From: a virus
Virus record (IMG/VR): IMGVR_UViG_3300046780_000484
Coordinates: 1-64,000 of that record
Length of the DNA stretch: 64,000 bases
Direction: 5' to 3' (one strand)
In this document: piece after piece, positions 1 to 64,000 of the stretch
Position numbering within the stretch: the stretch's first letter is position 1
Layout of the letters: the number at the start of each line of letters is the position of its first letter
Program-made: the position numbers and the translations under genes
Notes under the pieces: generated by a model
The model's input: the letters and a program-made list of their open reading frames with translations, nothing else
Databases searched by the model: none
What the model was told of the DNA's origin: nothing

Positions 1-2
1 TC

Positions 3-764
3 GCGGTTGCTGAGCTGATCGAACTAGGCGAACTGGCCGTGGACCTCAACTCCGGGCCGGGCGGATGCAACCGCTACAGGGTGATCGCCACGGCTACCCC
101 CCCGGCAAATATTGCCCCCGGCAAATTTTGCCCCCCTGAAAATAATGCCCCCCGGCAGAATTTGCCCCCCGTCGAGTCTGCGCAGTTCAACGGTCACACC
201 CCGGCAGATTCTGCCCCCCCTGCAATTTCTGCCCCCCGGCAGGATCTGCCCCGCCCCCCGGCAGGATCTGCCCCCGGAACCGTAATAGAACCAAAAGCAA
301 AGATCTCTCCTACGGAGAGATCTACTCCCGCCGAAAGTGACGACGCCCCGTCTCTTTTCGCTGCCGATGGCGACGGGACCGCCCCGAAGCCGAAAGCGCG
401 ACGGGGACGGCCGGTCAGCCCGAACGCTGCCGATCCGCTCTTCGCCGAGTGGTATGCCGCCTATCCCGTTCACAAGGCGCGGGGGGATGCCGAGAGGGCG
501 TGGGTCAAGGCGATGCGCGAAGGCGCGGACCCCGCGATCCTCACCGCTGCCGCCAAGCGGTACCACGATGACCCGCTGGTGGTCCGCGGCTTCGGCAAGC
601 ATCCGGCCACGTGGCTCAACGCAAAGTGCTGGCTTGACGAGCCGACGCCGGAACCCGAGGCCGGAACCCTGTCCGGCGTGGTCGTCGATCGCCGCCAGCA
701 AGCCACCAACGACAGGTTTGCCCGCGCCATGGAGCGCGCCCGGGATCGGGAAGGCAGGACATGA
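3..764 (+). CDS. Phage replication initiator (5' truncated by window edge)
   Basis: The frame is open from position 3 (AVAELIELGELAVDLNSGPGGCNRYRV, HTH-like end). It has a Pro-rich iteron-encoded linker and a C-terminal FAEWYAAYP..K..A...W...HPATWLN motif typical of phage replisome organisers, and lies upstream of loader and DnaB. Confidence 0.8.
   Translation, partial: AVAELIELGELAVDLNSGPGGCNRYRVIATATPPANIAPGKFCPPENNAPRQNLPPVESAQFNGHTPADSAPPAISAPRQDLPRPPAGSAPGTVIEPKAKISPTERSTPAESDDAPSLFAADGDGTAPKPKARRGRPVSPNAADPLFAEWYAAYPVHKARGDAERAWVKAMREGADPAILTAAAKRYHDDPLVVRGFGKHPATWLNAKCWLDEPTPEPEAGTLSGVVVDRRQQATNDRFARAMERARDREGRT
100..276 (+). repeat. Iteron-like repeats (phage replication origin) inside the initiator gene
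   Basis: About eight copies of (A/T)(T/C)TGCCCCCC, often preceded by GGCA(G/A)A, e.g. ggcaaatattgcccccgg, ggcagaatttgcccccc, ggcagattctgccccccc, ggcaggatctgccccc. Confidence 0.75.
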
Positions 765-1150
765 CCCCCAGCGAGACCGTCGTACTCACCCGGTACGTTG
801 CCGCCTGCTGCCCGGCGCAGCACTTCGACGACTACACCCCCGACGCCTGGCACAACCTGCTGGACGACCTGCACTTCGCCGACTGCGAAGCCGCGGTCAC
901 CGCACTGGCGAAGGCTCGGCCTTTCATCGCCCCGTGCGACATCCGCGCCGAGGTGAAGCGGGTCCGCGAGGCACGCATCACCTCGGCGAAGATCCCCGCC
1001 CCGCCACCTGAGCTGACCAACGACCCGGACGCCTACAGCGCCGCGCTGCACGCCGCCCGCGTCGCCGCCGCCGACGGGCGCGACCCCGAGTCCGCCATCC
1101 GCGTCGCCGTCAGCTCGTCCCGCCGTGAAATCGAGGCCCCCCGTGACTGA
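761..1150 (+). CDS. Putative helicase loader/inhibitor (G39P-like)
   Basis: ATGA overlap with the initiator; ...DAWHNLLDDLHFADCEAAV...PFIAPCDIR pattern; position between initiator and helicase. Confidence 0.65.
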   Translation: MTPSETVVLTRYVAACCPAQHFDDYTPDAWHNLLDDLHFADCEAAVTALAKARPFIAPCDIRAEVKRVREARITSAKIPAPPPELTNDPDAYSAALHAARVAAADGRDPESAIRVAVSSSRREIEAPRD

Positions 1151-2528
1151 CACCGAGATCCCCGAGCCGTCCCGCCTGAGCCCGGACATCCTTGCCGCCG
1201 AGAAAGCCGTCGCCGGCACGATGCTCAGCTCGCGTACTGCCGCCGAGAACGTGCTGGCCGTGCTGGACGAGGACTGCTTCCGCGTGAACGAGCACCGGGC
1301 CGTCTTCGCCGCGGTGCGCCACGTCGCCGAGGCCGGCGGCGCGCTCGACCCCGCCACGATCCTGGGCCGCCTCGTCGCCGCCGAGCAGGGCGTGTGGCGC
1401 ACCGGGACGGCCGGGGTGATCCTCGCCGGCCTGATGGAGCACGCCACCCCCGCCTACATGGCGCACGCCCGGACGGTGCTCACCGCCGCCCGCATGCGCG
1501 CCCTGGCCGAGATCGGCCCGAGGATCACGGCGATGGTTGCCCAGCCGGGATTCGATCCGGACGAGGGAGCCGACCGGATCAGGCGCCTCATCGACGAGGC
1601 CGCCGGGAAAGGCGACCGGACGGGCGCGCTCCGCACCCAGGCCGAGATCTTCGATGCCGTGGTCGGCCAGCTCGAGCGCGGCGTGGAGCCCGGCCTGCGC
1701 ACCGGCTACAGCGACCTGGACGAGGCGACCGGGGGACTGCGGCCCGGCACCCTGACCGTGATCGGCGCTCGGCCCGGTGTCGGCAAGTCCGTGCTGGCGG
1801 GCTGTATCGCCGACCATGTGGGCACGCGCCTCGGCCTGCCGGTCCTGTTCGCCAGCCTGGAGATGACCGCCGAGGAGCTGATGCACCGGCGCATGGCGGC
1901 CCGCGCCCGCGTCCCGCTGGACGTCATCACCAAGGGCACCCTGACCGACCGGGACTGGGACCGCCTGGCCGCCGCCCGCGAGTACCTCACCGAGTCCGCG
2001 ATCACCGTGGACGACGAGCCGGATGTCTCGCTGGCTCACGTCGCGGCCCGGCTGCGCGGCATGGAACGCGACCAGGCCCCCGCCCGGCTGGCCGTCATCG
2101 ACTACCTCGGCCTGCTGAAGGAGCCGAAGGCCGAGAACCGGCAGGTGGCCGTCGCCCAGTTGGCCCGCGAGTGCAAGAACCTCGCCCGCCGCTACAAGCT
2201 CCCCGTGCTGCTCCTGGTCCAGGTCAAGCGCGAGGCCGAGCACCGGCAGGGCAAGGTCCCGCTGATGTCGGACCTGCGCGAGTCCGGCGAGATCGAGGCC
2301 GCCGCGGACATCGTGCTGCTGCTGCACCGCGAGGACGCCTACGAGATGGAGTCCCCCAGGGCGGGCGAGGCGGACATCATCGTGGCGAAAAACAGGCAGG
2401 GTGCACGCTGCACCATCACAGTTGCCTTCCAGGGTCACTACGGGCGCATGGTCGGCATGACCAAGGACGACATGCACCTCTCCGAGAGCGAATGGTCCCC
2501 CTCCGCAGTGGTCGGCGGCGCGGCATGA
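1143..2528 (+). CDS. dnaB: DnaB-like replicative DNA helicase
   Basis: Walker A GARPGVGKS plus SLEM, VIDYLGL, DLRESGEIEAAAD and IVAKNRQG motifs; N-terminal AEKAV..GTML DnaB_N domain. Confidence 0.95.
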   Translation: MTDTEIPEPSRLSPDILAAEKAVAGTMLSSRTAAENVLAVLDEDCFRVNEHRAVFAAVRHVAEAGGALDPATILGRLVAAEQGVWRTGTAGVILAGLMEHATPAYMAHARTVLTAARMRALAEIGPRITAMVAQPGFDPDEGADRIRRLIDEAAGKGDRTGALRTQAEIFDAVVGQLERGVEPGLRTGYSDLDEATGGLRPGTLTVIGARPGVGKSVLAGCIADHVGTRLGLPVLFASLEMTAEELMHRRMAARARVPLDVITKGTLTDRDWDRLAAAREYLTESAITVDDEPDVSLAHVAARLRGMERDQAPARLAVIDYLGLLKEPKAENRQVAVAQLARECKNLARRYKLPVLLLVQVKREAEHRQGKVPLMSDLRESGEIEAAADIVLLLHREDAYEMESPRAGEADIIVAKNRQGARCTITVAFQGHYGRMVGMTKDDMHLSESEWSPSAVVGGAA

Positions 2529-2722
2529 CCATCCCCTCGCCCCTCGCCGACGCCTGCGAGGCCCACTTCCCCGGCGACTACCCGGCTGTCCTTCCCTGGC
2601 TGGTCCAGGAGTCCGGCAACGGCAGCCTCACGGCGTTCTACTGGTGCCCGTGCGGGCGGAAGTGGACATGCGGCTGGGATGCCTATGCCGCAGGCTGGCC
2701 GACCTCGAGGAGGGCGGCATGA
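2525..2722 (+). CDS. Small Cys-containing phage protein
   Basis: ATGA-coupled to dnaB and to the next gene; YWCPCGRKWTCGW. Confidence 0.6.
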   Translation: MTIPSPLADACEAHFPGDYPAVLPWLVQESGNGSLTAFYWCPCGRKWTCGWDAYAAGWPTSRRAA

Positions 2723-3399
2723 GCACGAGCCCCGCCACGCGGCGGCGCAAGACCACCCGCCCTCACGGCACGGTCCGCTACCGGCACGGCCCCGACGAGA
2801 ACGGCACCCCCGGCAGGCCCTGCCGCTGTGCTGCCTGCCGGGACGCCAAGAGGGTGTACGAGGCACACAGGACCCGGATGATCGCCTACGGCCGGTGGGA
2901 AGGGTACGCCGACGCGACCGGGACCCGCCGCCGCGTCCAGGCGCTGATGCGGAACGGGTGGCCGCTGGCGAAGCTCGCCGCCCGGCTCGGGGTGTCCCGC
3001 GAGTTCGAGACTGTCGCCCGCGGCGAGACCGGCCAGGTGTACCCGGCGACCGCGGAAGCGGTGAGGGCCCTGTACGACGAGCTGTGGGACCAGTCACCGC
3101 CCCGGGAGGCGCGGTATGACCGGATGGGGTCCACGCGGGCCCGGAACCGTGCCATCGCGCTCGGCTACCAGCCTGTCGGGGCCTGGGATGACTCGCCCGG
3201 CCCGCATTTCATCGACGACCCTGCCGCTGTCCCGGTGCCCGGGTGCGTGCGGCAGGACAAGCGCCAGTACGGGTCGCTGACCGAGGAGGCCGCCGAGCTG
3301 GCCGGCCACGGGGAGCACCCCGAGATGATCGCGGTGCGCCTCGGGACGTCGGTGAAGTCGGTGGAGCGGACCCTGACCCGGATCCGGGAGGCAGCATGA
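2719..3399 (+). CDS. Phage DNA-binding protein (HG...CRC..C Zn motif plus HTH)
   Basis: HGTVRY...CRCAACRDA, RRVQALMRNGWPLAKLAARLG and a C-terminal IAVRLGTSVKSVER HTH. Confidence 0.7.
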   Translation: MSTSPATRRRKTTRPHGTVRYRHGPDENGTPGRPCRCAACRDAKRVYEAHRTRMIAYGRWEGYADATGTRRRVQALMRNGWPLAKLAARLGVSREFETVARGETGQVYPATAEAVRALYDELWDQSPPREARYDRMGSTRARNRAIALGYQPVGAWDDSPGPHFIDDPAAVPVPGCVRQDKRQYGSLTEEAAELAGHGEHPEMIAVRLGTSVKSVERTLTRIREAA

Positions 3400-3614
3400 G
3401 CGACTTCGCCGGCCCTGTCCGCGAGTACCTGGCTTACTGCAAGCGGGCGGCGGCCGAACTCAAGCTCCAGGGCTCGCAACTGGACCCGAAGTATCACCCC
3501 ACCGCTGACGGCGCGGTGAAGATGATCCCCCACGGCGGGGACGCGACCCGGGCGAAGGAGATCCGGGCGGCGTTCCGCGAGCTGACCGAGACCACCGAGA
3601 GGACCGAACGATGA
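3396..3614 (+). CDS. Hypothetical phage protein
   Basis: RBS GGGAGG; ATGA coupling on both sides. Confidence 0.6.
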   Translation: MSDFAGPVREYLAYCKRAAAELKLQGSQLDPKYHPTADGAVKMIPHGGDATRAKEIRAAFRELTETTERTER

Positions 3615-4030
3615 GCACCACCGAGACAAGCGCCGAGCAAGAACGCGATGAGGCCCGCGCGGAGGCCGCCGGGGCGAAGCTGGCCGAGGTCCGCGCTGTG
3701 CTGCTGGAAGGCGGGCAGGATAACGGAACGGCGCGCCGTCGCGCCCTGGCCGTCATCGGCAGCGACGAGGGGGCGCCGGATGTGCTCGGCGACCTCAAGG
3801 CCGAACTAGGCGAGGCCCGTTCGGAAGCTCACATGATCCGCGACCACGCCAGCCGCTACCTCCGCGCCGCCTACGGCCCGGACTACATCTACCGCGCCCC
3901 GGAGACGTTCGGGAACCTCCTCGAGCGGTGGATCTGGGCCGTCGCCGCCGGGGTGCCCGAGATGGCCCACGCGTGCATCGCGGACATCGAGCGGCACTGC
4001 GCCGAACGGGACGAGGCCGGTCATGCCTGA
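3611..4030 (+). CDS. Hypothetical phage protein
   Basis: Coupled ORF with GC3-rich codon usage. Confidence 0.6.
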   Translation: MSTTETSAEQERDEARAEAAGAKLAEVRAVLLEGGQDNGTARRRALAVIGSDEGAPDVLGDLKAELGEARSEAHMIRDHASRYLRAAYGPDYIYRAPETFGNLLERWIWAVAAGVPEMAHACIADIERHCAERDEAGHA

Positions 4031-4355
4031 CGAGCCGCAGTCCCTCGGCGAGGTGCTTCACCGTGCACGGCAGGCCGGAGGGGAGCAGCGGCCCCGCAAG
4101 TGGCCCCCCGAGGACTGGGCCGTCCGTGACCCCCGGCTGCGAGCGCTGGACGAGGCGATGGCAGCGGCGGTCGCAGCGGCGGAACGGGAGCGGATCCGCA
4201 CGGCGGTCTCCGGGGTCATCGCTACCTTCCTGGCGCATTACGGGAAGGGGCAGGGCCGGGCGGATGATCTCGGGGAGGCCGTCAGGCAGGTACTGGACCG
4301 GGAGCCGCTGGAAACGCAAGAGCGCAGCGACGACAAGGAGGCAGGAACACCATGA
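4023..4355 (+). CDS. Hypothetical phage protein
   Basis: Overlapping ORF in the early operon. Confidence 0.6.
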   Translation: MPDEPQSLGEVLHRARQAGGEQRPRKWPPEDWAVRDPRLRALDEAMAAAVAAAERERIRTAVSGVIATFLAHYGKGQGRADDLGEAVRQVLDREPLETQERSDDKEAGTP

Positions 4356-4690
4356 GCGCAGCAGACGAGCCCCGCACCACGGAGTACTGGAAGACGGCCC
4401 TGGTCCTCGCCAGGACGGCCATAGACGACTCGGGGCTGCTCTGCCAGGCCGACGCCGACAAGCTGGCCGAGGCGGTCACCGAGCGGCTCCTGGGGGACTT
4501 CCTGGGCATGGCCGAGATGAGCAGCAGCGTCATGTTCGGGATGGACGGCACCGGGCCGTTCTGCTCGTGGTGCGGGCGGATCCCGGGGCCGAGGCTGCCG
4601 AAGGGGCACCCCCAGCACGGCGTGTTCTGCGACTGCAAGCGCGACCCGGCCGCTGAGGCTGAGGAGCCGGGGGAGGGCAAGGCGGCATGA
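4352..4690 (+). CDS. Hypothetical protein with CxxC motifs
   Basis: ATGA coupling; CSWCG...CDC. Confidence 0.6.
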   Translation: MSAADEPRTTEYWKTALVLARTAIDDSGLLCQADADKLAEAVTERLLGDFLGMAEMSSSVMFGMDGTGPFCSWCGRIPGPRLPKGHPQHGVFCDCKRDPAAEAEEPGEGKAA

Positions 4691-4923
4691 CTGCCGGCAC
4701 CCAGTGCGACAACTGCCGTGTGTTCGGCCCGTCTTACGCCCCCGGCTGGTTCTGCGTCGCGCAGCACCCGGCCGAGGACGAGGAGCCGCGTTTCCTCGCC
4801 GCCGCGCTGTTCGGCAGGCCGTCGGAGCCGCTGACGTTCTGCTCGATCAGGTGCCTGGCCGACTGGGCTTATGTCCGCAACGCTGCGGCCGAGGCGGCAG
4901 CGGGAACGGAGGAACGATCATGA
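4687..4923 (+). CDS. Small Zn-finger-like protein
   Basis: QCDNC...FCSIRCL; ATGA coupling. Confidence 0.65.
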   Translation: MTAGTQCDNCRVFGPSYAPGWFCVAQHPAEDEEPRFLAAALFGRPSEPLTFCSIRCLADWAYVRNAAAEAAAGTEERS

Positions 4924-5129
4924 CCATCCGCAAGTTCCGGGAGGGCGTCCTCGCCGCGAACTGCGACGGGGACGACTGCGGCCAGATGTATGCGGACGAG
5001 GAAAGCGGCGACTACCTGTTCATGTCCCCGGAACGGCTGGCGAGGCTCATGAGGGCGGACGGGTGGAGCGCGGATCCGGTGCTGTGCCCGGCCTGCCAGC
5101 CTGCCGGCCTGATCGCGGAGCAGCCGTGA
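4920..5129 (+). CDS. Small Zn-ribbon protein
   Basis: CDGDDCG...GW....LCPAC; ATGA coupling. Confidence 0.65.
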   Translation: MTIRKFREGVLAANCDGDDCGQMYADEESGDYLFMSPERLARLMRADGWSADPVLCPACQPAGLIAEQP

Positions 5130-5428
5130 ACGCGGCCACCCCGAACCCCCGCTTCCGTGCCCGGAGCGACGCCTTCGCCGGCACCCGCGCGGACCACGCG
5201 GGACCCGATGCCGCCGGCCCCCGCTGCCGTAAGCTCCTGGCCGCCTACGAGGTCCGGGGGATACCGGCCCTGCCCGGTGAGTACGCGGCGTGCGGCCGTC
5301 CTGAGGGGCATGGCGGTCAGTGCTACTCGGAGGCTGCGTGGAGGCGGAAACTGGAAGCGAACGCGCGGGGCGTGCATGCTGCCAGGCGGCGGGAAGCGGC
5401 AGCGAGGGAGACCGCAGATGCCGCCTGA
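5126..5428 (+). CDS. Hypothetical phage protein
   Basis: GTGA coupling; CGRPEGHGGQC motif. Confidence 0.55.
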   Translation: MNAATPNPRFRARSDAFAGTRADHAGPDAAGPRCRKLLAAYEVRGIPALPGEYAACGRPEGHGGQCYSEAAWRRKLEANARGVHAARRREAAARETADAA

Positions 5429-5430
5429 CG

Positions 5431-5506
5431 CTACCCGTTTCGGTAAGTCCTCGCAGGTCGGCCCAGTTACCCATTTCGGTAACCCCGGAATTACCTGTTT
5501 CGGTAA
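5431..5506. repeat. Three copies of a quasi-palindromic 16-mer (T/C)TACCYRTTTCGGTAA
   Basis: Copies at 5431-5446, 5467-5482 and 5491-5506, in an AT-richer intergenic gap between convergent genes. Confidence 0.8.
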
Positions 5507-5584
5507 GTCGGTGCAGGTAAATCGGGGGATGTACTGGCTTGCTTCCTGCTGGTACCGTTATCCCCGCCGTGCGGGGCGGGTGGG

Positions 5585-6025
5585 TCACCCCCCGGGCTTC
5601 CGCAGCGGTTCGATGACCCGCCTCCTGTGCGTGGGGCCGACGCCGAGGGCTGCCAGCGCTTCAGCGGTCGTCATCCCGGCCATCTCCAGCAGTCCGAGCC
5701 GAAGTGATTGGGGAGGCAGGTCGGCGGTAGCGAGTGCGACCATCTCAGGGTTGATTTTCCGTCTGCCGCCTGGCATGCACGGCCCGACCAGCTTGGCGAG
5801 GTGCGGCCGGATCGCTTCCCTGTCGTGGGTGCAGAACGTTCTCCACCTCACATGCTTCCCCGGCGCATCCCACTCCAGCGACCGCTCCGACTTGCAGCCC
5901 GGCACGGGACAGTCCGCTCGCCACTGGCCGTTCGGCTCACGGTGCGAGTGGAGCTTTTCGAGGGCTTCACACCAGCAGGCGATAGCGCAGTCTTCTGCGG
6001 TTGGCTCACCGCGACCGCATGCCAC
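5585..6025 (-). CDS. Protein with primase-type Zn-binding domain-like N-terminus and C-terminal HTH
   Basis: WRADCPVPGC...SL.......WRTFCTH; C-terminal GMTTAEALAALGV. Confidence 0.5.
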   Translation of the reverse strand: MACGRGEPTAEDCAIACWCEALEKLHSHREPNGQWRADCPVPGCKSERSLEWDAPGKHVRWRTFCTHDREAIRPHLAKLVGPCMPGGRRKINPEMVALATADLPPQSLRLGLLEMAGMTTAEALAALGVGPTHRRRVIEPLRKPGG

Positions 6026-6167
6026 GCCCGGTTACTCCCTGATGGCGCGCGGAGTGACGACGGGGCGGTATGGCAAAATGACCACTTCCCTTGAAAGAGG
6101 GGAGAAGGCGGGGCCGGCTTGTTTCTTGGTCGGAGCGGGCCGGTCCCGTCGAACTTTCGGAGGCGCC

Positions 6168-6359
6168 CTAGCGGCTCAGGAACGCCTCAACCTCATCGAT
6201 GGATGCGAACACTCTTGGCTTGCCCTTCGCGGGCGTCAGCGTGAACGTGCCGTAGTCCTTGGCGCGAGGGTCACGGCGGCGGGATTTCTCCAGCTTGTAG
6301 CCCTGGTCTTCGGCCCAGCGCCGGAGCCGGTTCTCGCGAACCTTCTCTGCGTTTTCCAT
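6168..6359 (-). CDS. Small basic phage protein
   Basis: KVRENRLRRWAEDQGYKLEKSRRRDPRAKDYG pattern; TATAGT -10 box 6 nt before the ATG. Confidence 0.7.
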   Translation of the reverse strand: MENAEKVRENRLRRWAEDQGYKLEKSRRRDPRAKDYGTFTLTPAKGKPRVFASIDEVEAFLSR

Positions 6360-6403
6360 GCTAGAACTATACCAGAACGATGCCCGTGTGGTACGCTAAG
6401 CGC

Positions 6404-6703
6404 ATGACTGAGACCGTGCCCGAGTTCACCCCGGAAGCAATAAGCGCCGCCCTAATCGCTGCGGACTTCGTTCCGTACGACCCGACCGACGATAGTCCGG
6501 AGGGCTTCGCCGTCGGCGTGCCCAACCTGATGGGCAGCATCGTTGTCCGACTCCGGGGCGTCGACCTCCTGGAGGAAAGCGGTCCGGGCAGTTGGCCGAG
6601 GAAGATCATCAACCGCTACGCGGAGGCTCTTAAGCACGCCGGCTACTCAGCGCGAGTCGTGGTGGACGACGTAATCGTCACCGCCCCGCCTGAGACCCCC
6701 TGA
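6404..6703 (+). CDS. Hypothetical protein
   Basis: TACGCT -10 box 6 nt upstream; RYAEALKHAGYSA motif, shared with 6905-7183. Confidence 0.6.
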   Translation: MTETVPEFTPEAISAALIAADFVPYDPTDDSPEGFAVGVPNLMGSIVVRLRGVDLLEESGPGSWPRKIINRYAEALKHAGYSARVVVDDVIVTAPPETP

Positions 6704-6718
6704 ACGGAGACACCCGAG

Positions 6719-6901
6719 ATGACCACCGAGACCACGTGCCCGGAGTGCGGAGAGACCACGGTCCCCGTCCCCTGCGACGAGTGCCACTTCGGAACCTGCA
6801 TGGCATGCGGCTACCCGTGCGCCTGCCCGGACGTCGAAGAGGCCTACGCCACCGCCAAGGCCGAGAACGACGCCGCCGCCGACCTCGGACCGGAGGCGTA
6901 A
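6719..6901 (+). CDS. Small Cys-rich Zn-binding protein
   Basis: CPECG, CDECH, CMACG; RBS GGAG. Confidence 0.6.
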   Translation: MTTETTCPECGETTVPVPCDECHFGTCMACGYPCACPDVEEAYATAKAENDAAADLGPEA

Positions 6902-6904
6902 CCC

Positions 6905-7183
6905 ATGACCGCGAGCAAGCCCAAGACCCCTACCGCCTCTGGTATCTCCCGCCTGCTTGCCACCGCCGGCCACACCCGCGCTGTCATCAAGTGCAATACC
7001 CGCGCTGATGCCGTGAAGGTCCGCCAGTACTTCCTGATGAGCGGTGCCCCGGAGAGCCGCTACGGGGACAGGCTGCGGCGCTACGCCAAGGCCATTGAGG
7101 CGGCCGGGTACTCCGCTGAGGTGTACGCCTATCACCTGATCGTCACGGCCAGGGCTTCAACTCTGTGCTGTTCGAGCCCGTAG
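6905..7183 (+). CDS. Hypothetical protein
   Basis: RBS GGAGG; RYAKAIEAAGYSA. Confidence 0.6.
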   Translation: MTASKPKTPTASGISRLLATAGHTRAVIKCNTRADAVKVRQYFLMSGAPESRYGDRLRRYAKAIEAAGYSAEVYAYHLIVTARASTLCCSSP

Positions 7184-7229
7184 ACGACGCTGAGCCCGCC
7201 CCTCCCCACCCGGAAGAGGAGACAGGACG

Positions 7230-7484
7230 ATGACCGCTAAAGCCGTCCGCTGCGTCTGGTGCGAGGAGGAACTCGCCCCCGAAGACGCCAAGCCGATCAA
7301 GTACGCGCGACTGCCCAGCGCTCCCGACGAGGAGAACATGCAGTGCCGCGACGAGGCGGCATGCCAGCAGAGGCAGGACCGGATCGACGCCGTGCTCAAC
7401 GCCCGGCTGCAGGCCAAGGGGCTGGGATTCCTGTTCGGCGCCGGGACATCCGCGCCCAGGGCGGGAGAGAGGAACGAGCCGTGA
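7230..7484 (+). CDS. Hypothetical protein with CxxC
   Basis: RBS AGGA; CVWC...CRDEAAC. Confidence 0.6.
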   Translation: MTAKAVRCVWCEEELAPEDAKPIKYARLPSAPDEENMQCRDEAACQQRQDRIDAVLNARLQAKGLGFLFGAGTSAPRAGERNEP

Positions 7485-7954
7485 CCGAATCCCTCAAGGA
7501 CCGCGCCCGCATCCTGGCCGCGTACGCACTGCGCGACGCCCGCGCAGGCGACTACGCGGCAGCCAGCAAGCACGTCCGCGCTTTGAACGCCGAGTGCGGC
7601 GGCGAGGGGACGATGTTCGCCGTCTGCGGCTGGCGCGACACCCTCGCCGCCCATTCGGGCATCAGCGAGAACTCCGGCCCGCTGGCTCTCGGATGGAAAG
7701 ACGCGGACACCGGCCGCATCCACGCCGGCACCGAAGGCGTCCCCGACCGGGTGCGCTGGGCCGGGCAGCTCATCGTCGCCCGCGCCGCACTTGACAAGCC
7801 GATGTTCGACGCGCTGATCGCGGCGCTGCCTGACGATAAGGCCGTGATCGGCTCTTACGTCGGAGCCGTGCTGGAGACCGTCGCTATCACCATGAACGGA
7901 CTGCCGGAGCCCGCCCCTGCGGCTACAGGAGAAGAGGAGACGACCGGTGCCTGA
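7481..7954 (+). CDS. Hypothetical phage protein
   Basis: GTGA coupling; GC3-rich frame. Confidence 0.6.
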   Translation: MTESLKDRARILAAYALRDARAGDYAAASKHVRALNAECGGEGTMFAVCGWRDTLAAHSGISENSGPLALGWKDADTGRIHAGTEGVPDRVRWAGQLIVARAALDKPMFDALIAALPDDKAVIGSYVGAVLETVAITMNGLPEPAPAATGEEETTGA

Positions 7955-8378
7955 TCGGATCCAGCTCCGCCGCGTCAAAGGCTGGCGGATGCCCGAGGGT
8001 GCGGTCAAGGTGGACCGCGCGACCCGGTGGGGCAACATCTTCTGGCCCGGCCAGCGAGTGATCGCGCCGGGCGCGTACGGCTCGCTCGCCTCTCCGTATC
8101 ACGGGTGCCTCCCGTCCGGCCGGTACCAGTTCGGGAGCGGCGGGCCGCGCGACTACGAGATCCGCAGGGTCCGGGACGCGGCCGACGCCGTGGCGCTGTT
8201 CTCGAGTTACGTCCGGGCCGACCCGTCCGGCTGGCCGCCCGACGACATCCGGTACTCGCTCGGCGGCTGCGATCTCGCGTGCTGGTGCGACCTGCCAGCC
8301 GAAGGCGAGCCCGACATCTGCCATGCCGTGATCCTGCTGGCACTAAGCAACGGACAGGAGATGTCCCGCCTTGCCTGA
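7947..8378 (+). CDS. DUF4326-family protein
   Basis: RIQLRRVKGWRMPEGAVKVDRATRWGN...DLACWC....CHA signature. Confidence 0.85.
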   Translation: MPDRIQLRRVKGWRMPEGAVKVDRATRWGNIFWPGQRVIAPGAYGSLASPYHGCLPSGRYQFGSGGPRDYEIRRVRDAADAVALFSSYVRADPSGWPPDDIRYSLGGCDLACWCDLPAEGEPDICHAVILLALSNGQEMSRLA

Positions 8379-8754
8379 CGAAACCCCCGGCCGGGTAGCC
8401 GCCACCCTGGCCGCGATCCGGGAGCGCACCGAGGCTGCGACAGCGGGGCCATGGGCGGCGCACTCTCACCTGCGCCAGTACAGCATCTGGCATGACGAAC
8501 TCGACCAGCCCCTCGCACGTGAGGTCCGCACCTGGGATGACGCCGTGTTCATCTCGGTGGCCCGTACCGTGATGCCCCGTCTCCTCGCTGCCGTAGAGGC
8601 CGCACTGGAACTGGCGGACAAGCTGGAGCCGCAAGGACCGCCGTCTTCCGCTCTCGAAGAGGACCGGATGTGGATCCGCCAGGAATGCGCGGACATGATC
8701 CGCGACACCCTCGGGGCGGCACTGACCGGAGAGGAGACTGGCGATGGCGCGTAA
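8371..8754 (+). CDS. Hypothetical phage protein (Ead/Ea22-like motif)
   Basis: IRERTEAATAGPW...DAVFISVAR..MPRLLA. Confidence 0.6.
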   Translation: MPDETPGRVAATLAAIRERTEAATAGPWAAHSHLRQYSIWHDELDQPLAREVRTWDDAVFISVARTVMPRLLAAVEAALELADKLEPQGPPSSALEEDRMWIRQECADMIRDTLGAALTGEETGDGA

Positions 8755-8947
8755 AAGCCTCGGCTACGTGGTCGTCACCTACGACGAGGGCCGCCGCCCC
8801 TTCGCCGGGTTCTTGTACGACAGCCTGGACAGGGCCACGGCAGATCGTGACGGCATGGAACGGAACAGCGTGAACGCAGTCCACCCGGAACGTCATGTCG
8901 TCGCCGAGGTCTTCGAGGTGGAGGAGGAGGGTGGTCATGACCGCTGA
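8744..8947 (+). CDS. Hypothetical protein
   Basis: RBS GGAG; overlapping ORF. Confidence 0.55.
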   Translation: MARKSLGYVVVTYDEGRRPFAGFLYDSLDRATADRDGMERNSVNAVHPERHVVAEVFEVEEEGGHDR

Positions 8948-9030
8948 CACTGGGGAGCCGGGCGCGGGCACTGAACCACGCCCCGCTGAACCACGGTCCG
9001 GTAGACGACCGCGACAGTTAGGATGCACCC

Positions 9031-9195
9031 ATGAACGTCCTCGCCCGCGAGGTCACCGGATTCCGCGGCACGTGGCGCTACGCCCGCGCCGGCGGCACCG
9101 CGATGCAGCTCCGGTTCGCGCTCATCATGCTCACGATGGCCGCCTGCGCGGGGGTCTGGGCGTGGGCCGCGGTCACCCTGGCGACGAGCCTGTAG
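9031..9195 (+). CDS. Small membrane protein
   Basis: MNVLAREVTGFRGTWRY...FALIMLTMAACAGVWAWAAVTLA, one hydrophobic helix; below the ORF-track cut-off. Confidence 0.5.
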   Translation: MNVLAREVTGFRGTWRYARAGGTAMQLRFALIMLTMAACAGVWAWAAVTLATSL

Positions 9196-9220
9196 CGCCG
9201 CCTCTCCCCCGCTGCTGCCC

Positions 9221-9559
9221 TTAGCCGCCCGTCACCTTCATCCCGAACGGCGGCTGCGAGGCCCGCTCCACCCGCCTCTCCCCCTCGGCGACCCACCCCG
9301 GGATCAGCGCCTCATCCGCCCCCGCCTTCCGCAGCAGTCCCGCCGCCCGTTCCGCGGCGGGCCGCTCCTCCGGCTGCCGGCAGGTCCCGAGGATTATCCC
9401 GGCCGCTTCAGCGAGCAGGGCGGGCGCGTCAAGGCCCGCGGTGATCCCGGCGAGCTCGGCCAGGGCACCGGCTTCGGTCACGCGGCCTGTCCGTGCGTAG
9501 CGCCTGGCGGCACCCTGGAGTTGGGCGACGGCTATCCGGCCGGGGTCGGGGCGGGGCAT
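9221..9559 (-). CDS. Hypothetical protein
   Basis: RBS AAAGGAG and an AT-rich promoter-like TATATAAA upstream. Confidence 0.6.
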   Translation of the reverse strand: MPRPDPGRIAVAQLQGAARRYARTGRVTEAGALAELAGITAGLDAPALLAEAAGIILGTCRQPEERPAAERAAGLLRKAGADEALIPGWVAEGERRVERASQPPFGMKVTGG

Positions 9560-9603
9560 GGCTCCTTTATATAGGCGCCCTCGCGGGGGACAAGCCGCCG
9601 GGG

Positions 9604-10068
9604 CTAGGCGCTCACTGCTTCCGTCGCCGCCTTGTGCTCCTCAGCCGGAAGCCAGCCCTCGTGCGTGGTACCCGGATCGCCGATGCGAACAGGGCGGCGG
9701 GGAAACGGCGTCTCCGCGCGGCACTCGGTCCTGTACTCACGGCCATACTGACCGTCGTAGGTGACGTACCCGCCGCCCTTGCACTGCGGGCACGACCACC
9801 ACCGGCACCACTGGCCGCCAACGAAGCTCTCCAGCATTGCACCGGGATGCTCTGTGCACTGGATGGAGTCTTCGTAGACGCCCCACTCGATGACGTCCTC
9901 ATGTTCATCAAGGCCGCGACCGTCCGCGGCGAGCGGGCCGTAGGCGTTGCACCCTTCCCACGCCCACAACTTCGCCCCGTGGCCGCACTCGGCGCAGCGG
10001 TAGCCGCCCTCGACGGGCTCGGGTGTCTTCGGCGCAGCCGGAGCCGTGCGCTTGCGAGTAGGTGTCAT
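9604..10068 (-). CDS. Cys-rich hypothetical protein
   Basis: RBS GGAG; CAECG, CTEH, CPQCKGGG. Confidence 0.6.
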   Translation of the reverse strand: MTPTRKRTAPAAPKTPEPVEGGYRCAECGHGAKLWAWEGCNAYGPLAADGRGLDEHEDVIEWGVYEDSIQCTEHPGAMLESFVGGQWCRWWSCPQCKGGGYVTYDGQYGREYRTECRAETPFPRRPVRIGDPGTTHEGWLPAEEHKAATEAVSA

Positions 10069-10130
10069 CGGGTGTCTCCGTTCATCCAGGGGGACGGGCC
10101 GCCAGGGCTACGCGGCGGGCCGGAAAGCTG

Positions 10131-10324
10131 GGGCCGTCTACGGGCCGTCCCGCAACCGCAGACAACAAGCCGCGTTCGTCCGTGACAGTCCCTATCAAGG
10201 CACGTCAATACAGGTCTGGAGGTCCCGGAAGCCGCCTGCGTGCAGACCTGATCAGACGACCATGGACTGGTAAGAGCCCTGCTCACAGCCCCGGACCACC
10301 CTCCTGGGCCGTCAGCGGGCCGTC
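10131..10324. other. Candidate attP with arm-type integrase sites
   Basis: Tandem GGGCCGTC pairs with 11-nt period at 10131/10142 and 10306/10317 flank a non-coding stretch just 3' of int. Confidence 0.55.
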
Positions 10325-11545
10325 AGCGGGAAAACGGGAGTCGTCGGCAAGGGCCGCTTCGAGGGCCCGGCGGGTCCTGTCCTCGGCGTCGGGCATCAGG
10401 TGCGAGTAGGTCTTCAGCACCAGCGCGCCGCCGTCGTTGTGGCCGAGGTTCCCCGCGACCGTCCTCGGGTCCACCCCGGCGGAGATCAGCGTCGAGACGT
10501 ACAGGTGCCGCATCATGTGGCAGCCGTTCTCGCGGTCGATCTCAAGCCCGGCCGCCAGCAGCGCCGGCCGCCAGACGTGCGTATTGAACCCGTGCCGCCG
10601 GATCGGGGCACCCGCCCGCGTGGTGAACAGCAGATCGGCGGTCACCATCCGGCCGTGGCGCCGGTCCCCCGGCTCGTGCCACGGCAGCGTCACCGCCACG
10701 GCGGGGAACGCGGCCAGGTGCGCGGCCAGGGCCTCGGCCGTCGGGGCGGCCAGCGGCACGTCGCGCTCCTTCTTCCCCTTCGGCGGGGCGAAGTGCGGGC
10801 GCCCGCCGACAAGTTTGACCTGCTGCCGGATATTCACCTGCCGCCGCAGGAAGTTGATCTCGTCAACGGACAGGCCGAAGATCTCCGACTGCCGCAGCCC
10901 GAGCCCGGTCCCCGCGTCCACCACGGCGGCGAGGCGTCGCGGGAGCGCCGCGCGGACCGCGGCGGCCTGCGGGCGCGTCCAGGGCTTGAGGCGGCGGTGC
11001 GTCGCCTGGGGCAGCTGCCGGGCGAGCCCCGCGCAGGGGTTCACGCTGACGCGCCCGTCCAGCGCGGCGGCGAGCATGACTGAGTTCAGGTGGGTGAAGA
11101 CCTTGGCGACGGTCGACGGGGCCAGCCTTAGCCCGGCGAGCCACGCCTTGATCAGCGACGGGCGGCCGGCGAGTTCGTCCAGCCTTTTCATGCCGAGATC
11201 GGGGAAGACGTGCAGCCGCATCCGGGTCTCGACGGCCTCGCGGGTCACCGTGTCGAAGGTCTGCGCCTTCAGCCATTCCTCGGCGTACTTCCGCAGCGTG
11301 ATCCGGCCCGCGTCGGGGTCGCGGTAGGTGCCGCGCTTGAGGTCGGCGTCGACCTCGGTCTTGAAGGCTTCCGCGGCGGCCTTCTTATCGAACGACCGGC
11401 TGCGCTCGCTGCCGTCGGGGTCCTCGTAGCGGACCCGCCAGCGGCGGCCCGTGCCGTTGCGGGGTCGCGCTTCCTTTGCCTGCTTCCCGTCCGGCCCTGC
11501 GGCGGTGCGGAACCAGCGGTCCTCGATGTGGCTAATCGGGCTCAC
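10283..11545 (-). CDS. int: Tyrosine recombinase (phage integrase)
   Basis: GLRQSE (R), HMMRH, LGH and YSH catalytic motifs; N-terminal WRVRY.DPDG.ERSRSF arm-binding domain; likely GTG start at 11545. Confidence 0.95.
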   Translation of the reverse strand: MSPISHIEDRWFRTAAGPDGKQAKEARPRNGTGRRWRVRYEDPDGSERSRSFDKKAAAEAFKTEVDADLKRGTYRDPDAGRITLRKYAEEWLKAQTFDTVTREAVETRMRLHVFPDLGMKRLDELAGRPSLIKAWLAGLRLAPSTVAKVFTHLNSVMLAAALDGRVSVNPCAGLARQLPQATHRRLKPWTRPQAAAVRAALPRRLAAVVDAGTGLGLRQSEIFGLSVDEINFLRRQVNIRQQVKLVGGRPHFAPPKGKKERDVPLAAPTAEALAAHLAAFPAVAVTLPWHEPGDRRHGRMVTADLLFTTRAGAPIRRHGFNTHVWRPALLAAGLEIDRENGCHMMRHLYVSTLISAGVDPRTVAGNLGHNDGGALVLKTYSHLMPDAEDRTRRALEAALADDSRFPADGPLTAQEGGPGL

Positions 11546-12062
11546 CTGCCTTCTCGTCCGTGTCCTCACCCGCGCGCTCCTCGTAGCTCCTGATCCCCTC
11601 GCCGACCGCGTAGTCCAGGGTGTACGTCTTGAGTCTTATCGCGGTGTCCCGCCGGGCTTCCTGCGCGCGGGGATAAGGAGTGTCCTCCGTCATCGCGAGC
11701 GTCCGTTCCGCGGCGGCGATGTCGGCCAGCAGGCGGTGTACCGCCTTGGCCACGTCATCGGCCGAGCGCACGACTCGCGTCCCGGCCGAGTAGATGTACT
11801 CCGTCGCGCTGACCTCCGGCTGGGTCCAGGTGAACCTGTCCAGGGAGGTCTTGAGGATCACGGCGAGGTCGACGAGCTCGGCGGCCTTGAGCTGCTGCGT
11901 GCCCTGCTCGACGCGCGTGACGGTCGACTGGTGCCAGGGATGGCGGCGCTCGCTCATCAGCTTCGCCAGCTCGGCCTGGGAGAGGCCCCTCTGCTCGCGC
12001 AGGGCGCGCACGTTGGCGCTGATCCTCTCGTCCGGGGTCATGCCCTCGCGGTGCTCTCCCAT
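11532..12062 (-). CDS. Immunity repressor (XRE-family HTH)
   Basis: NVRALREQRGLSQAELAKLM...WHQSTVTRVEQG; upstream of int and divergent from xis. Confidence 0.85.
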   Translation of the reverse strand: MGEHREGMTPDERISANVRALREQRGLSQAELAKLMSERRHPWHQSTVTRVEQGTQQLKAAELVDLAVILKTSLDRFTWTQPEVSATEYIYSAGTRVVRSADDVAKAVHRLLADIAAAERTLAMTEDTPYPRAQEARRDTAIRLKTYTLDYAVGEGIRSYEERAGEDTDEKAGEPD

Positions 12063-12178
12063 GGGCGTAACCGTATAGCAGACGGTTTTGATTGGCAATG
12101 ATGGGTTGCGATGAAAACGCAAGGTGTTATACGGTGTCATGCGTACCGGCTATTACCCTTGGCCTGAGAGGACCCGCC
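12063..12178. promoter_or_regulatory. Divergent lysis/lysogeny switch region
   Basis: AT-richer intergenic region; palindrome TTGCG-N7-CGCAA at 12106-12122; inverted CCGTATA/TATACGG. Confidence 0.6.
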
Positions 12179-12412
12179 ATGACCGAGACCCCTGAGCACC
12201 CGGTCGGCGCGAGCGACGACGAAGACCTGCTCACCATGGAAGAGGCTGCGGACATGGCCCGGATGACGAAGGACACCCTTCGTTACCGCCTGCACCGCGG
12301 GACGGGCCCGGAGAGCTTCCGGCTGGGCAAGAAGCGCGTCTTCCGCAAGGGCAAGGTGCGCGCCTGGATCAAGGCCATCGAGGACTCCCAAGCCGAACAG
12401 GGGGCGGCGTGA
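12179..12412 (+). CDS. Excisionase/Cro-like HTH protein (AlpA/HTH_17)
   Basis: [37 protein letters not shown]....V.AWI. Confidence 0.85.
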
Positions 12413-13101
12413 TGCCCGGCGGTTCCGGGTGCCCGGCAGTGGTGCTGCTCAGCGGCGGCCTGGACTCGGCCACGACCCTGGCGATAGCCAGGCACAAGAA
12501 GTACGAGGCGCATGCGCTCAGCTTCCGGTACGGCCAGCGGCACGCAGCCGAGGTGGACGCGGCCCGCAAGGTGGCTGCGAGCCTGGGCGCCGCGGAGCAC
12601 GTCATCGCGGACATCGACCTGCGGGTCTTCGGCGGGTCGGCGCTCACCGATGACATCGGCGTCCCGCACCATGACAGCGTGCATGACCTGCCGGACGGGA
12701 TCCCGGTCACCTACGTTCCCGCCCGGAACACGGTCTTCCTGTCGTACGCCCTGGCGTGGGCTGAGGTGCTGGGCGCGCGGGACATCTTCATCGGCGTCAA
12801 CGTCCTGGACTACAGCGGCTACCCCGACTGCCGCCCGGAGTACATCGCGGCATTCGAGCGGATGGCGAACCTCGCAACGAAGGCCGCGACGGAGGATCAG
12901 CAGCGGATGCGGATCCGCACGCCGCTGATCAGCAGCACCAAGGCGGAGATCATCGAGATCGGCACCAGCCTGGGCGTGGACTACTCGCTGACGCGGAGCT
13001 GCTACGAGGGCGGCGCCAGTCCCTGCGGCACGTGCGACTCGTGCCTGATCAGGCAGCACGGGTTCGCCGAGTCGGGACTGGAGGACCCGTGTACCGCGTA
13101 A
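12409..13101 (+). CDS. queC: 7-cyano-7-deazaguanine synthase
   Basis: SGGLDS PP-loop, YGQRH, TYVPARN, YPDCR, SCY...CGTCDSC. Confidence 0.97.
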
Positions 13102-13727
13102 AGGAGATCTTCTACACGCTGCAGGGTGAGGGTACCCATGCGGGCCGCCCGGCGGTGTTCTGCCGGTTCACCAGTTGCAATCTGTGGACCGGCCGGGAGA
13201 AGGACCGCCATCGCGCGATCTGCCAGTTCTGCGACACGGACTTCACGGGCACTGACGGTCCCGGTGGCGGCCGGTTCGCGACTCCGCTCGAACTCGCTGA
13301 GGCGGTGCGGGCGAAGTGGCCGGAGCCTTCCGATGCCCACGTCCAGCCGTTCGTCGTGTGCACGGGCGGGGAGCCGCTGCTTCAGCTGGACCGGGCCGCC
13401 GTGGAGGCGTTGCACCACGCCGGATTCGAGGTGGCCGTCGAAACCAACGGCACGCAGCACGCGCCGCCTGGCCTGGACTGGATCTGCGTCAGCCCGAAAG
13501 CCGGGGCGCCGCTGATGCTAACCCGCGGGGATGAGCTCAAGCTGGTCTTCCCGCAGGAAGGGGCCCCGCCGGAGGCGTTCGAGAACCTCGGCTTCCCGCG
13601 GCTGCTGCTGCAGCCGATGGACGGCCCCGACCGGGACGTGAACACGAAACTCGCCGTCGAGTACTGCCTGGCGCACCCGCAGTGGCGGCTGAGCCTGCAG
13701 ACCCACAAGTACCTCGGGATCGCCTGA
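13089..13727 (+). CDS. queE: 7-carboxy-7-deazaguanine synthase (radical SAM)
   Basis: [23 protein letters not shown] (Cx14CxxC variant), [18 protein letters not shown]. Confidence 0.97.
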
Positions 13728-14086
13728 TGGAGATCTTCCGCGAGTTCACCTTCGAGGCGGCCCACCGGCTCACTCATGTCCCGGACGAGCACAAATGCGG
13801 GCGGCTCCACGGCCACTCCTACCGCGTCGAGATCCGCGTGGCGGGGCGCGTGGATGAGGAGACGGGGTGGGTGATGGACTTCGCGGAGATCAAGGCCGCC
13901 TGGGCGCTGCTGGATGACCTGCTCGATCACCGGTACCTCAACGAGGTGGACGGGCTGGATAACCCGACGAGCGAGAACCTGGCCCGCTGGATCTGGGCCC
14001 GGCTCGTCGGCGACCTGCCCCTGTCCGCGGTCACGGTCCGCGAGACCTGCACCTCCGGATGCACCTACCAGGGGGAGGCGGCGTGA
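13727..14086 (+). CDS. queD: 6-carboxytetrahydropterin synthase
   Basis: [33 protein letters not shown]. Confidence 0.97.
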
Positions 14087-14847
14087 TCCACTACCACGGC
14101 GGCCCGATCACGCCCGAGACATGCGCCTACAAGACGTGGACCGGTCGGCATGCCTTCATCTCGTTCGCCGACCCCCGCCAGGTCCGCCTCGCCGCCGCGA
14201 TCTGCCAGACGTTCGCTCTTGACTGCGGGGCGTTCACGCGATGGAAGCAGGGCGAGAAGGAGCCGGACTGGCAGGGTTACTACGCATGGTGCGGCGAGTG
14301 GCTGCTCCACCCGGCGTGCGACTGGGCCATCGTCCCCGATGTAATCGAAGGCACCGAGGGCGAGAACGACGCCCTGATCGCCGAGTGGCCGTTCAGGCGA
14401 GATCAGGGTGTCCCTGTGTGGCACCTGAATGAGTCTCCGGAACGCCTTGTCGACCTCGCCGCCGAATGGCCCAGGGTGGCGCTTGGCTCTTGTGATGAGT
14501 GGGACGTGTCGAACCCGACTAAGTGCCTCAAGCGTCTCTATGACGTCCTGCCCGCGATCTGCCGTAACGGGCAGCCGCTAGTCAAGTTGCACGGCCTGCG
14601 GATGCTGAGCCATCACATCATCGATGCCGTGCCGCTGGCGTCGGCTGACAGCACCAACGTGGCCCAGAACGTGAGCCTGGACAGGAACTGGGCCAGTGGC
14701 GCTTACCCGCCCGCCACCAAGGAGACCCGGGCCATGGTGCTGGCGGAGCGGATCGAGTCCCATCAGTCGCCAGCTCGCCTCGATGAGGTGATGGCCCGGC
14801 AGCAGCGCGCCGCCAGCGATCAGGGCGTGCTCTGGGAGGTCGCATGA
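14083..14847 (+). CDS. TGT-fold DpdA-like deazaguanine DNA transglycosylase
   Basis: LDCGAF, PDVI, PVWH, LHGLRM and SADST motifs of the TGT family; GTGA-coupled to queD. Confidence 0.75.
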
Positions 14848-14955
14848 CCGACAAACCACCGCAAACTGTGACCCCAGCGTCACGTTTAGGTGAACACTGC
14901 AACAAACCGTGACAGCAGCACTACGATCACCAGCATTCGCGACCAAGGGGGGTCC

Positions 14956-15162
14956 GTGCTCACATTCCTATGGCACGCCGTGCTCTACGCCTGCGACGTC
15001 TACGGCCGCATCACCCTGCCCCTGACCGCTGCGGTTTTCGCCTTCCTGGCCCGTGAGGCGCGCAGGACCCGGAAGCGGCCGGCGCGGCTGCCGGGCCGGG
15101 GGACGGTCACCGACGAGGAGATAGAGGCGGCGCTCCGCGAATGGGCGGGCGACGTCCTGTGA
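14956..15162 (+). CDS. Small membrane protein
   Basis: Hydrophobic N-terminus followed by a basic tail. Confidence 0.5.
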   Translation: MLTFLWHAVLYACDVYGRITLPLTAAVFAFLAREARRTRKRPARLPGRGTVTDEEIEAALREWAGDVL

Positions 15163-15365
15163 GCGGCCCCCAGGAGACGTGGCTGCGCGGACCGGGATCC
15201 CGCCCGCCGCCGCAGGTGCCCGCGGCCGTGAGCATGGCCGAGGAGTTCCCGTACCTCCCGGAGTCCCGTGCGGACGCTCCCAGGCGCCCGGGACGGCACC
15301 GGAGGGCGGGCAGGCTAAGCGTCGTCACGGCGGCGATCAGGCAAGCAGCGAGGAAGAAGGAGTGA
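15159..15365 (+). CDS. Hypothetical protein
   Basis: Coupled ORF. Confidence 0.4.
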   Translation: MSGPQETWLRGPGSRPPPQVPAAVSMAEEFPYLPESRADAPRRPGRHRRAGRLSVVTAAIRQAARKKE

Positions 15366-15829
15366 TGACCGCCTGCACCCGCGAGAGCGGAACCTGCCAG
15401 TACTGCCGGTCAGGCTGCACGCACAAGCCCGGATGGTTCCTGCCGGGCGAGGCCGAAGCTGCCGCCGAGTTCATGGGCATGACGCTGCCGGAGTTCTTCA
15501 GCGCTTACCTCGCGGTCGACTGGTGGCAGGACACCCCGGACATCTTCGTCCTGTCGCCTGCCATCAAGGGCGAGGAGCCGGGCACCGAGTTCCCCGGAGA
15601 TCCCAGGGGGACGTGCGTGTTCTACGAGGGCGACCGCTGCCGCATCCACCCGGTCAAGCCGGCCGAGTGCCGAGCGCACTGGTGCGGCGACAAGGACCCG
15701 TCGTCCGTCCACGGGGACGTGGCGCAGGCGTGGGCCGGACGGCAGGACCAGATCACGGGACTGCTGGGCCGCGAGCCCGAAGCCGAGCCTTACTACGGCG
15801 GCGGCATCCTCGGGATGCTCGGCCTGTAA
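15365..15829 (+). CDS. YkgJ-family (CxxCxxCC) Fe-S/Zn cluster protein
   Basis: CQYCRSGC...CVFY....CRIHPVKPAECR. Confidence 0.85.
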   Translation: MTACTRESGTCQYCRSGCTHKPGWFLPGEAEAAAEFMGMTLPEFFSAYLAVDWWQDTPDIFVLSPAIKGEEPGTEFPGDPRGTCVFYEGDRCRIHPVKPAECRAHWCGDKDPSSVHGDVAQAWAGRQDQITGLLGREPEAEPYYGGGILGMLGL

Positions 15830-15922
15830 CCATAATCTCCCGTCTCCGCAGCCAGCGAGAGCACGGGTCGCAGGGCCAGCCGCACGCAGGGTGCGCTGGA
15901 GTCAAACCGGAAGGTTTCATCA

Positions 15923-16738
15923 ATGTCCACCATCAAGTCCAAGGTCTTCGCCGCTGCGGCGACGCTGACCCTAGTCGGCGGTGTCGGCGCTGCTGCGGCG
16001 ATGTCCGCAGGCGCGGCCACCCCGTCGTGCGGCACCAACTGCCTCGACGTGTTCAGCAAGCAGTTCGGCACGTTCGGCCACCCGGCATTCGCGCTGGACA
16101 CGTGGCGTCAGGGCGCGAAGGTCGGCCAGCCGCAGATCCTGTTCCGCACCAGCAACACCGACCCGGCGGAGGACTACAGCCTGTCCTTCCAGGGCACCAC
16201 GTCGGACTTCTTCGCGGCCGGGCTGGTGTCCTCCGCGGTGGAACTGCACTACGGCGGCGGCATCAACGTGACCAAGCCGGCGGGTAACCCGGTGTTCCCG
16301 GATGATCCGGCGTTCGAGATCGAGTACTCGCCTTACGGCGTGGGCAGCGGCCTGTGCGTCGGCGTCGCCCATACCGCCGTCCAGAACGAGGGCGTCACCC
16401 TCCAGCCGTGCGGCGACACGTCGAAAACTGTCTGGATCCTCGACATCCCGCTCAGGCGCCTGCAGCTGTCGGACGGCTGCCCGCTGAACCCGCTGTATTT
16501 CCTGGAGGCACCGCTGATCAACGGGTCTGACACGAACTTCTCGCACCCGTTCGTGCTGACCTACCCGTCCAGCGGCTTCCCGACCGATATACCCCGTCCG
16601 CAGCTCCGGGTCGCCAACCTGACCGGGTTCACGCAGACGGGCGGCACGGGTCCCGCCGCGGTGTGCGGCACCGACTCGGTTGTCGGGCCCTCGAGTAACC
16701 AGGAGTGGGCTGCCGTGACTGGCGTGCTGACGCACTAG
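15923..16738 (+). CDS. Secreted protein, possible ricin-B/beta-trefoil lectin-like
   Basis: Sec signal peptide (KSK-hydrophobic-AGA|A); SGLCVG....VTLQPCG...VW and NQEW motifs. Confidence 0.65.
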   Translation: MSTIKSKVFAAAATLTLVGGVGAAAAMSAGAATPSCGTNCLDVFSKQFGTFGHPAFALDTWRQGAKVGQPQILFRTSNTDPAEDYSLSFQGTTSDFFAAGLVSSAVELHYGGGINVTKPAGNPVFPDDPAFEIEYSPYGVGSGLCVGVAHTAVQNEGVTLQPCGDTSKTVWILDIPLRRLQLSDGCPLNPLYFLEAPLINGSDTNFSHPFVLTYPSSGFPTDIPRPQLRVANLTGFTQTGGTGPAAVCGTDSVVGPSSNQEWAAVTGVLTH

Positions 16739-16825
16739 CAGCCTGACGCATCCCGCCCCGCCGCTGATCCCCGGACGGCGGCGGGGCCGGGGTCAGGACG
16801 GCATCGACGAGAGAGAAGCAAAAGC

Positions 16826-16858
16826 GCCCCGCCCGACCCAACGGGGGCCGGGCGGGGC
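16826..16858. terminator. Intrinsic terminator-like hairpin
   Basis: cgccccgcccg...cgggcggggcg inverted repeat preceded by an A-tract. Confidence 0.5.
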
Positions 16859-16957
16859 GAATGCACTACAAGGGGCGGCTAATGCCCCTATCTAGCACGA
16901 TAGCACAACATCTCCGCTGGTCAGGAGGCCAGCGGCGCTAACAGGGAGGGTACAGCA

Positions 16958-17254
16958 ATGCCGACGATCGAGTTCCCCGCGGGAATGACGCCGGAGCAGG
17001 TTCTGGCGCTCACGCGTAAGCAGCGGCCCGAGCTGTTCGGGGATGGCACGCCGGAGCCCCGTCCGTCCGAACCGGACAATATGCTCACACCGGCTGAAGT
17101 GGCACGAATGTTCAGAGTTGACCCTAAAACGGTCACGAGGTGGGCGAAGGCCGGACGCCTCCCGTGCATCAGGACCCCGGGCGGGCACCGCCGCTATCCC
17201 GAGCGCGAGGTACTGGCCATGATGAACGAGAGCCGCCAGTACAGGGCCGCCTGA
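16958..17254 (+). CDS. bldC: BldC-family MerR-like transcriptional regulator with N-terminal extension
   Basis: MLTPAEVARMFRVDPKTVTRWAKAGRL.CIRTPGGHRRY closely matches the Streptomyces BldC core as recalled; RBS GGGAGG. Confidence 0.85.
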   Translation: MPTIEFPAGMTPEQVLALTRKQRPELFGDGTPEPRPSEPDNMLTPAEVARMFRVDPKTVTRWAKAGRLPCIRTPGGHRRYPEREVLAMMNESRQYRAA

Positions 17255-17383
17255 GATCCCGGGGCACCCGGCCAGCGGACCTTAGCCGACCGGGCTCCTC
17301 CGCTAGCGCCGCCCGGCTGCAACCGCGACGGCTGCCGGCATGACCCGCCTGATAGATACCCCCGAGAGGGAGCACGTAAAGCC

Positions 17384-18064
17384 ATGAGAGCACGACTCGC
17401 CATAACTGCCCTCGCCGCTGGCGCCGCTGCTATCGCGATGCCGGCTGCTGCCGCGTCCGCCTCACCGCACCCGCCGGCGGTCCGCGCGGTGACGCACGTG
17501 AAAGACCGCCCCGACGGCGGCAACGGCGGCACCTGGGCGGATGACACGATGACCCGCTCCGTCACCATCACGCTGACCGGGGGCACTCCAGGCGCGTACA
17601 CCTACACCGCGACGCTGGCCGACAAGGGCTCGTTCACCACCATCAAGGGAGCGAAGACCCCGAACCAGGGCGGGTCCTACGCCGGCGACACGATCGAGTC
17701 CAAGGTCACCGGCACGATGAGGGGCTACGCGGACTTCTCGTTCACCGCGTCGTCGCTGCCCTCGGGGGCGCTGAACGCGGGCGTGCCGCTGACGGAGAAC
17801 GACCACGGGAACGCCCCGGCTGACAGCACCTCGGCATGGTACGAACTCGCGTTCCCGTCCGGGACAACCTTCGGCGCCGCTGGCATCGGCGCGTGGTCCT
17901 GGACGTACAAGGCGGTCGTCGTGACGGTCACCTCACAGCAGGTGTGCCTGCCGCCGGGTCTCTGCTGGGGCATCCCGGTCATCCGGGTCAGCTCCCAGCG
18001 GTGGACCGACGCCAGTAGCAACGGGAACGGCAACCTGGCCGGAGACGGCAACATCGCTGGATAG
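17384..18064 (+). CDS. Secreted protein
   Basis: Ala-rich signal peptide (ASA|S); T/G/S-rich beta-type mature region. Confidence 0.7.
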   Translation: MRARLAITALAAGAAAIAMPAAAASASPHPPAVRAVTHVKDRPDGGNGGTWADDTMTRSVTITLTGGTPGAYTYTATLADKGSFTTIKGAKTPNQGGSYAGDTIESKVTGTMRGYADFSFTASSLPSGALNAGVPLTENDHGNAPADSTSAWYELAFPSGTTFGAAGIGAWSWTYKAVVVTVTSQQVCLPPGLCWGIPVIRVSSQRWTDASSNGNGNLAGDGNIAG

Positions 18065-18080
18065 TCCCTCCGCGCACGCC

Positions 18081-18117
18081 AAAAACCCCCGGCCGCCACT
18101 AAGGCGACCGGGGGCTT
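18081..18117. terminator. Terminator between the convergent early and late arms
   Basis: AAAAA-CCCCCGGCCGCC-acta-AGGCGACCGGGGG-CTT hairpin. Confidence 0.75.
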
Positions 18118-18145
18118 CCCGTTGACCGAGGGCGAGCCTACACCG

Positions 18146-18688
18146 TCAGGCGGCAGGCGGGGCCGGGGGCTGGTCCTCGGCGGTGCCCTCGGAGATCACC
18201 AGCGACGTCGCCGCGCTCGACACGACGGTGATCGTGTCCGAGGCGGTCAGCGGCGGCGTCACGGAGTTGTCGGTCACGGTCACGACGGCGGTTCCGTCGG
18301 TACCCGCCACGCACAGGCACGACTGGGTGTCGGCGGACGGGACGAGGCTGATAACGCTGCCGTTGTCGACGGACCACACGAGCTGGTCCGAGACCGGCTG
18401 GCCCTTGGAGTCCTGCTCTGCCACGGACAGGGGTACCTGCTGAAGGTCGGTGAGCTGCACGATGTTTCCTTTCCGGATCGTTGGCGTGCCCGGACCCTCC
18501 GGTGCAGCCTGGTCAAACGTTGTCGGGTCGGTGGTGAGGAACAGGACGGCGGGGCCTTCAAGCCACTGGTAGTAGAGCGTCGCGACGGCGGTGACGTCGG
18601 AGCCCTTGTCCGCCGGGAATCCTCCACCCTCAGGAACGACGGTCTCGATGGCGAGTTGCAGCGCGAGGACTCTGTTCTCGGCGGTCAC
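18146..18688 (-). CDS. Protein with C-terminal Ig-like domain
   Basis: QLTDLQQVPLSV..DSKGQPV...VWSVDN..VISL....GTAVVTVT; RBS GGAGGT. Confidence 0.65.
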   Translation of the reverse strand: MTAENRVLALQLAIETVVPEGGGFPADKGSDVTAVATLYYQWLEGPAVLFLTTDPTTFDQAAPEGPGTPTIRKGNIVQLTDLQQVPLSVAEQDSKGQPVSDQLVWSVDNGSVISLVPSADTQSCLCVAGTDGTAVVTVTDNSVTPPLTASDTITVVSSAATSLVISEGTAEDQPPAPPAA

Positions 18689-18703
18689 ATACCTCCCGGG
18701 TCG

Positions 18704-18868
18704 TTACGTGCGCTGCGGCTTGGAGCCGACCTGATTGGCGGCTGTCACGAGTTCGGAGGCGATCTCCCCGGCCTCGTCGCGGACGTGGCGGGGGAGGCGG
18801 CGGTCCTTGGCGACGGACAGGGCGCGGGCGGCCTGCTCGAGCACGCTGTCGCGGGCGGCAGCGGTCAT
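18704..18868 (-). CDS. Small hypothetical protein
   Basis: RBS GGAGG; 54-aa ORF. Confidence 0.5.
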   Translation of the reverse strand: MTAAARDSVLEQAARALSVAKDRRLPRHVRDEAGEIASELVTAANQVGSKPQRT

Positions 18869-18914
18869 GGTTGCCTCCGGGGATTGTCGGGGCGCGGCGG
18901 TATGGTGGCGGGTT

Positions 18915-19559
18915 ATGGCTGACGAGGCAGCGGACCCTGTTGCGTGGCTCCGCGCTCAGATAGAGGCGGACCTGGCGGCAGCCCGCATCATCAATGCCGG
19001 CGGCTTCTCTCCGCAGCGCTGGGACACTGAGCCGCCGGGGCAGGTGAACCCGGACGACATCCCCCAGAGCGATGCGGTCACCGCCGCTCTCGGCTGCGAC
19101 CCGGAGTACATCTGCGGCTGGGTCCAGATCGTCGCCTACGACAAGCTGAACAACGAGCCAGACGAGGCGTACGGGCGGGACAGCGAAGCCCCGTTCGCCC
19201 TAGTGGACAACGGGCGGCGCGAGTTCGAGCACATCATCCGCCACGACCCGCGCAACGTCGTCGCTGACTGCGAGGCGAAGCTGGCCATCCTGGACGAGCA
19301 CTACATCCTGCGTAGCAGCGACACTAACGAGGCGTACGAGGAGTTCTCCGTGGTCCCGTGGGGAGTCAAGGGCGGTTCAGGCGATCAGGACTCTGGCTGC
19401 GTCACCTGCCACTACTACGGGATGGGCGGCGTGAAGGGCTACGGGATCTGCCGCACCGTCCGCCTTCTCCTCGCCGCCTATAAGCACAGAAGCGGCTACG
19501 ACGAGCGGTGGGGCGCTACCCCGGCAGGTACAGGGTCAGGCCCCTCGGCACCGGCTTAG
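18915..19559 (+). CDS. DUF6221-family protein
   Basis: VAWLRAQIEAD...HIIRHDPRNVVADCEAKLAILD...VRLLLAAY..R.GY...W. Confidence 0.8.
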   Translation: MADEAADPVAWLRAQIEADLAAARIINAGGFSPQRWDTEPPGQVNPDDIPQSDAVTAALGCDPEYICGWVQIVAYDKLNNEPDEAYGRDSEAPFALVDNGRREFEHIIRHDPRNVVADCEAKLAILDEHYILRSSDTNEAYEEFSVVPWGVKGGSGDQDSGCVTCHYYGMGGVKGYGICRTVRLLLAAYKHRSGYDERWGATPAGTGSGPSAPA

Positions 19560-20301
19560 CCGGGTCCACCGTCCCGCTGAACACGCCGTTCAGGTACACC
19601 GCCAGTTCGGCCGGAAGCGGCGACGGGGAGTGCTGAGCGGTCAGCTGGAGGATCACGGCGGCCGTGGTCTTCTGGTCGCCCGCCAGCGTTGCCAGTGATG
19701 ACATGCCTGCCGTGATCCACTGCCGGGGCTGCGTCACCGTTCCTCCTTGGCGGATCGACATCGCGAGGGCGATGATCTTGGGGCGCTGGCCGGCTCGCGG
19801 GCCCGGACCAGGACACGTATGGCCGTCCGGGTTCCAGGCCGGGCCGCCCATGACGTGGGTGCCGTACCCCTTCACTGACGGGGAGTCGGTGACCTGCAGC
19901 GGGAACCCGGCGAAGCGGCTGAGCAACTCCACTAGCTGGGCGCTGGCCGTGATCTGCGCGGCGGTCAGCGGGTTGCGCGGGTTGCCGTCGTCGGCGTGCT
20001 CGATGCCGTACCAGGCCCGGTTCGCGGCGACGGCATGCCAGGCCGCCCATCCTTTCCCGATCGGCCCGAATTGCCAGATCTCGCCGTCCTGGGCGATGCC
20101 GAAGTGGGCCGAGGCCTGCCGCGCCGGGTCGTTGAACACGCCGATCGTGCCGGGCAGGTTTCCGGCCATGGTGTGCATGACCACGCCCATCATGGCACCG
20201 GTCTCGAATGCCCCGTTGACGCACGGGAACGGCTCGTTGTACCTAATGTTCGCCGGACCCGTCACGCGCCCGTCCGCGCTTACGGTGAGCTTGCCGGTCA
20301 T
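19516..20301 (-). CDS. Endolysin, N-acetylmuramoyl-L-alanine amidase
   Basis: VVMHT, SAHF.I, AWHA, GIEH and H...CPG Amidase_2 motifs; LysM-like C-terminus. Confidence 0.9.
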   Translation of the reverse strand: MTGKLTVSADGRVTGPANIRYNEPFPCVNGAFETGAMMGVVMHTMAGNLPGTIGVFNDPARQASAHFGIAQDGEIWQFGPIGKGWAAWHAVAANRAWYGIEHADDGNPRNPLTAAQITASAQLVELLSRFAGFPLQVTDSPSVKGYGTHVMGGPAWNPDGHTCPGPGPRAGQRPKIIALAMSIRQGGTVTQPRQWITAGMSSLATLAGDQKTTAAVILQLTAQHSPSPLPAELAVYLNGVFSGTVDPAKPVPRGLTLYLPG

Positions 20302-20828
20302 GCCGCCCTCCTTCGCTTACGCGCCGCCTGCTGCATCATGTTGTGACACTGCCGACACCTGCGCTCCCTGTAGCCCTTGTGGGTTTTCCAGTAGGTGTTC
20401 TCGGGAGTGAACTCATGGCCGCGCCCGCATGTGGGCGCAAGTTGATGGCGGCTGGTGCCGTGGCGGATCTTGTCCTGCGCGTTCTCGGCGGGAGTGCCCC
20501 ACGCCAGGTTGCTAAGGCGGTTGTTGTGCGGATTGCCGTCGAGATGGCGGACTTGGCAATGCGGCGCTGGACGCGGTTTGTCGAATGCTTCCAGTACCAG
20601 TTCATGCACGTAGCGCTTGGATTCGGTCGCGTTGAGGCAGAGTGTCACGCAGAAGTAGTGACCCTTTGAGCGCTCCCACGGGCGTAGCGCCCCTGCCTTG
20701 CGGCGCCACCCGCGCGCATCAAGCCGGGCAAGCACTCGGACGTTGCCGTGACTGCTGACCTCGTACACGCCCTCATAGCCGGGTACCGGCTTCCAGACTT
20801 CGAGGTCGTCAAAGCTAAGCTGTTCCAC
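20298..20828 (-). CDS. NUMOD4-HNH homing endonuclease
   Basis: WKPVPGYEGVYEVSSHGNVR; VHELV...RHLDGNPHNNRLSNL.W; CGRGHEFTPENT. Confidence 0.92.
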   Translation of the reverse strand: MEQLSFDDLEVWKPVPGYEGVYEVSSHGNVRVLARLDARGWRRKAGALRPWERSKGHYFCVTLCLNATESKRYVHELVLEAFDKPRPAPHCQVRHLDGNPHNNRLSNLAWGTPAENAQDKIRHGTSRHQLAPTCGRGHEFTPENTYWKTHKGYRERRCRQCHNMMQQAARKRRRAA

Positions 20829-21067
20829 GCTGGACCTCTGCTCTTAGCCGGGCAGGTCTGGCGACTGCTCCAGCGGTGTTCCACCACCGCTGGAGCGCCA
20901 GAATTCGTACGCCTATTCTAGCAGATCAGACGGGCCGCGCCGCCCTCGCCGCGTAGTCCCGGTTCCACCGCTCGATGCATCCGGCACACCAGGCGGTGGC
21001 CCGTTCCAGCAGCACATAGGCACCGCAGCGGAAACAGAAGCCGGTCACGTGGCCGCCTCCTTGCTCG

Positions 21068-21466
21068 TCATGTTTCTTCCGTCTTCCCGCTCGCCGTCTT
21101 CCGCATCTCCGTGGCACCCCGCCGGGGCGCCTTCGCGTTCCTCGCGATCGCCCCGAGGGCCTTGATGTCCGCGTGGGCGGATTCGGCTGCCGTGACGGCA
21201 CGCCTCACCTCATCCAGGACCGCGGCGAGGCCTCCGGGGCTGTGAGGGTCCAGCAGGCCGGCGTGGGCGTCGAGCCGGGCGCGGATCTCGTCCAGTTCGC
21301 CTCCGTGGCCGAAATGCCTCTTCCACCAGCCAGCGCAGGCACGGCCGATGTGATCCCTGAACAGGAACGCGAACAGGGCGGCGATGAGGCCGCACACGGG
21401 CATCGCGATGACGTTGCTCCAGGCCCCCCCGCCGGGCCACGCGAAGAAAAGCCAGAAGGTGCGCAC
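21068..21466 (-). CDS. Membrane protein (lysis module)
   Basis: N-terminal TM segment followed by a coiled-coil. Confidence 0.6.
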   Translation of the reverse strand: MRTFWLFFAWPGGGAWSNVIAMPVCGLIAALFAFLFRDHIGRACAGWWKRHFGHGGELDEIRARLDAHAGLLDPHSPGGLAAVLDEVRRAVTAAESAHADIKALGAIARNAKAPRRGATEMRKTASGKTEET

Positions 21467-21476
21467 GGGGGGCGGC

Positions 21477-21644
21477 CTAGCCTCTTCGTTCCCACGGCGG
21501 CCAGGATGCGCCGGCCAGTACGGCGCAGCACAGCCCGGCGGCGATGAGGGTGACGGGGTGCAGCCACGCCGTCGAAGGGTGGATGGCGCCGCCCGAGATC
21601 AGGAAGGCGATGAAGAACAGGGCCGCAGCGAGCCACGCGAACAT
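21477..21644 (-). CDS. Small two-TM membrane protein (holin candidate)
   Basis: MFAWLAAALFFIAFLISG...VTLIAAGLCCAVLAG; RBS GAGG. Confidence 0.6.
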   Translation of the reverse strand: MFAWLAAALFFIAFLISGGAIHPSTAWLHPVTLIAAGLCCAVLAGASWPPWERRG

Positions 21645-21648
21645 CGCC

Positions 21649-22080
21649 TCACCCCTTTCTTCCGAGGTGCGCGCAGTCCCTCGGGTGGAAGATCGACTTC
21701 ACGTAGACGCCGAAGGCGCTGATCTCCTGCTGCTGCGCCTTCGTCCTCGGCGGCGACCCGGGCGCCCGGGGAAGGGTAAGCAGGTGTGTCCAGAGCGTGA
21801 CCTGCTGAGCCCTGGCGGCGTTCCCCGCCGTGCACAGGGCCAGTTCGGACTGCTTCGCCGCCGCCGCCGCCGTGTTCGCGTCGTGGGCCTGCACGGCGAC
21901 GATCGCGATGGTCACGGTGAGCACCAGATCCAGGATGATCGAGATGATCAGCCCCCAGATCATGCGCCTGTTCCGGTGCCCGTAGGCGGCGAGGCGCTGG
22001 AGTTCGGCTGTCATGTCCGTCAGGGCCCCGGTGAGGCCCTTCGCTGCCGCCAGCGCCTCGGAGTCCCCTGGCACGGTCAC
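21649..22080 (-). CDS. Membrane protein
   Basis: IWGLIISIILDLVLTVTIAIVAV TM helix; two Cys. Confidence 0.7.
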   Translation of the reverse strand: MTVPGDSEALAAAKGLTGALTDMTAELQRLAAYGHRNRRMIWGLIISIILDLVLTVTIAIVAVQAHDANTAAAAAKQSELALCTAGNAARAQQVTLWTHLLTLPRAPGSPPRTKAQQQEISAFGVYVKSIFHPRDCAHLGRKG

Positions 22081-22229
22081 GGTGCTACCAGCCTCTCGTC
22101 GTCCTCGCCGCCGGGAGGGTCCGGCCGCGTCAGGATCGCGCTGAGCGCGTCCACGTTGTCGCGGAGCTCGCCGAGGAGCGCGTCGAGCTGCGCGGCTACT
22201 CTCGCGATCTCCGTGTCCTTGGCGCTCAC
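22077..22229 (-). CDS. Small coiled-coil protein
   Basis: GTGA coupling on both sides. Confidence 0.5.
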   Translation of the reverse strand: MSAKDTEIARVAAQLDALLGELRDNVDALSAILTRPDPPGGEDDERLVAP

Positions 22230-22483
22230 GGGTCGTCCTCGTCCCCGGTGAGGCCCGCCAGCTTGCCGAGCAGGTAGGACACCTGCTCGGCGTGGCGGAG
22301 GGCGTCGCGGGCCAGGGCGCGGATCTCGTCGGCGGTCATCTCGGTGCCCTTCGCCGCGGCTGATGTCAGCAGGGACCCGATCTCGGTGGCGCCGGGGGTG
22401 AGCGCGGCGCGTTCCCGGATGCGGGCTACCATCTCGCGCGTCTCCTCGGAGATCCCGTCATCCCCGCCCGGTTCCTCGCTCAT
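22226..22483 (-). CDS. Hypothetical protein
   Basis: RBS GGGAGG; coupled ORF. Confidence 0.55.
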   Translation of the reverse strand: MSEEPGGDDGISEETREMVARIRERAALTPGATEIGSLLTSAAAKGTEMTADEIRALARDALRHAEQVSYLLGKLAGLTGDEDDP

Positions 22484-22841
22484 GGCCCTCCCGCCGGGTG
22501 ACCAGTTCCTGAAGCAGCGGCAGCAGGGCCCCGGTGGTGGCGGTGAACTGGACCAGCAGCGGGACCAGCTGCACTTGCGCGATCTTCAGGGCGTCGTCGC
22601 GCTGCTCCTCGGCGCGGGTTTTCTCGGTGATCAGGCGCTCGTTCTCGGCGACGAGATCCCTGCGTGCCTGCTCCTTGGCCTCGTCGACGGCGGAGCGGGG
22701 GACGATGAACCGGAACGCGAACGCCAGCGCGATGATCCCGATCGGCCCGTAGCCCAGGATGTAGCTGACGATGCTCCCGGCCGCCGTGTCAACGGGGGAG
22801 ACGTTGGCGGAGAGGGTGGCGATCAGCGCCCACGATGGCAA
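22458..22841 (-). CDS. Holin-like membrane protein
   Basis: YGPIGIIALAFAFRFIVPR followed by a coiled-coil. Confidence 0.6.
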   Translation of the reverse strand: MPSWALIATLSANVSPVDTAAGSIVSYILGYGPIGIIALAFAFRFIVPRSAVDEAKEQARRDLVAENERLITEKTRAEEQRDDALKIAQVQLVPLLVQFTATTGALLPLLQELVTRREGHERGTGRG

Positions 22842-22892
22842 CTCATCCCCCTTCGCGCAGGTCAGGACACTCGGAAGGGGGAGCTGCGGGCG

Positions 22893-23081
22893 TCATAGCA
22901 GAGTCAGCTCCGATGGGCGAAAGCTAGCCGGGGGCCTCCCGTCCAGGTTCACAATCACTACCGCGTTAGAGCCCGTGCCCCGCACGAACCTGATCGAGCC
23001 GCGGCGGTGCGGTGCGGCGTTCTCCTGGACCCGGCGGCCGATCTTCCAGAGTTGCCGGAAGGTTGCCGCTGAGGTGGCCAC
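22893..23081 (-). CDS. Small hypothetical protein
   Basis: 62-aa ORF directly after the tail gene. Confidence 0.45.
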   Translation of the reverse strand: MATSAATFRQLWKIGRRVQENAAPHRRGSIRFVRGTGSNAVVIVNLDGRPPASFRPSELTLL

Positions 23082-23084
23082 GGC

Positions 23085-26000
23085 TCAGCTCCAGTACGAA
23101 CTCGGCTCGAAATCTGCTTGCAGCACGACCGACGCCTCGGCGGGTTCCCTGTCGTCGCCGAACCGGATAACCCGCTTGACGTTCGATATCCGGAAGGTTC
23201 CCGTGATCCCGCCGCCGCCGATCTGCCAGTTCTGGACGGTCACGACGTCTCCGACATTGATCCCTAGCACCAGTGGCCAGGCTGCCGGGTAGGCGGCGGC
23301 GTCGATCCGGAGGTTGTCGACGCGGATCTGGACCTGCCCGAAGTTGGACAGGATCCAGTCGGCCTGCGACTGCTGCCCCGTCGCGGACTGGAGGTAGGAG
23401 TTGACCTGCCTGGGCTGCGCGCCGTATTGCGCTTGTGACGCGTTCGCTGATGTCGCGTTCGAGGGGGTGATGTCGGCGAGGCTCGCCCCGTCAGGAGAAA
23501 AGGGGGTGATGAGGATGGCGTTCCATACCCGCTGCGGGTCGGCGAGCCACCGGTAGCCTTCCCGGTAGTAGGGGTAGGCCGTCAGTGTCGCGCCCGGGGT
23601 GGGCGGGGACTGCGGGGTGATCGTCCACACCGGGGAGGCGTACTGCGCCGCGAGGTGGGATTTCTGCCAGTACGTCAGGTTGCCGAGGTTGTCGATGAAC
23701 ATCAGCCCGCCATCGCTCTGGGCGATGTTCTCCAGGTTCTGCCCGGTCTGCTGCCCGCCGATGTCGGTGGCGGCCTGCACCGGCAGGGGGGCGGGGTCGA
23801 TGCACCGGCCCGGGTAGGTGGCCTGGCCGTACCCCAGGATCCGCTCGAGCCGCTGGGCCACCGTGTCGCCGAGGGCGGACGCGGAAGCCGGGGGGGATGC
23901 CCCGGTCCCGCCGCTGACCTGGCACTTCCCGGCACCGGAAGCGCCCGCCCCGTAACCGGAGGAAAACGAGTCCCCCGCCCCGGCCACGACAGCGGCTAGC
24001 GTCTCGGTCCCGTGGCCGGTCGCGGTGTACACGTTGAACTGCGCCGCGGCCCCGTTCCACCCGACCCACGCCCAGGTGTTCAGGGTGTAGTTCACGGTGG
24101 TCGCCCACGCGGACGGCCCGGAGCTGAAACCTCCGACGACCGACGTGGCAACCGCCGAGTACGTGACCGTAGCGCTGCCGAAGCCGCCCGAGTACGTGCC
24201 GGTGTCGATGCTGCCGTCCGGCGCAAAGGTGGTGTTGCTGGCCGCCGACCCGGGGGACAGCGTGACAGCGACCGCCTGAGGGGCGGGCACGATCCCGAAC
24301 GCGGTCATGGCGGCGCAGTAGCGGGCCAGGATCCGCCAGGCGGGCAGCCGGGACGGGTAGACGGCCAGGTGGGAGAAGGACGCGTTGCCGCCGTGGACGA
24401 GGCCGGTGCCGGCGCTGGAGCCGCCGCTGGCGCCCAGGTCGCCGTTGGCTATGAGCCAGGTCCACGCCGAGGTCATGCCCGCGGCGGTGCCGGATACGAC
24501 GGCGGTGACGCCGCCGTTCACGTACACCGTCCAGGCGGTCGCGGTCATGGTGACGGCGATGTGCCACCAGGAGTCCGACCGCATGTCGGAAGCCGTGTAG
24601 ATAGAGTGGCTGGTGGGGGTCGCGCCGCTGTAGGTGATGAAGTTCAGGTGCCCGCTGAGGTCCAGCTGGAGGATGGCGACGGGGTTCGACCCGGTGGCCA
24701 GCTCCCACAGGGTCAGGGCAGTGTAAGGCTGCTGGCAGATGACGATATCGACCTGGCCGGCTCCGGTCGTGGCGGAGGCGCTGCCGCCGAAGAACTGGTA
24801 GTTGAACCATCCCTCGACCGTCACCCCCGCCGACAGCGGCGGGAAGCCCGTGTCGTTGCAGATCAGGACGAAGCCGTAGGACCCTGTGTTACCCAGCTGG
24901 CCGCTGGCCTGCCAGGACGCCGAACCAGGGTTGGACGTGACCGGGTTAGATGTCTGGTATGACGCGGGGCCGCTCTGCGGGTCGCCGTACATCCACCCGG
25001 CGTTCGCCGCGAACGCCTCCCCGGCGATGGACGGGAGGAGGGTGGGGGCGGTGACGGCGTTGCCGTTGACGCCGTACTGGTTCTGCGCGGTCGCCCCGTT
25101 CGGGGACAGGACCACGTTGAGGACATTCGTGTTGCCCTGCGCCGAGTTCCGCAGCGACGCGGGCAGCACCCCCCCGGTAAGGGGCTGGTCGTCCATCGGC
25201 CACCACGCGTACGGGGAGTCCTGGTACACCTCTCCCCGGTACGGGGAGGGGCCGGAGGCGGACAGGACGGACCAGATGTCGGTCCCGGTCCCGGTGATGT
25301 ACCGGCGGTAGGCGGGGTCGATCTGCTGCGGCCATTCCTGCATGTTCCGGCTGATGACGTACCAGCGGTTCACGGTAACGCCGCCGATGACGCCGAGCGC
25401 CGCGCGGATCCGGAGCGGGGTGCCGGTCACCAGGTCCGGGTAGTACGGGGATGAGGGGTTGTCGCTGGACAGGTGGGCGTCGAAGTTGTCGAGTTCCATT
25501 TCCAGGTTGGTGGCCTGGATGCTGCCGAGCTGGTACTGGATGCCGGTGGTCTCGTCCCAGGACCACAGCCGGGACGACAGGTCGGTCCAGGTGAGCTGAT
25601 CCGGGGGGGTCTGGAACCCGCCGCCGAGCGCCGCCTCGAACTTCAGGTACGGCCAGGCCGGGTTGTTCGCCGCCGGGATCGGGGAGGATCCGGTGACGCG
25701 GACCTGGAGGATCACCCCGGACAGGTCCGATGCGGCCGAGGCGGTCCCGGTCACCGAGATCGACCCCGACGTGGACGGCAGGAACGCGGATGTGAGCACC
25801 GCGTCGCAGGTGTTATCCGAGCCATTGGTCACGCTCACCGCGGACAGCGCCGTCCACGAGGCGGGCGCGAACGCCTGCGTCACGGCCGTGGTGTCGCCGC
25901 AGACGCACGCGATGGTGAACGCCTGCACGCCCGGGGCTGACAGCGACAGGCCCAGGGAGGTGGCGGCGGCACTGTAGTTCGTGCCGACCCCGGTCACCGT

Positions 26001-27263
26001 GTCCCACGGGCCCAGCCCGGCGATTTCCACGATGAGGCACGCCTGGCCCGCCTGGACGCCATCCGGGGCCACGTACACGTTGCCGGGGGCGCTGGCGAGG
26101 TTCGGGGTGTACCAGATGGAGCAGCGGGAGTCCCCTGCCTGGGACGACACGGCCCACGTGGAGGTGGTCTCGTCGCCGGGCCGCCAGAACGAGTGAATGT
26201 CGTCCGCGTCGGCGACCGTGGACGCGGGCAGCCCGTCCTGGTTCCACCCGGTCAGGCAGAACAGCCAGTTTCCCGCCGTCGGCGTGCCTGAGCCCCCGCC
26301 GACGGAACTGGCGGGGGTCAGCGACACGACGAGGCTCTGCAGCCTGGGGGGGGTCGTGCCGAACGAGGGCGGCTGGACGAAATCGGCGGCCCACTGGTTC
26401 ACGCAGGCCGGGGCCGGGAGGCCGCCTGCGGCAGACAGGGTGCCGACGCCGGTCAGGGTGGCGGTGACCGCCTGGGTGGCGCCCGCCGTCAGGGTGCCGG
26501 CGCCTGCGAGGGTGGCGTTGCCCGCGCCGGCCCGCACGGCGGACAGCGTGCCGACGCCGGCGAGGGTGGCGTCGCCCGCCGGGCCGCCCTGCGCCGTCAG
26601 GGTGCCGACCCCGGTCAGGGTGGCGGTCCCGGCGGCAGGCGCGGAGTAGATCAGGGTGATCTGCCCGCCGTTGCCGGACCCGGCGGACCCGTTCAGGGTC
26701 GAGGTGGACCCGCCGCCGCCGCCGCCCGCACCCGGGGAGCCGCCCGCCGACCCGGCGTTGCCGGGGCCGCCGCCGTTACCGCCGGCCGCCCCTCCGCCCG
26801 AGCCGGCGGTGCCGCCGGTCCCGCCGACGCTGGTCCCGCCGGTACTGCCGGCGCCGCCGGCCCCGGAAGCCCCGCCGGAACCGCCGCCCCCGCCGCCGCC
26901 CCGGTTCCCGGTGCCGGTGGACCCGCCGCCGCCCTGCCCGCCCGCCTTGGCGATCGTGTTACTGCCAGCGGTCCCGCCGGACGAACTGGTCGCGGCGTGG
27001 GCGGTGACGGTTACGCTGTCGCCGGGGAAACTCGTGGAGGTACCGGAGTTCGCCGCCCCGATGGTGAAGTTGTAGACGTTCCCCGGGGTGACCGCGAGGG
27101 TGGTCTCCTCGGCGTAGGCACCGCCGCCGCCGCCGTCGCCGGCCCGGGAGTTGTGCAGCCCGCCCGTGCCGTTAGCGCCCGCCCCCCAGCCCTGGCAGTC
27201 CACGCTCGTGACGCCGGCGGGGGCGGTCCACGAGCCGCTGGAGGTGAAAACTACGGTGGTGAT
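23085..27263 (-). CDS. Large minor tail protein (Gly-rich N-terminus, LamG/concanavalin-like domain)
   Basis: TTVVFTSSGSWTAPAGVTSVDCQGWGAG glycine-rich start; PYAWWPMDD, TVEGWF, WWHIAVT and VYVNG LamG motifs; actinophage tail-tip C-terminus. The probable start is ATC at 27263 (ORF track starts at 27203). Confidence 0.85.
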   Translation of the reverse strand: MTTVVFTSSGSWTAPAGVTSVDCQGWGAGANGTGGLHNSRAGDGGGGGAYAEETTLAVTPGNVYNFTIGAANSGTSTSFPGDSVTVTAHAATSSSGGTAGSNTIAKAGGQGGGGSTGTGNRGGGGGGGSGGASGAGGAGSTGGTSVGGTGGTAGSGGGAAGGNGGGPGNAGSAGGSPGAGGGGGGSTSTLNGSAGSGNGGQITLIYSAPAAGTATLTGVGTLTAQGGPAGDATLAGVGTLSAVRAGAGNATLAGAGTLTAGATQAVTATLTGVGTLSAAGGLPAPACVNQWAADFVQPPSFGTTPPRLQSLVVSLTPASSVGGGSGTPTAGNWLFCLTGWNQDGLPASTVADADDIHSFWRPGDETTSTWAVSSQAGDSRCSIWYTPNLASAPGNVYVAPDGVQAGQACLIVEIAGLGPWDTVTGVGTNYSAAATSLGLSLSAPGVQAFTIACVCGDTTAVTQAFAPASWTALSAVSVTNGSDNTCDAVLTSAFLPSTSGSISVTGTASAASDLSGVILQVRVTGSSPIPAANNPAWPYLKFEAALGGGFQTPPDQLTWTDLSSRLWSWDETTGIQYQLGSIQATNLEMELDNFDAHLSSDNPSSPYYPDLVTGTPLRIRAALGVIGGVTVNRWYVISRNMQEWPQQIDPAYRRYITGTGTDIWSVLSASGPSPYRGEVYQDSPYAWWPMDDQPLTGGVLPASLRNSAQGNTNVLNVVLSPNGATAQNQYGVNGNAVTAPTLLPSIAGEAFAANAGWMYGDPQSGPASYQTSNPVTSNPGSASWQASGQLGNTGSYGFVLICNDTGFPPLSAGVTVEGWFNYQFFGGSASATTGAGQVDIVICQQPYTALTLWELATGSNPVAILQLDLSGHLNFITYSGATPTSHSIYTASDMRSDSWWHIAVTMTATAWTVYVNGGVTAVVSGTAAGMTSAWTWLIANGDLGASGGSSAGTGLVHGGNASFSHLAVYPSRLPAWRILARYCAAMTAFGIVPAPQAVAVTLSPGSAASNTTFAPDGSIDTGTYSGGFGSATVTYSAVATSVVGGFSSGPSAWATTVNYTLNTWAWVGWNGAAAQFNVYTATGHGTETLAAVVAGAGDSFSSGYGAGASGAGKCQVSGGTGASPPASASALGDTVAQRLERILGYGQATYPGRCIDPAPLPVQAATDIGGQQTGQNLENIAQSDGGLMFIDNLGNLTYWQKSHLAAQYASPVWTITPQSPPTPGATLTAYPYYREGYRWLADPQRVWNAILITPFSPDGASLADITPSNATSANASQAQYGAQPRQVNSYLQSATGQQSQADWILSNFGQVQIRVDNLRIDAAAYPAAWPLVLGINVGDVVTVQNWQIGGGGITGTFRISNVKRVIRFGDDREPAEASVVLQADFEPSSYWS

Positions 27264-27325
27264 GAGATCACCGCCCCGCCGGCTACTTCACGCCAACTTG
27301 GATAACTGGCCGGAAACGGGGCAGG

Positions 27326-27730
27326 CTATACGAGGCTGTACGCCGCGCCGGCTGCTGCGACCTGGAACGTATTGCCGTTCGCCACAGATACCGGCTGCCC
27401 GGTCCAGGACCCGTAAAGATGCCGCAGCGGCGTCCCCGCCGTGTCCCAGATCTCCAGGCCCACGATGCTCCAGGTACTGCCGGAGTTCGTCCACGACACC
27501 GACCCGGCGTTACTCGTGGCCCCGGCCGACGCGGCGTTCCACGTGATGGTGGACCCGCCCGTCGTGTACCCGCTGCCGCCGCCCAGTTCCGTCATGTTGG
27601 ACGTCGCTGTCGGCGCGGTGGTCCCGAGGCGGATCTTGGTCGCGGCGACCGTCGTGTACGCCACGTTGCGGAGCTGGGCGTTGATGATGTTGTTCGCGTC
27701 GGTCTGATCAATCGCTCCCAACGTGGCCAC
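27326..27730 (-). CDS. Minor tail/fibre-associated protein
   Basis: IRLGTTAPT...ELGGGSGY....ITW..AS.G...N....W.......GLEIWD. Confidence 0.75.
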   Translation of the reverse strand: MATLGAIDQTDANNIINAQLRNVAYTTVAATKIRLGTTAPTATSNMTELGGGSGYTTGGSTITWNAASAGATSNAGSVSWTNSGSTWSIVGLEIWDTAGTPLRHLYGSWTGQPVSVANGNTFQVAAAGAAYSLV

Positions 27731-27770
27731 CTGCCTCGCTTGCTAAAGGTTTGCTGATAGAATTTCAAGC

Positions 27771-28523
27771 GTGACCAAAGCCATTTGCGCAGTTGACGAC
27801 TGCGACAAGATAGCGATTGCGCGCGGGTGGTGCGCCAGGCACTACCAGAGCTGGAAGAAGTACAGTGACCCGGTAAAGAGCACCCTGCGGCAGGCAGATT
27901 TCACATGCTCGGCAGATGGCTGCGACAGCCCCGCGAAGACCACGGGCTTGTGCATAAAGCACTACACGCGCCAACTGCGGAACGGTGACCCGCTCGCGGT
28001 TCAGTACATCCGGGGGGACGACCGCGCCCGGTTCGAGTCCTACGTGGACCGCTCGGAAGGCCCGGACGCCTGCCATCCGTGGACCGGGGGGCAGTGCACG
28101 GGCGGTTACGGCCAGATCAGCATCAAGGGCGCACTGCAACTGGTGCACATCGCGGCCTGGGAGTTCGAGCGCGGCCCGAAGCCCCTAGGAACGGACATCG
28201 ACCACGAGTGCCACAATCAAGCCATCCGCGATGGCGCCTGCAAGCCGGGAATCTGCCCGCACCGGCTCTGCTGCAACGCCGCGCACCTGATCTCAAGGAC
28301 GCGGCGAGAACACGCCGATGCCACGGAGTGCTCATACCGCACGCGAGGCAGCCGCGTGAATACCGCTAAGGTGACCGAAACTCAGGTGCAGGAAATCCGC
28401 AGGCTGCTGGCAGCGGACGTCATGCCGCAGATCCGCATTGCCGAGTTGTATGACATCAGCCCGAACGCGATCTCCCGTATCAAGCTCGGGCAGACGTGGA
28501 CGTGGCTTCCCCCGGAGCCGTGA
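27771..28523 (+). CDS. HNH homing endonuclease (opposite strand)
   Basis: Two CxxxxC...GxCxxHY repeats, CHPWTG, VHIAAW, IDHECHN...CCNAAHL and a C-terminal HTH; TAGAAT -10 box 7 nt upstream. Confidence 0.9.
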   Translation: MTKAICAVDDCDKIAIARGWCARHYQSWKKYSDPVKSTLRQADFTCSADGCDSPAKTTGLCIKHYTRQLRNGDPLAVQYIRGDDRARFESYVDRSEGPDACHPWTGGQCTGGYGQISIKGALQLVHIAAWEFERGPKPLGTDIDHECHNQAIRDGACKPGICPHRLCCNAAHLISRTRREHADATECSYRTRGSRVNTAKVTETQVQEIRRLLAADVMPQIRIAELYDISPNAISRIKLGQTWTWLPPEP

Positions 28524-28787
28524 TCAGCCCCCCGTCACATGCACGGGCCCCGCGGGACCCACGGTGATCGTCACCGGCCGGCCGGTCGCATCCCCGGTCT
28601 CCCGGACATGGGCGACGTGCTGCTCGTGCGTGTGGCCGCGTGTCGAGCAGCAGCCCTCGACACTGCCCCCCGGCTCCCCGTCCGGGGTTTCGCACCGCAC
28701 TGCGGCGTCCAGGTCACCCGGCCCGGTCTGGTCCGTGAATCCGTACGCTCCGCAGTTGTCGCATTGCACGTGGAAGACGAGCGGCAT
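28524..28787 (-). CDS. Small Cys/His-rich protein
   Basis: RBS GGAGGT; CDNCG, CC...H.H. Confidence 0.6.
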   Translation of the reverse strand: MPLVFHVQCDNCGAYGFTDQTGPGDLDAAVRCETPDGEPGGSVEGCCSTRGHTHEQHVAHVRETGDATGRPVTITVGPAGPVHVTGG

Positions 28788-28840
28788 GGCACCTCCGGGC
28801 AGGGCGTGGTGAGGGGGGCGTGGAAACGCGGAGACAGCGG

Positions 28841-31800
28841 TCAGGCGCCCTTGCCGGATGCCTGCAGGCCCGTCTTGTTATTGCGCCTGGCCTGTCGGAG
28901 CAGGGCGGCCTGGACCTGCTCGGTGATCTTCTTGATGTCCGCCGCGGACAGGTTCAGGCCCCCGGACCCGCCCCCGGACACGTTGATCGTCACGTGGTTA
29001 GTCGTGGCCCCCGCGGACCGCAGGTTCGGCGCGGTCATCCCGCCGTACTGGGCCATGGCCGCCTGCGCGCCGAGCGCGTTGGACGCCTTCCCCAGCTGCG
29101 CCCACAGCGAGTTGACCTGCCCCACCCCGCTGCCGGAGGTGCCGCCCCCGGTGAGGATCGACTGGGCCAGGGCGTCTCCCTGGACGGGCCCGGCGGCGAT
29201 CAGCTGCGCGATGAGGCTCTTGTTCAGGTGCTGCTTCCGCAGGGTGCCGATGTCCCCGGTGAAGCTCTTGACCGAGCCCAGGTAGGACTGCATCTGGTCG
29301 GCGACGGACCCCTGGGCCGGGTCCATCCCGCTCAGGTTCAGGCCCTGCTGGGCCGCCGAAGACACCGACCTGGCGTAGGCGAGCTCCTGGGTGATCTTGC
29401 CGACCAGGGCCTGCGCGATCTTCCCCGCCCCGGCCTGCTTCAGCGCCGAGGTGATCCCGTCGATGAGCGTCCACGCGAGGTGGCCCAGGTTCCCGGACAT
29501 CCTCGTCGGGTCGGGGAACCCGATCATGTGCGGGACGATGCCGCCCGCGGCGAAATGCGTGGAGTGGCTTTGCGGGGCGCCGAACCCGGGGACCCGGTGG
29601 GCGGCCAGGATCGGGGCGATGAGCGACACCAGGTTCCGGGGGACGACGACCTCGCCCGGCTCGAGCATGGCGGGGATGATGTCGCCGGAGCCGCTTCCGG
29701 GGACCAGGCCGCCGGTCTGCATGCCCGGGGCCCGGACCCCGACGGGGATGCCCCGGGTCACTCCCGCCATGCCGCCGATGGTGATCATCCGGGTGGTGAT
29801 CGTGACTTCCTTGCTGTGCAGCGCGGCGATCTCCGCGTTCAGCGCGGCCACCGCAGCCGCGCCCTGGACGTGTGCCGCCGCCTGGACGTTCTTGCTTTTC
29901 AGGGCGGCGATCTGGTTTTCCAGAGTCTTAAGCTGCCCCGCGCCCTGCACGTTGACCTTGGCGCTGACCTGCTTGCCCTTGAGCGCACCTAGCTGGGACT
30001 GCACTTGCGCGGTGTTCAGCTGGGCGTTGATCTTGGCGACCAGGCCGGACGGAACGTGGAGGTTCTTCAGGATGGCATCGACTGCCACGGTCATCTGGCC
30101 GGGTTTCACCCCGCCCATGGCCAGGCTGGACGTCAGGCCCTGCAGCCCGGCCGCGTTCACGCCGCCGCCCCTGGCGAGCGGGTGCGCGGCGAGGGCAAGG
30201 GCCTGCTGGGCCATCTGCGCAGTCAGCCCGGACTGAAGGGCACTCGGGCCGCCCATTCCCCCGGTGATCAGGTCTGCCGCGATAGCGGGGATGTTCGCGA
30301 CGGCCTTAGTGCCCTGGGTGAGAATGGCCTGCGCCTGTGCCGGAGTACCAGCAGACCCCGTGATCGCGCGGACGAGGTTCTTGTAACTCATCCCCACGCT
30401 GATCCCCGGGATGTTCGCCTGCATGGCCTGCTGCTCGAGCATCGCCTGGGCCATGGGGGAATGCGCTGTCAGCGGCAGCATCTGCTGCAGGTCGAACGCG
30501 CTCAGCCGGGTGCCCTGCTGCCCGGTGATCGCCCCGAGCGTCAGGTAGGTCCGCATCTGGTCCAGGTTCGCCTGCTGCGCCGCGACCATCCCCTGCGGCC
30601 CGGCGAATGTCGTCCATGCCGCAGCGCCCTGCGGGGTGAAGATGTTGGATAGCGCCTTCGCCATCGCCGGGTAGGCAGGGCCGGCAGGCATCCGGAGACC
30701 AGCCCGCGTGTGCGTCACCGGAGTGCCGCCCAGCATCCCGAACAGCGCCGCCTGGCCCGCCGGGCCGCCGGTCATGATCTGGGTCATCGCGTCCAGGCCC
30801 TGGTTGACCTGCGCCAGCGACTTCATCTGCGTGGTGGACATGATGTAGTCCGCCGCCCCGGCCATGAGCAGCCCGGATGCCGTGCCCGGCTGACCGCCGA
30901 TGGTCGCGGTGCGGTACGTCTGGGCGAACTGCCTGAGCTGCTGCTTCGCCGTCGCGTCGAGCTGGCCGCCCTTGATGTCCTTCGGCGAGATCATCGCCAT
31001 GCTCATTGCCTCGAAGGCCTGAGTCAGGGTCGTGCCCTTGATCCCGATACCTTGCAGGGCCTTGATGGCTGACGGCCCGGCCGTGACCAGATCGCCTAGC
31101 TGCTGGCCGAATGACCCGAGCGCGTTCTGGTAAACCTGCGCTGCCGTCGGCCCCATGCCCGCTCCCGGGCCGAACCGGGCATATGTGGAAGACGCCTGCA
31201 TCGCAGGGAAATAATTCGCGACATATCCCGCATATCCGGCAGTAGGTACCCCCGCTGCACCCTGGGCCGCCTGGTACATGGCTTTCGTGATCGGGTGCAA
31301 TGCCCCGGCGCCGAACGACTGGTCGATCCCCGCCTGGAGGCCGGCCATCTGCCGCATCGGCCCGGTGGGCATCGTCGAGGCAAGCTGGGTCATCGCGAAC
31401 GCCGACAGTGCCGCAGCCAGCCCTATCGGCCCGGCCCCGGCCCCCAGGACCCCGGCCAGCCCGGCACCTTCTATTCCCGCGCCGGCGTCGGCGACCGTGC
31501 CGAGCCCCAGCCTCTCCGCCAGCCCGGCCAGCCCCCCGAACTTCGCGCCGCCCAGCCAGCCGGGAAGCTTCCCGCCGCCCAGGACCGGCCCGCCCCACCG
31601 CCAGCCCGCCTCGGCCGCCAGTCCCGCCCCGAGGAGCGGCCCCGGGATGTGCCCGGTAGCGAAGGCCGCCGCTCCGGTGATCCCCTTCAGCCCGCCGATC
31701 AGCCCGGGGCCGATCCCGGGAAGGTTCGGCGCGAGATTGAGGAGGGTGTCCCCGATGTTCGCGCCGATGTCCCCGAACGTCCGCAGGAACCCGGTACCGC

Positions 31801-32950
31801 CCGCCATGGCGCCGGTGACCTGCTGCATGCGGTTGTGCAGGACCATGGCGGCGATGCCGCGGTCGACCATCGCGATCGTCTGCACGCCCATCCCGGTGAA
31901 CGCTCCGGAACCCTGGCCTACCAGGTCACGCAGGCCGCCGCCGATCCCGAAGACGCCACCCTGGGCTAGGTTCTGGGCGTTCTGGAGGTTACGGCTGAGT
32001 CCCAGCATGGTGCCGAACGTCTGGTTGCCGTACGCGCCGCCGAGGGCTTCCTGCGCGTTGTACATGGCGTTGCCGCGCAGGTAGAGATTCTGGCCTGCCT
32101 GGAGCCCGACAGCGCCTGCGGCCCCGGCCGCTACCGCTGCGGGGATGACCGTGGACAGGGTTTCCATGGTGAGCATGGTGATCATGTGGGCAGCCTGGAG
32201 GGTGGGCAGCGCCCCGCCGAAGATCTTGCTGGCGAGTCCGCCGGCGGCAGCGCCGGCAAGAGCGCCGCCCCCGCCACCCCCGCCGCCGCCGCCTCCTGCG
32301 GCTGCTGCGGCGAGCGCTGCGGCCCCCCATCCGCCTCCGCCGCCGCCTCCTGGCATACCGCCGCGAAGGCTTCCGCCATACAAATCCGCGAACGGGGTGA
32401 GATTTTCCGTGAGGTTATATCCGCTGCGACTTCCGCGCCCCACAGTCCCAGCAGCATCCCGGGTTGCCCTAACGAAGCGCGTCGTAGCCTCGGCAGCAGC
32501 ATCATGCGCGTCTGCGTTGTCCCGCAGGGTCTGCGTCTGCGCCCTCATCCCGTCAGCGGAGTCAGCGACGTTCCGGCTGATGACCCCCAGGTGCGTTTCC
32601 ATCCGCCCCATGGAGTCGGTCGCCATGTCCATGTACGTGGAGATGTCCTTGAGGTGCTGGACCATCTCCCCGTTGCCGCCGCCGACGTGGACGGTCTTGT
32701 CGCCGAGGCCGTCAAGGGCGGCCCTGAGCGCGGCAACCTTTCCCATCGCGGCGGAGGTGTCGACGTCGATCTTGATGTGCTTGTCCGGGAGGGCGGCCAT
32801 CGCGGTCCCGAGCCCGGCGATCTCGCGCTTGACCTTGGCGATGTCGGCGACTAGCCCCTCGTTCGCCTTGATCATCTTGGCGACGCCGGCTATGTAGCCT
32901 GAGGCGTCTGCGACGAAGGCCTGCTCGACTGATGGCAATCCGCCCGGCAC
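28841..32950 (-). CDS. Tape measure protein
   Basis: 1369 aa, A/G/Q-rich; F.ADAS.Y N-terminus; GGLVPGSGSGDIIPAMLEPGEVVVP motif. Confidence 0.9.
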   Translation of the reverse strand: MPGGLPSVEQAFVADASGYIAGVAKMIKANEGLVADIAKVKREIAGLGTAMAALPDKHIKIDVDTSAAMGKVAALRAALDGLGDKTVHVGGGNGEMVQHLKDISTYMDMATDSMGRMETHLGVISRNVADSADGMRAQTQTLRDNADAHDAAAEATTRFVRATRDAAGTVGRGSRSGYNLTENLTPFADLYGGSLRGGMPGGGGGGGWGAAALAAAAAGGGGGGGGGGGALAGAAAGGLASKIFGGALPTLQAAHMITMLTMETLSTVIPAAVAAGAAGAVGLQAGQNLYLRGNAMYNAQEALGGAYGNQTFGTMLGLSRNLQNAQNLAQGGVFGIGGGLRDLVGQGSGAFTGMGVQTIAMVDRGIAAMVLHNRMQQVTGAMAGGTGFLRTFGDIGANIGDTLLNLAPNLPGIGPGLIGGLKGITGAAAFATGHIPGPLLGAGLAAEAGWRWGGPVLGGGKLPGWLGGAKFGGLAGLAERLGLGTVADAGAGIEGAGLAGVLGAGAGPIGLAAALSAFAMTQLASTMPTGPMRQMAGLQAGIDQSFGAGALHPITKAMYQAAQGAAGVPTAGYAGYVANYFPAMQASSTYARFGPGAGMGPTAAQVYQNALGSFGQQLGDLVTAGPSAIKALQGIGIKGTTLTQAFEAMSMAMISPKDIKGGQLDATAKQQLRQFAQTYRTATIGGQPGTASGLLMAGAADYIMSTTQMKSLAQVNQGLDAMTQIMTGGPAGQAALFGMLGGTPVTHTRAGLRMPAGPAYPAMAKALSNIFTPQGAAAWTTFAGPQGMVAAQQANLDQMRTYLTLGAITGQQGTRLSAFDLQQMLPLTAHSPMAQAMLEQQAMQANIPGISVGMSYKNLVRAITGSAGTPAQAQAILTQGTKAVANIPAIAADLITGGMGGPSALQSGLTAQMAQQALALAAHPLARGGGVNAAGLQGLTSSLAMGGVKPGQMTVAVDAILKNLHVPSGLVAKINAQLNTAQVQSQLGALKGKQVSAKVNVQGAGQLKTLENQIAALKSKNVQAAAHVQGAAAVAALNAEIAALHSKEVTITTRMITIGGMAGVTRGIPVGVRAPGMQTGGLVPGSGSGDIIPAMLEPGEVVVPRNLVSLIAPILAAHRVPGFGAPQSHSTHFAAGGIVPHMIGFPDPTRMSGNLGHLAWTLIDGITSALKQAGAGKIAQALVGKITQELAYARSVSSAAQQGLNLSGMDPAQGSVADQMQSYLGSVKSFTGDIGTLRKQHLNKSLIAQLIAAGPVQGDALAQSILTGGGTSGSGVGQVNSLWAQLGKASNALGAQAAMAQYGGMTAPNLRSAGATTNHVTINVSGGGSGGLNLSAADIKKITEQVQAALLRQARRNNKTGLQASGKGA

Positions 32951-32967
32951 AGGTCACCCCCTCCGCA

Positions 32968-33453
32968 TCACGGGTCGTACGGGCGGAACGCCTCGATCGC
33001 GATCCGCTGCAGTTCCCCGTCATCGATCGCGTCCTCGGTGGTCGGCTCGAGGAACGGGTGCTTCTCCATGAGGACCGACCGGTGCCGCCAGATCCCCCCG
33101 GAGTCCTTCCAGCCCATGTGCCTGCCGGACGTGGGCCGCAGGAGGCAGGAGCCGAACTCGAAGACGTGCGCCCGCCTGTCCGTGGACCCCGCCGACGACG
33201 ACGACCGCAGCCCTTCCGTCGCCGGGGTCGAGTACATGCTGTCCGCCAGCGCCCCGGATCCGTACGAGGGGGGCTCGCCCGGCCGGGCCTTGTAGTAGGT
33301 GCCGGGCGGGTTGATCCGCCGGGTCAGGGTCTCGTTCGCCGTCCGGTCCGCGATGTACCGGGCCATCGCCCCGGCGGCTGCGGGAGCGCCCAGCCTAGCC
33401 TTCGCCAGGACGGCTTCCAGGTAGGCGACGTTCTGCTCGGGAGTGATCGCCAC
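32968..33453 (-). CDS. HK97 gp10-like neck/tail completion protein
   Basis: PGEPP....G.LADS, VFEFG, HPFLEP. Confidence 0.7.
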   Translation of the reverse strand: MAITPEQNVAYLEAVLAKARLGAPAAAGAMARYIADRTANETLTRRINPPGTYYKARPGEPPSYGSGALADSMYSTPATEGLRSSSSAGSTDRRAHVFEFGSCLLRPTSGRHMGWKDSGGIWRHRSVLMEKHPFLEPTTEDAIDDGELQRIAIEAFRPYDP

Positions 33454-33476
33454 GGAGCACCCCCCGGAGCGTCCTC

Positions 33477-33717
33477 AGATCGCCGCCGGCCGCCTGGAGG
33501 GGCATCACCCGCGCGCTGAGGCACGGCCGGCTCCAGCCAAGCCCTACACGGCGGTAGCGGCCCTTCCAGTCGCCGCCGGGCGCGCCGAAACCGAACCGTT
33601 CTGTCGGCTGACCCTCGCACCACCACCACACCGGCCGGCCGAGCGCCATCAGCTCAGCCGCCTCAGCCCACGTACCCCGCGCCACCCAGCCGCTCAGATG
33701 TGATCGAGAAACACGCC
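33477..33717 (-). pseudogene. Displaced 3' half of gene X (paralogue of 35948-36397); its first bases are the predicted TnpB guide
   Basis: GVFLD/(+5 nt)/LSGWVARGTWAE...RPVWWWCEGQPTERFGF...GDWKGRYRRVGLGW aligns with the C-terminal half of 35948-36397. Confidence 0.85.
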
Positions 33718-33860
33718 TTGACATCCTCCTTGCGTAATACAAGGATTCCCGGCGGCGCTCATGCGGCACCTGCCAGAGGTTCACGCAACCGCCTCCCGGC
33801 AAGCCGGGGACTCGGCGCTGTGCGCCTGCGCGTGCTGTTAAGGCCGGCTGCCCGCCGGGC
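33718..33860 (-). ncRNA. TnpB omegaRNA scaffold / IS200-IS605 right end
   Basis: Minus strand reads GGGAATCCTTGTATTACGCAAGGAGGATGTCAA: a subterminal hairpin and a TCAA terminus at 33718, directly after the tnpB stop. The 5' limit is approximate. Confidence 0.75.
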
Positions 33861-35042
33861 CTTCCGCTCAATATTCAGAGCGGCATTCTTGTCCGCGTGA
33901 TCGGTGTGGCCGCATGCGGTGCAGGCGAACTCCCGCCCGCAGCCGGGTCTACTTTTGGGATCCACTGTCCCGCATGCCGAGCACGTTTGAGACGTGAACG
34001 GCGCGGGAACCACCCGCAGTTCGCTCCCGAACAGGGGAGCCTTGTACTCCAACTGGCGGCGCCGTTCGTAAGGGATATTGTCCAGGATCGCCCGGTTGAG
34101 AGCCGCCTTCTGGCGGATGTTCTTACCGGGAGCGTCGGCAGTACCCTTCGCGCTTGCCGTCATCCTCATCACCCGCAAGTCCTCGATGCCGACGTAGCCG
34201 TGGTTTTTGGCGAGGTCGGTCGTGAGCTTGTGGGTGAAGTCGAGCCTGCGCCGCGCTTGCCGACCGCGCAGATCAGCGATAGCGGCGTACGTCTTGCGGA
34301 GACGACTGGAGTACCGGCCGCCGTTGTGCTTCTTTGCATAGGCGAGCTGCCGCCGCGCCCGGCGCTCCAATCCAAGCAGCCGTTTCTGCTCACCCGGCGT
34401 GAGAGTCGGAGGCATCAGCCGGGGCGCATCCTCGTCGGAGACGTAGGCTGCGCAGGTAGTGCCGAAGTCCACCCCGCAACCCGGCTTCTCGTTTGCCGGA
34501 GCGGCCTTGCGGCCCGTTGCGACACCGACGACGAGATGCCATATGCCCGCACCGTTCACCTTGACCGTTGCGTTCCGCAGTTCACCGCCGAGCGATCGGG
34601 ACCAGCGGAACCGCACCCATCCGATCTTCGGGAGCCGGATTTCGCTCCAGTGTCGGTTCAGCCGCCGTATCTTCAGATCCTGGCCGGTGAACGGGACGGC
34701 AAGGATCTTGCTGCGCTTCTTGCGCTCGGGGGCACCCGCCAGATGTCGCGGGTTCCACCAGTTGTCGTAGGCGCGGTCAAGATGCCTGAGGATCTGGTGT
34801 GCGCTCTGGGCTGGCATGTCGGTCAGCCAGGGCAGGTCGGCGCGGGCCTGGGTTAGGTAGGCACTCTGATCGAAGGCGCGCAAGGTGCGCCGTCGCTGTT
34901 CCCAGACGAACCGGCGCTGCTCCAGCGCGAGATTCCAGACAGTGCGGCACATGTGACCCCAGGCAGTCAAGCGTTCCGCTTGATCTGGTTCTGGGTACAG
35001 GCGATACTTCCGCGCAGAGTCTGCCTTGCGAGTCTCGCTCAC
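33759..35042 (-). CDS. tnpB: RNA-guided endonuclease TnpB
   Basis: YRLYP N-terminal HTH, RuvC-I GVDFG, RuvC-II IEDL, Zn finger CSACG/CTACG, RuvC-III ADKNAALNI; all three catalytic acids are present. Confidence 0.96.
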   Translation of the reverse strand: MSETRKADSARKYRLYPEPDQAERLTAWGHMCRTVWNLALEQRRFVWEQRRRTLRAFDQSAYLTQARADLPWLTDMPAQSAHQILRHLDRAYDNWWNPRHLAGAPERKKRSKILAVPFTGQDLKIRRLNRHWSEIRLPKIGWVRFRWSRSLGGELRNATVKVNGAGIWHLVVGVATGRKAAPANEKPGCGVDFGTTCAAYVSDEDAPRLMPPTLTPGEQKRLLGLERRARRQLAYAKKHNGGRYSSRLRKTYAAIADLRGRQARRRLDFTHKLTTDLAKNHGYVGIEDLRVMRMTASAKGTADAPGKNIRQKAALNRAILDNIPYERRRQLEYKAPLFGSELRVVPAPFTSQTCSACGTVDPKSRPGCGREFACTACGHTDHADKNAALNIERKARRAAGLNSTRRRTAPSPRLAGRRLREPLAGAA

Positions 35043-35776
35043 GACGTCTCATCGAGCCGGTCGAATAGGCTTCTTTGCGCGCTCATGACTCCGACCAGCA
35101 GGTAGGAGTGGGCCCGGTGTGCTCGCTGCTGGCGTTTGGTTGGCTGCGGCATCCGAGAGGTGTTGACCAAGACGAACATGTCGGCCAGGTCCACGCCCGC
35201 CGCCGCCATGATCCGGATGACGTCAAGATGCACGAGGTGCAGCCGGTGGTTGTAGGTCATGTCCTGGCACTTGACCATCAGCCGCCCGGTGCCGGGAGCC
35301 AAGACGCGAGCGCACTCGCGAACACCGTCCCGGTACAGGTCCAGTACGTCGTTCATAGTCTGACGCCCGGTGGTGTTCAGCGCGTAACTGCGGCCAACCC
35401 CGAAGTTGCGCTCAGGCTTGCCGTGTACCGGCTGGTAGGGCGGGTCGAACACCGCTACGTCAACGCTGCCATCGGCGTATGGCAGGTTCCGGCAGTCGGC
35501 CACGAGGTCAGCCTTCGCGGTCGGCCGGATATCGCTGCACGTCACCTCAAGCTTGGGGGCGGATCTCCAGAACACGCCCTCGCCGCAAGTCACATCGACC
35601 ACCCGGTCATCCGAGGTGATCCACAGTTGGGCGACTTGCTCAATCAGCCGGTCATTGGTGCCGACAACCGCCGACGTGACCACATCGGGCGTTACTCCGG
35701 GGCAGATGACTGGCGCTCCATAGGCAACCGGATCTGTCGGAGTATATCGCCCGCGTAGCCCGCTACCAGGTGTCAT
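35039..35776 (-). CDS. SAM-dependent DNA amino-methyltransferase
   Basis: VVDVTCGEG motif I and FDPPY motif IV; GTGA-coupled to tnpB. Confidence 0.85.
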   Translation of the reverse strand: MTPGSGLRGRYTPTDPVAYGAPVICPGVTPDVVTSAVVGTNDRLIEQVAQLWITSDDRVVDVTCGEGVFWRSAPKLEVTCSDIRPTAKADLVADCRNLPYADGSVDVAVFDPPYQPVHGKPERNFGVGRSYALNTTGRQTMNDVLDLYRDGVRECARVLAPGTGRLMVKCQDMTYNHRLHLVHLDVIRIMAAAGVDLADMFVLVNTSRMPQPTKRQQRAHRAHSYLLVGVMSAQRSLFDRLDETS

Positions 35777-35798
35777 GTACGCAGTGTACCATATTGGG

Positions 35799-35993
35799 AT
35801 GGAGCCGAAGCGAATGGGCACACGCGAGTTGCGGGACAATCTCAGCGTCCGTATCGACGCCGCCTACGTCCGCCATGAACCGACGATCGTCACCAGGAAC
35901 GGGCGACCAAGAGCCGTACTCATCTCGTACGAGGAATGGCTCATGTCTCAAGCAAGGGGACGGGACCAGGAGGCCTGCACCGGCCCGCCATAG
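35799..35993 (+). CDS. Phd/YefM-family antitoxin-like regulator (no toxin partner)
   Basis: MGTRELRDNLS..ID......TIVTRNGRPRAVLISYEEW. Confidence 0.85.
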   Translation: MEPKRMGTRELRDNLSVRIDAAYVRHEPTIVTRNGRPRAVLISYEEWLMSQARGRDQEACTGPP

Positions 35994-36397
35994 CCGAGAC
36001 CGACACGACGATAGCGATATCCCCAGTCCCCGCGAATGCCGTCCGGACTGAATCCGAACCTGTCCGTCGGATCGCCGTCGCAGAACCACCAGACGGGCTT
36101 GTTGTCCGACAGTAGGCCGCAAACCTCCAAGTAGGTACCCCTAGCTACCCATCGGTTCACGTCTAGGAACACGCCGTAGGCTGCCTGCCGCCTCACCTCG
36201 GGCCACAGGGCCTGCCACTCCTTCGTGTTCCGGTAGAGATCCTCCGCGACCAGCACCCTCACCGGGCAGCCAGTCAGCGTGTGGAACGGGAACTCGCGGG
36301 CCGCCTCGAGGACGGGAGTGCCATACAAGGCCATCGGGGACATCAAATAAAGAACAGGCGGCGACGAGGAAATGACAGGCCGGAAATGCGGGAGCAT
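35948..36397 (-). CDS. Gene X: nucleoside 2-deoxyribosyltransferase-like (DUF1937/DUF4406-like) protein
   Basis: VLYLMSP...YG N-terminus and W..RGT..E......KPVW C-terminal motif of the NDT-like fold; AT-rich synonymous codons. Confidence 0.6.
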   Translation of the reverse strand: MLPHFRPVISSSPPVLYLMSPMALYGTPVLEAAREFPFHTLTGCPVRVLVAEDLYRNTKEWQALWPEVRRQAAYGVFLDVNRWVARGTYLEVCGLLSDNKPVWWFCDGDPTDRFGFSPDGIRGDWGYRYRRVGLGYGGPVQASWSRPLA

Positions 36398-36403
36398 GTA
36401 TAA

Positions 36404-37565
36404 TTAAAGGCGTAAGGAGCGTCGCGCTGCCATGCGCGTCAGGAGTTCGTCAATGGCCGGTCCCATGTATTTCTCGGCGACATTGCCGACCTCGTACTGG
36501 CTCACCGACTCGCGGAGTTTTACCTGGTCAACGTCCTGCCGCTGCTCGTACGACTGCTCCAGCGCCGCAACCATTCCTGAAATGGAAGGGCGAATCCACC
36601 AGCCCCTGTGGACGCCATTGAAAAACGGCTCGCCGTCCACCTGGATGCCGTCCGGGTTCAGTTCCTCCATGGACGAGCAGCGGGTCGTGATGACGGGCGT
36701 CCCGCACGCTTTTGCTTCAACGATGGGCAGCCCGAATCCTTCCGCGTACGTCGCCGCCAGCAGCACGTCGCACATCCCGTACCAGTCAGCGAGATCAGCC
36801 GGCTGGATCAGCCCCGCGTTGTACCGGTACTGGTCCACTACCCGAACCCGGTCCGTGATCCCCAGCGACTCCGCCAGGAACTCCAGGTCCTGCCCCCCGT
36901 CGCAGTGCACCGCCGTGTGCAGCCACAGCAGCGAATCCGGCCGCGACCGCAGGAACTTCGCGAACGCGAGCAGCATCTCCGCCGGCGCCTTCCTGATCGC
37001 GTCGTTGTTAGCCGCGTTCACGCCGATCACGAACGTCTCCGGGCCGAGCCCGGCCGCCTCCCGCAGCGCCGCCCGGTCCTCCGGGATGACCCACGTGTCG
37101 AACGGGATGCCGTGCGGCACGTAGAGGGCGTTGCCGAACCCGGCATCCCGGAACCGGTCCAGCCCGAACCGGGACATCGCTATCAGCGAGGCCCCGCCTG
37201 CTTCCACCACGTTCCTGTCCGCCACGGACATCGGACGGCAGTCCGCGGGCAGCCAGTGCGCCACCGGGAGTTCCTTGAGCACGCCCGGGTCCATCACCCA
37301 CACGTCGCCCAGGGTGATCACCAGATCGGGCTGGATGTGGCGGGAGTGCTGCTGGAGGGACGGGCTGCAGTACGACCCGCCGAAGCCGGGAAGGACCGGG
37401 ATGCCCTCCCACTGGGTGACGGATCCCGACAGGCCCCAGTACGTAGCGATGAACACCTCGTGGCCCAATCCGGCAAGGCGCTTTATCCAGATTGCGGTCT
37501 GTTGTCCGTAACCGCTTTAAACTGGCGGACCACGGAGCGCAGCTGCTCCACAAGATCCTCGCCAT
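36404..37565 (-). CDS. GT4-family glycosyltransferase, reading frame broken at a TTA codon (37518-37520)
   Basis: MARILWSSCAPWSAS in one frame, then GYGQQT...GHEV, VPHGI and EGFGLPIVEAKACGTPVI in the +1 frame. Confidence 0.85.
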
Positions 37566-37672
37566 TAAGCACCACCTCCCCTCGTCAGGGAGACGCGATG
37601 CCACGAAATACGGGTCACTCGCCGCCCCTCTCTAGTGCCACAGAAAATGGCGCATTGTGTTATTATGGATAA

Positions 37673-38464
37673 GTGAAAGAAATCCCCTTGCGTGGTCGCC
37701 ACGGGCAAGGTCGCGTCATGCTTGTGGATGACGAAGACTACGAGCTAATGTCCCGCATTAAATGGCACGCCATCGTCGATAACAACGGCTGCCTGAGCGT
37801 TCAGGCACGGATCTCTGCCCACAACTTCCTTACCGGCTACGCGCTGACCGATCACGCCAACGGGAACCCTCTGGACAACACCCGAGGGAACCTGCGCGAT
37901 GCCACATCCAGGCAGAACAGCTGGAACAGGCGACTCAGGAGCGACTCCCGAACTGGCTATAAAGGCGTCAACTCAAGGCGGGGCGGGCGAGGGTACGTCG
38001 CACGGATCCTCGTAGACGGGAAGCGTAAAACGCTGGGATGGTTTCACGATCCGATCAACGCCGCGAAGGCGTACGACGCGGCAGCCCGTGAAGCCTTCGG
38101 GGAGTTCGCCCGGCTTAATTTCCCGGATAGCGAAGACCTTCCGGACGCCCGGGAGTCTCGGGTTTCTCGTACGCAGCGCCGCGTCCGGGAGACGATTTCC
38201 GGAATGGAGGATCAGCCCAGCGGAAAGCAGTCCAAGTACTCGGAGGCCAGCTGGAACCGGCCCTACCGCGGGGGAACGCGGGCAGGCTTCAAGGGGGTCA
38301 ACTGGTCAGGCAGGAGATGGCAGGCTCGCATCATGAAAGACGGGAAGCGGCACTTCCTCGGCACCTACGACACCGCCGAGGAGGCGGCCCGAGCGTATGA
38401 CGCCGCCGCTTGCACCCTGTTCGGGGGTCATGCGCGGTTGAACTTCCCAGGGGAGGCGGCGTGA
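37673..38464 (+). CDS. HNH-AP2 homing endonuclease (two AP2 domains)
   Basis: LVDDEDY, DHANGNPLDNTRGNLR, and two GYKGV...ARI..G.R..LG.F....AA.AYD.AA...FG..ARLNFP domains. Confidence 0.92.
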   Translation: MKEIPLRGRHGQGRVMLVDDEDYELMSRIKWHAIVDNNGCLSVQARISAHNFLTGYALTDHANGNPLDNTRGNLRDATSRQNSWNRRLRSDSRTGYKGVNSRRGGRGYVARILVDGKRKTLGWFHDPINAAKAYDAAAREAFGEFARLNFPDSEDLPDARESRVSRTQRRVRETISGMEDQPSGKQSKYSEASWNRPYRGGTRAGFKGVNWSGRRWQARIMKDGKRHFLGTYDTAEEAARAYDAAACTLFGGHARLNFPGEAA

Positions 38465-38478
38465 TCGAGCTAGCCCGC

Positions 38479-39098
38479 TTAGTCGCTGCCGCCCTTGACC
38501 TTCGCCAGCGTCTCGACTGCTTCCGCCTTGGCGGCCTTGATCACCGGCAGCCAGAACAGTTCCTGCCGCCTGAGCCGGCGGACGACCTCCGGAGGCCAGC
38601 CCCGCTCGTCGGCCCACCGGTCATACATCAGCATCTCCGGAGGGAAATCCTCAGGGAGCTGGAAAGCGGCAGGCTGATCGGGCCGGAGGTTCCGGTCGAT
38701 GAAGAACTGCGCTAGCCGTCCTGCGAGCTTTTTGGGTCCTGCGACTCCAGGGCGTCGAGTTCCCTCAGCAGCGCCTTGGCCTTACCCAGCAGGGCCGCGT
38801 AGTCCCTGACCTTCATCACCCGAGAGATCGCCACGTCAGCCGCCGCCACGCCGTTCTGGCTGGGAATCGGCGCCGGGTACGACCAGGCCGTGATGATGCG
38901 CCCCAGGAGGGCATTCGCCTGGTCGTCCTCCATCTCCTTCGGGGAGTACTCCGTTTCCCCGCCGGGGCCTGACTTGATCTTCACGGCCCGGCGGACGATG
39001 AGCAGGTCTTCGCCCATGAGGTCGTCCAGGTCGGTCAGGTCAACCCAGTTGCTGCTGGTGCCATCGGCTTGCTTCGAGGGCAACTCGAAACGCGGCAT
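38479..39098 (-). CDS. Tail assembly chaperone gpG (38712-39098) and -1 frameshift product gpGT (to 38479)
   Basis: Follows the tail tube gene; C CCA AAA slippery site at 38736-38730; the -1 frame is open to TAA at 38479 (…RGWPPEVVRRL…WLPVI). Confidence 0.85.
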
Positions 39099-39115
39099 TC
39101 GCGCCTGCTTTCCTG

Positions 39116-40504
39116 CTAGATCTCCGAGAGGTGCCGCGCCGACTGGTACATGTCGAAATCGGACACCAGGGCGTATACGGCTGTATTGTTGACAAGAGTG
39201 AGCGTTCCGGGACCAAGGCCCCCAGACCCACCCACATCGGTCGAATTCGCCACTGCCTCATATTGATTCCCGAAGCCAATGAGGCTCTTGTTGCGCATGA
39301 TCTTCGACTTGGTGAAGGCCGCCTGAGTCATGGTGAACGTCAGCGTGAACGGTGTGCCGGCGTTCGCGATACCCGCGTTCGTCGTGGTGATCGACAGCGG
39401 GGCCTGGCTGTTCAGCAGCATCAGGTCCAGCGGCATTTCCGAGTTGGTCGGGTCGAAGTCGACCTGGCCGTCGGCGGTGAGCGGCCCGCGTCCGATGATG
39501 TAGGGGGTCTGGGTGCCGGCGACGATCCAGTAAACCTGCGTCTGCCGCTTAAAGCTCACTGAAAAGTTCCCGACCCCGGCATAGGTGTTGCTGCTCGAGA
39601 TGGTGTTGCCGCCGATGACGACCGTGGAGTTCCAGTTCGGGATCGGCCTGCTGTTCGTGGTCACGTTCGTGACGGCAGTGCCGGCGATGACGGAGAGCCA
39701 CGAGTCGCCGGAGCACTTCACGCCGAGGAGCTGCTCGGCGTTGCCGCTGAAGTCGAGGCTCTTGATCACGCTGCTCGGATATAGCCGGGCACCGAACGTG
39801 GATGTCGGAACCGTCCCGTACGTGGCGCTGGTGAACGTGTTGACCAGGTTCGTGGTGTCGCAGAACGTATGGGTAGGCGGCTGCGCCCCGTACGCCCCGC
39901 CGTAGCCGAGCGGCGAGTTGAGGGCCGCGAGCTTGTGGGTGTACGGCGTGCCGCACGTCTGGACCGTGGTGGCGGTCGGGTGGGTGAAGCGCAGCGGATA
40001 GGCGGCACCTGCGGCGCTGCTGGCGAAGGTCACCACGCTGGACGCCGTGGTCGTGCCGACGATAACCACCTCGGCGACCGAGCCGGTGCCGATCTGGATG
40101 CTCGCCCCGGCCGTGTAGGAGGCCGGGGGCACGGCGGACAGGGTGCAGGAGGTGGCGCCGACGGCCAGCGCGCCGGACACGGTAGAAGGGTTCGCCAGCG
40201 ACGAGCCGGTCGTGCTCAGGTCCCCGAACACGTTGTCAAACCAGTACCCCATCGAGTCCAGGAAGTTCGGGGCACCGAAGGAGAACGTTGCCTGCTCGAC
40301 GCCGAGCGTCTTGTAGAACAGGTCCGTCATCGACCCGCGGATGGCCTTGTCGTCGAGGAAGTGAGGCATGTCCTCCGGCGAGTAGTCCGCCTGGTCCAGC
40401 GGCTGGGTGACCACGGGCACGAGGGGCGTGCCTGCGGTCAGCTCGCGCGCCATTCCGAGCCACGACAGCACACCGGGATAGACGTTGGGCGTTCCAAGCG
40501 CCAT
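39116..40504 (-). CDS. Major tail (tube) protein
   Basis: WLGMARELTAGTP N-terminus, T/S/G-rich beta protein, position before the chaperones; RBS AAGGAGG. Confidence 0.85.
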   Translation of the reverse strand: MALGTPNVYPGVLSWLGMARELTAGTPLVPVVTQPLDQADYSPEDMPHFLDDKAIRGSMTDLFYKTLGVEQATFSFGAPNFLDSMGYWFDNVFGDLSTTGSSLANPSTVSGALAVGATSCTLSAVPPASYTAGASIQIGTGSVAEVVIVGTTTASSVVTFASSAAGAAYPLRFTHPTATTVQTCGTPYTHKLAALNSPLGYGGAYGAQPPTHTFCDTTNLVNTFTSATYGTVPTSTFGARLYPSSVIKSLDFSGNAEQLLGVKCSGDSWLSVIAGTAVTNVTTNSRPIPNWNSTVVIGGNTISSSNTYAGVGNFSVSFKRQTQVYWIVAGTQTPYIIGRGPLTADGQVDFDPTNSEMPLDLMLLNSQAPLSITTTNAGIANAGTPFTLTFTMTQAAFTKSKIMRNKSLIGFGNQYEAVANSTDVGGSGGLGPGTLTLVNNTAVYALVSDFDMYQSARHLSEI

Positions 40505-40594
40505 GGTCAGGCCTCCTTTTCGAACAAGATTACGAGCGAGACCTGAATGGCCACACGCCTCCCACTAGTCCGGAGATGGAACGGGTCTGGTAAG

Positions 40595-40879
40595 TCAGAA
40601 CTGCTGAGGGTCGTCCGTCTCCGGGTCCTCGTCGTGCGCCGGCTCCCCGGCTTCCTGCTCGCCGGGCACGGGTGCGCCGTCCCCCTCGGCCGGCGCACCC
40701 TCGCTGCCTGGCGTGACCGGCGTGAACCACGGCTCCGGGACGTCAGGGACGGCCCGTCCCGACGCGGGGGCGACGTCGTAGGTTCCCCCTGGTTCGGCGC
40801 GCAGGGTCTTCCCGGTGCCGAGGTCCAGGTAGTCGGTGAAGGTCAGGGCCTCGTGGCCGTTGTATGCGGCGAGGGTCAC
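40595..40879 (-). CDS. Small virion-associated protein (paralogue of 46437-46703)
   Basis: YNGHEALTFTDYLDL..GKTL.AEPG.TYDV.PASG. Confidence 0.6.
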   Translation of the reverse strand: MTLAAYNGHEALTFTDYLDLGTGKTLRAEPGGTYDVAPASGRAVPDVPEPWFTPVTPGSEGAPAEGDGAPVPGEQEAGEPAHDEDPETDDPQQF

Positions 40880-40912
40880 GGGAGCCTCCAGGTCGGGGGA
40901 GAATGGACGTCC

Positions 40913-41050
40913 ATGAGCAGCGACGGGAGACAGCCGGAACGCGGGTGCTGGGGCTTCGAGATCGGGAGCACCGCGAACGGCGTGTGCAACCTGATCTGGC
41001 TGGCGGTCCTCGCCGGCGCGGCGATCTACGCGATCGTCAGCCTCGCCTGA
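40913..41050 (+). CDS. Small membrane protein (moron)
   Basis: C-terminal TM LIWLAVLAGAAIYAIVSLA. Confidence 0.5.
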   Translation: MSSDGRQPERGCWGFEIGSTANGVCNLIWLAVLAGAAIYAIVSLA

Positions 41051-41054
41051 AGCG

Positions 41055-41570
41055 TCAGGCCCTGATGAGTTCCCAGCACGTGACCTGCAGCAATGAGTCG
41101 TACCGGAGCCACCGTTCGTCCGCCGTCGCCTCGATGCCAACGCGGTATTTCATGGCCTCGCCGACGTTGTAGACGGTGCTCGTCAGGCCCGTGGCGGGGT
41201 CGGTCAGTTCCGCCGGGTTCGGCTGGGAGTACCGCAGCGCCATCATCACCGTGTCGACGATGCCGGGGAACACGGGGTCGGCCTGGCGTCCCTGGTTGGC
41301 GGAGAACCACGTGATGTAGACGTCCATCTGGTGGAGCAGGCCCTTGGTGCCGGACGAGGTTCCGGGGCCGGTGTTGCGGGGGATGGTGCCGCCGAGCTCG
41401 GTGGACCGGTTCTCCTGGCCGTCGCTGGGCCAGATGTAGATCGCGGGGACCTTGGCCTTGACGCGGGGGTCCGGGGGGGTGATGAACGCCTCGGCCGCCG
41501 GAACGTTGTACGGCATCTCGAGGCCGTTCAGGATCGAGAGCAGAAAAGATTGGGTGACGACGAGACCCAC
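41055..41570 (-). CDS. Tail terminator/completion-like protein
   Basis: PAIYIW, MDVYITW; position upstream of the tail tube gene. Confidence 0.65.
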   Translation of the reverse strand: MGLVVTQSFLLSILNGLEMPYNVPAAEAFITPPDPRVKAKVPAIYIWPSDGQENRSTELGGTIPRNTGPGTSSGTKGLLHQMDVYITWFSANQGRQADPVFPGIVDTVMMALRYSQPNPAELTDPATGLTSTVYNVGEAMKYRVGIEATADERWLRYDSLLQVTCWELIRA

Positions 41571-41588
41571 CGGGGCGCCCCCCTGTCG

Positions 41589-41819
41589 TCAGTCCGTGAG
41601 CTCGACTGCGGCGGCGTTCCTCTTGCCCTTCCGCAGGATCAGGTACTTCCCGTGCAGCAGGTCCGAGCCGAAGACCAGCTCGTCCGGCGGGGTGACCTTC
41701 CGGTTGTTCAGGTAGGCCCCGCCTGCCCTGATGACCCGGTACGCCTCGCCGCGGGAGGAGGTGAGCCCGGTCATCTGGAGGAGCCGGGAGACGGTCATGG
41801 GCTCGTCCTGGCCGTCCAC
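41589..41819 (-). CDS. Stand-alone S4 RNA-binding domain resembling the TyrRS C-terminus
   Basis: LL..TGL.SSRGEA.R.I..GGAYLNN.KV.......DLLHGKYLILRKGKRN.A.V. Confidence 0.85.
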   Translation of the reverse strand: MDGQDEPMTVSRLLQMTGLTSSRGEAYRVIRAGGAYLNNRKVTPPDELVFGSDLLHGKYLILRKGKRNAAAVELTD

Positions 41820-41823
41820 CGGG

Positions 41824-41994
41824 TCAGGCCCTGCGCGCGGTCCCGAGCGCGAACCGGTAGGCGTGGGACCGCTGCTTGCACCTCGCCGAGCAGAACCGGT
41901 GAGTCCCGGTCTTAGGGGTGAACGTGACCCGGCAGCCAGGGTGCGCGCAGGCGACGGGTTCCCTGGCGGGTGCCTGCGGGGCGGTCCGGGTCAT
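41824..41994 (-). CDS. Small Zn-finger protein (CGNR-like)
   Basis: CAHPGC...F.......RFCSARCK.R....R. Confidence 0.65.
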   Translation of the reverse strand: MTRTAPQAPAREPVACAHPGCRVTFTPKTGTHRFCSARCKQRSHAYRFALGTARRA

Positions 41995-42554
41995 CAGCCC
42001 CCCTTGACGGTCTTCAGCGCCTTCTGGGGCTTGAACGACCTCAGTTTCTTCGGCCTGGTCTGCGACTTGAACCCGCTGGGGAGCGTGTACTGGCCGGGTG
42101 ACCGTGCCGTGGTGACCGACGCGGCGGTCCTGGTGGCGACCCGGCAGTAGAACCGCTGCGCCTTCGCGTGGGACCGGGTGGTCTTCTGCGAGGCGCGTCT
42201 CGCCGCGGCGGCTTTCCGCGCGGCCCTGACCTTGGCGTAGGCGACCGCCGTGGCGTGGGCGCGGGCGCGCTTGCTGGCGATCCGGTGGTGCCGGTTCCGG
42301 GCTTTCAGCTGGGCGGCGGACAGTTTCCGTTTCGTCGTCTTCGCCGGCGCCTTGGAGGACTTCGCTGCCTTGGGCCGGGTCTTGCTCATGGCCCGCGCCT
42401 GCCTGTGCGCGTTGGCGGCTGAGGTGGCCTTGCGGGTGACGTTGGTGGTGGACTGGCGGGCGGCGTTGTGGGCGGCCTTGCGGACCGTGTGGCTGGTCTT
42501 GGCGCGGCGGGTGGCGTGGGCCTGGCGGCGGGTGGTGTGCTTCCCGCACGACAT
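41994..42554 (-). CDS. Highly basic histone-H1-like protein
   Basis: 186 aa dominated by K, R, A, T and H, with no Asp or Glu in the translation; RBS GGGAGG. Confidence 0.75.
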   Translation of the reverse strand: MSCGKHTTRRQAHATRRAKTSHTVRKAAHNAARQSTTNVTRKATSAANAHRQARAMSKTRPKAAKSSKAPAKTTKRKLSAAQLKARNRHHRIASKRARAHATAVAYAKVRAARKAAAARRASQKTTRSHAKAQRFYCRVATRTAASVTTARSPGQYTLPSGFKSQTRPKKLRSFKPQKALKTVKGG

Positions 42555-42577
42555 TGCGCGCCTCCCGTTTCCGCAGG

Positions 42578-43575
42578 TCAGACGGTACGGCGGAAAGCAT
42601 GCAAAAGAAGCTCACCCTCAGCGATCAGGTCCTCTGCGCCCTTGTCGCTGGACTGCGCCGCGCCGCCTACCGCGTGGATTGTCGTGGACGTCGCGCCCCG
42701 CGTGAGGGCCTCGGCGGTGCAGAAGTAGATGCACGCCTGCTGCACCGAGGACGGCATCGTCGTGACCACCGTCCCCGCCTGATGCGGGTAGGTGATCGCC
42801 TGCGAAAGGGTGAGGTTCCCCGGCCCGGAAGCAGCCGAGGTGGCGGTGACGTGGATGGATTCCTGCTGGCCGCCGTCCTGGATCACCCCGGTAGCCCCGG
42901 TGACCGTGCCGTAGTAGTTCGTGATCCCCCACCCGGTGCAGTCGTTCACCGGCAGCGACGTCGCTCCCGCCGCGACAGCGGAGGTGAGGGAGCAGTGCGG
43001 GTACCCGTTGATGTAGGTGACCTCGGCCGCCCACCCGTTCCGGCCGAGGGACCAGTTGATGTACCCGCCGCCCACGAGGATCGCCTGGCCGCCCTCGGCC
43101 GACCCGCCCGAGGAGACCGTGTTGAGCAGGCTAAGGGGGGGCACTTCGGGCTCGAAGAACCCGGACGGCAAGGACGTCCACGTGCGGGGCCACATCCCGT
43201 TCGGGCAGGTCTTCACCCCGGTCACCTGGAGTACCGGCCACCTGGACAGGATGATGCGGGCGTTCTGCGCCCCGGTGTTCCCCCAGTACGGCGTCGGCCA
43301 GGACCCGCCCGAGGCGGGGCCGACCGTCACCCGGTAGTCGGGGCCGTGGACCAGTTCGACGTCGATCGTGGCGCGGAGAGTCTGGGCGACGTAGCCGTCC
43401 GTACGGGCCGTGGCCCTTGCTGCCATGCTCCAGATTTCAGCCATATTCTGCGCTGGTGTCGGATCTGCGGTGGGTTCGCCTATCGTGCTCCAGTCGATGC
43501 TAAACCGGTCGGGGCCGTAATCAAGGTGGTCGGACTGATGTATGGAGCCAGACCAAGAGGAAGCGGCGTCGACAC
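42578..43575 (-). CDS. Head-to-tail adaptor-like protein, reading frame broken at a TTA codon (43501-43503)
   Basis: GTG 43575 with RBS GAGGTG gives STPLPLGLAPYISPTTLITAPTG, which continues as IDWSTI...RATARTDGY...VTY..GY...MP..VQQAC...LL..FRR in another frame. Confidence 0.75.
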
Positions 43576-43592
43576 AAGGCATCACCTCGCCT

Positions 43593-43787
43593 TCATGCAG
43601 GTGATGCCTTGCGGCTGGGTTTACGAGCACACTTGGAGCAGATCCACTCGCCGTCGACCATGCTGATGTGCCGGTCGCAGCACCCTTCAAGGCAGACGGA
43701 GCACTGGGCGACCGGGGCGGACACGCGGGCGGCACGGCCGCGCTTGGGTCCCCCGCAGCGGGGGCAGAGTCCGGCCGCCCTGCTCAC
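43593..43787 (-). CDS. Small Cys-rich Zn-finger protein
   Basis: CPRCG, CSVC...CC..H, CSKC; RBS GGGAG. Confidence 0.55.
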   Translation of the reverse strand: MSRAAGLCPRCGGPKRGRAARVSAPVAQCSVCLEGCCDRHISMVDGEWICSKCARKPSRKASPA

Positions 43788-43794
43788 ATACTCC

Positions 43795-44451
43795 CTACGC
43801 GGCCTGGAGGCGCTGGATGAGCACGTCCTTGCTGCCCCTGTCGGGGAGCTTCGCCTCGCGGCACATCTTCCGCAGCGTCTGCGGGTGCAGGCGGCCCAGG
43901 TCCACGGCGGGCCCGGCGGCAGGCGCTTCGACGGCTGCGCGGGCGGCCATGGTGACGCCGCACTGCGGGCAGAACGCGCTCCCGGAAGGGACATCGTGGC
44001 TGTTGGCGCACACCACGGTCCCCTGCAGCACGCCCGCGGGAAGTTCCCGCTCGAGCAGCCACAGCGCCTCGGGCGGCACCTCGATGCCGGTGGAGCGGAG
44101 GGCGGCGAGGGCCTGGAGCATCTCGATCTGCATCCGGCCCCGCTCGGACCGGACGGCGTTCGTGCGCGTCTCGTCCGGGGTGAGGGGCACCGTGTCCGGG
44201 GTGCTCGACCACATGGGGTCGGCGTCCGCGATGCGCTCCTGGTGGGTCACCTGGCCGGTCTTCGGGTTGGTCTGGTACCTGAGGATCTTCGGCTTCCGGT
44301 CGCCCCGGAGGTAAGCCTCGCAGGGCGGGCAGTCGATCTTGAAGATCTTCGCCGGGACGCCTCGGGTCACCTCGCGCTGATGCGAAGCTCCGCAGCCGTC
44401 CGGCTGGGGTATTGCGATCGAGCACACGTCCGATCGCGAATAGAGGGTCAT
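43795..44451 (-). CDS. Protein with Zn ribbon and C-terminal SAP/HeH-like domain
   Basis: C...H......FCPQCG; LRKMCREAKL...GSKDVLIQRL. Confidence 0.7.
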   Translation of the reverse strand: MTLYSRSDVCSIAIPQPDGCGASHQREVTRGVPAKIFKIDCPPCEAYLRGDRKPKILRYQTNPKTGQVTHQERIADADPMWSSTPDTVPLTPDETRTNAVRSERGRMQIEMLQALAALRSTGIEVPPEALWLLERELPAGVLQGTVVCANSHDVPSGSAFCPQCGVTMAARAAVEAPAAGPAVDLGRLHPQTLRKMCREAKLPDRGSKDVLIQRLQAA

Positions 44452-44478
44452 GGGTTTCCTTCCTGGGATGATGCTCGG

Positions 44479-44829
44479 ATGAGCGAGCCTGATGAGGTCA
44501 CCGCGCTAAGCGGCGAGATCGTGAAGCGCCCGGCCGAGGTGGCCACCACCCCGTCAGCGGCGGACACGCGGTACGAGGACGATGAGGTCGTGACCCGCGT
44601 GTTCGTCCGGGTCGAGTACGCCGGCGGCCGGATCCGCGAGTACCAGGCGCAGGAGCCGCAGGACTTCAAGATCAACAACCCGGAGTCCGCGCCGTCGATG
44701 GTGTTCAGCCGGGCAATGTCTGCGACGCGGGAGGTCCGGCTGAGCTTCAGGCCCAACCCGAGGTGGAACCTGCACATCCGCACCGAGGCGACGGCACCGG
44801 AAGACTTCCCCGGCATCACCTACGGCTGA
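44479..44829 (+). CDS. Hypothetical protein (moron, opposite strand)
   Basis: GC3-rich frame filling the gap between late genes. Confidence 0.55.
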   Translation: MSEPDEVTALSGEIVKRPAEVATTPSAADTRYEDDEVVTRVFVRVEYAGGRIREYQAQEPQDFKINNPESAPSMVFSRAMSATREVRLSFRPNPRWNLHIRTEATAPEDFPGITYG

Positions 44830-44866
44830 TACGGCCATTCGGGCAGAGCCCTGGACGGTCTCCGCG

Positions 44867-46435
44867 TTACGGCAGGTTGATCCCCGCGAGCATGAACGTC
44901 GCTGACGCCGCCGAGGAGCTGATCGACGACTTGATAGCGAACGTGACCTGCCTGACGATCCGCCCGTCCCCGCCGGACAGCAGCTGGCATGTCGCGTTGA
45001 CCGACAGGCTGTTCGTCCCGTTGCTGCTGGCGGTGGTCAGCGTCTGCGTGTTCGTTGTGTTATCCGAATACGTGGTCACGCTCTGCACGGTGACCGTCTC
45101 GGTGGCCAGCCCGGAGGTCGTCCACTCCACCAGCAGCGGCGCGAAACCGGTGAACCCCGCCTCCGCCGCCAGGGTGACCACGGACCCGTAGGTGCCCAGC
45201 GTCGCCGACGGGGTGGCCGAGGCGGACACCTGCCGGTAGATCGTCAGGATCCCGGTCAGCTGGGACGGCTGGAACGGCGACGAGTACACCGCGGACGCCG
45301 CCCCGGTCCAGTTCGACGCGTGGTTGGCGCCGATGACGGTGACCCCGGTCGTGCCGCCTGTGAACGAGACCAGGGTGTTGCAGTTCTCCACCCGCGGGTT
45401 CAGGAACGTCAGGGACTGCTGGGTGGTGGTGATCAGGTACCCGGTGTCGAACCCCTCATAGGACGGGTTCAGGAACGTGCTGGTGGACGCCTTCGAGTCG
45501 ACCCACAGGCCCGCCGACCCGGCCACGACCGGGCTGTTGCCGTACCCGTAGCAGAACGAGTACGTGGTGTCGGTGACCCACCGGTAGATGTGCAGCGCGT
45601 AGTAAATGTTGCTCGAGGTGACGTTGGAGACGTACCCGTTCCCCGCGAACGTCCCCGCGCCGAGCGCGCCCTCATCGCCGCCGTCGATCAGCAGCCCCTC
45701 GTACAGCAGGGTGAAGTGGATGTCCTCGACGTGGAAGAACAGGCAGTTCAGGATCTTGACGCCGACCTGGGTGCCGAATCCGCCGGTTCCGTTGCCGCCG
45801 GACTGGCCGCTGATCGTGAACCCGGAGAATTTCCCCATCATGTTCGGCGGGTTCGCCCCGCCGGTCAGCGACCCGTTGAAGAAGCACCAGGTGGACACAC
45901 CGCGGTGGTTGAACGTGGTGGCGTTCTTGCCGTCGCCGAAGATCGACACGTTGAGCGGGACGTTGTGGCCGCCTGTGGTCTTGTACGTGCCGGCGGGGAA
46001 GTACACCACGCCGCCCGCCGCCGGCAAGGCGGCGATCGCGGTGGTAATCGCGCTGGTCGAGTCGGCGGTGCCCGTGGGGTCGGCGCCGAACTGGGTGACG
46101 GCGTTCACCCAGTCGACCCCGCGCAGCTGGGTGAGCGCGCCGGCCGTGGCGACCTGGTACACCGTGAACCCCGCTGCATGGGCTACCGGGGTGGTCGATT
46201 CCGCGCCCCGCGTGACCGTCCACGTCGTCCCGGACACGTTCGTGACCGCGATCATCTCGGACGGGGCGGAGGGATCCGCCACGTGGAACTGGCTTACGCC
46301 CGTGACCGCCGCAGGAAACCCTGCCGGTGACACGACCGTCCACGACTCCGAGGTGCCCCCGGCGGGGGCGGTCGTGCCGCCCGAGGAAACGACGGTGGTC
46401 GCCCGGTTGGTGGTGAAAAGCTCGGTGCCGCTCAA
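44867..46435 (-). CDS. Beta-helix tailspike/depolymerase-like protein (Pectate_lyase_3 domain)
   Basis: FGADPTGTADSTSAI..AI.....GGVVYFPAGTY; N-terminal E...VT.VSG..WTVTRG.E.T....H..G domain. Confidence 0.85.
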   Translation of the reverse strand: MSGTELFTTNRATTVVSSGGTTAPAGGTSESWTVVSPAGFPAAVTGVSQFHVADPSAPSEMIAVTNVSGTTWTVTRGAESTTPVAHAAGFTVYQVATAGALTQLRGVDWVNAVTQFGADPTGTADSTSAITTAIAALPAAGGVVYFPAGTYKTTGGHNVPLNVSIFGDGKNATTFNHRGVSTWCFFNGSLTGGANPPNMMGKFSGFTISGQSGGNGTGGFGTQVGVKILNCLFFHVEDIHFTLLYEGLLIDGGDEGALGAGTFAGNGYVSNVTSSNIYYALHIYRWVTDTTYSFCYGYGNSPVVAGSAGLWVDSKASTSTFLNPSYEGFDTGYLITTTQQSLTFLNPRVENCNTLVSFTGGTTGVTVIGANHASNWTGAASAVYSSPFQPSQLTGILTIYRQVSASATPSATLGTYGSVVTLAAEAGFTGFAPLLVEWTTSGLATETVTVQSVTTYSDNTTNTQTLTTASSNGTNSLSVNATCQLLSGGDGRIVRQVTFAIKSSISSSAASATFMLAGINLP

Positions 46436-46436
46436 C

Positions 46437-46703
46437 TCACGTCCCCTCGGCCGTCCACCGGCCGTCAGTGGGGAGCGCGGCCACGTTCACCTGTCCGCTG
46501 GCCGGCATGATGTCGTACTCGGCACCGGGCTGGGCGACGAGCGTGTGCTGCGCCTGCAGGTCCAGGTACTGGGGATAGGTGAGCACCTCGTTGCCCGTGA
46601 AAAGGGCGAACAGGTCCGCGCTGGCGGCAAGGGTGTCCCCGGGCCATGCCGACCCGAGCTGTATGGCACCGGGCACGGCGTAGGACCCCGGGTATGCGCT
46701 CAC
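46437..46703 (-). CDS. Small virion-associated protein
   Basis: FTGNEVLTYPQYLDL....TLVAQPG..YDI.PASG; RBS GGGAGG. Confidence 0.6.
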   Translation of the reverse strand: MSAYPGSYAVPGAIQLGSAWPGDTLAASADLFALFTGNEVLTYPQYLDLQAQHTLVAQPGAEYDIMPASGQVNVAALPTDGRWTAEGT

Positions 46704-46714
46704 AGGCCTCCCTG

Positions 46715-47056
46715 TCAGGGCGTGTAGGGGCCGTCGGGCAGGTCCCTGGGCATCTCCGCCTCGGACGCCGTGTCGTGCCCGCACTTGGGGCAGGTCAGCG
46801 ACCAGCGGTTCCAGACGCGGCGGCAGGGCTTGCACCAGCGGCCGTCGTTCTTGCGGACGGTGAAGAACTTCTCTGGGCCGGCGTCCACGAGTCCGGCGGA
46901 GGCGTAGTCCTGGCCCCGCAGCTTCTGGAGCGCCCTCGCGCCGACAGGATCGGTGTCGTCGATGTTGACGAAGGACCCCGCGCCGCGCTCGGCCATGTAC
47001 TTGCGGTCGCCGTCAGCGAAGCCGGCGCAGCCGGGGGGAAGTTGAACCCTAGGCAT
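46715..47056 (-). CDS. Zn-ribbon protein
   Basis: CKPC.......CPKCG. Confidence 0.65.
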   Translation of the reverse strand: MPRVQLPPGCAGFADGDRKYMAERGAGSFVNIDDTDPVGARALQKLRGQDYASAGLVDAGPEKFFTVRKNDGRWCKPCRRVWNRWSLTCPKCGHDTASEAEMPRDLPDGPYTP

Positions 47057-47225
47057 CCGCTGCAGCCTTCTCCCGCGCCCTGATACCGAGTTCGACCTGC
47101 ATGTGAAGCACTCTCAGTTCCCGGAGGATGTCATCTCCGCACTGGCGGGTGAAGTTGTGTCCCCTGATGCGGCTCGTCAGGACTTGCAGGTCCTTCAGGA
47201 AGCGTTCCGCGTCCCGGTCATTCAT
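47049..47225 (-). CDS. Small hypothetical protein
   Basis: 58-aa ORF (MNDRDAERFLKDL...) filling the gap and overlapping the next start. Confidence 0.45.
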   Translation of the reverse strand: MNDRDAERFLKDLQVLTSRIRGHNFTRQCGDDILRELRVLHMQVELGIRAREKAAADA

Positions 47226-47229
47226 GAAG

Positions 47230-47502
47230 TCACCCGCCCGTACTCACGACGTAGTGGATGGCCACCGTGGTGGCCGCCGTGCCGACCGTGCCGTAGATCT
47301 GGGCGCCGCGGCTGCCGGAGAAGCACTGGAACGTAACGGGGGTCGTGGGGACCGACATGCCGCTCACCGTGCTCATGGTCGTGGACAGGCCCGCGTAGAC
47401 GACCCCGGTGGGGGCGTACATCGTGACCGCGCAGGGGCCCGGGGGGACCTGGAAGATCGCGATCGTCCCGCTGACCGCCCACTGTCCCATCTCAAGCGCC
47501 AC
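47230..47502 (-). CDS. Small beta-rich virion (decoration-like) protein
   Basis: T/V/G-rich; resembles 51928-52449 and 52482-52787. Confidence 0.6.
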   Translation of the reverse strand: MALEMGQWAVSGTIAIFQVPPGPCAVTMYAPTGVVYAGLSTTMSTVSGMSVPTTPVTFQCFSGSRGAQIYGTVGTAATTVAIHYVVSTGG

Positions 47503-47537
47503 ACGGCCTCCTCGGGATCGTCTGCGATGATGGAGAG

Positions 47538-47696
47538 ATGAGCAAAAAGGACCGCGCAGATGAGGACCGCGTGCTGGCGAAGCTCAGTCCCGGCTACGTC
47601 TCCCTCGACGGCGAGGAATGGCACGAGGTACCCGAAGGCATGACCGGCCCGGAGTTCCTTCTGTCGTTGCTGAAGTCGTCAGGCAACGCGGGATAG
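47538..47696 (+). CDS. Small hypothetical protein (moron)
   Basis: 52-aa ORF on the opposite strand filling the gap. Confidence 0.4.
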   Translation: MSKKDRADEDRVLAKLSPGYVSLDGEEWHEVPEGMTGPEFLLSLLKSSGNAG

Positions 47697-48383
47697 CACC
47701 CAGTCCACGTCCCGCGAGAACCGGCGGCGGAGCCGGGCCACCTCGTACGGCATCCGGTCCGCCTGCCACTCCCGGAACGCCTTCAGGTCGGTCTCGCCGT
47801 GCGCTGCCTCGGCTTCCCGGTACGTCTCGTCATGGACGGTCTCCGCGCACACCTGCCAGTGCCGGTGCTCGATCACCGCTTCGGGGCAGAACCGGATCAG
47901 CCCGGCCCGCTTCCCGAGCTCAGCCCAGGCGTTATCACAGTAGAAGTGGGCCAGGGAGGGCTCGGCGAAGTGGCCGAGTTCCCGCACCCAGTCCGACGAG
48001 ATCAGCGGATGCTCGGGCACGTCGTAACGCCGCTTCCCGTCGGGGAACACGATCCCCGTCCCGCCCAGGTCCTCCAGCGTCCCCAGCAGCAGCTCGTCCC
48101 AGCCGGGGGTGATGAACACCAGGTCGTCGGCGGCGAGGAACAGGGCGTCGTAGGCCCCGGCCAGGACGGAGGCCGCCGCGTTGACCGCGGTGATCAGGTT
48201 CCCCCGGGTCGCCGTGATCTTGTCCGCGTCGGTGATGCCCGCGTACGAGTCCTCGTCGTCGTCGTCGATGACCAGGATCAGGTCCGTGGTGTCCAGTGCT
48301 TTCGTCTCGCGGAACGAGTCGATGCACCGCCGGGCCATCTCCGGGCGCTTTCGGGTGGGGAGCATGACGCACAGGTCTGTCAC
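47679..48383 (-). CDS. GT2-family glycosyltransferase
   Basis: VMLPTRKRP, LVIDDDD, AADD (DxD-like), HFYCD, IEHRH. Confidence 0.85.
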   Translation of the reverse strand: MTDLCVMLPTRKRPEMARRCIDSFRETKALDTTDLILVIDDDDEDSYAGITDADKITATRGNLITAVNAAASVLAGAYDALFLAADDLVFITPGWDELLLGTLEDLGGTGIVFPDGKRRYDVPEHPLISSDWVRELGHFAEPSLAHFYCDNAWAELGKRAGLIRFCPEAVIEHRHWQVCAETVHDETYREAEAAHGETDLKAFREWQADRMPYEVARLRRRFSRDVDWVLSRVA

Positions 48384-48610
48384 CGCTTGATGACCTTTCC
48401 CATCAGTTCATAGAGCGCGAGGAATTCTTCATCCCGCAGGGTTAGGGCGTTCTTCCACTCGCCATGCCAGCACCAGTTGATGTCCACGGCGTCGGTGCCC
48501 GAATCGCCGCAGGTGCGGCAACTCCAGTCCGCGTGGGTCGTCATGACCTGGAAGAGGCCTTCGGTAAGGTTCTGGCTGCGGACGACTTCCCCGGGGCGGT
48601 CATCACTCAT
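48380..48610 (-). CDS. Small hypothetical protein
   Basis: ATGA/GTGA coupling; CRTCG. Confidence 0.5.
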   Translation of the reverse strand: MSDDRPGEVVRSQNLTEGLFQVMTTHADWSCRTCGDSGTDAVDINWCWHGEWKNALTLRDEEFLALYELMGKVIKR

Positions 48611-48960
48611 GTGAGGATCGGCACCTCAAGCCGCCGGGTGTCCGTCTCGTACGCCTCGCCGGAGCGCGGGCCGCGCGTGAAGACGAGGACCGTGCAGTCG
48701 GTCTCGGCCCGCCAGGCGTGCGGGATCCCCGCCGGCTCGGTGATCAGGGAACCGGGGCCGTAGGTCTTCTCGTGCACCCCGTCGTCCTCGATCCAGGCGG
48801 CGGTCAGCCGGCCTGAGCAGACGTACGTGTACTGCGTAGTCGCCAGGTGAATGTGGTTACCCCGGACCGACCCGGCCTTCGTGGAGATCTCCGTCACGGC
48901 GTCGACAGGGCCCAGCAGGTCCTGGATGACGCCCCGGTGATCCTCGAAACGGTCAGCCAT
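48607..48960 (-). CDS. Cupin (NDP-sugar epimerase/isomerase-like)
   Basis: FEDHRG.I, RGNH.H, PAGIPHA. Confidence 0.85.
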   Translation of the reverse strand: MADRFEDHRGVIQDLLGPVDAVTEISTKAGSVRGNHIHLATTQYTYVCSGRLTAAWIEDDGVHEKTYGPGSLITEPAGIPHAWRAETDCTVLVFTRGPRSGEAYETDTRRLEVPILT

Positions 48961-50107
48961 GCAGCACCTTCGGTTCCGGCAGCGGGGTGATGAAGACGCC
49001 CTGGTAGCCCTTGGCGCGGAGCGCGGGCACGATGTCTGCGGCGAGATGCCAGCTCAGTAGGAGCGCGGCGGGCGGCTGGTCGGCGATCAGCTTCGCCTCG
49101 TCCACCACCGGGATGGAAGTCCCCGGCAGGGTGAGCCCGATCTTGGCGGAGCCCGGGACCTCGCATACGCAGGCCAGGTAGCCCGCGATCCCGGCGTAGT
49201 GGATGAGGGGCGTGGCTCTCGTGGTCGCCCCGATGCCGTACACGGGGCCCTGCTGGGCGAACCCGTCCAGCATCACCCGCAGCGCCTTGGCGGCAGCCTG
49301 GGCGCGTTCCGCGACCTTTCCCGTCCGCTGCCTGAGCGCATAGACGCGGAACGACCCGCCGTGGGTGCCGATCTTCTGGACATCAGCGACGACGAGGCCG
49401 TGCATCTGCAGCAGCCGGGACATGGTGGAGATCGACCAGTAGCGGGCGTGCTCGTGGTACACGGTGTCGATCTGCAGGCCGTCCAGCACGGCGTTCACGT
49501 CATGGTTCTCGGTGACGAACACGCCGTCGTCAGCCAGCAGCCGCATGACGCCGGCCATGAAATCGTGGGCGCTGGGGACGTGAGCCAGCACGTTGCAGGC
49601 GGTGACCACCTTCGCCGGGCCGTACGTCTGCCGCAGCCGCTTCCCGGTGGCGTGGGTGAAGAACTCCTGGCAGACCTCGATGCCTTTCGCGGCGGCCTTG
49701 CCTGCCTGCCCGGTCGGTTCCACGCCGACCACCTGCATGTCGGGCACCTCGCGGCGCACCGCATCGAGCAGCGTGCCGTCGTTGCAGCCTAGGTCCACGA
49801 CGAGCTGGCCCGGCCCGGCGATCTCGCCGACTTCCCGTGCGAGGCCGGCGAAGTGGTCCCGCAGCGCCCTCGTGTTCCCGCTGCTGTACGAGTGGTCCTC
49901 GGCGAACACCTCGCGCGGCGGCGCGATGTACGACAGCTGGACCAGCGTGCAGCTATTACAGGCGAGCAGCGCGAGGGGATATGTCTGGTCGCTGTCATAC
50001 CGCTCAGGGAGGGGCTGATCGCCCATGTCCAGGACCGGCGCCAGGTCCCACGAGCCGCAGAGCCCGCAGGACGCGACCTTGCCGGGCAGCCCGGCGGGCA
50101 GGCTCAC
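48953..50107 (-). CDS. NDP-hexose C-methyltransferase-like protein
   Basis: N-terminal Zn site CGLCG...CNSC.LVQL, DLGCNDG, NVLAHV, YHEH, THGGS and a C-terminal Methyltransf_14-like domain. Confidence 0.9.
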   Translation of the reverse strand: MSLPAGLPGKVASCGLCGSWDLAPVLDMGDQPLPERYDSDQTYPLALLACNSCTLVQLSYIAPPREVFAEDHSYSSGNTRALRDHFAGLAREVGEIAGPGQLVVDLGCNDGTLLDAVRREVPDMQVVGVEPTGQAGKAAAKGIEVCQEFFTHATGKRLRQTYGPAKVVTACNVLAHVPSAHDFMAGVMRLLADDGVFVTENHDVNAVLDGLQIDTVYHEHARYWSISTMSRLLQMHGLVVADVQKIGTHGGSFRVYALRQRTGKVAERAQAAAKALRVMLDGFAQQGPVYGIGATTRATPLIHYAGIAGYLACVCEVPGSAKIGLTLPGTSIPVVDEAKLIADQPPAALLLSWHLAADIVPALRAKGYQGVFITPLPEPKVLHG

Positions 50108-50439
50108 GTTCCCACCAGGATGCGCGTGTCGTTCCCGCGCTCATCCAGCCACGTGAACTCGCCCTCCCGGCCGACTGGGCGGTGCATCCGGCACCCGCAG
50201 CAGTAGGTGGCCCCGTAGAAAGACGGGTTGCGGGCGTAGGTCTCGCACAGCGCCTGACCCATCTTGGTGACCGCACCGCACTCCGGGTCGTGGTGGATGT
50301 ATGAGCGGTACAGCGGCCGAACGAGGCCCTTCTTCCGGTCCTCCTCGGACAGTACGAGGTAGACGTCATGCTGGTCCCGCGGCTCCGTGTCGGCACCGTG
50401 ACCGAGACGCGGGTCCTTTGGGTCGATAGTCAGGCTCAC
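50104..50439 (-). CDS. Conserved phage Zn-binding protein
   Basis: YLVLSEEDR.KG.VRP....Y.H...CG..T.M.....ETYAR.P.FYGATYC..C..H. Confidence 0.7.
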   Translation of the reverse strand: MSLTIDPKDPRLGHGADTEPRDQHDVYLVLSEEDRKKGLVRPLYRSYIHHDPECGAVTKMGQALCETYARNPSFYGATYCCGCRMHRPVGREGEFTWLDERGNDTRILVGT

Positions 50440-50612
50440 GACTGCTCCTGGAGGCCGAAGACGCGGCCGATACCGAGGCGGACGGCAAGCTCGTAATTCC
50501 TAGCAGGCTCACCAGGTACGACGGCACTCTCCAGGGACAGGCCGTCGCGTCGGCAGAGGGACTCAAGAATGTCCCGGATGAGGCTGTCCGCCGATTGCTC
50601 CGCCGCGCTCAC
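50436..50612 (-). CDS. Small hypothetical protein
   Basis: GTGA coupling on both sides. Confidence 0.45.
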   Translation of the reverse strand: MSAAEQSADSLIRDILESLCRRDGLSLESAVVPGEPARNYELAVRLGIGRVFGLQEQS

Positions 50613-50962
50613 GGCGGGAACCCCAATTTCCGCATCGTCTCGCCGGCTTCCGGCATCCTCATGTGCAGGCCATCGCGGGTGCTGCGCCAGCCGGGATGCC
50701 GCTCCTCGTAGTCGTGGTCGAGCAGTCTCGCCTCGGCTTCCAGGGCGTTCTGCCATTCCTGCTGGGTGAACACGCCCTTCTTGACGAGAAGCCCCGTCAG
50801 GGCGCTCATCTCGGCGCGCAGCAGGATCGTGATTTCCCGGTGGTCGGTCACGGCGCGAAACTCGCCATCAGTCGCCGGCTGGGTCCCGAGTTGCCAGCTA
50901 GCGAAGAACTTCCGCCACTTGCACAGCTTCTCCAGGGCTGCGCGCAGGCTGGACTCGCTCAT
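50609..50962 (-). CDS. Hypothetical phage protein
   Basis: KLCKWRKFFASWQLGT; coupled ORF. Confidence 0.65.
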   Translation of the reverse strand: MSESSLRAALEKLCKWRKFFASWQLGTQPATDGEFRAVTDHREITILLRAEMSALTGLLVKKGVFTQQEWQNALEAEARLLDHDYEERHPGWRSTRDGLHMRMPEAGETMRKLGFPP

Positions 50963-51918
50963 CCGTGAGCCCGGTACCAGGCGACGGTGCGGGCGAGGCC
51001 CTCCGCGAACGGCATCTGCGGCCCGGGGTAGCCGAGCGCGGCGATCTTGGACGTATCGGGGAGGCGCCGCGGCGGAGCGCCCTTCGGCAGGGCACCGGGC
51101 ACCACCTTCACAACCCTGCCGTACTCGGCGGCAACATCATGGGCCACGCTGGCGATGGTCCGCTCGTCCATGTTCCCGACGTGGTAGACGTTCGGCCCCT
51201 CAGGAGCCTTGTCCAGCAGCAGGGTCAGCTGGTCAACGCAATCACCGACCCAGACGAAACTGCGCGTCTCAAGGCCGGTGCCCTGGATCGGGAATTCGAT
51301 GACCCCCTCGGGCTGCGCCGCGGCGAGCTTGTTCATCCGCAGGCAGAACATCGGGATCACGTGGTCGGCGCCGGCGTCGGGCCCGAAGCAGTTGTGCGGC
51401 CGGGCAATAACGAGCCGGTCCAGCACCCCCGTCCGCGCCCACGCCATCGCCATCAGCTCGCAGGCGATCTTCCCGCCGCCGTAGGAATACCGGGGGTTGC
51501 GCACATCCGGCACCGTCAGCGGGACCGTCTCCGGCGTCGGCACTACCAGGGCGACCTGGTATGCCTCCGACGAGGACACCAGCAGCATGTCCCCGCAGCC
51601 GGTCTGCTCGCACGCCTTCAGGACGTTCAGCATGCCCCGCACGGCCACGTCGAGGACCTGCCGCGGCTCGGAGTAGAAGACGGCGGTGCCGTTGAGGTAC
51701 GCAAGGTGCGCCACCGAGCCGCAGCCCTGCATCGCGGCCGTCACGGCGTCCGGGTCCCGGATGTCGCCTTCCATGACCTCGCAGGCCACGCCCCGCAGCC
51801 GCTCCGGATGGCCGCGGGACATGTCGTCCAGGACCCGGACCTCGTGGCCGTCCGCAGCTAGGCGGCGGACCAGGGCGCTGCCTATCACGCCCGCGCCGCC
51901 GGTTACGAGTATGCGCAT
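50959..51918 (-). CDS. NAD-dependent nucleotide-sugar epimerase/dehydratase (UDP-GlcA decarboxylase-like)
   Basis: ILVTGGAGVIG, SSSEAY, YGGGK (YxxxK), RPHN.FGP, TRSF. Confidence 0.92.
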   Translation of the reverse strand: MRILVTGGAGVIGSALVRRLAADGHEVRVLDDMSRGHPERLRGVACEVMEGDIRDPDAVTAAMQGCGSVAHLAYLNGTAVFYSEPRQVLDVAVRGMLNVLKACEQTGCGDMLLVSSSEAYQVALVVPTPETVPLTVPDVRNPRYSYGGGKIACELMAMAWARTGVLDRLVIARPHNCFGPDAGADHVIPMFCLRMNKLAAAQPEGVIEFPIQGTGLETRSFVWVGDCVDQLTLLLDKAPEGPNVYHVGNMDERTIASVAHDVAAEYGRVVKVVPGALPKGAPPRRLPDTSKIAALGYPGPQMPFAEGLARTVAWYRAHG

Positions 51919-51927
51919 TCGCGGCTC

Positions 51928-52449
51928 CTAAACCACGCCGCCGATGACCTGCACCTGGCCGGGCAGCGCCGTAGCCGTGTAGATCACCCCGGACCCGACG
52001 TGATCCTGCACCAGGGGGTTGGCGAACGTGATCTGCGACGAGGCGGTGGTCGAGTTCACGACCTGCGCCTCCCAGCCGGTGCCCGTCGTGGCCCCGACGA
52101 CGATCGTCGTGCCCGCCGCGAGGCCGGTCGGCACCGTGGTAGTCAGGGTGATCGCGGTCGTCCCGACCGTCACCGCCGTCGAGCTCATCGTCCCGGCCGC
52201 GGCGAGGCCGCCGACCCCCGACAGGGCGTAAACGGCGCCGGTCAGCCCGATCACCTCGACGGTCTTGCTGTTCGGCGGGATGATCAGCCCGTTGTTCTGG
52301 GTGACCTGCGACCCGCCGATGTACACCGGGTTCCGCGACGTGTTCGTGACCCGCAGGACCGACACGGCCGACGAGTTCGGCGTGAACACCCACGTCGGCG
52401 TCACGGCCGGGTTCACGTTCGACGGCGAACCCGGGGGGATGTTCGGCAT
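51928..52449 (-). CDS. Beta-rich virion (decoration-like) protein
   Basis: VTNTSRNPVYIGG..VT..NG; RBS AGGAGG. Confidence 0.65.
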   Translation of the reverse strand: MPNIPPGSPSNVNPAVTPTWVFTPNSSAVSVLRVTNTSRNPVYIGGSQVTQNNGLIIPPNSKTVEVIGLTGAVYALSGVGGLAAAGTMSSTAVTVGTTAITLTTTVPTGLAAGTTIVVGATTGTGWEAQVVNSTTASSQITFANPLVQDHVGSGVIYTATALPGQVQVIGGVV

Positions 52450-52481
52450 CGGTGCCTCCTCTCCTCGCTGTCAGGGCTTGC

Positions 52482-52787
52482 CTAGGTGTAGTTGACGAGG
52501 GACCCGTAGCCGATCGAGACCGTGGAGGACCCGGCCCCGGTGCAGGCGGTGATCGGGGTCGACGCCGGCACCTGGCACTGGGTCAGGACCACGGTCCCGC
52601 CTGTCGGGATCCCGAAGCTGGCCACTGAGGTGGCGACGTTGGAGGCTCCCATCCCGATGAAGATGGTGGCCGTCCCGGAGTTGGTGACCACCAGGTCCCG
52701 CTTGTATCCGGCAGCGGTCGTGTAGACCGTGCCCGCGGTGGTGGTGACGGCGGTGTTGTTGACGGCCCAGGCTGCGGCGATGGCCAC
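52482..52787 (-). CDS. Beta-rich virion (decoration-like) protein
   Basis: RDLVVTNSGTATIFIG.......FGIP.G; RBS AAGGGAG. Confidence 0.65.
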   Translation of the reverse strand: MAIAAAWAVNNTAVTTTAGTVYTTAAGYKRDLVVTNSGTATIFIGMGASNVATSVASFGIPTGGTVVLTQCQVPASTPITACTGAGSSTVSIGYGSLVNYT

Positions 52788-52855
52788 ACAGGCTCCCTTG
52801 CTGTTCGGTGAGTTGCGAGAGTTGCGCGGCAAGCGCGCCGCTATTCAGTTGTCGT

Positions 52856-53137
52856 TCAGTTGGTGAGGCCCAGGTTCGTGGTAGACCCAGCCGTACTCGT
52901 GCCGCTGGTAACCACGTAGTTCGGGTAGGTGACCGTTCCCGGGACCGTCCAGGTGTAGGGCTGCCAGTGGATGTGCATGCAGGTGCAGCCGTGGCAGTGG
53001 TGCGCGGCACGGTCGGCGCGGAGCTTCTCCACTTCGGCGCGCAGGTCACGGAGAGTGTCCGCTACCTCGCGGTCCTTCAGTTCGCGCACCGCCTCGGCCA
53101 GTTCGGCCACCTCATCGCGGATGCTCTTGTCGGACAT
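52856..53137 (-). CDS. Hypothetical coiled-coil/Cys-His protein
   Basis: RBS AAGGAG; HHCHGCTCMH. Confidence 0.6.
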   Translation of the reverse strand: MSDKSIRDEVAELAEAVRELKDREVADTLRDLRAEVEKLRADRAAHHCHGCTCMHIHWQPYTWTVPGTVTYPNYVVTSGTSTAGSTTNLGLTN

Positions 53138-53165
53138 CGGACTCCTTCTCTAGCCTGGAAACCGC

Positions 53166-53200
53166 GAAGGCCCGGGTGAATAGCTCTCATCCGGGCCTTC
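53166..53200 (-). terminator. Hairpin terminator downstream of the capsid/LAGLIDADG genes
   Basis: GAAGGCCCGGGTGA-N7-TCATCCGGGCCTTC inverted repeat. Confidence 0.7.
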
Positions 53201-53214
53201 CTGCGTGCTGACGG

Positions 53215-54345
53215 TCAGAACAGGGTGGCGGCCAGAGGCTTCCCGTGGACGGCGAGGTCAGCCAGGGCCTTTTTGCGGGCGAGGGCGACCGGAGCGTCAT
53301 CGTAGAGGGCAGCAAGGAGGCGCAGGACGCGCACGGTCCCGCCCACCTGCACGCACCACGTCGTCGTGCTCGGCTTCTTCGGGGTGGCGTGCACGTTAGT
53401 GCCGATGAGCGCGTTGACCCAGGCCTCATATGCCTTCGCCACGGATTCGCTACCGGTCAGTTGCGTGAAGACGCCGCGCTCGTTGATGGTGATGCTGCCA
53501 TCCCCGTCGACCAGTCCGCGCCAGTAGTGCGGCATCAGGACGGCAGGGCCATCCCAGGGCTCAAGCACATCCGTCTTGCGGCGAATAATGCCGTTGTTCA
53601 CCAGGGCTTTAGCCAGCGGAGGCGAGCAGACGGCGAGCATTGAGACGGGAACCATCTTCCCGTAGGACTCTTCCTCGAAATCGCGGATCGGACGCCGGGC
53701 CTTCAGTGACCCGTGAAGCGTTACGAGGTGGTCCCGGTCCTTGCGGGCCAACTTGACCTGAAGACGCAAGTACTCCCGGGTCCCCCTGGTGAATCCCGTT
53801 ACGCATCCGTCTGCGCCAAGGAAGCCGAGCCAGTAGGCCTTGTCGGGGGTGTCGATCTGGTCGAAGTAGCCGGGGTTGTCGCAGGCGATCCGCTCCCTGC
53901 GCCCGATGCCCAGTTCTTCCAGCACGTTGTAGACGCTGGATGAATGGCAGCCGAGCACGCGCCCGATCTCCGGGGCATCCATGCCGCTCTCGTACAGGCC
54001 GGGGACGCGTTCGCGGAGTTCATCGGCGAGCCGGTGCGGCTTCCGGTCTGGCACGCTGCCATGACGGCGCAGCACCGCTGTGATGGTGTGCTCAGTACGC
54101 CCCGACCTGCTGACGATCTCAGTAAGCGGCACGCCGTCTGCGTACAACTGGAGGATCTTCGCCTCATCCTCGGGCGAGGTCCGGGTGTTGAGTTGCCCAC
54201 GGTCGGCAGCAACGCCCTCCTTGCGAAGGGCGTTGCCGACCGTGTACGCGCTGAAGCCGGTTTCATCGGCAATCTCTTGCCATTTCATCCCGGCCTGATA
54301 CATGGCGGCGATACGCCGCCGGTCCTCTGGAGTAGTGCGTCTCAT
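53215..54345 (-). CDS. Free-standing double-motif LAGLIDADG homing endonuclease with three N-terminal HTH repeats
   Basis: AYWLGFLGADGCV and HYWRGLVDGDGSI; TAAGCT -10 box 6 nt before the ATG. Confidence 0.92.
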   Translation of the reverse strand: MRRTTPEDRRRIAAMYQAGMKWQEIADETGFSAYTVGNALRKEGVAADRGQLNTRTSPEDEAKILQLYADGVPLTEIVSRSGRTEHTITAVLRRHGSVPDRKPHRLADELRERVPGLYESGMDAPEIGRVLGCHSSSVYNVLEELGIGRRERIACDNPGYFDQIDTPDKAYWLGFLGADGCVTGFTRGTREYLRLQVKLARKDRDHLVTLHGSLKARRPIRDFEEESYGKMVPVSMLAVCSPPLAKALVNNGIIRRKTDVLEPWDGPAVLMPHYWRGLVDGDGSITINERGVFTQLTGSESVAKAYEAWVNALIGTNVHATPKKPSTTTWCVQVGGTVRVLRLLAALYDDAPVALARKKALADLAVHGKPLAATLF

Positions 54346-54384
54346 ACCTAAAGCTTAACACGTTTCAGGTATGAGACGTTGCGC

Positions 54385-56544
54385 CTAACTGTAGGGGCTG
54401 ATGTCGCTCACCTGGAGACCCTGAAGGATTCCAGAGTAGAACGGCGCATGTGCGACCAAAGACCCCAAAAGGAATATCGAGTACCTAAAGGTCGCATCTA
54501 TGACAGGCCACGCGCAAGGTGTTACATCTACCCAAAACGGACAGATGGGCGGGTCATTTCTGCCGCGCCTCTGCATCTTCGCTGGTCAATGCAGTTCGGA
54601 ACGTCTCACGATCTGCCGTCGCCCGGCCCGTAATGCCTCGGGCCGACGCCGGTTACACAGATCCGGCACATACGCTCTCTGCACACCGCCAGGCATCGAC
54701 GGTGCTCACGATTCCCCTGTTGCTACAGCCGGGGTTTCCTGATCAGTGCCGTTATTCGACGGAGGTCACCCTCCGAAGCCGCCTGATTACTAGTTGACGG
54801 AAACGTAGTCCTGTACGCAGGTCATCTCCCACGCGTTGTCCACGTGGCTCCACGTCTGCGGGAGCTGGTAGGACATCAGCAGCGCCGTGCCCTGGGACAT
54901 CCAGGGGTGCACGGTCAGCTTCACGGTCGACCTCGTGACGGGGTTCACGAACTCCGCCACGGCAGCCCCGGCGCGAATGCCGGAGATCTGGTCCTGGGAG
55001 ATGTTGAGAAGGTAGTTCAGGCCCGCGCCCTGGGTGAGCATGTCGTTCGCGAGCCGCATCAGGTCGCCGCCGTCGGCGACGATCTCGGACGGGTCAGCCC
55101 GGTACACGCCCGGGGTGACGTTGTTCATGCCGTTGTTCTCCCACAGCCCGTCGAGCGCCGTGAAGATGGCGTTCGTGCTGAGGTGGGTCCCGACGGACTG
55201 GTTGACGTAGCCGCCCTGCCACACGTTCGCGGCCTCGAACCCGACGTTCGCGTACGGGCCGGAGCCGGTGTCGGACAGGCCGGACAGCACCGGGATGAGG
55301 CCTTCCATCCGCTGGCTGGAGCCCGTCCCCGTGTCCGTCGCCGACGCGGTGTTCGCCGTGGCGACCGCGCCCTGGATGGTGAACCGGATACCGCCCACCG
55401 AGTTCGCGGTCTGCTTGCCCGTGGTCGTGACGCCGGCCTGCACCGACGTGCCGACCTGGAGGAACCCGTTCGCCCTCGAGGCCGAGGAGTTCGTCGACAC
55501 GTAGATGTTGTACTGCTGCGCCCCGGCGACCGGGGTGATCACGACGTCGACGACGTTGCCGGTGGTCAGCGGGGTGTCCGAGGTGAACGAGCTGACCGTG
55601 GTCTCGCCGAAGTAGTTCAGCGCGGTCACCGCGACGGCGAAGTGGGTGCCGCCGCCTGTGATGGCGGTCTCGTTGGAGCCCGCCACACGCTGGGTGATGG
55701 CAGGCGCTGCGGGGGTCGCGAGGTTCTGGGACGAACCCGCGATCATCTGATATTCCTCGCCCAGCATCATCTCTTGCAGCAGCACGAGATTAGCGAGGGC
55801 GGAGATGTCCTCAAATCCCTGACCCTGGAACTGGGCCAACCAGCTGAGCGACTCACTGAGCCCAAAAAACCTGTAGGGCACGTTGAGCCGGTACTGGGTC
55901 TGGGACCCGGCGCCGGGGATGTTGAGCGGCCAGGTCGAGCCGATGCCCGTCTGGCCGGACTGGACGAGTTCCGGCAGGGAGATGTCGATGACACCCTGGC
56001 CGCCGGTCTGGCTGCCGGAGATGCCCAGGAGGCCGTAGACCTGCTTGGACAGGCCCTGGCCGGCCGGGCGGGGGAACTTGTTGCGGAAGAGCGTGTACAC
56101 GGGGTACACGAGCCGCGAAGGCGCCGCGAGATCGAACGGAACGAGCCCGTACGGCGCACCCGCCGTCCCGAGGTTCTGCGCGGTGAAGTTCTTCCGCACG
56201 TCGGCGTCGGCGCGAAGCCGGTACGCCAGCGGGGCGAACTGCGGGTTCGTCGCGAACTCCGTCGCCAGGCTGCCGATCACCGTGTCCGAGTCGTGGCGGC
56301 CCTGGACCGTCGCGGCCTTGGTCCGCAGCATCAGGTCATGGCTCTTGGTGAAGATCGTCCCGCCGTCGGACGCGTCGTCCAGGGGGATGCCCTTGGTGAC
56401 GTGGCCGACGCCCTTGACGGCCTTGGCCGCGGACTTGGTGATCGCTTCCTCGAAGTTCCTGCCGGACGGGGGGGCCATGCGCGGCGCTCCCCCTGCCCCC
56501 ATCTGGGGGCCTGCCGCCTCATCGGCGGCGTACGTTACTGCCAC
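54385..56544 (-). CDS. Major capsid protein (exon 1 56544-54797, exon 2 54514-54385; 625 aa spliced)
   Basis: Follows the protease/scaffold gene; GLVPFDLAAPSRLVYPV, EMMLGEE, VHPWM.QGT. Splicing yields ...QDYVSVAWPVIDATFRYSIF...LQGL. Confidence 0.88.
54515..54796 (-). ncRNA. Group I self-splicing intron (282 nt, no ORF)
   Basis: Exon ends in U and intron ends in G; P1 exon CCGU pairs with intron GCGG (G-U wobble); P3 CGGCAC/GTGCCG; R/S-like GCAGAGAGCGTA and GAGACGTTCCG (P7). Removal restores the frame. Confidence 0.9.
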
Positions 56545-56559
56545 ATGTCTCCTAAAAGA

Positions 56560-59500
56560 TCATGGGGCTGCCTCCCGTCCCAGTGTCAACAGGGACTGAC
56601 CGGCAGCCTCACGGATGCCTGGATCGGAGTGGTTGTAGTAGGTCTTCTCAAGGTTGCGCCGGATCATGTCCTGGGACCGCGCCGCGGCCTCAGCTACGTC
56701 GGGGACGGCCGCCGGCCGCCTCGACTTGATGACCTGGGGCTGGAACGCCAGGCCGCTGAACGCGGCCGTGGACGGGTCTGGCTGGTCAGCGATGGCGTCG
56801 ATGACGCGCTGCTGCTCAGCAAGCTTGGTGGTGTAGGTCTCGTCCTGCTGCTGGATCTTCTCCAGGAGAGGGGCGACGGCCTTGGTCACTGCGGCCTCAA
56901 TGTCAGCGGGGCCGAAAGAGGCGGCGGCGGGAGGAGCGGCCGGGGTGCCAGGCGGCAGCACGAGCACCTTGCCGCCTGCGGCCATAGCCGACTTCTCAAG
57001 GCCAGCCTGGATGCGGGCGATGTCGCCGGGGGTCGCGTCGGCGTTCGGCGCGAAGGTGATCGCAGGCTCAGCGGCCTTCTGGGCGAACTGGCGGCCGAGC
57101 TTGGCGCGGGCCTCGTCGACGGTCATCGAGCCGGACAGGACCTTCTTGCCGAGCTTCTTCCGCTGCTTCTTGAAGCCCTTGTAGATGTCGGCGTCCATGA
57201 ACAGGCCGTCCCGCTCAGGCTCGGCCTTGAGGGCAGCGACGGGAGCGCCGGCCCTGGTCGGAGGATTGGCGGCGATGGCGTCCAGGTCCAGCTGAAAACC
57301 CTCGCCCTTGCCGATGCCCGCAGGCTGGGGCACGGGGTGGTTCTCGGCCTGCTGCGGACCGTCCAGGGCCATGGGGCACACCGGGGGGAACTGGCGGGAC
57401 AGGTGCTCGTGCATCCGGACGAGGGCCTGCCGCTGGGCTTCCTTCTCCATCGCCGCGTAGGACAGCTGGGTGGGGACGCCCTGCTCGGACGGGTACTCGA
57501 ACGACGCCTTCATGAAGCTGGGCGACGGGGACTGGTGCCCGGACGACAGCGGCGGCCGGTCGAAGCTGTGCGCGTCCGGGGCGCTGCTCGCGACCTGCGG
57601 GGAGGTGTTCGGCCCGCCGTGGTCGGTGGCGTACGCGGACCGTCCGTCCGTCAGGACCGGGCGGTTGTACGACTGCGGGGACACGCAGCCCGGCGTCGGG
57701 TACGACCCGGGGCCGGGGTTGGCGTCACGGAACGCCTTGTGCAGCTCGAGCCGCCAGTCGTTCAGGTCGGCCGGGCTGGCGGTCTTCAGCAGCAGGGCCG
57801 CCTGCCAGGTCTCCTGCGCCTTCATGGCGGCCTCGAGCGGGCCGGCGGCGGCGGCGAGGGTCTTGCGCTGCCACGCCCCGGAGTCGATCAGGGTGCCGAG
57901 GTCGGCGTACGGGTGGTACTTCGCGACCTGCTCGGGGTGGAACGCGGGGCAGGTCAGGTCGTGGAGGCGGCCCAGGTCCTCGTCGGCGCCGGTCGCCTTG
58001 AACCGCAGCAGCGCGGCGACTTCCGGGTCCGGGGCGAGGTCGGGCACCGCGGACTTGCCGCTGTCGCCGTCGGCCATGCCGGCGTCGGCCTCGAAGGATT
58101 CCGCCTCCGCCCCGTCCGGCTCCCGGTGCGCGGGGACGGGCTTCATCGACTCGCCGACCGCACCCGACGCGGACGCCGGAGTGGCGCCCTTGGTCGACGC
58201 CGGGCCGTCGGACTCCATCAACTCGGGGACGGGTGCGCAGGTCATGTCGTGGGTGCCGGCCACGCCTGCCGCCTGCGCGGGGGTGGTGTGGCACTTGGAG
58301 CACACGATGTCGCTGGTGCCCTCGACCCCGGTCCACAGGTGGTCGGTGACGGACTTGCACGCCTTGGAGGCGTCGTCCGAGTCATCGCTGCCGGAGTCGT
58401 CGTCAGCAGGCTTGTTGAGCCACGGGGGGAGCTTCTTCTTCTTGGCCTTGGCCTTCTTGACCGGCTTGTCCTTGGGCTCGGGCTCGGGGTCCTTGGTGAC
58501 CTCAGGCTCGGCTTCGGCCTTCGCCGCCTGCTCTTGCACGGCCGCCCTGGCGGCAGCCGCCTTGTCGGCAATGACATCATCGAGCAGCGCGCGGCCGGCC
58601 TCTTCCAGGCTGCCGCCCTTGCTCACGCCGTCGCTCTCATCGAGCGGATTGGCCACACCCAGCTCCTCTGCCCTGCGGGCGATAAGGCGGCGCGCAGCCG
58701 CTGTGTCACCGTGACCCGAGCGCGCCAGCGTGGCAGCGTTCCCCAGGTCCCCGGCGTTCTCGATCGGGTACGACAGGTTCGGGAGTGCCTTGCCGTCCGC
58801 CGCCAGCCGGCGCCTCGTCGCGGTGTCGATGTCCCGCTTGTAGACCGCCGCCTCGGCGTCCGTGACGGCCTTGAGGGCGAGGTCGTCGTAGTGCTGGCCG
58901 ACCGCGAGCTTGCGGCTCAGCGTGTTCAGCTTGGCGATGTCGGCGGGCGAGATGGACAGGGACAGGCTGGCGGGCAGGTCGACGTTCACCAGTTCGTCGG
59001 GGGCCGGCCACGTGTCGGTGCCGCCGCCCTTGGTCAGCAGGTTCCCGCCGGTCACCTTGGCGAGCAGCGCGGGAGGTGCCGCCTTGGCGATCTCTTCCTG
59101 CGAGCCGACCATCTCGCCGGCGAACCCGAAGTCGTCCCCGCCACCCGCCGACTTGCGGGTGATCTGGAACTTGCTGGAGAAATTGGAACCCCGGTCGACC
59201 ACGCTCAGCTCGGCGATCTTGCTCAGCCCGTCCGGCCGGCCGGTGATGATGCCGCCCGTGGCCGCGCCGCGAGGGTCCAGGGCCTTGTCCGGGCCGAACT
59301 TGATGTGCGGCATCGAGATGCCCACCGAGTAGTCGTTCAGGACCCCGGTGCGGACGAAGTGCTTGGCCAGCGGGTCGCAGATCAGGCTCTTGACGTAGTG
59401 GCCGTCCGTGGTGACCTGAACGTCGTGGCCCTTGCCGACCGGCCGCTTCGGGTCGTGGCTCATGCGGACGTTGCCGCCCGTCGCGGCCCATTCCTTCAGC

Positions 59501-59685
59501 GCGACGGCACTCCACTGCGGGTCCACGATCTGCCGGTCCGCGTCCACGGTGCCGTCCGTGGCCTTGCCGACAATCCAGATGTCAGGCGTCCCGTCGACCG
59601 GGTTGATGGAGTCGGTGTCCTCTTGCTTCTCGATCGGGAAGCTGAAGTGCAGCAGCTCCTGATCGGCATCAAGCGTTGTGGCCAC
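56560..59685 (-). CDS. Prohead protease-scaffold fusion
   Basis: GKATDGTVDADRQIVD, VRMSH, PVGK, YSVG and ELSVVDR HK97-type protease motifs; DUF6582-like SYPIEN..DL.NA; long low-complexity scaffold. Confidence 0.85.
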   Translation of the reverse strand: MATTLDADQELLHFSFPIEKQEDTDSINPVDGTPDIWIVGKATDGTVDADRQIVDPQWSAVALKEWAATGGNVRMSHDPKRPVGKGHDVQVTTDGHYVKSLICDPLAKHFVRTGVLNDYSVGISMPHIKFGPDKALDPRGAATGGIITGRPDGLSKIAELSVVDRGSNFSSKFQITRKSAGGGDDFGFAGEMVGSQEEIAKAAPPALLAKVTGGNLLTKGGGTDTWPAPDELVNVDLPASLSLSISPADIAKLNTLSRKLAVGQHYDDLALKAVTDAEAAVYKRDIDTATRRRLAADGKALPNLSYPIENAGDLGNAATLARSGHGDTAAARRLIARRAEELGVANPLDESDGVSKGGSLEEAGRALLDDVIADKAAAARAAVQEQAAKAEAEPEVTKDPEPEPKDKPVKKAKAKKKKLPPWLNKPADDDSGSDDSDDASKACKSVTDHLWTGVEGTSDIVCSKCHTTPAQAAGVAGTHDMTCAPVPELMESDGPASTKGATPASASGAVGESMKPVPAHREPDGAEAESFEADAGMADGDSGKSAVPDLAPDPEVAALLRFKATGADEDLGRLHDLTCPAFHPEQVAKYHPYADLGTLIDSGAWQRKTLAAAAGPLEAAMKAQETWQAALLLKTASPADLNDWRLELHKAFRDANPGPGSYPTPGCVSPQSYNRPVLTDGRSAYATDHGGPNTSPQVASSAPDAHSFDRPPLSSGHQSPSPSFMKASFEYPSEQGVPTQLSYAAMEKEAQRQALVRMHEHLSRQFPPVCPMALDGPQQAENHPVPQPAGIGKGEGFQLDLDAIAANPPTRAGAPVAALKAEPERDGLFMDADIYKGFKKQRKKLGKKVLSGSMTVDEARAKLGRQFAQKAAEPAITFAPNADATPGDIARIQAGLEKSAMAAGGKVLVLPPGTPAAPPAAASFGPADIEAAVTKAVAPLLEKIQQQDETYTTKLAEQQRVIDAIADQPDPSTAAFSGLAFQPQVIKSRRPAAVPDVAEAAARSQDMIRRNLEKTYYNHSDPGIREAAGQSLLTLGREAAP

Positions 59686-59749
59686 ACGGCTCCTTGCTGT
59701 CGGCGTCCATGACGGGGTGGCCGCCCGTCAGGCGTGCCACGATGAAGGA

Positions 59750-60061
59750 ATGAGCGGGTACTGGACTCCCTTGCGCGACGAGTCACGCAGGTACTGGCAG
59801 CGCGTACGCAACCAGCGCGAAGCCGAGGAGCGCAGCCGACGGGAATGGATCAGCGAGGTCAAGCAGCGCCTCGGCATCGTCTGCTGGGGCGACGAGGCAC
59901 CCTCGCGGCCACTCCCCGACTGGCCGGCCCTCCCCGAAGGAACCCGGCCCGGCGACTGGAAGGTCGTCAGCGAGCAGGCCGTGGCATCCCGCGACGGCAT
60001 CAACTTCTACGTGAAGCCCGAGGGGATGCCGCTCACCGAATGGTGGGACTCAATCCCCTAG
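59750..60061 (+). CDS. Hypothetical protein (moron)
   Basis: Opposite-strand ORF with CACGAT 6 nt upstream. Confidence 0.5.
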   Translation: MSGYWTPLRDESRRYWQRVRNQREAEERSRREWISEVKQRLGIVCWGDEAPSRPLPDWPALPEGTRPGDWKVVSEQAVASRDGINFYVKPEGMPLTEWWDSIP

Positions 60062-60282
60062 TCCTCGTCGCTGCTGTCGTCAGGCGGCTGCAGCGGCGTC
60101 CACAGTCGCGTCCGCGCCTGCCACCTGCTGCCGAGCCGGTCATCCCCGAGGGCCATCACGTAGCCCCGGGGGGTCATCACTGCCCCGCCTGCCAGGTCCA
60201 CGGTGACCCCGGCGTTCTCCAGGGCGTTCAGGGCGTCAGCGACGGCGGACAGGAGGCGGGCGGGGTCAGATATCAGGCTCAT
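60058..60282 (-). CDS. Hypothetical protein
   Basis: Overlapping late-operon ORF. Confidence 0.55.
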   Translation of the reverse strand: MSLISDPARLLSAVADALNALENAGVTVDLAGGAVMTPRGYVMALGDDRLGSRWQARTRLWTPLQPPDDSSDED

Positions 60283-60457
60283 CGCCTGCTGCCGCCAGGT
60301 AGTCGGCCAGGAGCCCTTCCGGCTCGCTTTCCCCTGCGAAGGTGACCGCGAACCGGAACTCCGCTCCCCGGCCGGCCAGGTTGGCGTTCAGCTCGTCCAC
60401 GATCTGCCGGGCCACGGCCAGCTGCTCCCGCTCGTATTCGGTGACGGAGAGCTTCAC
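60266..60457 (-). CDS. Hypothetical protein
   Basis: Overlapping late-operon ORF. Confidence 0.45.
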   Translation of the reverse strand: MKLSVTEYEREQLAVARQIVDELNANLAGRGAEFRFAVTFAGESEPEGLLADYLAAAGDEPDI

Positions 60458-60521
60458 GCGCTCGCGGGCCGGAGGCGGAGCCGCTTCCTGGCGCGCTGCT
60501 CGTCCCGCAGCGGCCAGCCGG

Positions 60522-60680
60522 TCACAGCACTGCGCCGGTCTCAGCGTCCCGGTTCAGGAATACGACCGGGCTCCCGTCATTCGCGACGAACGCTATCCAG
60601 CTCGCGTCTGCCGGTTCGATCCACCCCTGGTGTCCGGTGCTCTCGGGGTGGCCGTACCTGCCTACGGTGATGTTGCCCAC
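60522..60680 (-). CDS. Small hypothetical protein
   Basis: RBS GGAGGTGA; GWIEP.D.SWI.FV..DG.P..FL.RD..TGAV. Confidence 0.6.
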   Translation of the reverse strand: MGNITVGRYGHPESTGHQGWIEPADASWIAFVANDGSPVVFLNRDAETGAVL

Positions 60681-60811
60681 GGCTCTCACCTCCTCTCGGT
60701 GCATGCCTGGCCAGCATCGAAACGCGACCTGCGGAAACGTGGAGTCTTTGCAGGTCAGATGAGCTGGCCAACTAATGCTGCGGTGCCATCGGGGCACTTC
60801 GTAAAGCTATT

Positions 60812-63800
60812 CTACTTACCCTCTTCCATCTGCGCGTGCTGTGCGGGCCAGTAGCCGAGCGCCCTGTGGTGCATGAGATTTGCGTAGCCCTTGGCCTGCT
60901 CGTCGGTCATGTGGGCGTGCTCTTTCAGCAGCGCGACCGCGCGCATGAAGTCGCCGTCGGTACCCCAGGCAATTTCGTCGGCGTAGGCGAAGTCCGTCGG
61001 GCCGCCGTGGGCTTCGTGCGTCCAGTACTCGCGTAGCGTCTCGGCGTCACCCTTGTTCGCGGGGTCGTCGCCCTGATGCAACTGACTGCTGTGCGTCTGC
61101 AGCGCTTGGGGCATCCACCGGGCCGGGACCGTCCCCACGTAGGCGAGGACCGGCTTGCCGAGCTTGAAGTGCCGCGCCATTCCCCGGTGATGGCCGTCGA
61201 TGATGATCTCCCGGCCGTCGGGGTGGTTCGCCTGGTGGACGAGGACCGACGGGTTGGTGTGCGCCCCGCCCCTCGCGATGTCCTTGGCGAACCGCTGTAC
61301 CGCTTCCGGCTGGTGGCTGGCGGCCCACGAGTCGATGTCGTCGTCGTCGACGCGCGACCAGGGAACGTTGACGGGCCCGACCCATGTCGAATGCTTGACC
61401 CATTCCAGCGCGGAGTCCGGGAAATTGCCCTCTAGCTGGGCATATACGTGCCGCCATTCCACCGGGTTCGCGTCGGTGACGTGCTGCGCGCCCTTGGGGA
61501 GGTCGTGGACGACGTTGCTGCCGGCCTCCGGGGACCATTCCTCCACCGTCTCGGCCGGGTCGAACGCCTCAGGCTCGGCGGTGTGCGGCTTGTACGGCTC
61601 CGGGGTTCGTGCCGGAACGGAGCCGACTACCGGGTGCCCGGAGTCGTTCGCGGACTTCACCCCGGACGGCGGCACCCCGGTACGGCCGCCGACGGGAGAG
61701 GCGGCAGGGGTGAGCGTGTTCTGCGGCGCAGGCCACATCTCGTCGTGCGCGTACCCCTGGTTCGGGAACGCCACGGCGGGAGGGTTTGGCTTGCGCCCGC
61801 GCGAGGGCATCTCCCCGTCATCCCCGCCGCGGGGCTCGAGCGTGTCGTGCGGCTCCGGCTCGGCCATGTCGTCGGACCAGCGCGGCGGTTCCCCGCCCGC
61901 GCTTCCGGCATCGCCTGGAACGGCCCCAGGGCCCGCGTCAGGCCATTCCGAGCCGTCCGCCCTGTGCGGATAGGGCCAGCGGCTGCCGACCGCCTGGAGC
62001 GCCTGCGAGGCCGGGGTGAGGGTGAGGACTTCCCCGTTCGCGTTCACCATGCGCTGGAGGGCCTTGGTGACGTGCTCCCGCAGGGTGATGCCGTGCTCCC
62101 AGTCCTCGCGGAACTTCGGGGCCAGGTCCAGGGCGGCGATCTCCTTGCGGCGGAACCACGCCGCGCCCCGCGTCTCGTCCGGGGTGGCCCCGTCGAGGGT
62201 GGGGTGGAAGTACGCGGTGTCGCACAGCCACAGGTACACCTGCGTCTTGCCGTCGTCCTCCACATGGTGGAAGGTCCCCGCGATCCGCAGTTCAGGGAAC
62301 TGGCCGATCTCCTCGGCCGTCTCCCGGAGCACAGCGGTCCACGAGTCCTCACCCACGTGCGGCTTCCCGCCCGGCATGCCCCAGGTGCCGTCGGGGCGCT
62401 GCTGGAGCAGGAACCGCCACTTGCCGTCCTCGTCGCGGGCGCGCAGCAGCAGCCAGACGAGGCGCGTCTCGTCGTCTACGGCGGCGGATTTACCCAGGTG
62501 CGCCAGCGGCGGCTCAGCTTCCACGCCTGCTGGCGCAGGTACGCATCGGCAAGCCGGATGGACCAGCCCCAGTACGCCCCCCGCCGAGAAGACGGCATCG
62601 AGCGGGATTTCTCCGTCATCGGCGGCGTCCTTGCACAAGTCACAGGCGTTAGGCGACAGCAGCAGGTGCTTGAACTGCACCCCGTGGTCGCGGTAGCACT
62701 GGATGGCCGCGCTGTTGACCGCCCTGGCCACTTCGGTCCGGGCGATGAGTTCCGCGCGGACGCTGTTGTTCCCCAGCCCGGTGCGGGCGACCTGCTGGAG
62801 CCAGTGCTCCCCCTCGGAGCCGATGAACCCGGCCAGCGCCTCAGGGTCCTCCCCCTTGGCGCTGAAGTCCGCGGGAGCGCCCGTGACGAGGGACTTGGCC
62901 GCCGCGTAGCCGAGGTGCCACGCTTCGGTCCACAGGGGCGCCAGGACGCCGGAGAAGACGTCCCGCACCTCGTCGGAGATCAGGTCCCGCAGGGTGGCGT
63001 TGCTGACGTACATGCCCCCGGTGGCGGCCTTGCGGCGCAGGTCCGAGCCTTTGGCCTCGGCGTCGTGGAACGCCTGCCCGATGAGGTTCTTGTACGCGCC
63101 GACCAGGCCGAGGTCGCGCTCCCAGCCGGGCCAGTGCGCGGCGGCCTTCGTCACCTCGCCTGCCGGCGGGTATGAATCAGGGACGGGCCGGGGGCTGCCG
63201 CAAGCGACCGGCCCGTCGTCGTCAGCCTTGAGGCAGATGTCCCCGGCGCGTTCCACAGCCGTGTCGATCAGCACGCCCCTGGCGATGTCCTCGGCGATCA
63301 TCCCGAGGGCGCGTTCCGGGATGTGCTCCGTCACCCACGTGCTGATCTGCCGGCCCTTGCGCAGGTGCCGGGCCAGCGCGCCGAGCTCGGAGTCGACGGC
63401 CTTCTTGCGGCTGCCGGCGACGGACGACCGTGACGGGGTGCCCCCCGTGCGCGGGCCGGGCGACTGGATCGCTCCGGCGGCTGCGGAGTGGGCGGGGGTG
63501 ACAGACTCCCGGTGCGGCGACACTGGTGCGGGATGCGAGCCGTTCGGCCGGGTCTGGCCGCCGCGGCGGACGGCCGGCTGGCTGTTCCGGGTCCGCGACG
63601 ACGTGGTGCGCTGCCCGGAGTTCGTCCCCTGGCCCCCGGCGCCGCCGCCCTGCATGTTCGCGATGAGCTGCGGGGCCATCGAGAACGGGATCGGCCCCTG
63701 CGCCGTGAACACGACCGGCTCGCCCGTCTCCTGCAGGCCCCACGGGGGCATGTCCAGCCGGTCCCGCACCTCGTCGATCGAGGAGATGCCGTTCTGCACC

Positions 63801-64000
63801 TGCTCGACGCCCAGCTGCGTGATCGCGGCCTTGTCCTCGTCGTCCTGCAGGCCCTCGAAGGAGAACTTCATGTCGTGCTGGCCGCAGATGTCCTGCAGGA
63901 CGTAGTTGGCGATGCCGCACAGGGTCATCAGCAGCGGCTTGGTGGACTTGCGGGACTTCGGGTCCCGGGAGGCCTGCGCGCCGAGCTTGATGCCCGACGC
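60812..64000 (-). CDS. Portal protein C-terminus fused to MuF-like, NUDIX and ParB-like domains (5' truncated)
   Basis: GISSIDEVRDRLDMPP (portal end); RAELIARTEVARA, CDLC and HPACRC (MuF); WGMPGG....E....A..RETAEEIG (Nudix box); IIIDGHHR (ParB-like). The frame is open to the window edge. Confidence 0.85.
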   Translation of the reverse strand, partial: ASGIKLGAQASRDPKSRKSTKPLLMTLCGIANYVLQDICGQHDMKFSFEGLQDDEDKAAITQLGVEQVQNGISSIDEVRDRLDMPPWGLQETGEPVVFTAQGPIPFSMAPQLIANMQGGGAGGQGTNSGQRTTSSRTRNSQPAVRRGGQTRPNGSHPAPVSPHRESVTPAHSAAAGAIQSPGPRTGGTPSRSSVAGSRKKAVDSELGALARHLRKGRQISTWVTEHIPERALGMIAEDIARGVLIDTAVERAGDICLKADDDGPVACGSPRPVPDSYPPAGEVTKAAAHWPGWERDLGLVGAYKNLIGQAFHDAEAKGSDLRRKAATGGMYVSNATLRDLISDEVRDVFSGVLAPLWTEAWHLGYAAAKSLVTGAPADFSAKGEDPEALAGFIGSEGEHWLQQVARTGLGNNSVRAELIARTEVARAVNSAAIQCYRDHGVQFKHLLLSPNACDLCKDAADDGEIPLDAVFSAGGVLGLVHPACRCVPAPAGVEAEPPLAHLGKSAAVDDETRLVWLLLRARDEDGKWRFLLQQRPDGTWGMPGGKPHVGEDSWTAVLRETAEEIGQFPELRIAGTFHHVEDDGKTQVYLWLCDTAYFHPTLDGATPDETRGAAWFRRKEIAALDLAPKFREDWEHGITLREHVTKALQRMVNANGEVLTLTPASQALQAVGSRWPYPHRADGSEWPDAGPGAVPGDAGSAGGEPPRWSDDMAEPEPHDTLEPRGGDDGEMPSRGRKPNPPAVAFPNQGYAHDEMWPAPQNTLTPAASPVGGRTGVPPSGVKSANDSGHPVVGSVPARTPEPYKPHTAEPEAFDPAETVEEWSPEAGSNVVHDLPKGAQHVTDANPVEWRHVYAQLEGNFPDSALEWVKHSTWVGPVNVPWSRVDDDDIDSWAASHQPEAVQRFAKDIARGGAHTNPSVLVHQANHPDGREIIIDGHHRGMARHFKLGKPVLAYVGTVPARWMPQALQTHSSQLHQGDDPANKGDAETLREYWTHEAHGGPTDFAYADEIAWGTDGDFMRAVALLKEHAHMTDEQAKGYANLMHHRALGYWPAQHAQMEEGK

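Follow-up and report, generated by a model that had tools for sequence, protein, structure and literature searches.

TnpB secures the retention of its transposon by cleaving donor sites that the element has vacated, and a guide that matches the old allele is a property of every IS200/IS605 insertion and in itself nothing special. In synthetic home-and-rescue and cleave-and-rescue drives, which use Cas9 and have been engineered in insects, a guided nuclease hits the wild-type allele while the drive carries a recoded, immune rescue. The described systems closest to the locus analysed here are the TnpB-only (IS1341-type) elements of the IS200/IS605 family, for which excerpts of Meers et al. (PMC10055086) and PMC13565253 give the TnpB domains, a right end and omegaRNA that finish at the guide, a tetranucleotide target 5' of the element, and a guide that is the right-end flank, so that the pre-insertion allele is the target. 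Intronless homing in T-even phages (SegF and Mob, with co-conversion and marker exclusion) offers a second likeness: according to an excerpt of PMC13565253, a nuclease gene lies between conserved phage genes, the self allele is spared by near-target substitutions, and spread occurs via recombinational repair in co-infection. The prophage fliCP-tldR loci likewise combine a phage-encoded TnpB-family protein with a guide whose target gene has a phage-carried homologue, and this fliCP homologue escapes TldR via changes in TAM and seed (PMC10705468, in part). In IStrons, which join a group I intron to an IS605 or IS607 TnpB, the interrupted gene stays functional and TnpB is retained, and IStron copies with TnpB only have been read as a sign of homing (PMC10690162 and PMC13565253, both in part). 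TnpB-driven horizontal spread without TnpA has so far drawn its support from a plasmid experiment and theory, as set out in PMC13565253.

We analysed a 64,000-nt stretch (the window; positions 1 to 64,000 of IMG/VR record IMGVR_UViG_3300046780_000484) of an 81.6-kb soil viral contig that is 67% complete. Within it, a TnpB-only element of the IS200/IS605 type interrupts a phage gene, here called X (Table 1). In contrast to the family's "restorative homing", neither excision nor re-insertion is possible at this locus, which has no left-end hairpin and no TnpA; moreover, the element adds a Phd-like gene and a DNA methyltransferase gene, and its left end is replaced by a copy of one half of the disrupted gene. 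Whereas T-even homing endonucleases recognise their sites by protein, the window's nuclease would do so by guide RNA and TAM, and its cassette, for which no spread is documented, interrupts the gene that it would target and brings along the half that is missing. TldR, which no longer has the RuvC triad, is a transcriptional repressor of a host gene; in the window, the triad is intact and the predicted target belongs to the phage's own gene family. Unlike in IStrons, it would be a duplicate half in the DNA, and not splicing, that gives back function, and a scan of positions 32500-37500 against Rfam at E<=1 gave 0 matches, group I introns included. The logic that we propose for the window resembles that of the home-and-rescue and cleave-and-rescue drives, of which the locus would be a candidate natural counterpart in phages.

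Table 1. Features of the TnpB cassette and its surroundings (positions in the window)
Feature	Position	Strand	Remarks
Gene X	36397-35948	minus	149 aa; chimeric
Resident N-terminal half of X	36176..36397	minus	74 codons; last codons ...GCC TAC
Replacement C-terminal half of X, foreign, in frame	35948..36175	minus	sits where the transposon left end is expected
Phd/YefM-like small gene	35775..35993	plus	Pfam PF02604, E 6.8e-10
DNA methyltransferase cargo gene	35039..35776	minus	phrog_24333, E 8e-40; DPPY motif
tnpB	35042-33759	minus	427 aa; RuvC D-E-D triad and zinc ribbon intact
omegaRNA scaffold and transposon right end	33718..33876	minus	final bases GGAGGATGTCAA at 33718
Predicted guide GGCGTGTTTCTCGATC	33702..33717	minus	16 nt (assumed length); encodes GVFLD; first bases past the family-wide right-end boundary
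Remnant of the original C-terminal half of X	33454..33717	minus	directly after the TnpB right end
Downstream structural gene	32968..33453	minus	follows X in all related phages
Tape measure gene	32950-28841	minus	next after the structural gene

The TnpB protein matched the Pfam domains HTH_OrfB_IS605, OrfB_IS605 and Cas12f1-like_TNB (E 1.5e-19, 1.4e-10 and 4e-9, respectively) and the structures of ISDra2 TnpB (E 2.5e-32). Consistent with a first-pass annotation of this DNA, which had read the RuvC D/E/D triad as intact, D192, E287 and D384 were invariant among 25 aligned TnpBs, as were four cysteines. The boundary between right end and guide that it had placed at 33718/33717 agrees with 86 related right ends, all of which terminate in GTCAA or GTCAC and are then followed by unrelated flanks. 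The omegaRNA scaffold overlaps the 3' end of tnpB and stops at this sharp boundary. Its conserved blocks are kept, its terminal hairpin covaries across 38 aligned relatives, and compensatory changes occur in 6 of its 17 predicted pairs; the single-sequence fold was no better than that of shuffled sequences (z -1.04), and the support for the scaffold is that of conservation. A scan for sigma-70-like promoters returned none, a result that is uninformative for actinomycete promoters. Together, these alignments show the nuclease motifs and the RNA scaffold to be intact.

Gene X itself is a chimera. Its N-terminal half shares up to 91% identity with natural X proteins such as P0123, and the closest X proteins are 74-91% identical to it, while the new C-terminal half reaches at most 65% identity with any of 77 homologues, lacks the C-terminal tail typical of the X family, and is 58% identical (32/55) in protein sequence to the half that it displaced. 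Against an X-family HMM built without the window, the new half scored 83.2 bits and the natural halves 103-113 bits; the remnant scored 106.6 bits, which bears out the earlier reading of a second C-terminal half of X past the right end. These comparisons show, by protein divergence, that the new half is foreign in origin. At the joint, the intact gene reads CCTAC (36180-36176) followed by GGCGTGTTCCTAGAC (36175-36161), so that the self allele is CTAC-GGCGTGTTCCTAGACG or, over a longer stretch, CCTAC + GGCGTGTTCCTAGACGTG. The GVFLD encoded there is a conserved motif of X, with V76, F77 and D79 invariant in 42 X proteins. Pfam, PHROGs and PDB sequence-profile searches gave nothing significant on the function of X, and its fold bears a middling resemblance to nucleoside 2-deoxyribosyltransferase/DNPH1 (Foldseek E about 0.03, VIA Z 7.8). 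X is a dispensable accessory gene of these phages, being absent from the related phages L006 and L007.

The displaced resident half lies about 2.46 kb downstream and is almost undecayed. From 33717, the sequence past the right end reads GGCGTGTTTCTCGAT, and its alignment to cassette-free X begins exactly past the TAC codon; it shares 80-89% identity with the eight nearest natural X proteins and, like X in cassette-free relatives, continues into the gene that starts at 33453. Comparison of the right-end flank with upstream X gave a tblastx E of 3.9e-20, the next best of 72 loci reaching 9e-12 in this test, which is noisy in high-GC DNA, and the flank was duplicated upstream in 1 of the 72 loci tested, the window itself. 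The remnant carries a single lesion: where a 5-nt frameshift had been annotated, the cassette-free alleles reveal instead a 2-nt surplus at 33699-33692, with a TGA at 33696-33694. The predicted guide, GGCGTGTTTCTCGATC, which we take to be 16 nt long, would match an old allele of the form CCTAC + GGCGTGTTTCTCGATCAC. Compared with intact X, it has the mismatches at positions 9, 12 and 15 noted previously and also differs from position 16 onward, which makes 4 mismatches in 16.

The motif (C)CTAC, put forward in the first-pass annotation, finds independent support in this TnpB family, whose left ends are flanked by CTAC in 21 of 25 cases, by CTAT in 3 and by TTAC in 1. The left junction of the window is CCTAC, exactly where homology to the remnant begins. 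CTAC is a TAM-like motif and the probable TAM. Beyond this junction, the position of the left-end hairpin is taken by the new half of X, and homology to Phd-type elements resumes only at 35952, at the X stop codon. A 19-sequence nhmmer profile detected no left-end hairpin in the cassette (the best match in the window, E 0.58, lies elsewhere), and blastn-short also found no left end there; a vestigial left end beneath the tail of X, noticed in a pairwise look, was not significant in the profile search. As annotated earlier, there is no TnpA of the Y1 or serine type: neither PF01797 (Y1 TnpA) nor PF00239 (serine recombinase) had a match in the 81.6-kb, 67% complete record, in which the controls matched. 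Because left end and TnpA are both absent, the block cannot transpose; with the left end needed for transposition gone, recombination is therefore the sole remaining route of movement.

The order X, antitoxin-like gene, methyltransferase gene and tnpB stands as first described, with its main coordinates, except that the antitoxin-like gene, of the Phd/YefM type, lies on the plus and not the minus strand. It converges on X, with an overlap of 46 nt, and points away from the methyltransferase-tnpB operon; its start codon overlaps that of the methyltransferase gene on the palindrome ATGGTACACTGCGTACAT (35792-35775). A Phd-like gene occupies the same position at the 6 nearest TnpB loci, where the palindrome at the shared start is conserved. 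It was the one match to a toxin-antitoxin family among the eight ORFs of the region scanned with Pfam. None of the 160 TnpB loci has the methyltransferase gene. Over its first ~35 nt, this gene shows homology to the 5' end of the relatives' tnpB genes, and its stop codon shares bases with the tnpB start (GTGA), an arrangement of translational coupling.

We also compared GC3 across the region. The new X half stood at 0.71 (noisy over 76 codons, with a standard error of about 0.05), Phd at 0.74, the methyltransferase at 0.77 and TnpB at 0.76, against 0.88-0.94 in resident genes and 0.93 just left of the junction, in the N half of X. Elsewhere, the C halves of 9 other X alleles had values of 0.79-0.96 and eight TnpB relatives 0.82-0.89. 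Because low GC3 is common to the new half, Phd, methyltransferase and TnpB, these four look like one imported block. The proposal that the cassette keeps X whole through a recoded 3' half is upheld as far as a foreign half of cassette-like composition is concerned; recoding as such is indistinguishable from ordinary allele divergence. A co-conversion tract extending into the glycosyltransferase gene was considered and rejected: GC3 drops in the 3' third of that gene, but identity to 10 relatives shows no fall there.

The cassette is polymorphic between phages in its presence at this one homologous site. X is uninterrupted in eleven related contigs and missing from 2 more, and TnpB, Phd and methyltransferase were found in none of these 13 related phage contigs, the cassette being in the window only. 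The GT-X-gp10 region is an insertion hotspot in the related phages, where HNH or HTH genes or an insert of 1.4 kb occur or X has been lost. Relatives had been predicted to carry CTAC followed by a near-perfect match to the guide, and this was not borne out: CTAC was at the site in 0 of 11 cassette-free alleles and the guide matches carried 2-5 mismatches in the first 16 nt, in relatives that are distant (54-69% identity in X) and so make for a weak test. The 4 mismatches of the self allele fall within this natural range of 2-5, and immunity by design cannot be told apart from ordinary divergence by such counts.

In viral contigs, TnpB loci, related phages and the protein collection, neither the cassette nor the new half turned up a second time; a second soil study contains 100%-identical 151-nt pieces, possibly of the same phage. 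Among 78 matches in a collection of 5.8 billion proteins, none beyond the window's own resembled the new half. In viral contigs, a degenerate pattern of the right-end/GVFLD junction had 0 matches, and single-sequence searches with TnpB and the methyltransferase returned nothing. Neither megablast of 32900-37600 nor tblastn of X had a match in 50,697 cultured phage records, a set from which the window's own record may be excluded; tblastn of TnpB hit 97 of the same records, none of them close, with 38% as the highest identity. A search with an X profile through 401 sampled genomes from the class of G001 came back empty; it had no positive control genome and carries little weight. Family elements with complete left ends are common in actinomycete genomes.

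Four readings of the locus can be weighed against these data. We consider it highly improbable that the locus is an assembly chimera in which two phage variants were fused through the duplicated halves of X. This record was assembled from a metagenome and does contain X halves in duplicate, but at 58% identity the halves are too unlike to misjoin, the junctions fall exactly at the family right-end boundary and at CTAC, and a separately built 26-kb Logan contig, possibly from the same sample, spans 32800-37600 without a difference and at an even depth of 13.8. The reading that we put forward, with a probability approaching an even chance yet below it, starts from a TnpB-only (IS1341-like) element of the IS200/IS605 family with a Phd-like gene and a DNA methyltransferase gene, at a canonical CTAC inside X; its left-end hairpin would have given way to a 3' half of X of foreign origin, which joins in frame and restores the open reading frame. 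New X half, Phd, methyltransferase, TnpB and omegaRNA would form one imported block, copied by homologous recombination only, with the N half of X and the remnant as arms. TnpB-omegaRNA, its guide lying beside CTAC, would cleave those X alleles of this lineage that have no cassette and spare its own through the mismatches at 9, 12, 15 and 16 onward. Such cleavage would promote transfer of the block by copying to co-infecting phages, in the manner of non-restorative homing of transposons or intronless homing. Homing of this kind is plausible; we infer expression, cleavage, self-immunity and biased inheritance. In its favour are the family-wide right-end boundary, the CTAC junction, the missing left end and TnpA, the foreign half with its cassette-like GC3, the intact TnpB motifs and omegaRNA blocks, and the evenly covered Logan contig. 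Against it, a second copy was not found, 0 of 11 alleles have CTAC, the 4 self-allele mismatches lie in the natural range, the GC3 of the new half is noisy, the omegaRNA fold is no better than shuffled sequences, and the contigs of the probable source run, which drop rare variants, hold no joint that skips the cassette; in addition X is dispensable, as L006 and L007 without it show, and a rescue copy is not obviously needed. A fuller version, a natural home-and-rescue phage gene drive that copies itself into co-infecting phages with susceptible X alleles and has an immune replacement half, a displaced half that serves as both guide and right arm, and a Phd-like protein controlling nuclease expression, is tentative and on the doubtful side.

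The same anatomy could have come about by a one-off accident that left TnpB a mere passenger, in a stranded relic without a role in its own spread, and this has a considerable chance of being true, although we would not call it likely. A Phd-TnpB insertion sequence, mobilised in trans by a host TnpA, would have inserted at CTAC in X, and a single recombination with a divergent X allele would then have made the gene whole again and by chance removed the left end, with a homologous left crossover in the conserved LWPEVRRQAAYGVFLD stretch and an illegitimate right one near the end of Phd. Such a course accords with a cassette that is unique across the collections searched, with the abundance of complete family elements in actinomycetes, with the Y1 TnpA present in 1 of 5 host genomes of relatives, with the insertion hotspot, with a left crossover in the best-conserved DNA of X and with the dispensability of X. 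However, it needs two recent independent events, each from a lower-GC3 source, in a phage of GC3 0.9; the new half is unlike any sampled X lineage (<=65%); and TnpB, omegaRNA and Phd are undecayed despite the element being unable to transpose. It is unlikely, by our estimate, that TnpB was domesticated for a purpose other than homing, either to exclude competitors without copying, by destroying guide-matching X alleles of rival phages, or as a Phd-controlled addiction or regulatory module, the methyltransferase perhaps being beneficial cargo that retains the block. The link of Phd to tnpB in the 6 nearest relatives, with its conserved palindrome, and the methyltransferase-tnpB coupling point this way, and there are precedents in a proposed toxin-antitoxin mode of TnpB and in competitor killing by homing endonucleases (2026 review PMC13565253, in part), as well as in prophage TldR loci, where a self-immune replacement gene accompanies an RNA-guided relative of TnpB (PMC10705468, in part). 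Against it, the RuvC triad is intact, unlike that of TldR, and neither a toxin partner nor a target beside X was identified.

Homing is the reading that we carry forward. With nuclease motifs and guide intact, transposition impossible and both homology arms present, the locus is a concrete natural candidate for spread of TnpB without TnpA, and, if the one-block reading is true, the foreign half that mends its interrupted gene came in together with the cassette. Even with an inactive nuclease, the locus is a record of how a phage can repair insertion-sequence damage by patching in a heterologous gene half. If the nuclease is active, it would add a compact TnpB of actinobacterial type, its TAM probably CTAC, and, moreover, would establish RNA-guided homing in phages, a natural counterpart of engineered rescue-type gene drives.

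The IMG/VR viral record, of which the window covers the first 64 kb, is 81.6 kb long, classed as linear and 67% complete (CheckV), and it contains a single tnpB gene. The first-pass annotation described the locus accurately except in two respects. The Phd/YefM-like gene, which it placed on the minus strand, is encoded on the plus strand, where it converges with X and diverges from the methyltransferase gene. Furthermore, the frameshift in the displaced C-terminal half of X (the remnant), given there as 5 nt, is a 2-nt surplus relative to cassette-free alleles in a DNA alignment, with a TGA at 33699-33692 (TGA = 33696-33694). A separately assembled 26-kb contig shows the same arrangement at even depth, and no joint skipping the cassette was found in it. 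The glycosyltransferase (GT) gene is apparently frameshifted near a TTTAAA run (~37564-37468, minus): its first 15 codons (MARILWSSCAPWSAS) and the rest (SGYGQQTAIW...) are in different frames, with a TAA just ahead of the rest, and the 26-kb contig is identical at this site. GC3 drops to 0.70-0.90 across the 3' third of this gene (36800-36404) and the first 30 codons of X (36397-36308), where identity to 10 relatives is undiminished.

Features of the X locus and third-position GC content (GC3) of the cassette and its comparators
Feature	Position	Strand	Family or note	GC3
Group-1 glycosyltransferase (GT)	37468-36404	minus		
Gene X, 149 aa	36397-35948	minus	no Pfam or PHROG family	
X, 90 bases immediately left of junction				0.93
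New X half	36175 to ~35953	minus		0.71
Phd/YefM-like gene	35775-35993	plus	PF02604, E 6.8e-10	0.74
DNA methyltransferase	35776-35039	minus	phrog_24333, E 8e-40	0.77
tnpB	35042-33759	minus		0.76
Right end, terminating ...GGAGGATGTCAA	last base 33718	minus		
Second, broken copy of X C-terminal half (remnant)	33717 to ~33454	minus		
Conserved (downstream) structural gene	33453-32968	minus		0.94
Tape measure gene	32950-28841	minus		0.88
C halves of 9 other X alleles				0.79-0.96
8 TnpB relatives				0.82-0.89

Apart from the window's own protein, 77 X homologues were identified among about 5.8 billion proteins searched; they derive exclusively from metagenomes, viral contigs and a single MAG. The eight closest (P0122-P0129) were 74-91% identical to the N half of X and 80-89% identical to the remnant, but only 58-65% identical to the C-terminal half now in frame (the new half). 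Among all 77 homologues the highest identity to the new half was 65%, and only 14 matched it better than the remnant. When the window was left out of the X-family HMM, the remnant scored 106.6 bits and the new half 83.2, compared to 103-113 for natural halves, which belonged to the training set. These identity and HMM comparisons indicate that the resident gene is made up of the N half plus the remnant and that the new half is from elsewhere. Furthermore, the new half is off-consensus at near-invariant sites (e.g. R at G82 and N at G99 in a 42-sequence alignment), contains an insert of 2 residues and is missing the C-terminal tail typical of the family. The remnant has one lesion in 264 nt, and the new half thus arrived recently, relative to the divergence among these phages. 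A structure model of X built from 42 sequences (mean pLDDT 79.7) showed a middling likeness to nucleoside 2-deoxyribosyltransferase, DNPH1 and MilB folds (Foldseek E ~0.03; VIA Z 7.8, rmsd 3.1 over 103-108 residues), which is a hint at its fold and not an assignment.

Querying viral contigs with X, the downstream gene and the X alignment yielded 13 distinct related contigs. X is uninterrupted in 11 of these and runs directly into the downstream gene (L004 is ended by the contig edge), while L006 and L007 lack it altogether, their downstream gene coming straight after the glycosyltransferase gene. None of the 13 contained tnpB, Phd or the methyltransferase gene. In a DNA alignment, homology of the remnant starts at the base right after the TAC codon preceding GVFLD. 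The slot between the glycosyltransferase and downstream genes is hypervariable among related phages: between the glycosyltransferase gene and X, L004 has an HNH gene (4155-4622) and L005 two HTH genes (4841-5511), and L168 has a 1.4-kb insert in the slot (3605-5001). In the window, an AP2-HNH endonuclease gene is found upstream of the glycosyltransferase gene (37673-38464, plus).

TnpB is intact, with D192, E287, D384 and four Cys invariant in the TnpB alignment, and it aligns along its length to ISDra2 TnpB structures (E 2.5e-32). We fetched 160 loci of TnpB relatives (80 genomic, 80 metagenomic) by alignment-based search and identified 86 right ends in them by motif search, in addition to the one in the window. 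All of these terminate in GTCAA or GTCAC, beyond which the sequences are unrelated. From this family-wide boundary, the guide would start at 33717 (GGCGTGTTTCTCGATC...); guides of ISDra2 TnpB are about 16 nt long. In a 38-sequence alignment, the window retains the invariant right-end blocks AGCACGCGCAG, GCGTGAAC, GGGAATC and GAGGATGTCAA, and the terminal hairpin covaries, with compensatory changes in 6 of 17 predicted pairs. The single-sequence fold of the omegaRNA was not better than shuffles (z -1.04), and the case for this RNA therefore rests on conservation. An IStron was rejected, as no Rfam match was found in 32500-37500 at E<=1. A 158-codon ORF (33871-33395, minus) begins within the tnpB 3' end, reads through the right end and proceeds in the remnant's shifted frame to overlap with the start of the next gene; it may reflect chance in high-GC DNA or preserved translational coupling to the downstream gene.

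In TnpB relatives the left end has a hairpin (CAGTGCGCCGGCCTTCAGGCCGG.GGTGAAGG). Of 25 alignment rows, which include some near-duplicate loci, 21 have CTAC before it, 3 have CTAT and 1 has TTAC; the flanks upstream of this tetranucleotide are unrelated. IS608 has a TTAC target 5' of its left end and a right end terminating in TCAA, and by analogy CTAC is likely both target and TAM. The left junction in the window joins CCTAC to GGCGTG, and the insertion point in X is thus canonical for this TnpB family. However, the left end itself is missing: the hairpin had no blastn-short match in the window at E<=1, a profile of 19 left ends found nothing in the cassette (best window match E 0.58, outside it), and a profile of four Phd-type left ends matched the window only from 35952 on (E 2e-8), which is the X stop codon. 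The new half thus sits exactly where the left end belongs. Neither a Y1 TnpA nor a serine recombinase was found in the 81.6-kb, 67% complete record; Y1 TnpA genes were present in one of five host genomes of relatives. Its protein, right end and target motif place the element in the IS200/IS605 TnpB family; lacking the left end and TnpA, it is a degenerate, immobilised derivative.

A Phd-like gene divergently abuts tnpB in all six nearest TnpB loci (L009, L076, L088, L089, L091 and L112), with the two start codons overlapping (CATG) on a conserved palindrome, ATGGTACnCTGnGTACAT (window 35792-35775). The remaining 154 TnpB loci showed no such module, and Phd may regulate or counteract TnpB. A methyltransferase homologue was found in 0 of the 160 loci. 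The first ~35 nt of the methyltransferase ORF are homologous to the tnpB 5' end of relatives (35740-35776 versus 35000-35042, both in the window, minus), and the gene is therefore a secondary insertion into the Phd-TnpB module, behind the original tnpB start. In X2, a soil metagenome run of another study, two 151-nt pieces at low depth are identical to the methyltransferase/tnpB region (34918-35068 and 35183-35333); the phage or the cassette is thus present in at least two samples. In GC3, the new half (76 codons, standard error ~0.05) groups with the cassette genes, which argues that the whole block shares a history outside this phage.

It is nearly certain that a family-typical insertion at CTAC in an X gene occurred, that the left end was later lost with a heterologous X half in its place, and that TnpB, omegaRNA and Phd were kept intact. 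Three features speak for transfer of the block as a unit from a donor of the same architecture: the new half and the cassette genes have similarly low GC3, the new half is extremely divergent, and the remnant is still fresh. Such a transfer would need no more than homologous crossovers within the N half of X and within the remnant. Homing, in which TnpB cuts cassette-free X alleles and the block is copied in by recombination, would produce such a transfer, and passive transfer also happens. That TnpB cutting promoted the block's move into this phage is a tentative reading, to which we give somewhat less than an even chance. The predicted guide spans GVFLD, a conserved X motif in which V76, F77 and D79 are invariant (42 sequences), and the intact X mismatches it at positions 9, 12, 15 and 16. 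The remnant's sole frame-breaking lesion (33699-33692) is 19-26 nt away from the right end, in the zone cut by characterised TnpBs; this position fits homing but is only suggestive, and the lesion may be a scar of repair or sequence brought in from the donor.

A susceptible allele, with CTAC and a near-perfect guide match, had been predicted in relatives, and none of the 11 sampled cassette-free alleles bore this out: they have 2-5 mismatches to the guide within the first 16 positions, and none has CTAC at the site (L002 has ATAC, the others TTC or TGC codons). These alleles are distant, with only 54-69% identity in X, and the phages carrying them are therefore not the relevant hosts. At the protein level AYGVFLD is present in 19 of the 77 homologues, so Tyr-codon alleles exist. 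No second cassette was found among viral contigs, the 160 TnpB loci, the 13 related contigs or in the 5.8-billion-protein search. Among 72 loci, an upstream duplication of the right-end flank was seen only in the window (E 3.9e-20; next best 9e-12), in a noisy test that gave some match at E<=1e-3 in 60 of the 72. Because the cassette is unique and matching targets are lacking among sampled alleles, a one-off accident with TnpB as a passenger nuclease is nearly as likely as homing. Another domesticated role for TnpB is unlikely, and an artefact highly improbable.

Full-text searches of openly accessible articles on TnpB in phages, in homing and next to antitoxins turned up no description of a TnpB element carrying a replacement for a displaced gene half. 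Under homing, the cassette would resemble free-standing homing endonuclease cassettes of phages in how it works, as well as 'transposon non-restorative homing', for which a 2026 review cites a plasmid experiment, treating phages as theoretical (PMC13565253). According to a report on prophage fliCP-tldR, TldR proteins are nuclease-dead repressors, and a guide is likewise paired with a self-immune replacement gene (PMC10705468), as would be the case for the TnpB cassette proposed here.

What the first reader, a model, noticed from the sequence alone, without database searches (positions are those of the whole stretch)
37508..37565. Glycosyltransferase broken at a rare TTA codon with matched Ser take-off and landing codons: candidate UUA-triggered translational bypass
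Seen (minus strand): ATG 37565 ...TCC GCC AGT TTA A AGC GGT TAC GGA CAA. The typical GT4 N-terminus (…APWSAS-GYGQQT) is restored only if 7 nt are skipped, i.e. a tRNA-Ser leaves AGT, passes TTA and re-pairs on AGC. Decoding TTA normally leads into an unrelated frame. TTA is very rare in the coding frames I read. Known: UUA is decoded by the developmentally controlled bldA tRNA in Streptomyces, and UUA-associated bypassing has been proposed for Streptomyces phage genes such as the phiHau3 terminase. Inference: the full-length enzyme is made only when Leu-tRNA(UAA) is scarce, so the phage senses the host developmental stage.
Basis: partly seen in the sequence, partly recalled or inferred. Interest (0 to 1): 0.85.

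Follow-up and report, generated by a model that had tools for sequence, protein, structure and literature searches.

The report
TTA-led ribosome hop in phage glycosyltransferase
A soil phage's sugar-transferase gene is interrupted after codon 15 by seven real extra bases that begin with the almost unused codon TTA, and a series of differently interrupted relatives indicates that ribosomes hop over them, a rare way of decoding published so far only for a Streptomyces phage terminase.

Summary
Observation confirmed. On the minus strand, ATG 37565 opens 15 codons (MARILWSSCAPWSAS). Then come TTA-A-AGC (37520-37514), and the GT4 body (GGT 37513 to stop 36404) runs in the +1 frame. A second assembler and a contig from another study reproduce the 7 nt.

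Of 51 distinct junction sequences of this gene family:
- 39 are intact.
- 11 carry non-3n inserts of 4, 5 or 7 nt at the same loop.
- 1 carries an in-frame 9-nt insert.

All 12 inserts start with TTA in the upstream frame. In 5 of 6 gap types the codon before TTA and the codon before resumption are read by one tRNA (AGT/AGC, TAT/TAC, CCG/CCG, ACT/ACC). Both gene pieces are under purifying selection in their own frames, and no allele has another break. TTA is 6 of 23,624 codons in this genome. A second gene (43499-43503) has a 5-nt TTA gap.

Best reading: UUA-triggered short translational bypass, as proposed for the phiHau3 terminase, here in a new gene family with a natural allelic series. That it senses host development is untested, and a link to the adjacent homing endonuclease is only suggestive. 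No experiment supports the hop.

The scan found this phenomenon before on other DNA (e1-5783056, e1-5877503).

The parts
37521..37565 (-). N-terminal exon of the glycosyltransferase: ATG plus 14 codons (MARILWSSCAPWSAS). The last codon, AGT (37523-37521), is the proposed take-off codon.
   Evidence: Identical to residues 1-15 of the intact homologue P0003. In 9 TTA-bearing alleles (8 frame-breaking, 1 in-frame) this segment has pN/pS 0.28 in its own frame, against 0.95 and 2.82 in the other two frames.
37514..37520 (-). 7-nt coding gap: TTA (37520-37518), A (37517), and AGC (37516-37514), the proposed landing codon. TAA (37518-37516) closes the body frame.
   Evidence: Absent from 39 intact alleles. 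Reproduced in contigs of two runs.
36404..37513 (-). Body of the GT4 (GT-B fold) glycosyltransferase, from GGT (the G of GYG) to stop TAA 36404-36406. It holds an in-frame TTA three codons before the stop (36415-36413).
   Evidence: Pfam PF13692 and PF00534. 83% identity with no gaps to P0003 residues 16-380. AlphaFold model of P0003 has pLDDT 89; its best PDB match is MshA, E 9e-20. TTA position.
37527..37558 (-). Predicted two-part RNA hairpin inside the N-terminal exon. It ends 3 nt before the take-off codon.
   Evidence: Median MFE is -13.5 kcal/mol in 12 TTA-bearing alleles against -7.4 in 39 intact ones (Mann-Whitney p 3.8e-5). 75% against 56% of cells are paired. Covariation is modest.
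37570..37580 (-). Extended Shine-Dalgarno site (GGGAGGTGGTG) of the ATG at 37565. It is the 3' arm of a small leader hairpin (about 37575-37593).
   Evidence: GGAGG lies upstream in 9 of 11 gap alleles and 1 of 1 in-frame TTA allele, against 0 of 39 intact alleles.
37565..37618 (-). Upstream small ORF (VTRISWHRVSLTRGGGA, then stop). It begins at what looks like the ancestral start of the gene (VTRISWH resembles MxRILWH). Its TAA overlaps the new ATG as TAATG.
   Evidence: Compared with L026, which has the same upstream DNA but starts the enzyme directly.
37673..38464 (+). Free-standing HNH-AP2 homing-endonuclease gene. It is divergent from, and directly upstream of, the rebuilt 5' end of the glycosyltransferase.
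   Evidence: Pfam AP2 2.7e-10; HNH_3 0.0019 (18.3 bits, below Pfam's 24.8-bit cut-off). PHROG 99 HNH endonuclease 4e-55. Homologues lie next to the gene in 4 gap alleles and also in at least 2 intact alleles.
43499..43503 (-). Second TTA-led coding gap (TTAGC, 5 nt) in a 330-aa structural-module gene. The exon runs 43575-43504 (VSTPLPLGLAPYISPTTLITAPTG, last codon GGT). The body runs from ATC 43498 to the stop at 42578.
   Evidence: Intact homologues read ...APTG directly followed by IDW... (36 of 120). Relatives L108 and L109 have TTA-led gaps of 10 and 16 nt at the same place.

Best explanation
The glycosyltransferase is one gene written in two frames, and the ribosome joins the pieces by a short translational bypass.

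Proposed steps (all inferred, none shown):
1. Translation starts at ATG 37565 behind a very strong Shine-Dalgarno site.
2. After 15 codons the almost unused codon UUA enters the A site, and the ribosome waits for a scarce Leu-tRNA(UAA).
3. The peptidyl-tRNA(Ser), held on AGU only by a G-U wobble, lets go and slides 7 nt.
4. It re-pairs on AGC, a full Watson-Crick match.
5. Decoding resumes at GGU, giving the canonical ...PWSAS | GYGQQT... enzyme.
6. If UUA is decoded as Leu instead, the ribosome makes an unrelated out-of-frame product.

A hairpin that ends 3 nt before the take-off codon may help the forward move. So may queueing of ribosomes behind a pause only 15 codons from a strong start.

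What is shown: the anatomy, its reality in reads, its recurrence in relatives, and selection on both pieces.

What the gap is for is open. It could be a sensor of the supply of Leu-tRNA(UAA), or a tolerated scar that moves with selfish DNA.
For: (1) Position. Of 51 distinct junction sequences, 11 have non-3n inserts and 1 has an in-frame 9-nt insert. All lie within a 4-codon stretch of the beta1-alpha1 loop. None of these alleles has any other break in a body of 361-385 codons where complete (L097 is cut at 213).

(2) TTA. All 12 inserts begin with TTA in the upstream frame. The GT bodies of the loci scanned hold only 2 TTA codons in all. The genome holds 6 per 23,624 codons.

(3) Matched codons. 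There are six gap types:
- AGT TTAA AGC
- AGY TTAA TGC
- TAT T TAC
- CCG TTAG CCG
- AGT TT AGC
- ACT TT ACC
In 5 of 6, take-off and landing codons are read by one tRNA. In four types the take-off codon ends in T and the landing codon in C, although AGT and TAT are only 12.5% and 11.4% of AGY and TAY here. Gaps of 4, 5 and 7 nt would need +1, -1 and +1 shifts. One hop rule explains all of them and always restores the invariant PWxxSGYG spacing.

(4) In-frame variants. Seven further homologues have in-frame 2-residue inserts, all of the form X-L-X (PLP four times, ALA once, SLS twice).

(5) Blocked frameshift. In types A, B and D a stop (TAA or TAG) lies in the body frame inside the gap, so a +1 shift at or before TTA terminates.

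(6) Selection. The N-terminal exon has pN/pS 0.28 in its own frame, against 0.95 and 2.82 in the others. Body dN/dS among TTA-bearing alleles is 0.16-0.48, and 0.21 for the sister pair window/L016.

(7) Structure. The exon encodes strand beta1 and the loop before helix alpha1 of the Rossmann fold. A protein started inside the body would lack both.

(8) A second gene in this genome, and its 2 relatives with DNA in hand, have TTA-led gaps of 5, 10 and 16 nt exactly where intact homologues are continuous.

(9) Precedent. UUA-led 10-nt and 7-nt gaps occur in the terminase genes of phiHau3 and two prophages, with a junction peptide seen by mass spectrometry in E. coli (PMC10732093; outline, section 3.4 and passages read).
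Against: - No protein, ribosome or RNA evidence exists for this gene. The mechanism rests on comparison only.
- Type B alleles (AGY to TGC) and all three gaps of the second gene (GGT to AGC twice, ACA to TCA once) match the departing tRNA only at codon positions 2 and 3.
- The same gene has an in-frame TTA three codons before its stop (non-conserved tail). It must be decoded or rescued, which argues against UUA never being read in the host.
- In-frame 6-nt and 9-nt variants exist. The loop may therefore tolerate extra residues, and a Leu-containing frameshift product cannot be excluded by sequence.
- The take-off site is only 15 codons from the start, where short peptidyl-tRNAs drop off easily (recalled knowledge).
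- Hairpin covariation is modest: 18-22 of 500 shuffles reach the observed values, and intact alleles also pair at 56%.
- Gap alleles may share 5' modules by recombination, so the number of independent origins is uncertain.
- The host and its tRNA-Leu(UAA) supply are unknown.
Confidence: 0.75

Rival explanations
1. Origin and purpose rival, compatible with the hop. The gap, together with the rebuilt 5' end, is a scar or immunity mark of selfish DNA. It destroys a homing-endonuclease target in a conserved coding stretch without changing the protein, as the 50-nt gene 60 insert does for MobA in T4. The hop is then constitutive tolerance, not regulation.
For: - An HNH-AP2 endonuclease gene abuts the rebuilt 5' end in the window. 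Homologues lie next to the gene in gap alleles L021, L069 and L080.
- ORFs that look like other HNH endonucleases (by eye, not scanned) lie near L074, L002, L004 and L007.
- The window keeps a remnant of the old start followed by a second copy of the first codons.
- Window and L016/L038 are 93-97% identical from the Shine-Dalgarno site to the gap, but only about 50-80% beyond it.
- In 9 of 9 gap/intact neighbour pairs, the exon is more diverged at synonymous sites than the body.
- Gap alleles are scattered over the tree.
- The T4 precedent comes from passages of the preprint 10.1101/2022.08.31.505936. Scan note e1-5877503 reached the same idea on other DNA.
Against: - The endonuclease homologue also sits next to intact alleles L026/L030 and L043.
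- It is absent next to gap alleles L016/L038, L015 and L023.
- No target site is known.
- This reading does not explain why every insert begins with TTA, unless the hop needs it.
- The exon comparison has only about 8-10 synonymous sites per pair.
Confidence: 0.35
2. UUA is decoded as Leu, and the frame is then restored by a +1 shift (or -1 in 5-nt alleles). The enzyme would carry one or two extra residues in the loop.
For: - In-frame alleles with extra L-containing residues exist (L074; 7 proteins), so the loop may tolerate them.
- After Leu decoding, a UUA-to-UAA slip would keep 2 of 3 base pairs.
Against: - It needs three different mechanisms for 4-, 5- and 7-nt gaps.
- It gives no reason for the matched flanking codons or the X-L-X rule.
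- A-site AAG after UUA is not a slow codon (inference).
- In the 4-nt type a Leu would fall inside the GYG motif, which is invariant across the aligned homologues (35).
- For the terminase precedent, a +1-frame stop placed in the gap did not lower recoding (PMC10732093, passage).
Confidence: 0.08
3. The allele is dead or truncated. Either the insert inactivated a dispensable gene, or a shorter enzyme starts at TTG 37468, as the gene callers assume.
For: - Gene callers start 37 of the 120 best homologues inside the body.
- The enzyme is an accessory function (PHROG category 'moron, auxiliary metabolic gene').
Against: - All 11 breaks lie in one 4-codon stretch of an 1,100-nt gene, and none lies elsewhere.
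- The exon is under purifying selection in its own frame.
- Body dN/dS is 0.21 between two gap-bearing sisters.
- No Shine-Dalgarno site precedes TTG 37468.
- A truncated protein would lack beta1, the GYG loop and alpha1.
Confidence: 0.06
4. Assembly or sequencing artefact.
For: The record is a metagenome-derived viral contig, and the insert lies in a T3A3 run.
Against: - A second assembler gives the identical sequence.
- A contig from another study covers the junction without a gap.
- The same 7 nt stand in L016/L038 and L021, from other assemblies.
Confidence: 0.01

Closest known systems
UUA-mediated short-gap bypassing proposed for the large terminase of Streptomyces phage phiHau3 and the StrepC.1 and S. 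catenulae prophages (Smith et al. 2013 as cited; Antonov et al. 2023, PMC10732093)
   Same: - A frame-disrupting insert a few nucleotides long that begins with UUA.
- Flanks that are adjacent in intact homologues.
- UUA nearly absent from the phage.
- A proposed take-off and landing by the peptidyl-tRNA.
- A nearby 5' stem-loop.
   Different: - A different gene family (GT4 glycosyltransferase, plus a second structural-module gene).
- Gaps of 4, 5 and 7 nt rather than 7 and 10.
- The site is only 15 codons from the start, behind an unusually strong Shine-Dalgarno site and an upstream small ORF.
- Frequency: 11 of 51 distinct alleles in six types here, against 3 of 100 terminase genes there.
- The host is unknown, and there is no experiment here.
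Phage T4 gene 60 bypass within the MobA homing-endonuclease element (preprint 10.1101/2022.08.31.505936, passages read)
   Same: - Matched take-off and landing codons.
- A 5' hairpin.
- An adjacent HNH endonuclease gene.
- An element-borne copy of the interrupted coding stretch.
- Scattered distribution among close relatives.
   Different: - A 50-nt gap with a UAG stop and a nascent-peptide signal there, against 7 nt led by a rare sense codon here.
- Here the endonuclease association is loose, and cutting was not tested.
Bypassing at 'hungry' or slow codons in E. coli constructs (Gallant and Lindsley; Kane et al. 1992 two-codon hop; seen only as references 47-52 of PMC10732093, otherwise recalled)
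   Same: A slow A-site codon lets the peptidyl-tRNA slide to a nearby cognate codon. Short in-frame and out-of-frame hops both occur.
   Different: Those are low-level events in artificial or overexpressed genes. Here the gap is a conserved natural feature of a gene family.
GT4 retaining glycosyltransferases of GT-B fold (MshA, BshA, PimA, WaaG)
   Same: - Pfam Glycos_transf_1 and Glyco_trans_1_4 match the window's body.
- A model of the intact homologue P0003 matches MshA at E 9e-20 with TM 0.75.
   Different: Only 13-19% identity to solved enzymes. Donor and acceptor are unknown. The gene sits among phage structural genes.

Membership tests
UUA-led short coding gap crossed by translational bypass (phiHau3 terminase type) | A short frame-disrupting insert whose flanks are adjacent in intact homologues | tested here: met
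   the 15-codon exon plus the body are colinear with P0003 with no gap. 39 intact alleles lack the insert.
UUA-led short coding gap crossed by translational bypass (phiHau3 terminase type) | UUA is the first codon of the insert in the upstream frame and is very rare in the phage | tested here: met
   12 of 12 inserted alleles begin with TTA. TTA is 6 of 23,624 codons, and 0-7 per 1,850-5,147 codons in related contigs.
UUA-led short coding gap crossed by translational bypass (phiHau3 terminase type) | The landing codon is cognate to the tRNA on the take-off codon | tested here: met
   Window: AGT to AGC. Met in 5 of 6 gap types. Type B and the second gene match at positions 2 and 3 only.
UUA-led short coding gap crossed by translational bypass (phiHau3 terminase type) | Stimulatory 5' stem-loop and internal Shine-Dalgarno-like sequence near the site | tested here: inconclusive
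   The hairpin is stronger in TTA alleles (p 3.8e-5; 75% against 56% paired), but covariation is modest. By reading, no internal SD-like sequence was seen within about 30 nt of the take-off codon (no search was run). The strong SD is that of the start codon, about 55 nt upstream.
UUA-led short coding gap crossed by translational bypass (phiHau3 terminase type) | A junction peptide without Leu, and dependence on the supply of Leu-tRNA(UAA) | not testable with these tools
   Needs mass spectrometry and reporters in bldA+ and bldA- hosts.
T4 gene 60 / MobA-type bypass cassette | A 50-nt gap with a stop codon directly after the take-off codon, plus a nascent-peptide signal | tested here: not met
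   The gap is 7 nt. A sense codon (TTA) follows the take-off codon. The nascent chain is only 15 residues.
T4 gene 60 / MobA-type bypass cassette | The gap travels with an adjacent homing endonuclease and protects against it | tested here: inconclusive
   An HNH-AP2 gene is adjacent in the window. Homologues lie beside both gap alleles and intact alleles, and are absent beside several gap alleles. Cleavage cannot be tested.
Programmed -1 or +1 ribosomal frameshift | A slippery site whose shift leads into the downstream coding frame | tested here: not met
   T_TTA_AAG is present, but the -1 frame stops after 12 codons. The +1 frame meets TAA inside the gap.
GT4 glycosyltransferase (GT-B fold) | Glycos_transf_1 domain and two Rossmann-like domains | tested here: met
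   PF00534 4e-12 and PF13692 1e-12. Model pLDDT 89. Top PDB matches are MshA, BshA, PimA and WaaG.

The most novel reading that the evidence does not exclude
TTA-led coding gaps are a general, mobile decoding device of a large group of soil actinophages. Small cassettes (strong start site, 5' hairpin, TTA gap with a matched landing codon) spread between phage genomes, possibly with homing endonucleases. They settle in several genes of the structural module. They make the yield of those proteins depend on how well the host reads UUA. In that case a phage that also carries a BldC-family regulator would read its host's developmental state through the ribosome.
Probability: 0.3. Interest if true: 0.85.

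Novelty: new member of a known kind. Interest (0 to 1): 0.7.

Why it matters
Natural translational bypassing is among the rarest decoding events known. The UUA-led form rests in print on three terminase genes.

This gene family adds:
- a natural allelic series, with gaps of 4, 5 and 7 nt, in-frame 6-nt and 9-nt forms, six junction types and intact sisters;
- a second gapped gene in the same genome.

Together these amount to a ready-made mutational analysis. They point to the rule (UUA in the A site, and a landing codon that fits the departing tRNA at least at positions 2 and 3). They point to candidate helpers (a 5' hairpin, a strong start). They also give short cassettes that can go straight into reporters.

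There is a practical consequence too. Gene callers start 37 of the 120 best homologues of this enzyme inside the body, and 79 of 120 of the second gene, plausibly for this reason; of the 6 such enzyme calls whose DNA was in hand, 5 bear a gap.

Tried and rejected
- No phage record matched by DNA. By protein there were only distant cyanophage and actinophage glycosyltransferases. The 462-aa ORF beside the gene (39116-40504, a possible capsid gene with no family hit) matched no phage record. So no cultured relative or host could be named.
- Genome contigs gave one distant hit (29% identity, L052), which was not used.
- No tRNA or tmRNA gene was found in the window or in the whole 81.6-kb record. 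The phage, which is estimated 67% complete, brings no UUA decoder of its own as far as it is sequenced.
- Two crude scans of the genome for further TTA-linked frame changes gave mostly noise. The candidates at 69362, 51410, 25378, 28106, 44867, 62490 and 64170 are plain continuous ORFs. Each scan also missed one of the two real gaps, so these scans are not exhaustive.
- Folding 37470-37640 as a whole is not unusual (z -0.93). Only the local hairpin differs between allele classes.
- No RNA holder was listed for the stretch. Runs X3 and X4 had no cover over the junction.
- The second gene has no Pfam or PHROG match, so I do not call it an adaptor.
- A transposon footprint (TTAA or TTAG target) was considered and dropped. 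Intact alleles hold no such target, and the 4-nt and 5-nt gaps do not fit.
- Transcriptional slippage was dropped because there is no long homopolymer.
- Rows left out of the 51-allele count: loci without the 5' end (L029, L032, L039, L040, L044, L045, L048-L050, L081); distant or unrelated loci (L051, L052, L094-L096, L098, L101); and repeats of the same junction sequence.
- The tree used 46 complete bodies. The exon selection test used the 9 alleles with a Ser take-off codon.
- Supplements of PMC10732093 (the terminase gap sequences) were not seen. They may bear on how alike the landing rules are.
Full report
**What is there**

On the minus strand, an ATG at 37565 sits behind GGGAGGTGGTG and opens 15 codons, MARILWSSCAPWSAS. 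The last codon is AGT (37523-37521). Next come TTA (37520-37518), a single A, and AGC. From GGT (37513) a 369-codon GT4 glycosyltransferase body runs to the stop at 36404 in the +1 frame.

TAA (37518-37516) closes that frame upstream. The ATG frame continues for 183 unrelated codons.

The body aligns without a gap to residues 16-380 of the intact 381-aa homologue P0003 at 83% identity. P0003's first 15 residues are identical to the window's short ORF. So exactly 7 nt separate two pieces that are adjacent elsewhere.

The window is part of an 81,627-base viral record of 68.5% G+C, estimated 67% complete.

**Is it real?**

A 26,251-nt contig made by another assembler from run X1 covers 36900-37900 with no difference. 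X1 may be the source sample. A 151-nt contig of run X2, from another study, covers 37480-37630 with one other letter and no gap. The same 7 nt also stand in contigs L016/L038 and L021 from other assemblies. An artefact is excluded for practical purposes.

**Relatives**

I collected loci from viral contigs and metagenomes and by a pattern scan. After dropping loci without the 5' end, distant loci and repeated sequences, 51 distinct junction sequences remain:

- 39 are intact, with invariant spacing PWxxSGYG.
- 11 have non-3n inserts.
- 1 (L074) has an in-frame 9-nt insert.

The gap types are:

| Type | Junction | Gap length | Where |
|---|---|---|---|
| A | AGT TTAA AGC | 7 nt | window, L016, L021 |
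| B | AGY TTAA TGC | 7 nt | L002, L023 |
| C | TAT T TAC | 4 nt | L004 |
| D | CCG TTAG CCG | 7 nt | L007 |
| E | AGT TT AGC | 5 nt | L015, L069, L080 |
| F | ACT TT ACC | 5 nt | L097/L100, a more distant enzyme |

Every insert starts with TTA in the upstream frame. All lie within four codons of one loop. No gap allele has another break in its 361-372-codon body where complete (L097's body is cut at 213).

The GT bodies of the loci scanned hold only two TTA codons, both near the C-terminus. The genome has 6 TTA in 23,624 codons of crude ORFs.

Among the 120 best protein homologues:

- 74 have the canonical start.
- 37 are called from inside the body.
- 7 carry in-frame two-residue inserts, all of the form X-L-X (PLP, ALA, SLS).
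- 2 are other cases.

Of the 6 short calls whose DNA I hold, 5 are gap alleles.

**Why a hop**

- In 5 of 6 gap types, the codon before TTA and the codon before resumption are read by the same tRNA. With about 1 chance in 16 per type, this is roughly 6 in a million by my own rough arithmetic.
- In four types the first codon ends in T (a wobble pair) and the second in C. Yet AGT and TAT are only 12.5% and 11.4% of their pairs here.
- Gaps of 4, 5 and 7 nt would need +1, -1 and +1 shifts. A single rule explains all: wait at UUA, leave, re-pair downstream. That rule always restores the invariant spacing.
- In types A, B and D a stop lies in the body frame inside the gap, so an early +1 shift would terminate.
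- The -1 frame from the T_TTA_AAG heptamer ends after 12 codons.
- The 13 codons before the gap have pN/pS 0.28 in the ATG frame, against 0.95 and 2.82 in the other frames (9 alleles, 36 pairs). So the exon is translated in its own frame.
- Body dN/dS is 0.16-0.48 among TTA-bearing alleles (10 gap plus L074), and 0.21 between the sisters window and L016.
- A model of P0003 (pLDDT 89) places residues 3-9 in strand beta1, residues 10-15 in a loop, and residues 16-30 in helix alpha1. The fold matches MshA, BshA, PimA and WaaG. A protein started at TTG 37468 would lack the first beta-alpha unit.

**A second gap in the same genome**

I followed scan note e1-6133442. At 43575 a GTG opens 24 codons, VSTPLPLGLAPYISPTTLITAPTG, ending in GGT. 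Then come TTAGC (43503-43499), and the body resumes at ATC 43498.

Intact homologues read ...APTG directly followed by IDW... in 36 of the 120 best hits. 79 of 120 are called from an internal Met. The two relatives with DNA in hand have TTA-led gaps of 10 nt (L108) and 16 nt (L109) at the same place.

Here the landing codons fit the departing tRNA only at positions 2 and 3, as in type B.

**Extra signals**

- GGAGG lies upstream in 9 of 11 gap alleles and in the in-frame TTA allele, but in 0 of 39 intact alleles. The two exceptions have GGGGGTGATGC.
- Many gap alleles keep the old start as a small upstream ORF. Its stop, or a TTA, overlaps the new start codon. The window has TAATG.
- A hairpin ending 3 nt before the take-off codon is more stable in the 12 TTA alleles (median -13.5 kcal/mol) than in the 39 intact alleles (-7.4; p 3.8e-5, and p 0.006 against a G+C-matched subset). 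Cells are paired at 75% against 56%, but covariation is modest.
- My suggestions that refolding of this hairpin, or ribosome queues behind a pause 15 codons from a strong start, push the ribosome forward are inferences.

**Origin**

Gap alleles are scattered over the body tree, and well-supported branches force at least 7 changes. Window and L016/L038 are 93-97% identical from the Shine-Dalgarno site to the gap, but about 50-80% beyond it. In 9 of 9 gap/intact neighbour pairs the exon is more diverged at synonymous sites than the body (there are few sites).

An HNH-AP2 homing-endonuclease gene (37673-38464) abuts the rebuilt 5' end. This recalls the MobA cassette of T4 gene 60 (preprint, passages).

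However, endonuclease homologues also flank intact alleles (L026, L043), and they are missing beside several gap alleles. The link stays suggestive.

**Context and literature**

The window also encodes a BldC-family regulator (NF033787, 97.8 bits against a cut-off of 77). This fits an actinomycete host, but the host is not known.

UUA-led bypassing is in print for the phiHau3 terminase and two prophages, 3 of 100 terminase genes, with a junction peptide seen in E. coli (PMC10732093; outline, section 3.4 and passages). That paper does not mention glycosyltransferases (0 occurrences). A full-text search for 'translational bypassing' + 'glycosyltransferase' + 'phage' found no paper. The searches found nothing nearer.

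Earlier notes of this scan describe the same phenomenon on other DNA.

**Verdict**

The bypass reading is strongly supported by comparison but unproven. The developmental-sensor idea is untested. The in-frame TTA near this gene's own stop argues against a simple switch.

This is a new member of a known, very rare kind, with an unusually informative natural allelic series.

Noticed in passing
window 43499-43575 (minus strand): A second TTA-led coding gap (TTAGC, 5 nt) in a 330-aa structural-module gene of no known family. Relatives L108 and L109 have 10-nt and 16-nt TTA-led gaps at the same spot. 79 of the 120 best homologues are called from an internal Met.
   Followed up: yes
window 37565-37618 (minus strand); L002, L016/L038, L019, L021, L074: Gap alleles keep the ancestral start as a small upstream ORF. 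It runs through a hairpin that pairs with the new strong Shine-Dalgarno site. It ends in a stop overlapping the new start (TAATG, TGATG), or carries a TTA overlapping it (TTATG) and then stops at the TAA inside the gap. L019 has this leader but an intact junction. This resembles the UUA-bearing upstream ORF described for adpA in PMC10732093.
   Followed up: partly
window 37673-38464 (+): A free-standing HNH-AP2 homing-endonuclease gene inserted between the small upstream gene (38479-38634) and the glycosyltransferase. Relatives have it in either orientation, or a different-looking HNH gene, or none.
   Followed up: partly
window 36413-36415 (minus strand): An in-frame TTA three codons before the stop of the same glycosyltransferase, in a non-conserved C-terminal tail. 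L057 has one 12 codons before its stop.
   Followed up: partly
window 16958-17254 (+): A 98-aa protein that passes the NCBIfam cut-off for the BldC family of developmental regulators. This hints at an actinomycete host and at interference with the host's Bld pathway.
   Followed up: partly
window 33759-35042 (minus strand): A TnpB / Cas12f-like gene (OrfB_IS605, TNB domain) two genes downstream of the glycosyltransferase, next to a DNA methyltransferase gene (35039-35839).
   Followed up: no
genome about 74,800 (beyond the window's end): A stretch that looks like the T-arm and 3' end of a tRNA, although ARAGORN finds no tRNA gene in the record. It may be an attachment-site core.
   Followed up: no
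L100 (IMGVR_UViG_3300032892_000002): This contig carries two related glycosyltransferase genes. One has the 5-nt ACT TT ACC gap. The other is an intact 553-codon paralogue.
   Followed up: no

What the first reader, a model, noticed from the sequence alone, without database searches (positions are those of the whole stretch)
43480..43575. Second TTA-centred frame break, in the head-to-tail adaptor-like gene
Seen (minus strand): RBS GAGGTG-7nt-GTG(43575) ...GCC CCG ACC GGT TTA GC ATC GAC TGG AGC ACG. The plausible N-terminus PYISPTTLITAPTG joins IDWSTI only after skipping 5 nt; reading TTA gives a stop seven codons later. The take-off codon is GGT and the landing triplet AGC matches tRNA-Gly(GCC) at two of three positions. 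Two independent breaks in late genes, both xGT-TTA...AGC near the 5' end, are unlikely to be random decay, especially in a presumably essential virion gene. Caveat: an in-frame ATG directly abutting the RBS could give an alternative N-terminus.
Basis: partly seen in the sequence, partly recalled or inferred. Interest (0 to 1): 0.75.

Follow-up and report, generated by a model that had tools for sequence, protein, structure and literature searches.

The report
TTA-led ribosome-hop gap in adaptor gene
A soil phage's head-to-tail adaptor gene is interrupted after codon 24 by five real extra bases that begin with the almost unused codon TTA, and dozens of differently interrupted relatives indicate that ribosomes hop over such inserts, which in some relatives sit right behind selfish DNA-cutting genes.

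Summary
On the minus strand, GTG 43575 opens 24 codons that end in GGT (43506-43504). Then come TTAGC (43503-43499), and the rest of the gene (43498-42578) is in another frame.

The break is not decay. Of 91 related loci, 41 are interrupted within the same few codons, by 27 distinct inserts of 2-26 nt. In 22 of the 27 types the next codon is TTA, which is 1 of 8711 codons in this phage's large late genes. Both flanks are under purifying selection, and 36 of 36 complete interrupted genes are otherwise open. The triplet before the resume codon usually matches the take-off codon.

The best reading is a UUA-triggered translational bypass, as published for the phiHau3 terminase. This is comparative evidence only; there is no RNA or protein data.

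In relatives the insert marks a recombination joint, and 11 of 13 LAGLIDADG-bearing loci are interrupted, which recalls T4 gene 60/MobA. The window has no nuclease gene beside this gap.

The scan has noted TTA gaps before on other DNA, including this gene family. Fold search supports a head-to-tail adaptor.

The parts
43583..43588 (-). Shine-Dalgarno-like GAGGTG, 7 nt before the GTG start
   Evidence: Read. The same GG(A/G)GGTGATG context precedes the start in related loci.
43573..43575 (-). GTG start codon of the adaptor gene
   Evidence: Intact homologues start at the matching position with ATG or GTG.
43504..43575 (-). First coding segment: 24 codons, ending in the take-off codon GGT (43506-43504)
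   Evidence: In 35 distinct interrupted loci, codons 2-23 have dN/dS 0.11.
43499..43503 (-). Five-base untranslated insert TTAGC. TTA (43503-43501) is the A-site codon. AGC (43501-43499) is the landing triplet just before the resume codon.
   Evidence: The insert is absent from the 50 intact loci and from the full-length homologues. It is present in the contig of run X1.
42578..43498 (-). Second coding segment: resumes at ATC 43498, 306 codons plus stop. Together with the first segment this gives 330 residues, like the intact homologues.
   Evidence: 425 homologues were found. The fold of an 80%-identical intact homologue matches phage neck/adaptor proteins.
43480..43482 (-). TAG that ends the first frame seven codons after TTA, if TTA is decoded as Leu
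   Evidence: ORF 43480..43575, 31 aa.
43573..43613 (-). Strong hairpin that pairs the SD and the GTG start. The stop of the upstream gene (TGA 43595-43593) lies in its loop.
   Evidence: -29.7 kcal/mol, z -3.86, 0 of 200 shuffles fold as well. The inverted repeat was also seen. A similar arm pairing is visible in L045 and L055.
43593..43790 (-). Upstream neighbour: a small zinc-ribbon-like ORF (CxxC pairs). It is the usual neighbour of this gene in relatives, and no endonuclease gene lies here.
   Evidence: It has no Pfam hit.

Best explanation
The gene at 43575-42578 (minus strand) encodes the phage's head-to-tail adaptor. It is expressed as one 330-residue protein by translational bypassing.

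Proposed mechanism (inferred): the ribosome translates 24 codons and stalls with peptidyl-tRNA-Gly on GGU and the very rare UUA in the A site. The peptidyl-tRNA un-pairs, the mRNA slides by five bases, and the tRNA re-pairs imperfectly with AGC (two of three positions). Decoding then resumes at AUC.

Shown here: the five bases are real. The protein is continuous across this point in intact relatives. The same few codons carry many different TTA-led inserts in relatives. Both sides of the insert stay under selection.

Inferred: the hop itself, its trigger and its efficiency. An adaptor is needed at only about a dozen copies per virion (established knowledge of adaptor rings), so a low yield could be enough.

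On origin, I infer that such inserts arise and spread around homing-endonuclease attack on this conserved stretch. In relatives the insert is the exact right-hand edge of exchanged DNA that often carries a LAGLIDADG nuclease gene. In the window only the insert is present.

If the host's tRNA-Leu(UAA) is developmentally limited, as bldA is in Streptomyces, the insert would also tie adaptor synthesis to host state. That is the published phiHau3 hypothesis and was not tested here.
For: 1. Continuity. Intact homologues of 328-332 aa run from the first-frame peptide straight into the second-frame peptide.

2. Recurrence. 91 loci (window included) hold both parts. 50 are intact and 41 are interrupted within residues 23-28. 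There are 27 distinct take-off/insert/landing types of 2, 5, 7, 8, 9, 10, 11, 12, 15, 16 and 26 nt.

3. Signal. The next 0-frame codon is TTA in 22 of the 27 types and TAG in 2. TTA is 1 of 8711 codons in the window's large late ORFs. The take-off codon ends in T or A in 26 of 27 types.

4. Landing. Over 14 take-off/landing classes, positions 1, 2 and 3 match in 6, 12 and 12. Fully cognate pairs are GAT/GAC, ACT/ACC and ATA/ATA. L061 and L068 carry a second gap 27 nt further on (GGT, 7 nt, landing GGC).

5. Simple shifts fail family-wide. Gap lengths fall in all three residue classes modulo 3. Many gaps hold TAG or TAA in the resume frame. Two 3n gaps carry in-frame stops.

6. Selection. dN/dS is 0.11 for codons 2-23 and 0.19 for 30 codons after the site in interrupted loci. 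Out-of-frame controls give 1.9 and 4.1. All 36 complete interrupted genes are open for at least 287 codons after the site.

7. No restart. Many interrupted loci lack the Met43 that gene callers used (alignment).

8. Spacing. 80 of 81 diverse homologues have exactly two residues between the near-invariant G24 and W27. The site lies in a confidently modelled stretch (pLDDT 88 for residues 21-30).

9. Precedent. UUA-led 7-10-nt gaps in phiHau3 and two prophage terminases have a junction peptide found by mass spectrometry in E. coli (PMC10732093, sections 3.4, 3.6 and the closing discussion section read). The phiHau3 sites read have the same build.

10. Origin. L047 (intact) and L058 (26-nt gap plus LAGLIDADG gene) are 100% identical from the first base after the gap, 70% identical in the 66 nt before it, and not alignable further upstream. 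L087 and L094 show the same pattern. A LAGLIDADG gene lies directly upstream in 13 in-clade loci, and 11 of them are interrupted.
Against: There is no RNA, ribosome or protein evidence.

The window's landing triplet AGC matches GGT at only two of three positions. For a 5-nt gap without in-gap stops, a +2 shift (one extra Ser) or a -1 shift (two extra residues) would also give an open product.

No stable RNA structure surrounds the gap (z 0.48, 122 of 200 shuffles fold as well).

Exceptions exist in the series. L045 and L100 have 12-nt gaps that begin with CAA and end in TAG. L062 and L064 have a 2-nt break without TTA. GAT/GGC and ACA/ATT landings miss position 2.

One TTA is an ordinary in-frame codon of a small ORF in the window (48567-48565), so TTA can be read or is regulatory there too.

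The host is unknown, and no relative was found in 185,579 species genomes.

The nuclease link is modest. In-clade loci with at least 300 nt of upstream sequence split 11 interrupted and 2 intact with a LAGLIDADG gene, against 23 and 23 without (Fisher p 0.03, rows not independent). The window itself has no nuclease gene at this gap.

Only 2 of 10 near-identical pairs show the sharp joint.
Confidence: 0.72

Rival explanations
1. The ribosome makes a short frameshift at GGU-UUA instead of a hop over the whole insert: +2 (skipping UU) or -1. The full-length adaptor then has one extra residue (Ser) or two (Phe-Ser) between G24 and I25.
For: In the window neither alternative frame has a stop inside the insert. 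Hungry-codon frameshifting is established knowledge (recalled). L074 is best read as a 2-nt skip at TCT-TTA, and L062/L064 as a 2-nt skip.
Against: 80 of 81 diverse homologues keep exactly two residues between G24 and W27. Relatives with 7-, 10-, 16- and 26-nt inserts have stops in the resume frame inside the insert, so they need a full skip. There is no slippery heptamer. For phiHau3 the published junction peptide showed bypass, not a shift (PMC10732093 section 3.6).
Confidence: 0.12
2. The gene is split. A 31-residue leader peptide is made from GTG 43575, and the functional adaptor starts independently at the ATG of Met43 (about 288 aa), as gene callers annotate many relatives.
For: Of the 120 best database homologues, 54 are called from the Met43 region and 31 were sorted as 'other' by my pattern. 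Of those 31, two (P0016, P0104) read through the site; the rest start elsewhere downstream or, like P0069, in the wrong frame. The window has ATG at that position.
Against: Many interrupted loci have no Met there (NINEIW, NEAEWW and others). The codons between the insert and Met43 stay conserved and open in all interrupted loci. The N-terminal 24 codons are under strong selection in frame (dN/dS 0.11). Residues 7-330 of the model align to solved adaptors.
Confidence: 0.05
3. The five bases are a disabling mutation in a defective phage, or an assembly error, and the gene is dead.
For: This is a single metagenome-derived record that is about 67% complete. Only contigs, not raw reads, could be laid. 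Its nearest relative, L066, has a separate 1-nt frame change further on.
Against: Two assemblers agree on the five bases. 41 of 91 loci from many samples are interrupted at the same few codons. TTA occurs there against a background of 1 in 8711 codons. All 36 complete interrupted genes are otherwise open. Selection acts on both flanks. A second TTA-led break with a cognate AGT/AGC pair lies in the same phage.
Confidence: 0.05

Closest known systems
UUA-led coding gaps in the large terminase of Streptomyces phage phiHau3 (two of 10 nt) and of the StrepC.1 and S. catenulae prophages (Smith et al. 2013, cited within; Antonov et al. 2023, PMC10732093; sections 3.4, 3.6 and the closing discussion section read)
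   Same: The rare TTA directly follows the last conserved codon. A short non-coding block breaks the frame, and the junction is conserved in uninterrupted homologues. The landing triplet is cognate or matches at positions 2-3; in phiHau3 the pairs are GGC/GGT and GTC/TCC by my reading of the record. The host type is high-GC actinobacteria.
   Different: The gene is different (adaptor, not terminase). The gap is shorter (5 nt). The take-off codon ends in T. Frequency is far higher: 41 of 91 loci against 3 of 100 terminase genes, with 27 insert types at one spot. In relatives the insert is a recombination joint next to homing-endonuclease genes, which that paper does not discuss ('homing' occurs 0 times). 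No product has been shown here.
Phage T4 gene 60 50-nt bypass within the MobA HNH homing-endonuclease element (Bonocora et al. 2011, cited within; Manning and Atkins, bioRxiv 10.1101/2022.08.31.505936; passages read)
   Same: An untranslated insert in an essential phage gene is skipped by the ribosome between matched codons. The insert lies at the edge of DNA moved by a homing endonuclease. Relatives exist that have lost the nuclease and kept the insert. Identity breaks cleanly at the element's edge.
   Different: The window's gap is 5 nt, not 50. It has a rare sense codon instead of a stop after take-off, although L048 and L049 have TAG. No take-off stem-loop was found. The nucleases in relatives are LAGLIDADG-type, not HNH MobA. 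No nuclease gene lies next to this gap in the window. Protection from cutting is untested.
Short hops and slides at hungry or stop codons in E. coli test constructs (Weiss et al. 1987; Gallant et al. 2003; seen only as entries in the reference list of PMC10732093; content recalled)
   Same: The peptidyl-tRNA leaves a codon when the A-site codon is slow to decode and re-pairs a few bases downstream.
   Different: Those are laboratory constructs with low yields. Here the event is built into a natural essential gene and conserved across many phages.
Head-to-tail adaptor proteins of tailed phages and GTA (neck of phage 812, 8qje_W; Mycofy1, 9lw9_C; GTA, 6te8_B; T5, 9ilp_a)
   Same: The fold of the whole chain matches: Z 10.4 over 204 residues at rmsd 3.8, Z 9.3 over 163, Z 9.3 over 160 and Z 8.6 over 162. 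In BFVD, 18 matches reach E <= 0.001, and several of them are named Gp6 domain or head-to-tail adaptor.
   Different: Pfam and PHROGs find no sequence family. An extra beta domain (residues 190-273) is inserted, and alone it matches tailspike and EF-Tu barrels.

Membership tests
UUA-led short-gap translational bypass (phiHau3 terminase type) | The very rare TTA/UUA is the first codon after the last conserved codon | tested here: met
   GGT-TTA lies at 43506-43501. TTA is 1 of 8711 codons in 15 large late ORFs. TTA is the next codon in 22 of 27 insert types in relatives.
UUA-led short-gap translational bypass (phiHau3 terminase type) | A short block that is absent from uninterrupted homologues, whose protein is continuous and conserved across the junction | tested here: met
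   The intact homologues read and 50 intact loci read straight through. G24-W27 spacing is fixed in 80 of 81 homologues.
UUA-led short-gap translational bypass (phiHau3 terminase type) | The triplet just before the resume codon can pair with the take-off tRNA | tested here: inconclusive
   In the window GGT and AGC match at positions 2 and 3 only. In relatives the match is fully cognate in GAT/GAC, ACT/ACC, ATA/ATA and GGT/GGC. Position 2 matches in 12 of 14 classes.
UUA-led short-gap translational bypass (phiHau3 terminase type) | A full-length product with a junction peptide lacking the gap-encoded residues | not testable with these tools
   Needs mass spectrometry or reporters. No RNA holder was listed among the runs.
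UUA-led short-gap translational bypass (phiHau3 terminase type) | A host in which tRNA-Leu(UAA) is limiting (bldA-type control) | not testable with these tools
   The host is unknown. No relative was found in the species-genome scan, and the window has no tRNA gene.
T4 gene 60 / MobA-type cassette (homing endonuclease plus bypass insert) | A homing-endonuclease gene directly beside the interrupted gene | tested here: not met
   The window's upstream neighbours are a zinc-ribbon ORF and a SAP-domain ORF. The feature is met in relatives: a LAGLIDADG gene lies 30-80 nt upstream in 14 loci, and Pfam PF14528 is over its cut-off in 4 of the 7 LAGLIDADG-type ORFs scanned.
T4 gene 60 / MobA-type cassette (homing endonuclease plus bypass insert) | The insert lies at the clean edge of the mobile DNA | tested here: inconclusive
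   This is seen in relatives: L047/L058 and L087/L094 are 100% identical after the gap and 70-77% before it. The window has no close enough relative to test it (best N-terminal identity 0.83).
T4 gene 60 / MobA-type cassette (homing endonuclease plus bypass insert) | A stop codon after take-off, a take-off stem-loop and a gap of about 50 nt | tested here: not met
   The window has TTA, not a stop. No structure stands out (z 0.48). The gap is 5 nt.
T4 gene 60 / MobA-type cassette (homing endonuclease plus bypass insert) | The insert protects the DNA from the nuclease | not testable with these tools
   Needs cleavage assays.
Head-to-tail adaptor (gp6/gp15-like neck protein) | Adaptor fold over the whole chain | tested here: met
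   The model of the intact homologue P0005 (80% identical) has pLDDT 86.2. Matches: 8qje_W Z 10.4 over 204 aligned residues; 9lw9_C Z 9.3 over 163 of 167; 6te8_B Z 9.3; 9ilp_a Z 8.6. BFVD gives Gp6/adaptor names.
Head-to-tail adaptor (gp6/gp15-like neck protein) | Match to a curated sequence family | tested here: not met
   No Pfam or PHROGs family at E <= 0.1. There is only a weak tblastn match beside the annotated adaptor of Arthrobacter phage Sonali (27.6% identity, E 3e-4).
Programmed -1/+1 ribosomal frameshift | A slippery heptamer or shift-prone codon pair giving a colinear product | tested here: not met
   There is no X XXY YYZ motif at ACC GGT TTA. Relatives' inserts hold stops in the resume frame and have lengths in all classes modulo 3. 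A +2 or -1 shift stays possible for the window alone.

The most novel reading that the evidence does not exclude
The TTA-led insert is first of all a DNA-level immunity mark in an arms race with homing endonucleases. In this reading, LAGLIDADG (and other) nucleases encoded just upstream in relatives cut the conserved stretch that encodes APTGID. Repair copies the nuclease gene plus the first 23-26 codons up to the cut. The few inserted bases then stop re-cutting. An essential gene tolerates them only because a rare TTA or a stop makes the ribosome hop. That would explain why near-identical genes carry different inserts, why the insert is the exact edge of exchanged DNA, and why phages like this one keep the insert without the nuclease. 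It would join the two published kinds of phage bypassing (T4 gene 60/MobA and phiHau3 UUA gaps) into one principle. Any host-state (bldA) gating would be a secondary effect.
Probability: 0.45. Interest if true: 0.85.

Novelty: new variant of a known kind. Interest (0 to 1): 0.7.

Why it matters
Programmed translational bypassing is one of the rarest ways of reading a gene. In print it rests on T4 gene 60 and its relatives, yeast mitochondrial byps, and three actinophage or prophage terminase genes.

This adaptor gene offers a natural allelic series at one spot: 27 insert types of 2-26 nt, cognate and near-cognate landings, stop-led and TTA-led forms, and double gaps. That series amounts to a ready-made mutational analysis of what a ribosome needs in order to hop.

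It also shows that gene callers systematically truncate such genes. My start-pattern sort put only 35 of the 120 best database homologues in the full-length class, though contig ends may account for part of the rest.

If the nuclease link holds, micro-bypass inserts would be a general way for phages to alter a nuclease target inside an essential conserved protein without changing the protein. If UUA decoding depends on host state, virion assembly would be coupled to host development.

Tried and rejected
Pfam and PHROGs on the downstream frame gave no family.

tblastn against 50,697 phage records gave only 4 weak records from 2 phages.

The search for related loci with a single protein gave 5 loci. 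The alignment query was needed.

The scan of 185,579 species genomes found no relative: 35 pattern matches, none confirmed. There is therefore no host anchor.

The first structure job, with a shallow 22-sequence alignment, gave pLDDT 56.8 and was not used. The second, with 81 sequences, gave 86.2. Foldseek against the PDB gave no match at E <= 0.001. The neck proteins stood out only in the second look and in BFVD.

A GC3-based scan for in-frame TTA followed by a frame change was too noisy, because antisense frames also score high. Its one candidate on the late strand (48567) proved to be an ordinary in-frame TTA.

RNA folding around the gap showed nothing beyond shuffles.

No RNA holder was listed among the sequencing runs. 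All four runs laid were contigs, so they say nothing about expression. X2's contig does not bridge the site by the tool's 31-base rule.

I looked for a close relative of the window on either side of the gap, to test for a joint in its own history. None is closer than 0.83 before the site and 0.80 after it.

I considered transcriptional slippage (only a run of three T) and an intron (5 nt is far too short) and rejected both from the sequence.

phiHau3 has no homing-endonuclease gene beside its terminase other than gp1 HNH, about 1.4 kb upstream, so the nuclease link cannot be read back onto the published case.

The supplements of PMC10732093 (site tables and structures) were not opened and may bear on the comparison of landing codons.

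Searches for a printed link between UUA gaps and homing endonucleases found none in the held library. In PMC10732093 'homing' occurs 0 times.

Full report
WHAT IS THERE. The window is the first 64 kb of an 81.6-kb uncultured virus record. Its G+C content is 68.6% and its late genes lie on the minus strand. Read on that strand, GAGGTG (43588-43583) is followed after 7 nt by GTG (43575). Then come 24 codons ending in GGT (43506-43504), then TTA (43503-43501) and GC (43500-43499). From ATC (43498) a different frame is open for 306 codons down to the stop at 42578-42580. If TTA is read as Leu, the first frame stops at TAG 43482-43480; this is the 31-aa ORF 43480..43575.

WHICH N-TERMINUS. A search of 5.8 billion proteins gave 425 homologues. 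The full-length ones (328-332 aa, up to 89% identical) begin with the peptide of the GTG frame and pass without a break into the peptide of the second frame. In interrupted relatives, codons 2-23 have dN/dS 0.11 in the GTG frame and 1.9 and 4.1 in the other two frames. The ATG-started frame is therefore not a protein.

The five bases stand in a contig built by another assembler from the run that may be the source (no difference over 42900-43900, depth 13.2). They also stand in a short contig of a different study that does not reach far enough past them to count as bridging.

THE SERIES IN RELATIVES. Scans with an alignment of homologues gave 39 viral loci and 79 metagenome loci. The single-protein scan added one more partial locus (L007). 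None came from species genomes. Some loci are the same contig held in two collections, for example L009 and L070.

Ninety-one loci, the window included, hold both the start and the body of the gene. 53 keep one frame and 38 change frame. Resolved against the conserved pattern A-P-T-G-(I/V)-x-(W/F), 50 are intact and 39 are interrupted. Two more, cut at a contig end, show the same ATT-TTA insert.

All interruptions lie after residues 23 to 28. There are 27 distinct combinations of take-off codon, insert and landing triplet. Their lengths are 2 (2 types), 5 (3), 7 (8), 8, 9, 10 (5), 11, 12 (2), 15, 16 and 26 nt (2).

The 0-frame codon after take-off is TTA in 22 types and TAG in 2. Two 12-nt inserts begin with CAA and end with TAG before a cognate GAC. 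One 2-nt type has no TTA.

In the window's 15 large late ORFs, TTA is 1 of 8711 codons. That one lies at the other break described below.

Take-off codons end in T or A in 26 of 27 types. Such codons make up 6-12% of the Gly, Thr, Asp and Ile codons in the window's late genes. By my reading of the list, though, this stretch is AT-richer at third positions even in intact loci.

HOP RATHER THAN SHIFT. The triplet just before the resume codon matches the take-off codon at positions 1, 2 and 3 in 6, 12 and 12 of 14 take-off/landing classes (binomial p 1.4e-4 for position 2 against an assumed 0.35). Fully cognate pairs are GAT/GAC (7-, 10- and 12-nt inserts), ACT/ACC and ATA/ATA.

L061 and L068 carry two inserts 27 nt apart, GAT...GAC and GGT...GGC.

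Insert lengths fall in all three classes modulo 3. Many inserts hold TAG or TAA in the resume frame. Two of the three 3n inserts carry an in-frame stop. No single +1 or -1 rule can serve them all, but skipping the whole insert restores the consensus protein in every case.

Across 81 diverse homologues (29-82% identity), 80 have exactly two residues between the near-invariant G24 and W27. The site lies in a well-modelled stretch.

For the window's own 5-nt insert the landing is near-cognate (AGC for GGT), and both a +2 and a -1 shift would stay open. The hop is therefore the family-wide best reading, not a proven one for this locus.

NOT DECAY, NOT A SPLIT GENE. All 36 interrupted genes that are complete in their contig are open for 287 codons or more after the site; 5 run off a contig end. 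The 30 codons after the site have dN/dS 0.19 in interrupted loci. Many interrupted loci have no Met at the position where gene callers start the 288-aa products.

My start-pattern sort of the 120 best database proteins put 35 in the full-start class, 54 as beginning at the Met43 region and 31 as other. Of those 31, P0016 and P0104 read through the site, and P0069 carries a wrong-frame N-terminus. Some of these may be cut by contig ends.

WHAT THE GENE IS. Pfam and PHROGs are silent. A model of the 80%-identical intact homologue P0005, built with 81 sequences, has pLDDT 86.2 and pTM 0.84.

It aligns over its whole length to neck/adaptor proteins: phage 812 (Z 10.4, 204 residues, rmsd 3.8), Mycofy1 (Z 9.3, 163 of 167), GTA (Z 9.3) and T5 (Z 8.6). 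In BFVD, 18 matches reach E <= 0.001, and several of them are named Gp6-domain or head-to-tail adaptor proteins.

An inserted beta domain (190-273) alone matches tailspike and EF-Tu barrels.

A JOINT OF EXCHANGED DNA. A maximum-likelihood tree of the part after the site has 71 rows. It puts all 37 interrupted rows in one clade of 56 (support 100/100), together with 19 intact rows. The 15 rows outside are all intact.

Inside the clade, insert types are scattered, and near-identical proteins carry different inserts or none.

DNA alignments show why. L047 (intact) and L058 (26-nt insert) are 100% identical from the first base after the insert, 70% identical in the first 66 nt of the gene, and not alignable further upstream. 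L087 (ATT, 7 nt) and L094 (GGT, 7 nt) behave the same way (100% against 77%). Weaker steps are seen in L049/L059, L045/L055 and L050/L061. L050 and L094 share the start-plus-insert module (0.88) but not the body (0.61).

Among 10 pairs at least 97% identical just after the site, 2 drop sharply at the site. None drops at three control boundaries further into the gene.

THE NUCLEASE GENES. The usual upstream neighbour, in the window too, is a small zinc-ribbon ORF.

In 14 loci a 260-420-aa ORF instead ends 30-80 nt before the start. It has two LAGLIDADG-like motifs and N-terminal zinc-finger-like repeats. Pfam LAGLIDADG_3 is over its cut-off in L094, L009, L097 and L064 and under it in L058, L055 and L046. 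L091 has an HNH-like ORF by eye, with no Pfam hit.

Among in-clade loci with at least 300 nt of upstream sequence, 11 of 13 with the LAGLIDADG gene are interrupted, against 23 of 46 without it (Fisher p 0.03; rows are related, so this is a weak figure).

The window has no such gene at this gap. It does hold a LAGLIDADG+HTH gene at 53215-54345 and an HNH_3/AP2 gene at 37673-38464. The HNH_3/AP2 gene lies right beside the phage's other TTA-led break (AGT, 7 nt, landing AGC).

COMPARISON WITH WHAT IS KNOWN. UUA-mediated bypass of 7-10-nt blocks is published for the phiHau3 terminase and two prophages (3 of 100 terminase genes). A junction peptide was found by mass spectrometry in E. coli, and a regulatory (bldA) hypothesis was offered (PMC10732093; sections 3.4, 3.6 and the closing discussion section read). 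Read in the record, the two phiHau3 sites have a cognate landing (GGC/GGT) and a two-of-three landing (GTC/TCC), like the series here.

The T4 gene 60 insert belongs to the MobA homing-endonuclease element. It protects against MobA, shows clean breaks in identity at the element's edges, and persists in phages that lost the nuclease (bioRxiv 10.1101/2022.08.31.505936, passages read).

I found no paper that links UUA-led gaps to homing endonucleases (searches; 'homing' is absent from PMC10732093).

Earlier notes of this scan report nuclease-linked TTA gaps in at least 24 other genomes, including an 11-nt gap in an adaptor gene that fits L009/L070 of my series. I reached the nuclease idea from my own alignments before reading those notes (note).

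MECHANISM AND LIMITS. Shown: the sequence, the continuity in homologues, the recurrent TTA-led inserts, the selection on both flanks, the adaptor fold, and the joints and nuclease genes in relatives.

Inferred: that the ribosome stalls at UUA and hops five bases; that yield suffices for a protein needed at about twelve copies per virion; that the insert blocks a nuclease; and any tie to host tRNA-Leu(UAA).

Against the reading: there are no expression data and no structure at the gap. There are exceptions to the TTA and landing rules. A sense TTA lies elsewhere in the window. The host is unknown. The nuclease association is modest and non-independent.

A strong hairpin (43613-43573; -29.7 kcal/mol, z -3.9) hides the SD and the start, with the upstream stop in its loop. 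This suggests coupling to the upstream gene. It is a separate feature.

VERDICT. This is a real, non-random interruption of an essential virion gene. It is best explained as a UUA-triggered ribosome hop of the published phiHau3 kind, in a new gene and with an unusually rich natural series. In relatives it is tied to homing-endonuclease traffic as in T4 gene 60. My confidence that a single product is made by the exact five-base hop, the reading stated in the best explanation, is about 0.72. Adding the 0.12 given to the short-shift rival, recoding of some kind stands at about 0.84.

Noticed in passing
window 37673-38464 (+), beside 37508-37565: This ORF has an AP2 domain (40.8 bits, over the cut-off) and a weak HNH_3 match, so it looks like a homing endonuclease. 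It lies directly next to the start of the glycosyltransferase gene, which carries the phage's other TTA-led break (AGT, 7-nt insert, landing AGC).
   Followed up: partly
window 53215-54345 (-): A free-standing LAGLIDADG-like gene (PF14528 26.1 bits, over the cut-off) with N-terminal helix-turn-helix repeats sits in the late operon. It lies between the 584-aa ORF 54790-56544 and a 93-aa ORF. Its C-terminal half resembles the nuclease ORFs found upstream of the adaptor gene in relatives.
   Followed up: partly
window 43573-43613 (-): A strong hairpin (-29.7 kcal/mol, z -3.86) pairs the Shine-Dalgarno sequence and the GTG start of the adaptor gene. The upstream gene's TGA lies in its loop, which suggests translational coupling. 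Related loci show a similar arm pairing with different letters.
   Followed up: partly
window 48385-48609 (-), TTA at 48567-48565: A small ORF of about 74 codons with CxxC motifs holds an ordinary in-frame TTA with no frame break. It is a possible bldA-type dependent gene.
   Followed up: no
L061 and L068 (metagenome loci), about 27 nt after the first gap: A second TTA-led insert (GGT, 7 nt, landing GGC) lies in the same gene, so these two loci need two hops within ten codons.
   Followed up: partly
L044 (9 nt), L045 and L100 (12 nt), L085 (15 nt): These inserts are multiples of three. L044's has no stop, so both reading and hopping would give full-length protein. The others carry in-frame TAG or TGA. 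L045 and L100 begin with CAA rather than TTA.
   Followed up: no
L066 (nearest relative of the window), about codon 57: L066 is intact at the TTA site but has a separate one-base frame change further into the gene. It could be an assembly error or another recoding site.
   Followed up: no
window 50959-51927 (-): An NAD-dependent epimerase/dehydratase gene (Pfam E 2.8e-39) lies in the late operon. Together with the glycosyltransferase, it points to sugar modification by the phage.
   Followed up: no
L045, L052, L100, upstream of the adaptor gene: A conserved small ORF (C-terminal part ...RRMAARQGL.LTRTRR.DPLAIDYGTYHL...) with no Pfam hit replaces the zinc-ribbon neighbour in three interrupted loci.
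   Followed up: no
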